NCBI RefSeq assembly: GCF_000400465.1
Contig: NW_008806274.1
Span: 150,244-182,243 of the forward strand
DNA: 32,000 nt
Direction: 5' to 3'
DNA from: Wallemia ichthyophaga EXF-994
Lineage: Eukaryota > Fungi > Basidiomycota
Shown: positions 1-32,000 of the stretch, piece after piece
Numbering within the stretch: the stretch's first letter is position 1
Layout of the letters: every line of letters begins with the position of its first letter
The notes under the pieces: model-generated
Databases searched by the model: none
What the model was told of the DNA's origin: nothing
What the model saw: only the letters and a program-made list of their open reading frames with translations
Position numbers and translations under genes: made by a program

Positions 1-3000
1 CTCGTCTGTTGAGATGTGGTTTGTAAGTTCGACTGCAATGTGGTCAGGACACCCAATTGAAGGTAAATAAATGCTTCTGAGATAGTTCAAAAGTTCATCA
101 CCACGACTCAAGTACGCCTGTCTAAGTAGGAGTGCAATTTCACCGAGGACCTGATAGTGATTGGTTGGGTTAGATTGGTGCACCGATAAAAGCTCACTCA
201 ACTCACAACATTAGATTGACCATCTTTCAAGTTGAATGTTGGCTTGGCAGGTACTTCAAATGCCAATTTGATGAATTGTTGGTAGATAAACTCTTCGAAA
301 CCACTCAAAGGCATTGGAGCCGGGCTGATTTGTACGACGTTTTGGGCGGGTAAAACTTTCAGATCATTTTGCACTTGCTCAATAGTGCCGTAGCAGAAGA
401 TAATCTTTGCGACGTTGTTGAAAGCGATTCTTTGTGTAGGTGGAGCACAATCTCGAGCAAATTGACATACAGATTCAAGAATTTGAACAAATCTCCCTCT
501 GTTCTCATCAGAAATGAACACACCTTGAAGTCCAGCTGAAAGTATGGTACCGATAAAATTAAGGTAGCTCTTTTCCATCTCTGTTCTGTTAAGTTCATCA
601 TCAGTACCAGATATCTGCATTGATAAGAATGAAAAGACCCTATCAATAATAGGTTGTAGAATAGAGTTAAGAATTGAAAAGACTTGTGATTTTAGCTTGT
701 GCACTAACATATTCAAGAAAGTCAAGAAGTCACTCAACTCGTTCATTTCAAGTCTACCAAGTAAACCATTTACGAACGCAGGTACGTGATTCAAGATGGC
801 AAAGCCAGTAGAGCTGACAATCTGGGCAAAAGTGAATCGGGAAGCATCTCTGATAACTTTATATTGAGACATCTGATCCAAGACAACAAAGATTGCTTGT
901 GTGGATTGGACAAATGGTTCAGAGTATGGGGGTGGTGGTTGGTCTAGCGAAGATGATTGTTGTATTAATGATGGTTCAGGTAAACCTTTAGCTAGATGTC
1001 CAATAGCCAAAATGGTATGGTGTACGTTGAGAATGTTCTCAACTTGATCTGGTGAGGATTGTAGAGATTGTTGAAGAGATGCTAATAATGGCTGTATTAT
1101 TTGATTCAAATAGTTTACTTGATTTGTTGGTATGTCACTGAGTTTAGCTAGAATACATCCAATGGCTTCATAAAGGTTGAGTTGATAGTGGAATAAGCCT
1201 ATAGTGTTTACCGATTTGCTTAAAACATCTTGATAGCTATCACCTTGTTCAAGTGGCAAAACGTCGACTGATAGTACTAGTAAATCCGTGATAGATTCAA
1301 GCAACTTTGGCACAAAGTTGGCTGGAATAAATCTTCTAGCTAGCATTGTGAATCGTTGGAAGAGATAAAAGTTTCTCGCTTTCACATTGAGTGACTGGTT
1401 GTGTATACCTCTGTCACCGACAAATGCAGATAAGATTGGATCTATCAATTCTTTTCGTGCAAACAGTATATCAACGTATCTCACTATCATCTCAAAGTAC
1501 TGGAGATTGACTGCGGGGTGTGGATGATTGCTGATACCTGAGTCAACAACAGTTTGTACTAGTTGACCAAGTGGTGTGTAAGGCTTTTCGTCGTACTTGA
1601 TTTTGTAGTTGTTCGCATCCTTTTTTGCTGACTGTCTCTCATCTTCTGATACGTGCACAAACGCCTGCACCGTATTACCTGATTGAATAGCTTCAGCGAA
1701 CAGAAAAACTATATAAAGCACCAATTCCGCTTGATACCAAGGAACAGAATCCGGTCCAGAGCTGGTGCATTGAGTGAGTGTTTGGTTGATGAGAGATACG
1801 ACTGTCGAAGTCCACAGCTCTTGGTCCAGTTGACAGACAGAATCGAATGTTGATCTTAACACTCTGCGAATTTCGTACAGCTCATGACGGTCGTCGTCGA
1901 CATCCTCACCAAGACCACCGAAACCCCATTCAACATCCTCATTCCACTGCATTTTTTGCATAACAGTTGGCAACAATTGACTAAAGAATTCTCTGGTTGG
2001 CATAGCATCGAATGATGTAGCATCCGCCTTTTTCTTTTTCTTGTAGAATGAGATGAGTTGTGTTAGGAAGCCATGCACGGCTAGCGAAGGACTTGATGAT
2101 TGATCAGCAAAGTATCTCAAGAAGATTGGTTGAAGTTGAGCTAAAAATACCAATGCTTGTGCTCTAGTTTCATTTGTTCCAAAGTTGACATCGGAACGGC
2201 TTTGCATGATTGTTGCTTGAGTTGGCTGGATGAATTGATTAATGATGCGCATACCTAGGCTAGAAAAGTATAACCCACCTCATCACATAATTTGAGAATC
2301 TCTGTACCAGCAGCATTTACCATCTTTGCACATGACTCTCTAAACAAAATATTGTCATCAGAAGTGTCATCTTTCGTCGCTTGTTCAAGTTGTCCGACAA
2401 TGTTTGAAACATTGATAATACCAATAATTTCCAACTTGGCTGCATAATCTCGAGTACCCTTTTGCATTATCTTAATAAAATAGCCAGTCGCAGCAATTTT
2501 AACTTGATTAGAAGGATGTTGTAAGAACTGGTAGAAGATTTCTAGAGTTTGAGGAGTGAATGACAGACTAATATCAATCCAATGAGACCAGCCAGCAAAA
2601 ACGTTAATAGCGAGGGCAAGAGATTCTTCCAAAGATTTAGACGACCACGCTTCACCGCCATTAACAGAGATATGACCTAACTCTTGCATGATATTAATAA
2701 GAGTTTCTATAACAGAGGGTGCATCCTTTGACCTAATGGCATCTCTTAAATTACCATCGCGTATGTGCCTCTCTGATGACCAATCTCTTGCTGCTCTAAT
2801 GATTGAATCTGATAACTCTAAGTTGATTTCATCAAGGATGCGCAAAACGAGTGGAGTAGTGCGTGGATTGAGTGATGAGCCTTGTCTGAGGAGTGACAAA
2901 AAGTCAATTATTATGTTAGGATGGGTTGTGTCGTATGTTTGTATGGTGAATAAGGTGAGCGTATGAGCCAGTCTGTTCCTCAAAAACCCAATATCGCCTT

Positions 3001-3328
3001 CCTGTCCACCTTCGACGTATTCTCTGCGTACATACTCAAACAAGGCTTCTTGTATTGCGAGTATATCGTCGTTTTGTAGATTTTGAAATGATTTGCTGAT
3101 GAGTTCATCGACGACACTCAGAACCCAGACCCTGGCTTCAGTGCCGACAGAATTTGTTAAGAATAAGCCTAAGCAATACTTCCATGTATCTGACGCGTTA
3201 TTCTTTACTTGTTCGAGGAAGTTCAACGCTTCTTCGCGCAATTCTGGACTTGTGTTTGGTGATGGGGATGCGCATTTAATAGCCTCAATTAACTGCGGTG
3301 GTACAGTTGTTGCTGCTATCGTAGCCAT
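1..3328 (-). CDS. LOS1: Exportin-T (tRNA exportin, importin-beta fold); 3' end runs off the window
   Basis: ORFs 2255-3328 and 198-2252 join through a GT-AG intron (~2228-2279). A second intron near 150-206 leads into VLGEIALLLRQAYLSRGDELLNYLRSIYLPSIGCP. HEAT-repeat content and motifs (FLRNRLAHTLTLF; HPAVNLQYFEMIVRY) fit exportin-T by recall. Confidence 0.85.
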
Positions 3329-3830
3329 CGTGGTGGTGATCCTTGAAGGGTGAGAGAAGATGTGAGATAATATTTGAAGGTAGCTGGATTAACGTGTGGG
3401 GATATTTGTGAGCCTGAGATGAGCGTGAGCGTATTCCAAGTGTACCTTTTATTATGTACGAAATGTCAGTCACAGTGTGCACATGAATCGTCATGGTACA
3501 GATGTGAATAACATAGGAACTTGAGCATTGATTGGCATGTATCCATTCTGCGTGTTTAAAAACCCTTATTATTTTCCCTGCTAAATTTTATTCAGGCTAT
3601 AAAACTCGCCCGAGTAAATCTTCTCTCTTCAACTCAAACCGCGATGTGAGTCATGAGCAAAGCGCGTCGAGGGAGCAGAATGGAATGATGTTACAAATCT
3701 AAACTTATCTACATTGTCTGAATATCATTGATGGACAAATAGAGGCTATTTCTGACTTTTCTTGCTTTCTCGGACGCAATACAAACCACACACACCTTAC
3801 TAACAAAGCACAGCAGTGGTGTTATTAAAA

Positions 3831-4823
3831 TTACAATGCAATGGTTTGTACAGATGATATATGATTACTACGCGGTCTGGATGTTGTCTCTAGAGCATAA
3901 TGTAGTTCTTCCTTGGTTATCGAAAGAAGCGTGATTTCTTTTGAGTCTAGCGCGATGCTGGATGTGCTGCCACTTGAGTTTTTAATGAGCGCGGTGAATG
4001 TTATGAAAAATTGCATATCAATCAGAGTTGTAAGCAAACTTTCGCCAATGCTCCACGATAGCGATGACTTAGATTTGGGTATGACGCCTTTAAAGTTGAA
4101 TGATTGAGGCTGCTGAAGCTGTAACTGTGGCGTGACAACCTCCTCTACGATCCTTGTTAGTTGCACATTAGATCTGAAGAGTGAGGATTTCTGGGCTTTG
4201 AATTGCACGCGTCGATCTAAGGACATGGCAAGTTTCTTCACGCTTATTTTGTTACTGAGGAGTGTGAGGTTAATGCTGGCGAAGAGGTTGTCACTTGACT
4301 TATACGTTGATTGGCGTCCTGAGAAGTAGGTCCGATAGTCCAACTGATCGACGCGTTGCGAGTAGGTGGTGAGTTGCTTGTAGAGTGGTGAATATCGGTT
4401 TAGCTGTAATATCACACTGCTTGTCTTTGTATTGCCAACGAATGTCAAATTTTCATGGATCAAGTTGGCTTCCAGCTTCCAAACGATGCGGTAGTTCTGT
4501 AAGTTGATGGACGACGGGAGGGTATTATTAAGTGGAACTTTTAACTTGAAATCTTTCTGAATTTCTGCGAGATGCGTGTATTTGCTGGGCGAGTTCGAGC
4601 TCCATAGTACCTGAGTAGATTCGTAGAGTATATTATTTCTTCCGAATGCAAACTCGATACACTTGAGCTTCACATTCAACTCTTTAGCCTTTAAGGGCTT
4701 GCCATCCGAAAGCTTTGTATACGCAACCCCGACGACTTCACAACGAGTGAGGCCGAGATAGCCGTGGACAGGAAATTGTCTATGGATATTACCAGTGTGT
4801 GGCTTCAGTTTCACGTCTAACAT
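3831..4823 (-). CDS. Arrestin-N-like / conserved fungal hypothetical protein
   Basis: Intact 330-aa ATG ORF. FPVHGYLGLTRCEVVG...KLKCIE and LPSSINLQNYRIVWKLEA resemble arrestin-fold N domains; family assignment is from memory. Confidence 0.55.
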   Translation of the reverse strand: MLDVKLKPHTGNIHRQFPVHGYLGLTRCEVVGVAYTKLSDGKPLKAKELNVKLKCIEFAFGRNNILYESTQVLWSSNSPSKYTHLAEIQKDFKLKVPLNNTLPSSINLQNYRIVWKLEANLIHENLTFVGNTKTSSVILQLNRYSPLYKQLTTYSQRVDQLDYRTYFSGRQSTYKSSDNLFASINLTLLSNKISVKKLAMSLDRRVQFKAQKSSLFRSNVQLTRIVEEVVTPQLQLQQPQSFNFKGVIPKSKSSLSWSIGESLLTTLIDMQFFITFTALIKNSSGSTSSIALDSKEITLLSITKEELHYALETTSRPRSNHISSVQTIAL

Positions 4824-5096
4824 TTCATTGTCTTATTTTGTGCACTGTGAGTGGAATGCTGGGTGGATTTCGACGATATAGAGAGGTATTTGATGTTATT
4901 GAGTGTTTTAAACTCACAGTTTCCCTCTGTGGATGTCAACTTGCAAGAGCATTCGGAGCACTCGGAGCATATGACTTAAATTAAGCGCACGCACGCACAG
5001 ACGTCCTCCATTTCACCTAATACCCTATTTTTCCACTCTCGGCAAGTGGATGCAGACCCCATTTTAATTAAAAAATAAAAGAGGTATATTACAGTT

Positions 5097-8000
5097 TTAC
5101 AGTCTACGCGACGCTGCGAGCTCTCTGCAGCGTCTCTCCATCATCTTCACTGTGAATCTAAGATTGCGCCCTTTTGAGTGACAGTTGGTTTCGAGCCAGT
5201 CCTCCAAACTCGACTGCAGGCTGTCCATTTTAGAGATAGCAGGCAGTGTGTCCTTGTACATGGCTGGGTTGAGGAGGAAATCGAATATGCTCGACCAGAT
5301 CTCGTGCTGCCAGTAGCGCTTGAGGTTGTTGCGAAGCTTGATCCGCCCACCTGCTTCTATCGTCTCTATGTACTTGCCGAAGAGCATGCAGTGGATGATA
5401 GCAGCCAGACCGAAATAGTCTGGCTCGAAATTCCATGGAACCTTCTGCTTGATCTGCCAGCAGTCCTTCTCATCACCGGGCCAGTCGTTGAGGAATTTTC
5501 TACCGACAGGTTGCTTGAAGGCATCTACATCGATAGATCTACCAAAATCTATGAGCTTGAGTCCCTTCATTGACCACCCACCCTCACCCGAGCGCTGGTA
5601 AACATTTGTCCAGAAATCACCTGCATCCTCAAGTCTTATCAAGCAATTATCTATTTTTAGATCACCGTGGATGATGCCACCCTTGTGAATACTGTTGAGC
5701 GTTCTGATCAGCTCAATGGCAAAGAAGACGACCAAAACCTCATCCAAGCCTGTAGAGGAAGAAGAGAACCATTCAGGGGCGTGATTGACGACATCTAGAA
5801 GTGTGCCCTGATCAGCATATTCCATACAAAGCACACTCTCATCCCTGTAAGCGTACAGTCCGTGTGGCATTACTATGGACCTTCTATCACGCTCTTCAAG
5901 ACGTTGATGGAGGGCGTTGAGGATGTAGAACTCCCACACACGCGCAGGTTTCTCAATCTTGAGAGCCACAGCGAGATCTTCTTCAGAAGTAGCGAATTGG
6001 GAATTGAAGCTACCGTCCAAGTTTTCCATGTCAAATTCATAGCTCTTTCCACCACTTTTGTTACGTTCAGAAGCGACAAAGACAGCGCCGAAGCCGCCCT
6101 GACCGATTTTTGCTTTAATGTCATACACATCATCGTCGCCACCATATTTGGGTAGTTTGAGTGGATACGTCTCCTCGTCCATTGTCTTATTCCTGCTACT
6201 TGAGGGCCGTTTTTTCACACCCTTCTCCACCTTGTTGAGTACTTCTAGGTTGTTTCGTGCTGTGTGGAATGTGCCCAAGTTGTACACGTTCAAATGTGAC
6301 CGTTTGAGAATTGAGTCTACGATGGTGCGTGTGTTTGCTACGCACGGATTAGGTGCATCTATCTTGCCACTCCCGGGCGAGACGGGGATAGCTGGTGAGG
6401 GTGGAGCGGGCGACTGTGCTTGAAGATGAGCAATCTGAGGAGCTTTCAGCGGCTGTGCAGGCTGAGCTGGGATACTACTGCCGAGGTTGAATTTCATTGT
6501 ATCAACAACATCAACATCCTCCATCTGAGCCAATCCACCAGGATGGATTGTAAATCCTTCCGGTAGCTCGAATTTGCCTGTGTGGGCTGTTATGTCTTGT
6601 TGTGTGAACTCCTCACCCAGTTCAAACGTAGGCAGTGGTGGCGGATCCACAGCTGGAGGTGGTGCTATAGGCGGTGCTCCCTGGGGTGTATGACCCATCA
6701 TGCTATCCTGGAGCGTGAGTGTGGTGCGTGCATCACCTGTTGTGCTATTCGGGTGTGTGTTTATGTTCGAGTTGCTCACCATGCTATCTTCATTCTCCTC
6801 CGCAATCGTGCCTTGGAATGGAGCCGTAGGGAAAGTAGCCCTACTTCTGTCGAGTGTATCTGCAGGATCTACACGCTGTGTAAATTCACATGTACGTTCC
6901 GTAATAGGTGTCATGAGATTGATGGGAGGGAAGCGGGACTGTTTGTTGAGATCATCGTAGTACTCTTCCTCGACCTGCGTCTGCACCTGCGACTGTGAGC
7001 CATCTTGCTCACCCACCTCCTCCTCTTCAACGGAAGGCTTCATTCCGAATGGCATCCGCACTGGACCAGATGTTGATTTTACAGCAGGTGTGCTTGCCAC
7101 ATTCTCATCCTTGTACATGGGGCCGGGCGGCGAGCTGTCTTCCTCAGCAACGGTCGGAGGCACGCGCGCAGTGTGCTCATCTGTAAACATCATCATTGGT
7201 GCCTTGTTCGGTGTGGGCATGACTAGCGGTTGAGGCGCATCGACGGAACTGTCGTCGCTGTCGCTTGAAGGGCTGTTTGGTCTGTCACACGCAAGTGGCT
7301 GGTTGAATAACTCCATCACATCGTCAAGTGCTGCTTTGGTGTTGACAGTCGGCGATGGTGCGCGTTTACGTGCTGAAGTGGGGCGATCAGATTGGACACT
7401 GCCAAAAAAAATATCACATACGCTTCTCATCAATGCTTGGTTCATCTTTCGGCATCCAGTCCCATTCATTGACCGTTGGCTCTGGGTACTTCTTCCCAAA
7501 TAAACCCAATTGTTTTGCTTTTAATTCCATGAAACTGTACTCCGTGTTATCGCAGTACACGCGTTGCAAATCAACAGCAACCCTTGGTTCTCCTTTTGAG
7601 CTAGTCGTTTTTCCCTTCTCCTTCTCTTTCTCCTTCTTTTTTCCGCTACTACTGCTACTGCCACTTGACTTTTTCTTCTCGCCAGATACATCGACGTCGA
7701 GCTTGGGTGGTTGTTCGAAGTTTTTAAAGGGGTTTAGCCGTAGCTGCTCAGCCTCGGATGGTTCTGATGACCCCAGATCAGCCTCTTTGGGACCAGCACC
7801 AGCTTCTTCATCGTTAAAGTCGGAGAAGATTGCAACTTTTTCCGCTTTGGGTGTGATAGCTTTGCCTTGCTGGATAGTTTCACCCTTCATTGAGGTCTTT
7901 TCGACAACATTCTCCTTGCGTCTGTCGTCGCGACTGCCGTAGTGATCCCATGGCCCACTTGAGCCAGATTCAGCGTCGTCCTCGTTGAAGATGGCCATGC

Positions 8001-8843
8001 GGGGCGTTGCGGAGGTGGAGGTAGATGGTGTGGCAGTAGCAGGAGCAATAGCGCTGCTACCGAGAAGACCCTTTCTAGGCAAAGACGAGGTGGTTGAAGG
8101 TGGTGCGTTTGCCATTCTCACTTTAAAATCATCGTAACGCTTCCTAAGTCTTTCAGTGGGCTGAGCCTTTCTACTGATACCCAATTCGTATATCTCCTTA
8201 GCCTTCTGGTGGAAACCTCTGCTTTCCTCAGCAGTAGCAGCCTCCTCATAGAGCAGACCCCATATAGTACCAATATCATTGGCTAGGAGAAATCTAAAGA
8301 TATCCCTGCTCTCATGGACGTACTTGGAGTAGAGTATCCAACAACGCAGATAGCGGACATCGCGTCTATACCTCTCGTCATCTTTGAAAGTACGCGTTGT
8401 GCGTTCGAGCAGGGGAACTATATTAGATTCATGGGATTCACCAGAGGGATAAACCTCTATAGCCCACTTGATGTACTCGGAGTAAACTCGAAATGGATCG
8501 TCGTCTTCTTCCGTCGCGGTAGTGATCTGAGCTTCGAAAGCATGGTGCTGCTCGTCGAGCTCTCTCCTACGCGACTGTCTATCTGATCTGAAAATGGAGG
8601 ATAGCGTTGATGCTGATCTTCCTTTCGCGAGTGGTTGAATGTTCTCTTTAGATTCGTAGATATCTTGAATATCTACGGTTTGCGGAGGGTTCTCTGGGGA
8701 GTTTTCTGTGTGCTGTGGGTGGTTTGTGTGTTGTTCTCCCTGTTCTCCCTGTTCTGGCTGCTCTCGCTGCTGATCCTAAAGATGGCGACAAGTGGTAAGA
8801 GATGGTAGCTCGGGCTAGGACATACACGCACACCTGACGACAT
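5097..8843 (-). CDS. BUB1: Spindle checkpoint kinase Bub1/Mad3 (MadBub type: KEN-TPR-KEN-CD1-kinase)
   Basis: ATG at 8843, short first intron, then ESKENIQPLAKGRS (KEN1), TPR (DDPFRVYSEYIKW; DVRYLRCWILY) and RRKENVVE (KEN2). Intron 7373-7421 precedes SPTVNTKAAL. Kinase motifs GQGGFGAV, ALKIEKP, HGDLKIDN, IDFGRSID. Confidence 0.93.
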
Positions 8844-8940
8844 TTTCCAGCTGGTTTAACAAATTAAATATATTCTCAATTTCACTTGTTGATAGCAGCG
8901 CTTGAACGAGTACGACGACGCGCCGGACGCAGAAAAAGAA

Positions 8941-9810
8941 ATGTCGAGAAGAAATCAATTGCTGTCTTCAATGGATGTAGATGACGACGATGAGATGCCG
9001 TCGATGCCTTCGATGCGTCCATCAAGCTATGCACAGCGCACAGAAGACACTGGCAGCTCAAAGCCCATGATCGACATCGACGAGCTAATGGCGCAAGATG
9101 CAGATACCCCGGAATGTGCACTGGCGCAGCTTACGAGAGCGTGGGTGGCTGAGCGCGGTGCTCCCGTGCTGCTGGAATGGCAGGGCGACGTCGTCGATGA
9201 GGTTATGAGTCAAGTAGAGGAGCAGACTAAGATTGTTGAAAGCCTCAAGTCAGATGATAGGAGTACAGATGAGGAGCATTTCCAGCTTATTCTCGTGCAG
9301 ACTGAAGTTGAGCGCGCGAAATATGTCATCACATCCTATGTTCGTGCGAGATTGAGCAAAGTGGGAGACATATTCTTTAGAAAAGGGATACACACAGCTA
9401 AAGAGGATATTACAGATTGAGGAATTCGCTCAGTACATAGTCGCTAACCCATCGAGCCACACGAATCTTTCGGGCATCGAGCTCTCACATGCGCGCAAGT
9501 GAGTAGGATTGTAGACACAGAACACACAACTGACATGAGGAGATTCTGGCGTCTGGTTGAGAATCATTATCAGATGTCGGTGTTGCAGGGTCTGCCTACA
9601 GCGATGCGTGGGTTGGAAGACAATCAGAATGGGAAGAGCATGATGGCCGAGCCAGATGTGGACACGGCGGTGTTCATCAGGGCGAGGAGGAACGTGGGAG
9701 AGGTGCAGCTACCACAGCAGGCGATACAGCTAATGAAGAATGACTGCTACCTGGTACGATACAGGGATGTGAGCTACTTGATAGCGAGTGGGGGAGTGGA
9801 GATAGTGTGA
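8941..9810 (+). CDS. SLD5: GINS complex subunit Sld5
   Basis: LTRAWVAERGAPVLLEW, QTEVERAKYVITSYVRARLSK|IEEF, C-terminal EPDVDTAVFIRA...YLVRYRDV. Introns 9361-9415 and 9499-9542. Start taken as the first in-frame ATG. Confidence 0.9.
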
Positions 9811-9850
9811 TGGTTGGGTGTATGAGATGTCTACATGAAATTAATCGATT

Positions 9851-10271
9851 TTAGTGGTGTTCTTGGGCTTTTGGACCGTAGCCAACGAGCCTGCGCTTAC
9901 CAAGGATCTCACCAATCTTGAAAATACCCTGGAGAGTGTTAGAATGTGCGTGTGTGCATGTGTGCGCGTGTGCCACCCACATAAGCCTCCAAACCAATTA
10001 CACCGACCTTGGCCCATTGACCGGATTCGAGGAGTTGAGCGTAGGTTTGGCGTTGAGTGGCCTTAGAGAGAATGCTAGACCAGGTGCTTGCAACTTGGGA
10101 GAAAGAAGAAGGCGGTGAGAGCTTCTCTGCTTGATAAACCTGCTTGAGGAGTTCCTTGGAAACTTGGGCGTTGTAGAATAAAGGTTCCCTGTAGCTGCCC
10201 AAAGCCCTTTCGACGCCACCGCCGACTCTCTTGAGAATGGTGAGACCAGAGTCGATTATCTTTTGAGCCAT
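9851..10271 (-). CDS. ATP20: Mitochondrial ATP synthase subunit g
   Basis: LGSYREPLFYNAQVSKELLKQVYQAEKLSPP...WAKVGVIGLEAY, a CA-rich intron, then GIFKIGEILGKRRLVGY. Start uncertain; an upstream exon is possible. Confidence 0.85.
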
Positions 10272-11014
10272 TTGGTGGTTTAGATTCAAGGAAGCGTAAG
10301 CTTAATTCAGCGACACCATAGGATGGGTTCCGGGCAAGTGGTTTTTAAAATGCACCAGGGAAAGCCTTATTAACGAGCGCATCCTTTATAGTGGGTGAAG
10401 TGAAATTTTTCTCGAAGGACCATATCCTAGGAATGCTGGACGAAACGAGAAAATTTTAGTCAACAAGAGAAACAAGTATGAATTCAGAATGTAGATTGTA
10501 AATAATAAACAGCTTTACACTGGTTTACGCCCGTATTTGACTCCAAGGAAGAAATGGGGCTACCGGGGAGGAAAGTGTCAGATGACGACCAGGCGCAGCC
10601 ACAAGTACTTTGTTAATATATCTCATGGGTAAGAGCCGTTTTGTCTTTCAATTCACTATTGCAGCTTACAATTAGCTTCAAACGCTCAATTCGACGAAAT
10701 GCTAGATATGGCGAACAAGGAGCGTGAGAAGGAGAACAAGAAGCTGCTGTACGCCGAAAATATTGCAGAGATTAGGAAAAGAACCAACAACCCATTAATA
10801 ACATAAAGGAGAAGAAAGATACTGCCATCAAGGACGAGTGGGGATTGACAAAGATCTAAAGATGAGTAATTTCGGGGCAAAGGTATGATAATTAACCCAA
10901 TGACGCTTGAAAGGTTGATTTTGTTGAGTATACTCAGTACAATTGCTCAGACGCAAACAAGTCTGATTAAAAAGCAGCCAGTCTTCTCTTGAACACACCG
11001 GTGTTATTGACATA

Positions 11015-11788
11015 GCCGCTGCCAGTCATGATAATAGGTATGTCAGCGATTGATTCCTGCCAGATAAAGCTATCGATCTTGCAGGCGAAGCTGCTTCCAC
11101 GCTCAAAGTAGCACGCGAGAGTAAACCAGAGTAATTGGCTAAGCTAGACCCAGGCATTCTCGAGATACATGTGCGCAGACTTATATATCATCTTGGTAAA
11201 TACACTAACTCTTGCGGTAGATTGAGCTGGAATTCCTACAAAACGAAGACAATACACTGTCTAATGAACGTTAAAGTACACAATAAAAGCTTTTTAACGA
11301 ATATTAAGACGATTCAGAGGGACTGACCAAGATTCAGAATAGAGAGCCCAGATGTCTAACGCTAAGGTCGCCAAAGAGGAGCTCGAGAGAGCGTAAATGC
11401 AAAGACACGGTAATCTCGAGCGGACATAGAGATTGCGCCAGGAAAGCATACCTATCACTTCAACGTGATAATGAGATAGCGGAGAAGCAAGCTGAAGAAG
11501 GGACGAAGATGCTCCTTGTGAAGGACAGAGTGGCCAGCGAAAACATTGCCAGAGCCATTTCCCGGATGACTGGCATACCAATCAGCAACCTCATACAAGG
11601 TGAGATTGAGAAATTGCCTTATGTTGTGTCTTGCTTTTTGCCGTTTTGTTTACACTAACAACCATACGCAGCTCGAAAAAATATTGAATGAGAAGATTGC
11701 TGGACAAAACCACATTATCAAACCATTTACAGATGTCGTGCGGCTATCAAGAGCTGGCTTGCGATCAGACGACAGATCCATTGCGTCA
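11015..11788 (+). pseudogene. HSP78: Degenerate HSP78/ClpB-family disaggregase fragment (end of NBD1, M domain, start of NBD2)
   Basis: RYVSD*FLPDKAIDLAGEAASTLKVARESKPE*LAKLD; intron 11171-11220; IELEFLQNEDNTLSNER*; QRHGNLERT*RLRQESIP; DRVASENIARAISRMTGIPISNLIQGEIEKLPY; intron 11623-11671; LEKILNEKIAGQ...DVVRLSRAGLRSDDRSIAS. Multiple stops and frameshifts. Confidence 0.85.
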
Positions 11789-11817
11789 GAGATGAAAACA
11801 CGAAAACAAATAATAAA

Positions 11818-12438
11818 TTACAAGTACAAATTAGATTTTTTGTTATTCAGCAAACCAATTGCACATGGCTCGAAATTTGCAGCAGGAGACCAATTTGAGT
11901 GGTTTGAAGGGGAGCTGTTGAGGATGGCGTGTATATCATTCAATCTCGATTCCATGGACGTGAGTGATGTTAAGGGAGTGCTACTGTCTTCTAGAGTGGA
12001 TAATACGACATCCCAGTACTTAAATTTCAACCAATCAATTGCTTCATTTGTGGAGTGTACGAGCACCTTTAGAGAAGGGAGATTCTCATGAGTAGAAGAA
12101 TGCCTCAATTGCACGAATTTCAAAGGCAAATCAATCTGCTTAGCGAGGTGGTATATAGACCTGGCGAAAGAGAATTGCTGTAATGGGTCAACGAGACCAT
12201 TAACAAATCTAATAAGGGACATGCTACATATAAGCTGTTTCTGATTTACGCTGATATCCCCTCTCGCCGAAATATCCAAGCATTCTAATAAAGAAAGCGT
12301 GGATTCAATTGAGTGTGGGCAATTACCCCTATTAATCCAAAGCCTGAGAGTGTTTAAGCTGTTTCTATAATCACCACCAAACAACCCATGATAAGTTTCT
12401 AGAAATTCATTTTTATTACACCACGGTGTCGTCCTCAT
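11818..12438 (-). CDS. LAS1: Las1 pre-rRNA ITS2 endoribonuclease (HEPN), short form
   Basis: MRTTPW start, WINRGNCPHSIEST, SMSLIRFVNGLVDPLQ, HEPN motif LRHSSTHENLPSL, and terminal NWSPAANFEPCAIG resembling the Las1 C-terminal tail. Confidence 0.88.
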   Translation of the reverse strand: MRTTPWCNKNEFLETYHGLFGGDYRNSLNTLRLWINRGNCPHSIESTLSLLECLDISARGDISVNQKQLICSMSLIRFVNGLVDPLQQFSFARSIYHLAKQIDLPLKFVQLRHSSTHENLPSLKVLVHSTNEAIDWLKFKYWDVVLSTLEDSSTPLTSLTSMESRLNDIHAILNSSPSNHSNWSPAANFEPCAIGLLNNKKSNLYL

Positions 12439-12485
12439 TAGATCTCACGGGGATTATTATTAAGCCTCTTTCCACCACAACCATC

Positions 12486-14314
12486 ATGGCAGAATCCACC
12501 AAATCAAATAAATCTAAAATGCTTGCACAGAAGCAATCATCCCCTTCTGAGCTCGTCCCTTCAGATATTCTCCTCGACAGATTCAACGCTTGGAAGACTA
12601 TCACCAAGAATCTCATCGCTTACTTTGAAGGTGTCGCCGACATTGAATCTAACACGGCGAGAGAGTTGACTAAGCTCGGTGGCGTTATCCAAGTCCCTTT
12701 CAAAGAGGGTTCTCAATTTATGGGCCACGGCGGTCTCCAGGATGTCTTCTTCGAGGTCCGCGATAGATCAAGATCCATCGCTGACCACCACGCAAACCTC
12801 GCTAAGACTATCGATGGCTCTATCGTACAGCACCTACACAAGCTCCATGCCGAAGTCAAGGCTCACATTCGCAACATTGCCAATGACACCTCCAAGTGGG
12901 TTAATTGCTCCCGTGATTATTACATCACTGACAAATTTTCAGATTAGCCACTTCCGTTGCTAGAGAGAGAGAGTACTCTATGCGCACCGTCTCTGACCTC
13001 CAAAAGGCAATCACCACCACTAAGAACACCCCAACCTCGATTGCCGCAAGAGATGATCCTTACTTGATGAACTCTTTGGTCGCTAAGCAGCTCCAGAAGC
13101 AGGTTCAAGAGGAGAATGCTTTGCAAAAGTCCATCGTCATTATGCAGCAAAATTCAGCTCAATTCGAAGAGGGTATAACCTCTTCTCTCCAGTCTGCCTG
13201 GTCCACCTTTGACGAGTGGCAGTCTAGGATGTCATACGAAGTCCAAGACACCTGGAAGGGTATGGGTCAAATGTTCGCTTCCTTGGAACCAGACGCTGAG
13301 TGGTTGGCTTTCGCTGACAGGACCGACCACCTTATGGACCCAGAGACTCCTCTCCGTCAACAAGAGCTCATCGACTATCCAGGCAGAGACGATCCATCCG
13401 TCTTGCCAGTACACGTTGGCTGGCTCGAGCGCAAGAAGAGATTCACAAAGTCTTACAGAGAGGGCTTCTATGTCCTCACACCTGCTGGCTACTTACACGA
13501 GTTCACCTCTCCTGATCCAAAGAGCCAGAGCGTCCCATCACTCTCACTTTTCCTGCCAAACTGCACCTTAGGTCCACCATCACACTCTTCCACCTCCAAA
13601 TCGCACAAGTTCCACTTGGAGGCCAACAAGTCTGGCAAATTCTCGAGAGACCATTCGTACACATTCAGAGCGAGATCGCACGAATCTATGTCCGAATGGT
13701 GGAACGATCTCAGAATGCTCGTATCGAGATACCTGGTCGCGTCTGAGACTATGGATAGATCAGGTCCAATTGCTGCCGCCGTCCGCAGCGCCGGCTACAT
13801 CTCCGAGTCAGAAGAAGAGGGCGGCTCAAGTCTCGAGGAAGAAGAGGAGACGTTCAGCGAGACGTACGAAAACCAGCCAACAGAGGCTGAGCAAAGCCAT
13901 CTCCAGCACGCCAAAGAGGACGAGGAGGTAGCCAGAGCGCACGTCGACGAGGCCGAGACAGACTCGGAATCTGAGCTCGAAGAGGAGGATGAGGAGGAGG
14001 CCGCGCCGGCTTATACCTCCCCTAGAGCCTCGTCCGGCATCCAGGTCGGCAAGGATGGCATCGTCGAGAAGCCCACTGTGAAGGTCGGCAGGAAGTCCTC
14101 CAAACGCTCTTCCAAGACGCAGCAACCGGAAAAGCTCCTCACGGGCGAGAGCCTCGACAAGGAGGAGCACGACGACAGTCAGAGCCCTGGTCTCCTCGGT
14201 AAATTCAAGGAGGTATTTATCAAGTCGACCGAAAATCCCGCCGAAAATGCACCAGCTGATGAGAAGACAGCCGCAAACACCGCTCAGGCCCAAAGCACCG
14301 CTGCTGCTGCGTAG
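12486..14314 (+). CDS. Slm1-like BAR-PH domain protein with acidic C-terminal tail
   Basis: ATG 12486; intron 12896-12942 restores frame (DTSK|LATSVARERE). DRFNAWKTITKNLIAYFEGVA; PH domain GWLERKKRFTKSYREGFYVLTPAGYLHEF...LSLFLPNCTLG. Confidence 0.8.
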
Positions 14315-15127
14315 AATGGGAGGATCAAAGCGCTAAAGTGGGATACTTTGCTTCGTGTGGCGTTTTCTTTAGCGTGCTATCATGCCACTGCTAATTCTAT
14401 CTACTATCTACTCTTAATTCTAATACATTCATGACTAACGCTCTCTTGGATCTCTTTATCTTAACTTATAATTATACTGTTATGATTTTTTTTTGAGGAA
14501 TGTGTGTGGTATGCAGTGTGTGCAACGCGGTGTATACACTCATGTGTATGTAATTTATGGCTAATAAGGTCACAAAACACCCGGAAATCATACAAAACAC
14601 AAGTCACGCTGACAAACATTACAGAGCTGATAATGCTTTCTTCAATATTCGTGTTGATTTCGGCTAATTAGTTAATATCGAGGTGGCATTTGTTATCTCC
14701 ATGGACTGTCCTAATCCACGCCTGGTCAAGTGATAGGGCTGTCAAGATTTTCCATCCAGGCAGCAGTCTTGCATGGAGGTACCACTGTGAGCTTTCACTG
14801 TACGTGATGCACCACAGGCCATTGCTGCTCATGCTAACAAGTCAATGGATAGTATCGAAAAGGGTGGTTGGACTATCAGGGCCGGTGAAAGGGCAAACGA
14901 GTATAATCGAAATATCGTTTTCACTTCATATGCATTTAGACATAGATTGCTTTGGTGTGTGTGTGACTACATGCAACACTCGATATTCAATGAGCTAAAA
15001 GCGGTCATCTCGTACACTTTGTGCGTAAAAGTCTGCCCTTTGACACATTAATGCGTCTCAAAAAGATTAGACAAATCGAATCTACGCCATAGCCCTAGGT
15101 CTCGAAACAAAGAGGGGCAAAAATGTT

Positions 15128-15221
15128 CGTCAGGAGCAGGACTCGAACCTACGCACCAGATGGTACTTGATAACGTCTGAGACATTCAAGTCAAGCGCCT
15201 TAACCACTCGGCCATCCTGAC
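15128..15221 (-). tRNA. tRNA-Ser(TGA) with ~13-nt intron
   Basis: Reverse complement: acceptor stem GTCAGGA/TCCTGAC, anticodon stem CTTGA/TCAAG, loop CT-TGA-A, long variable arm, T loop GGTTCGAGTCC, G73 discriminator, downstream TTTTT terminator. Confidence 0.9.
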
Positions 15222-15673
15222 TATAGGTGCCTACCCTACCTGCGTAACTAATACATCGAGCAAAATGCAGGAACGGGTAACATGACATCATGGTCGCTAT
15301 GAGAACAATGAGAATAAAGAATAATGAAGATTATGCATGATTATGCACGAGGACAATGAAGATAACGAAACAATGGGAATAAACCCTAAAATTCTAAACT
15401 GTTTAAACGACTACTTTTTCTTTTGATACATCTCAGACTTAATTCTTTTATTAATCTCAGCGCCTTGCCCTTTTTGTAGAGTTTCACCTCACAAAGATCA
15501 AGACGTTTACACTGACATCTGCAAGTTGAAACTTCTGCCTTACTTTAATCCGCAGCGCAGAAGATCTGATCTGGCAAAGCGGGTGCGCGGCTGCGCAGTG
15601 GGAATTGCGTGTGCACGAGTGTAAAAGGCCTAGTACTCCCCCCACGGTTGAGCGTTTGCTCCGGGAGCGGCTT

Positions 15674-16140
15674 TGATTAAGCTTCCCCGTGGTACGCAAA
15701 GTGTGGCCACACAGATCCGCTCAGGCCATTTCCCTACTGCCAAGTCTTAACGATTCCAATTAAAACTGTCCGACTCACCACTTTGCAGCAAGTGCAATGA
15801 AGTAGACAGTATACCACGCAGGATTTTCAGATGTAGGAAGTTCGATCAAGCAAGATTATCGTTGAGGAGGAGGATATATGGATTGGGTTTAAGGTTCGAG
15901 ATGAAATATATGCTTTCAAACGAAGAAGCTCTCAAAGCTCTCTACGAGTTCTTCAAAAACCAGCTCAGCACCCAACCGCGCACCTCCGTTAGCTCCACGT
16001 AGTTACCTCCCAATTGCGGCACACGTGCCAAGAATTGCATTCCTCTGAGTCACTACAATCATCAGCTTTCGATACACAAGAAGTATAGATAGGCGAAGAT
16101 TATTAATCGTTGTAACGCTTTTGACTATATATTATTATTT
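15674..16140 (+). mobile_element. Degenerate 3' end of a non-LTR retrotransposon (LINE ORF2 C-terminal zinc-knuckle region)
   Basis: Frame from 15676: IKLPRGTQSVATQIRSGHFPTAKS*RFQLKLSDSPLCSKCNEVDSIPRRIFRC...KYMLSNEEALKALYEFF. This resembles the fungal LINE consensus LPR..S.LTQLRTGH..DSPLC..C...H....C. The ATT repeat at 16131-16139 is a possible tail. Confidence 0.75.
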
Positions 16141-16742
16141 CTACCTATCATCTCCAGATCGAGAATGTCATGTTTAATGACTAGTGCGTCGTAGGACCTT
16201 GATAAATGCAAAGTCGGAGATTCTTGAATGTCATTCTGCAGCGATTGTTTTTGCGATGAATTTATTGCGAATAGCGTAGTGATGTGCACTGTACTAGTCC
16301 AATTGTGACATGCTGCAAAGAGTGTGATTTGGTTGTTAGTTTTCTACATATCTAATGTCCGACTTTTCCAATTTAAATGCAGTCTTAAACGCCTTTTCTT
16401 GCTTTTTTCCTGGAGCTGACATTGAGTCGTGTGGACCACACGCGTCTGAAAGCGCAAAACGCGTCTGATAAGCTGAGTACTTGAGTTATTTGGGTGTTTG
16501 TGATGTAAATCAGCCTGCAGAAATAAGGTGCATCGAATGGGTAAAGATTCAAGGTGAAGCTGCCATTTCTGTGATGCAAAGCCAATACACAGAAAGGGTG
16601 ATAGTGAGGCAGTATGCTTTTTACTGATTTACCAATTTACTTCTGATAAATCCAGCTGAGGTGAATTTCAAGGTGTTCTCTTGCACGCGGTGGTCAGATG
16701 TCAAGGCATCTCTTGCCCTCTCACCACCATCAAGATATCAAA

Positions 16743-17071
16743 ATGAGCACACTCAAACCAGCTGCCCCGCTATCCACAAGGAATAGCTCACCGGTGAAGA
16801 AGGGCGACGATGGTGATATCAGCAGCCCGCACGAGTTGACCGCGTTTGTGAGTTGAATGCAGCAACGCTTTCGAATCTCACGGGAATCAAGGTAGAGGAT
16901 GTGCTCAACAAGCTCGATACGAAGTTCGACACTATGTCCGGAGTTGTGTTAGAGAAGATGGATGAAATGGCGGATCGCGTTGATAGCCTCGAGAATAGTA
17001 TTCAGGGCCTGGTCAATTCAGCTGGAACGCTATCGCCCAGGCCTTCTTCTCCTCGGTCTCCAAGGATTTGA
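16743..17071 (+). CDS. HSBP1: Heat shock factor-binding protein 1 family (copy 1)
   Basis: ATG 16743, intron 16848-16891, giving ISSPHELTAF|VEDVLNKLDTKFDTMSGVVLEKMDEMADRVDSLENSIQ, a typical HSBP1 coiled coil. Confidence 0.85.
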
Positions 17072-17099
17072 TAGGATAAGTCTGAAGCAATGACGAGGA

Positions 17100-18054
17100 T
17101 GCAGAATATACCTTACACCTCTTGACTTGGAAATACCAGCTTAAATGTAAACAAATGATCCGACTTTTTGATATACATGATTCCAATTCAGAAATGCATT
17201 GATTGGGAATATACACACTAGGTTTAGAGCTTCTCTTGACGAACCAAGCGCTATCAACCACTCTGTAAAACTTGTAGCGCTCATCTTGAGTCGAGTTTGA
17301 AGGAATAGGCGCAATTGCTAGATATGGCTCGACTTGTAGCATTCCAGATTTGAGACAAGGCAAATTATTCTTCAGATGACTTTCGATTGCACCGATAAAG
17401 CGATAAGTACAAAGTCCTATAGAGGTGACAATCTCAAAGTGTGTAATATTCTAAGCATGATTGCAACTCCATATGTAAGGAAAGGGAGCGCGCAATCGTA
17501 GCTTTCTATTATGTTATCACTCAACATTTTGAGCTCTTTGATTCGACTGGCTCGCTGAACAAGTGCCAAGATCTGGGTATGTGGCTCTTTGTAATCAGAG
17601 ATTGGACCAAATCCAACTTGAAAGGTTTGGATGGGTGGTATGGCCTTGACTATATCAAAATAGCTGAAAGGAGCGTTGAGCGTAGCAGCTGGCCCATTAA
17701 TCTTGAGCTCTCTTAATTGGCCTAGAAAGAGTTTGAATCTAATTGTGCCCAATTTACGTTAAAAAATTGGCTTTTTGCTTTGTCTTTGATAAGATGGTCG
17801 AGATCCCGAATAAGCTGGTCTGAACGCGTGCCGTGGTGTGCTTTATCAATATCTCAAAAGATTTGGAATTTGCGCATGCCATGGCGTATTTCTGTCCTTC
17901 TTTTGATTTGTGGATGATAAGACTGATGAATAGTAAGAGACCAGAATAGATATGGGTATGCGAGGTTATGCAGATGTTTGCATAGCTTTGAAAAGCCAAC
18001 ATTCACTTTGAGTAACTGGATTAGGATATCATCCGGTAAATCGAAGAGATTCAC
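17100..18054 (-). pseudogene. Possible decayed F-box-like gene (copy 1)
   Basis: N-terminal LFDLPDDILIQLL...LCKHLHNLAYPYLFWSLTI is F-box-like. In-frame TGA near 17854, then apparent frameshifts into the 17417-17752 and 17013-17363 ORFs with no convincing introns. Confidence 0.45.
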
Positions 18055-18165
18055 TGTGTTGGTTCAGATATGAGGCGAAGTGGGGTAAGAATAGACTATA
18101 TCATACTTTATATAATACTTTGCGGCTAACTACAATAAAAATAGGGTATATTCTCGACCAAATCG

Positions 18166-19904
18166 TTAAAACGAAACAACAACACCGACAATCGCAGCGA
18201 TGAGACACCCTATACAGAGGGGCACGCTGACGAGTGCAGCGATACGGCATCGAAGAACCCACCTGTCCGGATAATCACGTGTGAGAGGTGGGAGTAAGCT
18301 GAGGTCCGGATCGCTTGAAACGAATTTACGCGGTTTGACACCTTGTTTGAAGAGATGGTTGGCCGAAGTTGGATTGTTAGAAGAATCCTGGTTGCCCCAG
18401 CTGGTAGCTATAGAGGATTGCGATGGGTGTGCATCCATAGCAGCGCCGCTGTCACTTCTTGCGAAACTAGCACTGCCGCTCGAGCTATTTCTCTTGTGTG
18501 TTGGTTTTTCTGACAGCGCAGTTTTCTCCTTATCGTTGTTCTGTTTCTCGGTCTCACGGATTTTGAATGCCAAGTTGATTTCATTCCATTCACTCGCCCA
18601 GTCCCTCCGCCTATCATCTGCTTTGACTCTCTGCACAGCTGCGCCGTCACGCGAATCCAGCGTCCACCCACCAATCAGCCACACCGCGGGCCCGAAGAGG
18701 AAGCCCAAGAAAAAGCAGTTAGACGCCGCACTCGAGTTCTCAGCATCGAATATGCGTGCCAAAAAAGACTTGCTCTCCAGTCCTATATCCGGAACATCCT
18801 TTACGCTCTTAATTGCGTCTGACGGCAGTGAAGCTAGTGCTCTGGCCACCGACTGCGATGATGATGCTTGTGTGTTTTCTATGTCGTGCAAATCCGAGTC
18901 GTAGACATGGATAGAAATGTGACTATCAGAGTCCGAGCTGTTTTCTGTGGTATCTGGGATGTTTGCTGATGCAGATGGCGATAAAATGTCTAAAATAATT
19001 GTCAGGTACGCAAGGTATCGGACAAACTTCACCCACTGCTTTTTCGCATCTTTTCCCAGAATGAGGGCAGTCTTTGGCGCGAATTGGTGGTATCTTGACG
19101 GTCTTCGAAACTGCTGTCGTCGAATGCCGACTTGGGTTCGCCTTCTTCTTTGAATTTGACATTGTTCGCGAGCCTAGATGCATCGTTACTGTTGTTACGA
19201 GAGCTTGCTGGTGTTGGCGACCTAGGGCCATCAATTCCAGCCTCTTCTTCCTCCTCCTCCTCCTCATCATCACCTTGCTCTTCTTCAGGAACCTCTTCAA
19301 TCCGTGAGTCGTTGTTCATAAGCTCTGTTGTGCGAGCATTCTTGAGAGTTTTAGGAGTGCGATGAGTGTTTCCAGGACTCATTGGGTGCAAGACCGGGGT
19401 TGAGGTTGTTCTAAACTTGGGAGGTGTCGGTGGGGGTATGTAGTACAAACGCTCGACCGAAGGAGACGTTTGGGTGAGCTTTGGCGGTACTGCGAGGGGC
19501 GGGGATGCGTATACTGGCTCTGGAGTTGGTGGTGGAGCGTTGTTCTTGCTATTCTCCTTGTCATTTTCAGCGCGTCGCTCCTCCTCATCGCCAATTACGA
19601 TAAGGTCCGCGAGCTTGGTCTCATTATGAGTCTTTACATCACCCTTATCCTTCTCCAATCTTAAAGACGCGCTTATCGAGGGTGGTGTGTTAGTTAGCGA
19701 GGGCGGTGTGGATGGATGTACGCCGCTGCTGACATCAAAAAGAGAACTCGCGCTATCAGAGTCAAATAGAGATTCTCTTGGTGATTTGAGATCTTCTGAG
19801 TATAGCTGAGGATAGCGAGTGGTGTGAGCGGTGTGAGCAGTGTGTGTGGATGAGTTATTCAGCTGTAAAGGCGGTGGACGTTTTCTCTCTGAATCAAGTG
19901 ACAT
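18166..19904 (-). CDS. Uncharacterised Ser/Pro/Glu-rich protein with two C-terminal hydrophobic segments (copy 1)
   Basis: ATG 19904; intron 18990-19036 (GTGGGT..CTGAC..TAG) joins the 293-aa and 288-aa ORFs. Motifs FFLGFLFGPAVWLIGGW and WVLRCRIAALVSVPLCIGCLIAAIVGVVVSF. Confidence 0.75.
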
Positions 19905-20129
19905 GCTCAAACCAACGCTAAGCGTTCAACTCTACGCCCGCTATCGCATAATCCCCTTCAAAGCAGCAGATTCATACCAACCGGGATGAATCTGCGTACG
20001 CTTGCATTCCAAACTAAATCACACAGCAGCCATGATGTACTCGTGGCTGTCTCCAAAAATTAAATTTGTACCAAACCGGTTACTCTCCAAGCCTTCTTCT
20101 CTCAGTGCGTCCAACAAGTCCCTCCAGAA

Positions 20130-20639
20130 ATGTCGTCAAGCAATTCAGACAAAGAGGCGCACAGATCGAGCACCCATCCACGGATAGTCTGTGGCGCTGT
20201 GCCAATCGACTACGACTCCAAACAGATACTGCTCATTTCCTCAAGGAAACACCAGGGCAATTGGGTACTCCCAAAGGGCGGATATGAGCTATCTGATGTG
20301 CGCCTGGAAACGGCAGCGTCGAGAGAGGCTTATGAGGAGGGTTTGTCAAATGCACGTAGCCGTGACTATCTTTGATGTAGATTACAGCCGGCGTGATTGG
20401 TCAAGTGAGGAATTTGATTCTATCAATCGACGACAAGCGGCCGATAAAAACGCTGTCTGATAGTGATCCTTTTATACCCAGAGCGCGTTACCACTTCTTC
20501 GAGTAGGTGGCTGCGTTGAAGTGGCGCTATTCGCATGCTCACCCAAATTAGAATATCAGTTGAAGATCTAAACAACACGTGGCCGGAATCTGGGGCCTCG
20601 TTCCCGTTGCGCCACGAAGGAGCGGAGAGGGTCTTCTGA
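20130..20639 (+). pseudogene. DDP1: 3'-truncated/chimeric Ddp1-like Nudix hydrolase (copy 1)
   Basis: Exons 1-3 are intact (introns 20341-20387, 20503-20551). After WPES the frame runs into junction DNA (GASFPLRHEGAERVF*) and lacks the last exon. Confidence 0.75.
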
Positions 20640-21226
20640 TCTCTATTGGCTTCACTCTCAAGCCGGCTCTCTTGAGAGTAGATGCACGTAGTTTACCAGG
20701 ACCAAAGTCGAAAGATGCAGAGAGAGAGCAATAGGTAGGATGACTTCCACACAGGCGGCCAGGATGCTGATTAAGCTTCCCCGTGGTACGCAAAGTGTGG
20801 CCACACAGATCCGCTCAGGCCATTTCCCTACTGCCAAGTCTTAACGATTCCAATTAAAACTGTCCGACTCACCACTTTGCAGCAAGTGCAATGAAGTAGA
20901 CAGTATACCACGCAGGATTTTCAGATGTAGGAAGTTCGATCAAGCAAGATTATCGTTGAGGAGGAGGATATATGGATTGGGTTTAAGGTTCGAGATGAAA
21001 TATATGCTTTCAAATGAAGAAGCTCTCAAAGCCCCTCTACGACTTCTTCAAAAACCAGCTCAGCACCCACCCGCGCGCCTCCGGTAGCTCCACGTATTTA
21101 CGCGGCACACGTGCCAAGAATTGCATTCCTCTGAGTCACTACAATCATCAGCTTTCGATACACAAGAAGTATAGATAGGCGAAGATTATTAATCGTTGTA
21201 ACGCTTTTGACTATATATTATTATTT
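20593..21226 (+). mobile_element. Second copy of LINE 3' remnant, with 175 bp of additional putative upstream LINE sequence
   Basis: Junction sequence reads in frame into the remnant: FTRTKVERCRERAIGRMTSTQAARMLIKLPRG. The remainder matches copy 1 except for a cluster at 21015-21101. Confidence 0.65.
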
Positions 21227-21828
21227 CTACCTATCATCTCCAGATCGAGAATGTCATGTTTAATGACTAGTGCGTCGTAGGACCTTGATAAATGCAAAGT
21301 CGGAGATTCTTGAATGTCATTCTGCAGCGATTGTTTTTGCGATGAATTTATTGCGAATAGCGTAGTGATGTGCACTGTACTAGTCCAATTGTGACATGCT
21401 GCAAAGAGTGTGATTTGGTTGTTAGTTTTCTACATATCTAATGTCCGACTTTTCCAATTTAAATGCAGTCTTAAACGCCTTTTCTTGCTTTTTTCCTGGA
21501 GCTGACATTGAGTCGTGTGGACCACACGCGTCTGAAAGCGCAAAACGCGTCTGATAAGCTGAGTACTTGAGTTATTTGGGTGTTTGTGATGTAAATCAGC
21601 CTGCAGAAATAAGGTGCATCGAATGGGTAAAGATTCAAGGTGAAGCTGCCATTTCTGTGATGCAAAGCCAATACACAGAAAGGGTGATAGTGAGGCAGTA
21701 TGCTTTTTACTGATTTACCAATTTACTTCTGATAAATCCAGCTGAGGTGAATTTCAAGGTGTTCTCTTGCACGCGGTGGTCAGATGTCAAGGCATCTCTT
21801 GCCCTCTCACCACCATCAAGATATCAAA

Positions 21829-22157
21829 ATGAGCACACTCAAACCAGCTGCCCCGCTATCCACAAGGAATAGCTCACCGGTGAAGAAGGGCGACGATGGT
21901 GATATCAGCAGCCCGCACGAGTTGACCGCGTTTGTGAGTTGAATGCAGCAACGCTTTCGAATCTCACGGGAATCAAGGTAGAGGATGTGCTCAACAAGCT
22001 CGATACGAAGTTCGACACTATGTCCGGAGTTGTGTTAGAGAAGATGGATGAAATGGCGGATCGCGTTGATAGCCTCGAGAATAGTATTCAGGGCCTGGTC
22101 AATTCAGCTGGAACGCTATCGCCCAGGCCTTCTTCTCCTCGGTCTCCAAGGATTTGA
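21829..22157 (+). CDS. HSBP1: Heat shock factor-binding protein 1 family (copy 2)
   Basis: Identical to copy 1 at offset 5086. Confidence 0.85.
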
Positions 22158-22185
22158 TAGGATAAGTCTGAAGCAATGACGAGGA

Positions 22186-23140
22186 TGCAGAATATACCTT
22201 ACACCTCTTGACTTGGAAATACCAGCTTAAATGTAAACAAATGATCCGACTTTTTGATATACATGATTCCAATTCAGAAATGCATTGATTGGGAATATAC
22301 ACACTAGGTTTAGAGCTTCTCTTGACGAACCAAGCGCTATCAACCACTCTGTAAAACTTGTAGCGCTCATCTTGAGTCGAGTTTGAAGGAATAGGCGCAA
22401 TTGCTAGATATGGCTCGACTTGTAGCATTCCAGATTTGAGACAAGGCAAATTATTCTTCAGATGACTTTCGATTGCACCGATAAAGCGATAAGTACAAAG
22501 TCCTATAGAGGTGACAATCTCAAAGTGTGTAATATTCTAAGCATGATTGCAACTCCATATGTAAGGAAAGGGAGCGCGCAATCGTAGCTTTCTATTATGT
22601 TATCACTCAACATTTTGAGCTCTTTGATTCGACTGGCTCGCTGAACAAGTGCCAAGATCTGGGTATGTGGCTCTTTGTAATCAGAGATTGGACCAAATCC
22701 AACTTGAAAGGTTTGGATGGGTGGTATGGCCTTGACTATATCAAAATAGCTGAAAGGAGCGTTGAGCGTAGCAGCTGGCCCATTAATCTTGAGCTCTCTT
22801 AATTGGCCTAGAAAGAGTTTGAATCTAATTGTGCCCAATTTACGTTAAAAAATTGGCTTTTTGCTTTGTCTTTGATAAGATGGTCGAGATCCCGAATAAG
22901 CTGGTCTGAACGCGTGCCGTGGTGTGCTTTATCAATATCTCAAAAGATTTGGAATTTGCGCATGCCATGGCGTATTTCTGTCCTTCTTTTGATTTGTGGA
23001 TGATAAGACTGATGAATAGTAAGAGACCAGAATAGATATGGGTATGCGAGGTTATGCAGATGTTTGCATAGCTTTGAAAAGCCAACATTCACTTTGAGTA
23101 ACTGGATTAGGATATCATCCGGTAAATCGAAGAGATTCAC
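22186..23140 (-). pseudogene. Possible decayed F-box-like gene (copy 2)
   Basis: Identical duplicate of 17100-18054. Confidence 0.45.
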
Positions 23141-23251
23141 TGTGTTGGTTCAGATATGAGGCGAAGTGGGGTAAGAATAGACTATATCATACTTTATATA
23201 ATACTTTGCGGCTAACTACAATAAAAATAGGGTATATTCTCGACCAAATCG

Positions 23252-24990
23252 TTAAAACGAAACAACAACACCGACAATCGCAGCGATGAGACACCCTATA
23301 CAGAGGGGCACGCTGACGAGTGCAGCGATACGGCATCGAAGAACCCACCTGTCCGGATAATCACGTGTGAGAGGTGGGAGTAAGCTGAGGTCCGGATCGC
23401 TTGAAACGAATTTACGCGGTTTGACACCTTGTTTGAAGAGATGGTTGGCCGAAGTTGGATTGTTAGAAGAATCCTGGTTGCCCCAGCTGGTAGCTATAGA
23501 GGATTGCGATGGGTGTGCATCCATAGCAGCGCCGCTGTCACTTCTTGCGAAACTAGCACTGCCGCTCGAGCTATTTCTCTTGTGTGTTGGTTTTTCTGAC
23601 AGCGCAGTTTTCTCCTTATCGTTGTTCTGTTTCTCGGTCTCACGGATTTTGAATGCCAAGTTGATTTCATTCCATTCACTCGCCCAGTCCCTCCGCCTAT
23701 CATCTGCTTTGACTCTCTGCACAGCTGCGCCGTCACGCGAATCCAGCGTCCACCCACCAATCAGCCACACCGCGGGCCCGAAGAGGAAGCCCAAGAAAAA
23801 GCAGTTAGACGCCGCACTCGAGTTCTCAGCATCGAATATGCGTGCCAAAAAAGACTTGCTCTCCAGTCCTATATCCGGAACATCCTTTACGCTCTTAATT
23901 GCGTCTGACGGCAGTGAAGCTAGTGCTCTGGCCACCGACTGCGATGATGATGCTTGTGTGTTTTCTATGTCGTGCAAATCCGAGTCGTAGACATGGATAG
24001 AAATGTGACTATCAGAGTCCGAGCTGTTTTCTGTGGTATCTGGGATGTTTGCTGATGCAGATGGCGATAAAATGTCTAAAATAATTGTCAGGTACGCAAG
24101 GTATCGGACAAACTTCACCCACTGCTTTTTCGCATCTTTTCCCAGAATGAGGGCAGTCTTTGGCGCGAATTGGTGGTATCTTGACGGTCTTCGAAACTGC
24201 TGTCGTCGAATGCCGACTTGGGTTCGCCTTCTTCTTTGAATTTGACATTGTTCGCGAGCCTAGATGCATCGTTACTGTTGTTACGAGAGCTTGCTGGTGT
24301 TGGCGACCTAGGGCCATCAATTCCAGCCTCTTCTTCCTCCTCCTCCTCCTCATCATCACCTTGCTCTTCTTCAGGAACCTCTTCAATCCGTGAGTCGTTG
24401 TTCATAAGCTCTGTTGTGCGAGCATTCTTGAGAGTTTTAGGAGTGCGATGAGTGTTTCCAGGACTCATTGGGTGCAAGACCGGGGTTGAGGTTGTTCTAA
24501 ACTTGGGAGGTGTCGGTGGGGGTATGTAGTACAAACGCTCGACCGAAGGAGACGTTTGGGTGAGCTTTGGCGGTACTGCGAGGGGCGGGGATGCGTATAC
24601 TGGCTCTGGAGTTGGTGGTGGAGCGTTGTTCTTGCTATTCTCCTTGTCATTTTCAGCGCGTCGCTCCTCCTCATCGCCAATTACGATAAGGTCCGCGAGC
24701 TTGGTCTCATTATGAGTCTTTACATCACCCTTATCCTTCTCCAATCTTAAAGACGCGCTTATCGAGGGTGGTGTGTTAGTTAGCGAGGGCGGTGTGGATG
24801 GATGTACGCCGCTGCTGACATCAAAAAGAGAACTCGCGCTATCAGAGTCAAATAGAGATTCTCTTGGTGATTTGAGATCTTCTGAGTATAGCTGAGGATA
24901 GCGAGTGGTGTGAGCGGTGTGAGCAGTGTGTGTGGATGAGTTATTCAGCTGTAAAGGCGGTGGACGTTTTCTCTCTGAATCAAGTGACAT
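23252..24990 (-). CDS. Uncharacterised membrane protein (copy 2)
   Basis: Identical duplicate at offset 5086. Confidence 0.75.
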
Positions 24991-25215
24991 GCTCAAACCA
25001 ACGCTAAGCGTTCAACTCTACGCCCGCTATCGCATAATCCCCTTCAAAGCAGCAGATTCATACCAACCGGGATGAATCTGCGTACGCTTGCATTCCAAAC
25101 TAAATCACACAGCAGCCATGATGTACTCGTGGCTGTCTCCAAAAATTAAATTTGTACCAAACCGGTTACTCTCCAAGCCTTCTTCTCTCAGTGCGTCCAA
25201 CAAGTCCCTCCAGAA

Positions 25216-25837
25216 ATGTCGTCAAGCAATTCAGACAAAGAGGCGCACAGATCGAGCACCCATCCACGGATAGTCTGTGGCGCTGTGCCAATCGACTACG
25301 ACTCCAAACAGATACTGCTCATTTCCTCAAGGAAACACCAGGGCAATTGGGTACTCCCAAAGGGCGGATATGAGCTATCTGATGTGCGCCTGGAAACGGC
25401 AGCGTCGAGAGAGGCTTATGAGGAGGGTTTGTCAAATGCACGTAGCCGTGACTATCTTTGATGTAGATTACAGCCGGCGTGATTGGTCAAGTGAGGAATT
25501 TGATTCTATCAATCGACGACAAGCGGCCGATAAAAACGCTGTCTGATAGTGATCCTTTTATACCCAGAGCGCGTTACCACTTCTTCGAGTAGGTGGCTGC
25601 GTTGAAGTGGCGCTATTCGCATGCTCACCCAAATTAGAATATCAGTTGAAGATCTAAACAACACGTGGCCGGAATCTGTGAGTTGTGGTGGGATACATTG
25701 GTAACTCATCTAAACAGCATCAGAAGGAGCGTGAAAGGTGTTGGTTTTCATTGAGCGATGCGCTGCATAGAGTCAGCTGGAGGGACGAGCAGAGGGCTGC
25801 ACTTCTCGCGTGTAGCTTGAACCCGCCATCAAGTTAG
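25216..25837 (+). CDS. DDP1: Ddp1/Aps1-like diphosphoinositol/diadenosine polyphosphate Nudix hydrolase (intact)
   Basis: Nudix box LPKGGYELSDVRLETAASREAYEEAGV, LLISSRK, RYHFFE, WPES|..ERERCWFSL. Three introns; the third starts at 25678. Confidence 0.85.
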
Positions 25838-26514
25838 TACAAGTTATACAGCCTCAGCAGCTAGTTTGGATTAAGTCTTTGTATCATTATCTATATCTCA
25901 CCACATGTCTTGCAAGTCGTTCGATACATGCTTCTCGTGATTTTGCTAACGAGAAGGCCAAGGCCAAGGCACAAAGGAGTTCACCTATAAGAACAAATCA
26001 CTACAATGAAACGATACTTTAGGCTAACAAATATTAGTTATCGGCTTAAAATTTAGATCAGGGCGAAATACCGCAATCACTTTGACAAACGTGCGAAGAT
26101 GTAGTTACGTAGACCCTCGTCGTGTGATGATAGACCAAGTGGCGCGATTATTGCTTGAAGTGTATAAGCACAGTAGTAATACCAAGTTCTTAACGCATTC
26201 GGTACTTTTTTTTTTTGGCTCTTCGGGAGGCGACTTATGGGAGTACGGCCGGCATCATGATGTTTAGATTACTTAGCAAGATAAATTTAGACGCGGTGAA
26301 CGCTAAAGCTGTAATATCTCATTCAAGTGTTTGGAAACGCTACATCAGACATCACGCACAATCATCCTCATCATTGCCAAGATCAGTTATGTCATACGCA
26401 GATTAATTCTATGATTGAAATTCGAGCGATTATAATATTATTCTGGTATGTACGAAAGGTCAATTTTAAGTTAAATCAAAGTCTTTTGGTAAAAAGGATG
26501 CGATGCAAAATGTA

Positions 26515-26597
26515 TGACCGATGAGAGATTCGAACTCCCGACCTCCAGATAGCACCTTCTATTGGAATCTGTTGCGCTACCACTGCGCCAATCAGCC
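26515..26597 (-). tRNA. tRNA-Trp(CCA) with ~11-nt intron
   Basis: Reverse complement GGCTGATTGGCGCAGTGGTAGCGCAACAGATTCCAA[TAGAAGGTGCT]ATCTGGAGGTCGGGAGTTCGAATCTCTCATCGGTCA folds as a cloverleaf, with an A27-G43 mismatch and several G-U pairs. Confidence 0.87.
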
Positions 26598-27101
26598 TCT
26601 AAATTGGAGCTTCGAAACGTTAAATAAGTACCCATAATTAATAGATCTAACTATTTGCGCTGCAATTCGGCGAAATGCTACGCCTCACGAAATATTCAAA
26701 CCATAATTGACTACGTATCAAAAATACCTCGGTGGTTCTGTGTAATTGAAAACCATCAACAATTTACAAATTACGATGCTAGTCAAGAAACACTTCCAGT
26801 AAATTCAGCACCCCTTTGACTCCTCATGCTTTATGAAGTATTGATGGATGCAGTTTATAGTATATATCTCTTAAGAATATACTCAGATTTCATCATCATA
26901 ATCATCGGCGAAATCACGCAGGAAAGGGAGCTATAGGCATCTGACTTTCATGATGTAATACTCGAACAAAATCAATGTAATAATTCAGTCGGACATTCCC
27001 TAATCTCGCAAGTTGACACTCAAATATCAATAAAAGGATGTGAATGAGATAAATATGCGGTCTAGAAATACGAGATGATCATAGACAAATCACTTGACCC
27101 T

Positions 27102-29354
27102 TCAAGCCTTCTTATAGATGTCGAAGGGATCTCGTTTGATTTTCTTGTATGAATTCTTGGTTGGAGATGTGTGGTTACTACCAATTAATGCGATCTCTTG
27201 CTGCGTCAGACAGTCATCAAGGCTTAAGGCAGTGAGCTTGAAATAATGCTCAGTCTAGGAAATACTTACTGCTTGTTAATAGTATCGTTCGACATATTCG
27301 GATCGCCAGTGATGTTAAATTTCTTGGCGCAAACGGGACATTTGAGAATATCGGGTGCATCTGGAGCATTCGATGTACCTGCACACTCTTTCTCCGTTTC
27401 TTTGCGCTTTGGCTTTGGTATAAATACATCTACATCGCTATCACTCTCGTCGAGATCATCGAAGAAAGGTTTCTGTTGTGTCTTGAGGGTATCAGATGTA
27501 TGCTTGTCTTTAGATGCATCACTTGCTGTTGTATTTCCACTCTCATCGAGATCGTTGAAGAAAGGTTTTTGTTGTGTCTTGAGGGTATCAGATGTATGCT
27601 TGTCTTTAGATGCACCGCTTGCTGCTTCAATCTCCTTTTCTTTTCCGAGAACTGGCTTTTCGATGATTTCAACATCACTATCAGTGTCATTGGGGGTATG
27701 GTTTTTACTACTTTCCTGCTGCTGTTTGGTCAAGAACTGAGTGATTTCACCCCTAGCGCTGCCGACAAACTGTAGGTTAGTAAGACGCACTCCCAGTAGC
27801 CGCAGTGTCAATGGTAGCTCTCTCTCTAAGAGCCCTCTCGCGACTGGCCATATATCCTCAGAGGTGCACACGAAGCGCTCCACCGACATGGCCCGTGTGA
27901 AGTTCTCAAACGTGTGTTTCTTATACTTGAGCGTAACAGTACGTCCTTTGAACTGGGTTCTTCTAAGATCGGCTTCGAGTTCATGGCAGAGCATGTGCAA
28001 TTTCTCCAGAAGAGCAATGCTGTCTGAGAGAGGCTGGAATGTTTTCTCTGTGCCGACACTCTTCCTGTCTTCCCTGCAAGGTTTGTTAGCAGGCGGTTAA
28101 AGTGTGCTGCGCTGTACGCACTGCTTCGCTGGAGCGACAACGTTGCTGAATATACCGAGATAGGCGCGTAGGAGACCCTCCGACTGCAGCTCTTTGCGCA
28201 GGAGGTGTATCTCCACCAGATGTTCTGCTATATCGCCGCATGCATTAATACCGAGGGATTGTAGCAGACGCTCGTTGATGCGACCGATGCCAGGCACCTG
28301 CTCAAGTTGCAGTGCATCTGCGTAGCTAAAATCAACAACCCACCTTGCGTATCGGGAGATCTTTCATGAAAGCGCGTACGGCATCCAGGGAGAACTGCAT
28401 AGTATATTCACCATTTGGTTTGTTCTGTGGTGTGTGTTGGTGGCGTGCTTAGGTAAGTTATCACGCCTCACTTTATCTGAACAGATCTGGATTAAAGTTG
28501 TATTACGTCAGACGTATTTCTATGTGTATGTGCGCACCTTGGCTAATGTTTTGTTAGGTGCGACGCCCGTCGACACAGTGAGACCTGTCTCTGCATGCAC
28601 CGCGCTGCGTAGACGCTGCGAGACCTCTTGTGGCGTGAGGGCATGTTCATTCATGTACGCAGTCACGCTTGAGGATTGTGAGTATGACACTACTCAGCAC
28701 TCTTTACCCACTTGAGATACGCTTCATCAAGCGATGCTGCTGCCATATTCTCGTCGAATCGCGCGAAGATATCCATCACCTGCCTGGACTGCATAGTAAT
28801 GTGAATGAGTGCCATAGAACACTCCACCAACCCACCTTATCGACATATCTTTCCATCCGCATGGGGACTTCAATGAAATGATCGCACAACTTCCGCGCTA
28901 TGAAGCACGGCATGGCTGAGCGAATGCCATACTTTCGCGCTTCGTAAGACGCAGTCGTGAGGATGCCTTTACCGACGCCAAATGGCTTTCCATGGAGATC
29001 TGGGTTGTCGAGCACTTCCACGGCAGCGTAAAACATATCCATGTCACAATGCATTATAAATTGGCTCAAGTCGCGCTCAGCGTCCATATTCTTTAGTGTG
29101 CTATGTACGGAGTGCAATATTGACGACTGATTTGCATTCTCCAAGCGCTGTTTGAGAATATTTTGGATAGCGGCTACTTTCGCCGTTGTGTGCTCGTCAC
29201 GCTTTACCTCATTGTTGAAGAAGCGTCCGCCTTTGCTGGCATCGTGGATAATGTGGTTGATGCGCTCTTGGTTGGAATCTAGACCAGCCTTGCCAGCGGA
29301 AGGACCGGCTAGCCTGCGTAGCAGACTGTTGCTATCTGATGATGATGACGACAT
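27102..29354 (-). CDS. POLK: Y-family DNA polymerase kappa (DinB) with C-terminal UBZ4
   Basis: HCDMDMFYAAVE, TTASYEARKYGIRSAMP, SLDEAYL, VPGIGRI, RKSVGTERTF, LRLLGVRL. UBZ CPVC...INKH|LDDC is completed by intron 27223-27269. About 7 introns. Confidence 0.93.
27442..27624. repeat. In-frame 96-bp-period tandem duplication inside POLK
   Basis: 27442-27528 vs 27538-27624, 6 mismatches in 87 bp by eye; encodes ASKDKHTSDTLKTQQKPFF(N/D)DLDES twice. Confidence 0.92.
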
Positions 29355-29397
29355 GTAAACAAGAATGCAAAAAATACAATAAGCTGAGAAAAATCAG

Positions 29398-30123
29398 CTA
29401 GTCAATTTCAATTGGCGTCTTATCAGTGACTTTCTGCCGTTTGTTGGCGTGATTTTGGGTGTCTTGGTCTTCATCGCTGTCCAAGCTAATCGTATTGCTC
29501 GATTTAGGTGTTACTTTAGGAAGGGCGTTCTCAGAAGTCATTTTACGAGCGACCTAAAGAGAATGTAAGCAGAGTCAGAGAGGGTATAACGCATGCAGCG
29601 CGCTCACTTGATCGTGATCATTTTTATCTTGCTTGTAGTGCTTTGCGATTTGAGAGTCAAGGGGATCATCTGGCTGTCTAAGTCATGTTGATCGACAAAG
29701 CTTATCAACTCACCAGTATTACAGTCAGTGAGCAAAGAAGATATGGACAAAACGACTTTCTGTAAGGATAATGCAGGAGACCATTTAGATTTGAGGATAT
29801 CCAAACAAATGTTGCCAAGTCTATTTATGTTACAGTGATAGATTTTAGTTAAAAATTTCACTTGTGGTGGGGAGAAAGGGTAGTCGGGTGGTATAGTGAT
29901 GCTAATTTCAAATCTGCCAGCATCATATGGGCTACCCTCTGGGCCATCAATGATAGCCTTCCACTCAAAAGGGAAATCAGGATTTACTGGGGATAGCGAA
30001 ATACCAACAAGTGGCTCATTTTTAATATCTTTCATCTAATCCACTAGTCAAATTGATAATATTATTTCAACCAAAACACACCTCCTTATGAAGACGCTTG
30101 ATCGTTACTGTTTTAGAAGACAT
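29398..30123 (-). CDS. Ubiquitin-conjugating enzyme E2 (UBC4/UBE2D-E-like core) with C-terminal extension
   Basis: [14 protein letters not shown]|MKDI...[38 protein letters not shown]...DCNT|DDPL; three introns. The last exon encodes ...[22 protein letters not shown]. Confidence 0.9.
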
Positions 30124-30251
30124 TTGAAAGTGATATTGAGATGATGGATGTAAAGAAGGAAAGACGAATTAATACTAATAATTAAATATTTTCCAATTTT
30201 AAGTAATTTATATCTTATCCACCAACCATCACAACCTTCACTGCCTAATCA

Positions 30252-32000
30252 ATGGACGCAGACGATGACGAGATTTTAATTGATAGTAGCGCTGAATTAG
30301 AATTTGGGGAGCGTATAAGTCCCAGCCATCGGAATCCGAGCACTCCTACACCACCTCACAAGAAACTGAACATAACGGCGGAATTGGAATCCACAATGAT
30401 CCTACGTGATTTAGAACAATTAGAAGCTGAGGATGAAGATTTAGATAAGACTAATAGTTTCGATTTTTATGCAGAATTGGGCGAATTTGATAAACATTTG
30501 AGTAAATTGAGACAATCAAAGAATTACTTGAAGAGGAGAGAATTACAGCGGGAGGCTGACAGATTTCAATCTGCTGAATATGAATCAAAACAGCCTTCAA
30601 ATAGATTCACAAAGTCGCGCAAACGTAAAGTTAGTAACGATCAAGGCGATAGAAGGTATTCTTATATGAGAGGTCCTCCCACTCCACGCAGATTAGCTGA
30701 TAAAAGCTGGATTGATGGTCTTAGTGGTCATGATGATCAGAGTGCTCATGATGATAAGGATGAAAACAAGAAAAGCGATGGAAAGGATTTACATGGTGAA
30801 AATGATGAACTAGACGACTTATTGCAAGATTATACTTTTGACAATCATTTGAGACATCTTCCAGAACAACCAACAAACAACCAACATCACTCACCTCCCA
30901 GTCCAACTGAAAATGACTCAATCATTAATACAAATGCTGACATGTCATCAAAATCAGCAAATGAACCATTCCCTCAAATTAAGCAAGAATCGTCACTGCC
31001 TGACGTGATTGATAAGGATTATCATCAGGCGCCTTCTTCACAGCAACCTCAACAAAACTCATCGACGTTTCAATTTTCACCAAATTCAAATCAGCTTCAC
31101 TCAACGAGCGGAAAGAGCCACAATTTTAACCTTGATGTTGACCGTGGTAATAATCATGATAAGAGTCATGATACTAGTGACAACATCAGCCACGATATCA
31201 GCCACATTAACAACCAAGATACCCGAGCAAATCACTCTAATCTCAATGCAACCATACTCCCTCACGTCGACAATGTTCTAAGTCCCAACAACGAAGCCAT
31301 AGTGGAGATATACAGCGAAGATCCAGCAGTAGCAGCCCATGCGACTAAAGTTCTCCAGCTGGTGAGTTGCACCTAGAGGTATTACATCATACTTACCACT
31401 TGTAGCCCAACAGGAACATAGAAACAGGCGAACATCCTCAGCTCTTCTACGCGAAAAAGATGCAAAAAGCGGAGAATGAGATAGAAATGAGTATGCCGCA
31501 TGTGTTTGGAGGAGGTGACAAGCAAAGTATGCATGATCAGACACTTGAACATGAGCAAAGTCATGCGCACTCGCAGGCACAATTACAATTGCACACGGAT
31601 AATCATAGCCATTCTCTATCGCGGCAGTCGACGGAAATATTTTCACCCCAGCTATCCACTCTTCCGCCCGCACCCGATTTCACCAAACGTTTAAGCAGTG
31701 TATGGGGACGCGAAAACTGGAAAGCGCTGGAGCGAACGTTCAACAGATGCAAAAAGGATGCAGTAAATGATGTGGAGACTGTAGTGAGTGAATTTCTCGA
31801 TGAATGGGGAGTGTCACGCAAGAGAGCAATCGGAGATTTGAATCCGTGAGTTAAAATTTTGTTTGTTTTGAGAAACAATAGAGTCTAATTACATACGCAT
31901 GCAGTGATAAGATATTCAACAGAGTGCGCGCACTCGAAATAAAACAAGTCGACAGACAGCGGAGAAGAATGACGCGACGTTCACAGTCACAGTCGCGGGG
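30252..32000 (+). CDS. Low-complexity hypothetical protein, partial (continues past the window end)
   Basis: 374-aa ORF, intron after VLQL, second exon ending WGRENWKALERTF...IGDLN, intron, then an open frame PDKIFNRVRALEIKQ... to the end of the window. Confidence 0.65.

Follow-up and report, generated by a model that had tools for sequence, protein, structure and literature searches.

Broken forks in yeast reportedly give rise to spontaneous segmental duplications when their repair is replication-based and Pol32-dependent, and the junctions then show microhomology or no homology. Template switching (FoSTeS/MMBIR) is said to generate complex rearrangements, and draft assemblies are reported to contain false duplications. 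A duplicated locus in the reference genome of Wallemia ichthyophaga EXF-994 was compared with each of these. Like the yeast duplications, the repeat is local, direct and kilobase-scale, has no flanking repeats and 0-1 nt of junction homology, and has breakpoints in genes with a tRNA gene nearby. It differs from them in having two new junctions and a 6-bp loss in place of one head-to-tail junction, in its size (4.9 kb, at the small end of the range), and in coming from the assembly of a natural isolate and not from experimental selection. In common with FoSTeS/MMBIR events, the locus combines a deletion-like jump of 181 bp with a duplication reaching 5.09 kb back, has blunt or 1-nt junctions, and carries a possible mutation cluster about 0.5 kb from one junction; the cluster is, however, too dense and may be an artefact, and the junctions are without inserted templated snippets. 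With the false duplications of draft assemblies it shares adjacent near-identical copies in a single short-read assembly, absence from other assemblies and a low-quality-looking stretch, but it lies in a haploid genome, neither copy is bordered by gap Ns, and non-homologous joins such as its two junctions cannot result from a graph overlap.

The window, that is, the whole stretch of 32,000 nucleotides that was analysed, matches scaffold KE007224.1 of the EXF-994 reference, a short-read assembly of 2013, at 100% identity and holds no Ns, so none lie in or near either copy. Self-BLAST of the window returned one long direct repeat, 15674-20592 against 20768-25678, with 99.654% identity over 4920 columns and 7 mismatches; identity this high rules out a chance origin for a 4.9-kb repeat. 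The repeated unit is referred to here as U, its copies as U1 and U2, the exactly 175 bp between them as S, and the flanks as A and B. In a base-by-base alignment, U1 and U2 differed by 7 substitutions, a 1-bp indel and a 9-bp indel in total, all confined to 15921-16015 in U1 and 21015-21101 in U2, and the other ~4.82 kb was identical. Both alignments agree with the preliminary description of two direct 4.9-kb copies at these coordinates, 175 bp apart, and every difference falls within the single 95-bp patch to which that description had assigned them. The features of the locus are listed below; those given without a strand are unstranded.

15674..20592: U1, the extra copy, 4919 bp, between A and S; population-type sequence throughout
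20593..20767: S, 175 bp, native sequence and not an inserted filler; all other strains have it immediately 5' of their single copy
20768..25678: U2, 4911 bp, flanked as in the ancestral order S-U-B
15668..15680: new junction A/U1 (between 15673 and 15674), ...GCGGCTT followed directly by TGATTAAGC; microhomology of at most 1 nt (T)
20586..20600: new junction U1/S (between 20592 and 20593), ...GGAATCTG followed directly by GGGCCTCG; microhomology 0 nt
15921..16015: patch, copy-1 version, the same as in all nine other strains
21015..21101: patch, copy-2 version, with 7 substitutions, a gain of 1 bp and a loss of 9 bp; 17 alignment columns private to this assembly
16743..17071, plus strand: HSBP1 copy 1, 94 aa, one intron (16848-16891)
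21829..22157, plus strand: HSBP1 copy 2, same sequence as copy 1
18166..19904, minus strand: membrane protein copy 1, 563 aa, intron 18990-19036, EOR04667/EOR04670
23252..24990, minus strand: membrane protein copy 2, same sequence as copy 1
20130..20639, plus strand: truncated DDP1-type Nudix gene, 137 aa, copy 1
25216..25837, plus strand: intact DDP1-type Nudix gene, 159 aa, introns 25427-25473, 25589-25637 and 25678-25723

Nine other strain assemblies were single-copy at this locus, with contigs continuous through A-TTGGAC-S-U-B. The order in the EXF-994 reference is A-U-S-U-B: the sequence TTGGAC is absent, and an extra U stands there, 181 bp upstream of the original. Because the nine strains read A-TTGGAC-S-U-B, S is native upstream flank and not a spacer. 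The locus had been described as a tandem duplication whose copies have 175 unique bp between them; the length of the gap was correct, whereas a simple tandem does not fit, S being the native upstream flank in the nine strains. The comparison across strains that had been proposed as a check placed the duplication in the EXF-994 reference only, the nine others being single-copy. Its absence from other assemblies of the species is expected equally for a false duplication and for a strain-private event. Six SNVs common to U1 and U2 were absent from all other strains compared and are private to EXF-994, and U1 has no private change of its own. The closest strain, SPOL, shows 6 differences from the reference across the same 4.8 kb. 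Given the shared private SNVs and the lack of differences outside the patch, the source of both copies is the EXF-994 haplotype, and the event postdates the split from SPOL. Three Logan contigs (SRR25393947, SRR25394054 and SRR25393958) carry the locus and reach neither junction; at ~1.1% divergence they come from strains other than EXF-994. A contig of W. hederae held one alignable membrane-protein/Nudix copy. As an outgroup for the A/S border this species was uninformative, only the membrane-protein and Nudix genes and the downstream tRNA aligning at the DNA level, at ~70% identity.

At the site of the A/U1 junction the other strains read GCGGCTT-TTGGAC-GGGCCTCG. The junction sequences shared no k-mer of 10 nt or longer with the alternative paths, and the longest shared strings, of 5-9 nt, lay away from the junctions. 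With 1 nt (T) of microhomology at A/U1 and 0 nt at U1/S, the junctions are of the non-homologous or template-switch (MMBIR-like) type, and the two joins, the loss of TTGGAC and a template start 181 bp away give the complexity of an MMBIR-like event. Simple head-to-tail tandem duplication was rejected, as one new junction would be expected of it, whereas both A/U1 and U1/S are new and S is missing after A. NAHR or unequal crossing-over was also rejected: the borders have no repeats besides the copies themselves and share nothing longer than the off-junction strings of 5-9 nt. Searches around U found no flanking repeats, terminal inverted repeats or target-site duplication, and DNA secondary structure at the three ancestral breakpoints was no better than in shuffled sequence (z = 0.19, -0.15 and 0.59). 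Since U lacks such flanking and terminal features and its introns are retained, non-homologous or replicative repair fits the event. A dispersed repeat of ~200 bp and a tRNA gene lie 160-450 bp from the unit.

U contains the promoter and gene of HSBP1, the membrane-protein gene, a shared divergent promoter and exons 1-3 of the DDP1-type Nudix gene; the unit ends at the first base of intron 3 of the Nudix gene. HSBP1 was identified by a family profile search (PF06825 at 64.7 bits against a cut-off of 28.6). The 563-aa protein has two transmembrane segments and is found in Wallemia only, and a Pfam profile search matched it to no family. In the same type of search the Nudix gene matched PF00293 at 55.5 bits, and its best PDB match was yeast Ddp1 (E = 4e-22 to 7AUI/7AUU, over query residues 8-149), which, like human DIPP (NUDT3), is a diphosphoinositol polyphosphate phosphohydrolase. 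That alignment takes in both the Nudix box and the region of the WPE...R.R motif, and on this sequence evidence the intact gene is assigned to the DDP1/DIPP kind of Nudix hydrolase. Copy 1 differs from these enzymes in ending after WPES, with the last 37 residues missing. Of its 137 aa, the first 122 are native and the remaining 15 (GASFPLRHEGAERVF) are read from S; the Nudix box is kept and the last exon (37 aa) is absent. The truncated copy would therefore lose the C-terminal end of the Nudix fold and is probably inactive. The public annotation of this DNA has a 137-aa and a 159-aa Nudix protein, two proteins of 563 aa and two of 94 aa. Together with the ORFs, it bears out the earlier account, in which two intact genes were doubled and DDP1 was left once intact and once truncated.

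The copy-2 version of the patch is intergenic, ~730 bp upstream of the start codon of HSBP1 copy 2, and differs at a stretch that is invariant in the nine other strains. Its location had been given correctly; it is not a neutral difference between copies, since the copy-2 version is private and copy 1 has the population sequence. The 7 substitutions (3 transitions and 4 transversions) all lie within 82 bp, and the patch is the sole cluster of reference-private differences in the 16.7 kb compared, the others being scattered singletons. It is about one read long and has ~10% errors, with an indel near its left edge and the 9-bp deletion at its right edge. No donor template for it was found in the window or in the other fetched loci. 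RIP was rejected as its source, as spread C-to-T and G-to-A changes would be expected, against the 7 substitutions of mixed type within 82 bp that were seen. Most likely, the copy-2 patch is a short-read gap-closing scar and not biological.

SOAPdenovo 1.04, run at K=21, produced the reference from Illumina 500-bp and 2-kb libraries only, with a lenient quality filter; the population study called variants in haploid mode. Searches for EXF-994 read-derived contigs, and for a read set or long-read assembly of the strain independent of the reference, found none, and no long-read assembly of W. ichthyophaga was found in the literature. The duplication is unmentioned in the W. ichthyophaga genome paper and in the population paper, and the six EOR accessions are not listed in the supplements of the former. 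ORFs crossing A/U1 and U1/S, when concatenated, had no match in a collection of 5.8 billion proteins. The search was empty even for the single-copy strains, which indicates that such non-coding ORFs are simply uncalled. The 288-aa and 291-aa unspliced ORFs of the window had no exact record, and the miss for the 288-aa ORF may reflect its GTG start only.

We favour, at about even confidence, a real and very young duplication in EXF-994, produced by non-homologous or template-switch repair and accompanied by an artefactual patch. A break or stalled fork may have occurred at the A/S border, ~450 bp from the tRNA gene. Repair could have proceeded by copying out of register from the sister chromatid and then end joining, or alternatively by two template switches, forward by 181 bp and then back by 5.09 kb. 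Either course would end in two blunt or 1-nt-microhomology junctions and would swap TTGGAC for a full copy of U, the template for which starts 181 bp downstream. The dose of HSBP1 and of the membrane protein would thereby be doubled, and a promoter-bearing DDP1 copy would be added that lacks its last exon and reads 15 codons into S. The preliminary description had offered a very recent event or a misassembly, and these remain the right pair of alternatives.

A false duplication is a serious alternative that we regard as possible rather than likely. EXF-994 would then be single-copy, and the second copy, both junctions and the patch would have been made by SOAPdenovo as it scaffolded or closed gaps. 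This could have happened if the 2-kb library had been prepared from circularised mate pairs: its chimeric junction reads might create a loop, and iterative gap filling would follow. Such an origin would suit a K=21 assembly with inserts of at most 2 kb, which cannot bridge a 4.6-kb perfect repeat; the duplication is present in one of the ten assemblies compared, its copies are identical down to the six private SNVs, as if one sequence had been written twice, and the junctions are without confirmation in independent data. The sole divergent stretch is read-sized, error-rich and unique to the assembly, which points to a local assembly problem. Neither library spans the 4.58 kb of identical sequence, and with libraries of 500 bp and 2 kb only, two copies would not be expected to come out correct and free of gaps under the favoured reading, against which the patch also counts in that it shows assembler trouble at exactly this locus. 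The usual cause of false duplication, the presence of two haplotypes, is nevertheless inapplicable in an organism treated as haploid; no Ns occur in or near the copies, and their identity outside the 95-bp patch is not haplotype-level divergence. A separate artefact would be required for each of the two different non-homologous junctions and for the clean 6-bp loss, no shared k-mers were present that could cause a graph misjoin, and a single-copy genome gives the graph no reason to branch at the exact ends of U. Repeats are usually collapsed, not expanded, by short-read assemblers. Two non-homologous joins made by a K=21 de Bruijn assembler, where no k-mers of 10 nt or longer are shared, need spanning reads, and we infer that both junctions had read support.

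It is unlikely that both the duplication and the patch are real, the latter formed by error-prone synthesis after a template switch (MMBIR/FoSTeS) or as a short conversion tract from a diverged template elsewhere. Replicative repair is known from the BIR/MMBIR literature to be mutagenic near breakpoints, and the patch, the only cluster in the window, lies ~0.5 kb from a new junction (423-509 bp downstream of U1/S). A two-switch replicative model would make S-U2 the newly synthesised segment and would place errors where they are seen, whereas in break-and-insert models the new copy is U1, which would leave a real patch in U2 unexplained. Against a real patch are a divergence of ~10% over 87 bp, with 4 of the 7 substitutions transversions and two indels, the 422 bp between junction and patch that carry no errors, a size equal to one short read, and the lack of a donor template in the window or the fetched loci. 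To our knowledge, the density of changes is far above that of reported repair-associated clusters. An old duplication whose copies gene conversion has kept identical, the patch being the last remnant to escape it, is highly improbable: conversion can leave near-identity with a single divergent island, but nine strains are single-copy with A-TTGGAC-S intact, the W. hederae contig has one alignable copy of the membrane-protein/Nudix segment, and the divergent version of the patch is derived and private to this assembly. The single-copy strains refute this explanation in practice. Scarcely any weight is given to a mobile element that is, or that moved, the unit, whether a transposon carrying host genes or retroposition. 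A discrete block at a new site, with the ~200-bp dispersed repeat and a tRNA gene nearby, would be in keeping with one; the unit, however, has no terminal repeats, and a 6-bp deletion stands where a target-site duplication would be expected. None of its ORFs carries a transposase or reverse-transcriptase domain, and the unit keeps all introns, carries genes on both strands and ends inside a gene.

The W. ichthyophaga genome is very compact, with 1.67% repeats, and the species is a fungus without a demonstrated sexual cycle. A real duplication would be a clean natural case of a compact fungal genome gaining genes through non-homologous local duplication, with breakpoints resolved to the base and the ancestral state fixed by the strain population. 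EXF-994, the type strain on which expression and physiology have been studied, would then differ from its relatives in having two copies of HSBP1, two of the orphan membrane protein and a truncated DDP1, and HSBP1, a regulator of heat-shock factor, would be at double dosage in an extreme halophile. Should the patch be real as well, the locus would represent a newborn two-switch replicative rearrangement in a natural isolate, with a scar of error-prone synthesis ~0.5 kb from the junction. If the duplication is instead an artefact, three RefSeq/GenBank models would be spurious (one of EOR04667/EOR04670, one HSBP1 and the 137-aa Nudix), and reads of other strains mapped to this reference would be split between the copies, with loss of mapping quality over 10 kb. 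Real or artefactual, the mechanism and the genes are unsurprising to a specialist.

EXF-994 is the same strain as CBS 113033. Strings that span the new junctions are GGGAGCGGCTT joined to TGATTAAGCTTCC and GGCCGGAATCTG joined to GGGCCTCGTTCC, and the ancestral junction is spanned by GCGGCTTTTGGACGGGCCTCG. Strings specific to the copy-2 version of the patch include CAAAGCCCCTCTACGACTTC and CACGTATTTACGCGGCAC.

The sequence analysed corresponds to scaffold KE007224.1 of the EXF-994 reference assembly GCA_000400465.1 (100% identity over 21.7 kb) and contains no Ns. Comparison of the window with itself gave one long direct repeat, 15674-20592 (copy 1, U1) against 20768-25678 (copy 2, U2), with 99.654% identity over 4920 columns, and the two copies of this unit (U) lie exactly 175 bp apart (S, 20593-20767). 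A base-by-base alignment confined all differences to a patch at 15921-16015 in copy 1 and 21015-21101 in copy 2, with complete identity over 247 bp to its left and 4577 bp to its right. The preliminary description of the repeat was therefore accurate in its coordinates and its near-identity, and the feature is real in the given sequence.

The duplication is already contained in the public annotation, in the order Nudix (159 aa), 563 aa, HSBP1 (94 aa), Nudix (137 aa), 563 aa and HSBP1 (94 aa), the two 563-aa proteins being EOR04667 and EOR04670. It is mentioned neither in the genome paper (PMC3849046) nor in the population-genomics paper (PMC6738226). Gene models and annotation agree with the initial proposal that two intact genes are doubled and that one intact and one truncated DDP1 are left.

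Features of the duplicated region and its flanks, in window coordinates (copy 1 for HSBP1 and the membrane protein)
15128-15221, - strand: intron-containing tRNA gene; Rfam 51.8 bits; about 450 bp from the duplicated region
16743-17071, + strand: HSBP1; intron 16848-16891; 94 aa; PF06825, 64.7 bits
19904..18166, - strand: membrane protein; intron 18990-19036; 563 aa; two hydrophobic segments near the C-terminus
20130-20639, + strand: DDP1-type Nudix gene, truncated (copy 1); last exon (37 aa) missing; annotated as 137 aa
25216-25837, + strand: DDP1-type Nudix gene, intact; introns 25427-25473, 25589-25637 and 25678-25723; 159 aa
26515-26597, - strand: intron-containing tRNA gene; Rfam 52.4 bits; about 840 bp from the duplicated region

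The DDP1-type Nudix gene and the membrane-protein gene are divergently transcribed from a 225-bp intergenic region. Among solved structures, the best relatives of the intact Nudix protein are those of yeast Ddp1 (E = 4e-22). Position 25678, at which the unit ends, is the first base of the GTGAGT donor of DDP1 intron 3. The copy 1 gene accordingly lacks its last exon: the copied part stops exactly at an exon boundary, and the reading frame runs on for 15 codons into S (…WPES-GASFPLRHEGAERVF). The Nudix profile match of the truncated product covers only positions 6-101 of 134, and this protein, without the C-terminal part of the Nudix fold, is probably inactive. The agreement between unit end and exon boundary is probably a coincidence, since the unit keeps its other introns, which rules out a retrocopy.

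The spliced model of the membrane-protein gene is identical to a 563-aa W. ichthyophaga hypothetical protein. A Pfam search of this protein found no family, and only six matches at E<=1e-3 were obtained among 1.84 billion representative proteins, so it is essentially restricted to Wallemia. Its relatives are one protein from W. hederae (73% identity) and one from contigs assembled out of sequencing reads (75%). The gene (18166-19904 and 23252-24990, both - strand) is lineage-restricted.

In 16 other W. ichthyophaga assemblies the 563-aa protein cluster maps to a single contig each, and nine of these assemblies were compared at the locus (SPNX, SPOB, SPOL, SPOD, SPOQ, SPOE, SPOF, SPNZ and SPOR). 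This comparison across strains, which had been suggested as a check, found a single copy of the unit in all nine and the duplication in the EXF-994 assembly only. To the left of the unit all nine read …GGGAGCGGCTT-TTGGAC-GGGCCTCGTTCCCG…, in the order left flank (A), six bases, S, U, right flank (B), indicating that S is the native upstream flank of the unit and not a spacer made by the event. In the reference a whole copy of U replaces TTGGAC between A and S, giving two new junctions: A|U1 (GCGGCTT|TGATTAAGC), with a possible microhomology of 1 nt, and U1|S (GGAATCTG|GGGCCTCG), without any. One new junction is all that a plain tandem duplication would create, and the label "tandem" therefore does not hold. 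No flanking repeats were found at the unit borders, no shared strings of at least 10 nt between the border sequences, and no target-site duplication, the 6-bp loss standing in its place; DNA folding at the breakpoints was unremarkable.

When U1 and U2 were aligned together with the nine strains, 66 columns varied among the other strains. Six alleles were private to EXF-994 (16375, 17695, 18784, 18997, 18998 and 19084) and all six occur in both copies, so that both derive from the EXF-994 haplotype. Outside the patch, six sites separate either copy from SPOL, the nearest strain. The absence of any U1/U2 difference outside the patch indicates that the event, or artefact, postdates the separation of EXF-994 from its nearest sampled relative, and together with the shared private alleles rules out an old duplication homogenised by gene conversion. 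The private variant at 19084 / 24170 alters the membrane-protein sequence DTT-N-SRQ, where EXF-994 has N in both copies and all other strains have I; strain E3P86 additionally carries L for the S directly after this residue.

The patch is intergenic, with the HSBP1 start codon about 730 bp downstream. It comprises 7 substitutions (3 transitions, 4 transversions) together with, in copy 2, one additional C and a 9-bp deletion. The corresponding region is invariant in all nine other strains and the same as copy 1; copy 2 has 17 private alignment columns in the patch, and copy 1 has none along its whole length. Over 16.7 kb of single-copy-equivalent sequence the patch is the sole cluster of reference-private differences, the remaining ones all lying singly (3 in A, 6 in U, 5 in B). 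A search of the window and the retrieved loci for an alternative template for the patch sequence found none. With its length of 87-95 bp, its divergence of about 10%, mostly transversions, an indel near the left edge and the 9-bp deletion at the right edge, the patch looks like a single poor short read used in gap closing. The read length behind this one-read interpretation is an assumption from BGI practice of the time and is not stated in PMC3849046. The read filter of the assembly was lenient (PMC3849046). A biological mutation cluster so dense, in a duplication otherwise too young for even one mutation, is much less likely.

For the EXF-994 assembly, Illumina libraries of 500 bp and 2 kb were assembled by SOAPdenovo 1.04 (K=21) at a coverage above 270x into 82 scaffolds comprising 101 contigs, with repeats making up 1.67% (PMC3849046). 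A real duplication carrying an artefactual patch is given about an even chance. In favour of a real duplication, break repair yields just such a pair of different, non-homologous junctions with a clean loss of 6 bp. A false duplication is appreciably less probable, though it is the main alternative: the 4.6 kb of identity exceeds the span of the 2-kb library, this assembly is the only one with the duplication, the patch proves that the assembler had trouble at the locus, and one contig written twice would give exactly two identical copies. Against this, a K=21 graph cannot join sequences without common k-mers unless reads span them, and a single-copy genome gives it no cause to branch at the exact ends of U. 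The genome has moreover been treated as haploid (PMC6738226) and there are no gap Ns, which removes the common causes of false duplication. A duplication in which the patch is also real is considered unlikely, and other explanations very improbable. Public sequence collections and the literature were searched for independent EXF-994 reads or a long-read assembly, and none was found. In biological terms the locus is one of two things: a local duplication of an ordinary kind, very young and private to the strain, or a mistake in the assembly of a 2013 draft. A specialist would find neither surprising, and the practical value lies in flagging this part of the reference annotation.

A real duplication may go back to a break, or to a fork that stalled, at the border of A and S, repaired out of register from the sister chromatid. 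The tRNA-Ser gene, which contains an intron, is about 450 bp away from this border, and a short dispersed repeat about 160 bp away. One DNA end could have primed at the start of U through a single nucleotide of homology, copied 4.9 kb and then been end-joined to the other end, from which TTGGAC had been lost; by another route, a nascent strand would have switched template twice, forward by 181 bp and then back by 5.09 kb. Both routes match what is known of replication-based segmental duplication in yeast and of FoSTeS/MMBIR. Extra end-joining genes have been noted in W. ichthyophaga (PMC3849046), which is compatible with the repair model and no evidence for it. Both HSBP1 copies would retain at least 1 kb of upstream DNA, and in each copy of the unit the membrane-protein gene and the DDP1 5' part would keep the shared divergent promoter, so the dosage of HSBP1 and of the membrane protein would double. 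The truncated DDP1 transcript, lacking a terminator, would enter S and head towards the promoter of HSBP1 copy 2.

The two tRNA genes flank the duplicated region on either side. ARAGORN did not name the one at 15128-15221, which by eye is Ser(UGA) with an intron; it called the one at 26515-26597 Ile(AAT), although the loop TTCCAAT would also suit Trp(CCA) with an intron. Adjoining the former is an element of about 200 bp (window 15315-15516; 12865-13066 and 1-118 in the comparison sequences L010 and L001), which has a second adjacent copy in SPOQ and an inverted copy beyond the other tRNA gene in SPNX, and at which three short-read contigs terminate. It resembles a tRNA-associated dispersed repeat and may be a solo LTR or a SINE-like element. 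Contigs 98.9% identical to the duplicated locus were present in three public Logan read sets (SRR25393947, SRR25394054 and SRR25393958), indicating a W. ichthyophaga-like strain in those samples; the longest, of 5388 nt, stops about 100 nt from the patch position. At 27442-27624 the gene for a Y-family (IMS) DNA polymerase (- strand, about 29354..27102) contains an in-frame tandem repeat with a period of 96 nt and 1.9 copies, whose two 87-nt cores are 93% identical, and the same copy pair is present in every strain assembly covering that gene.
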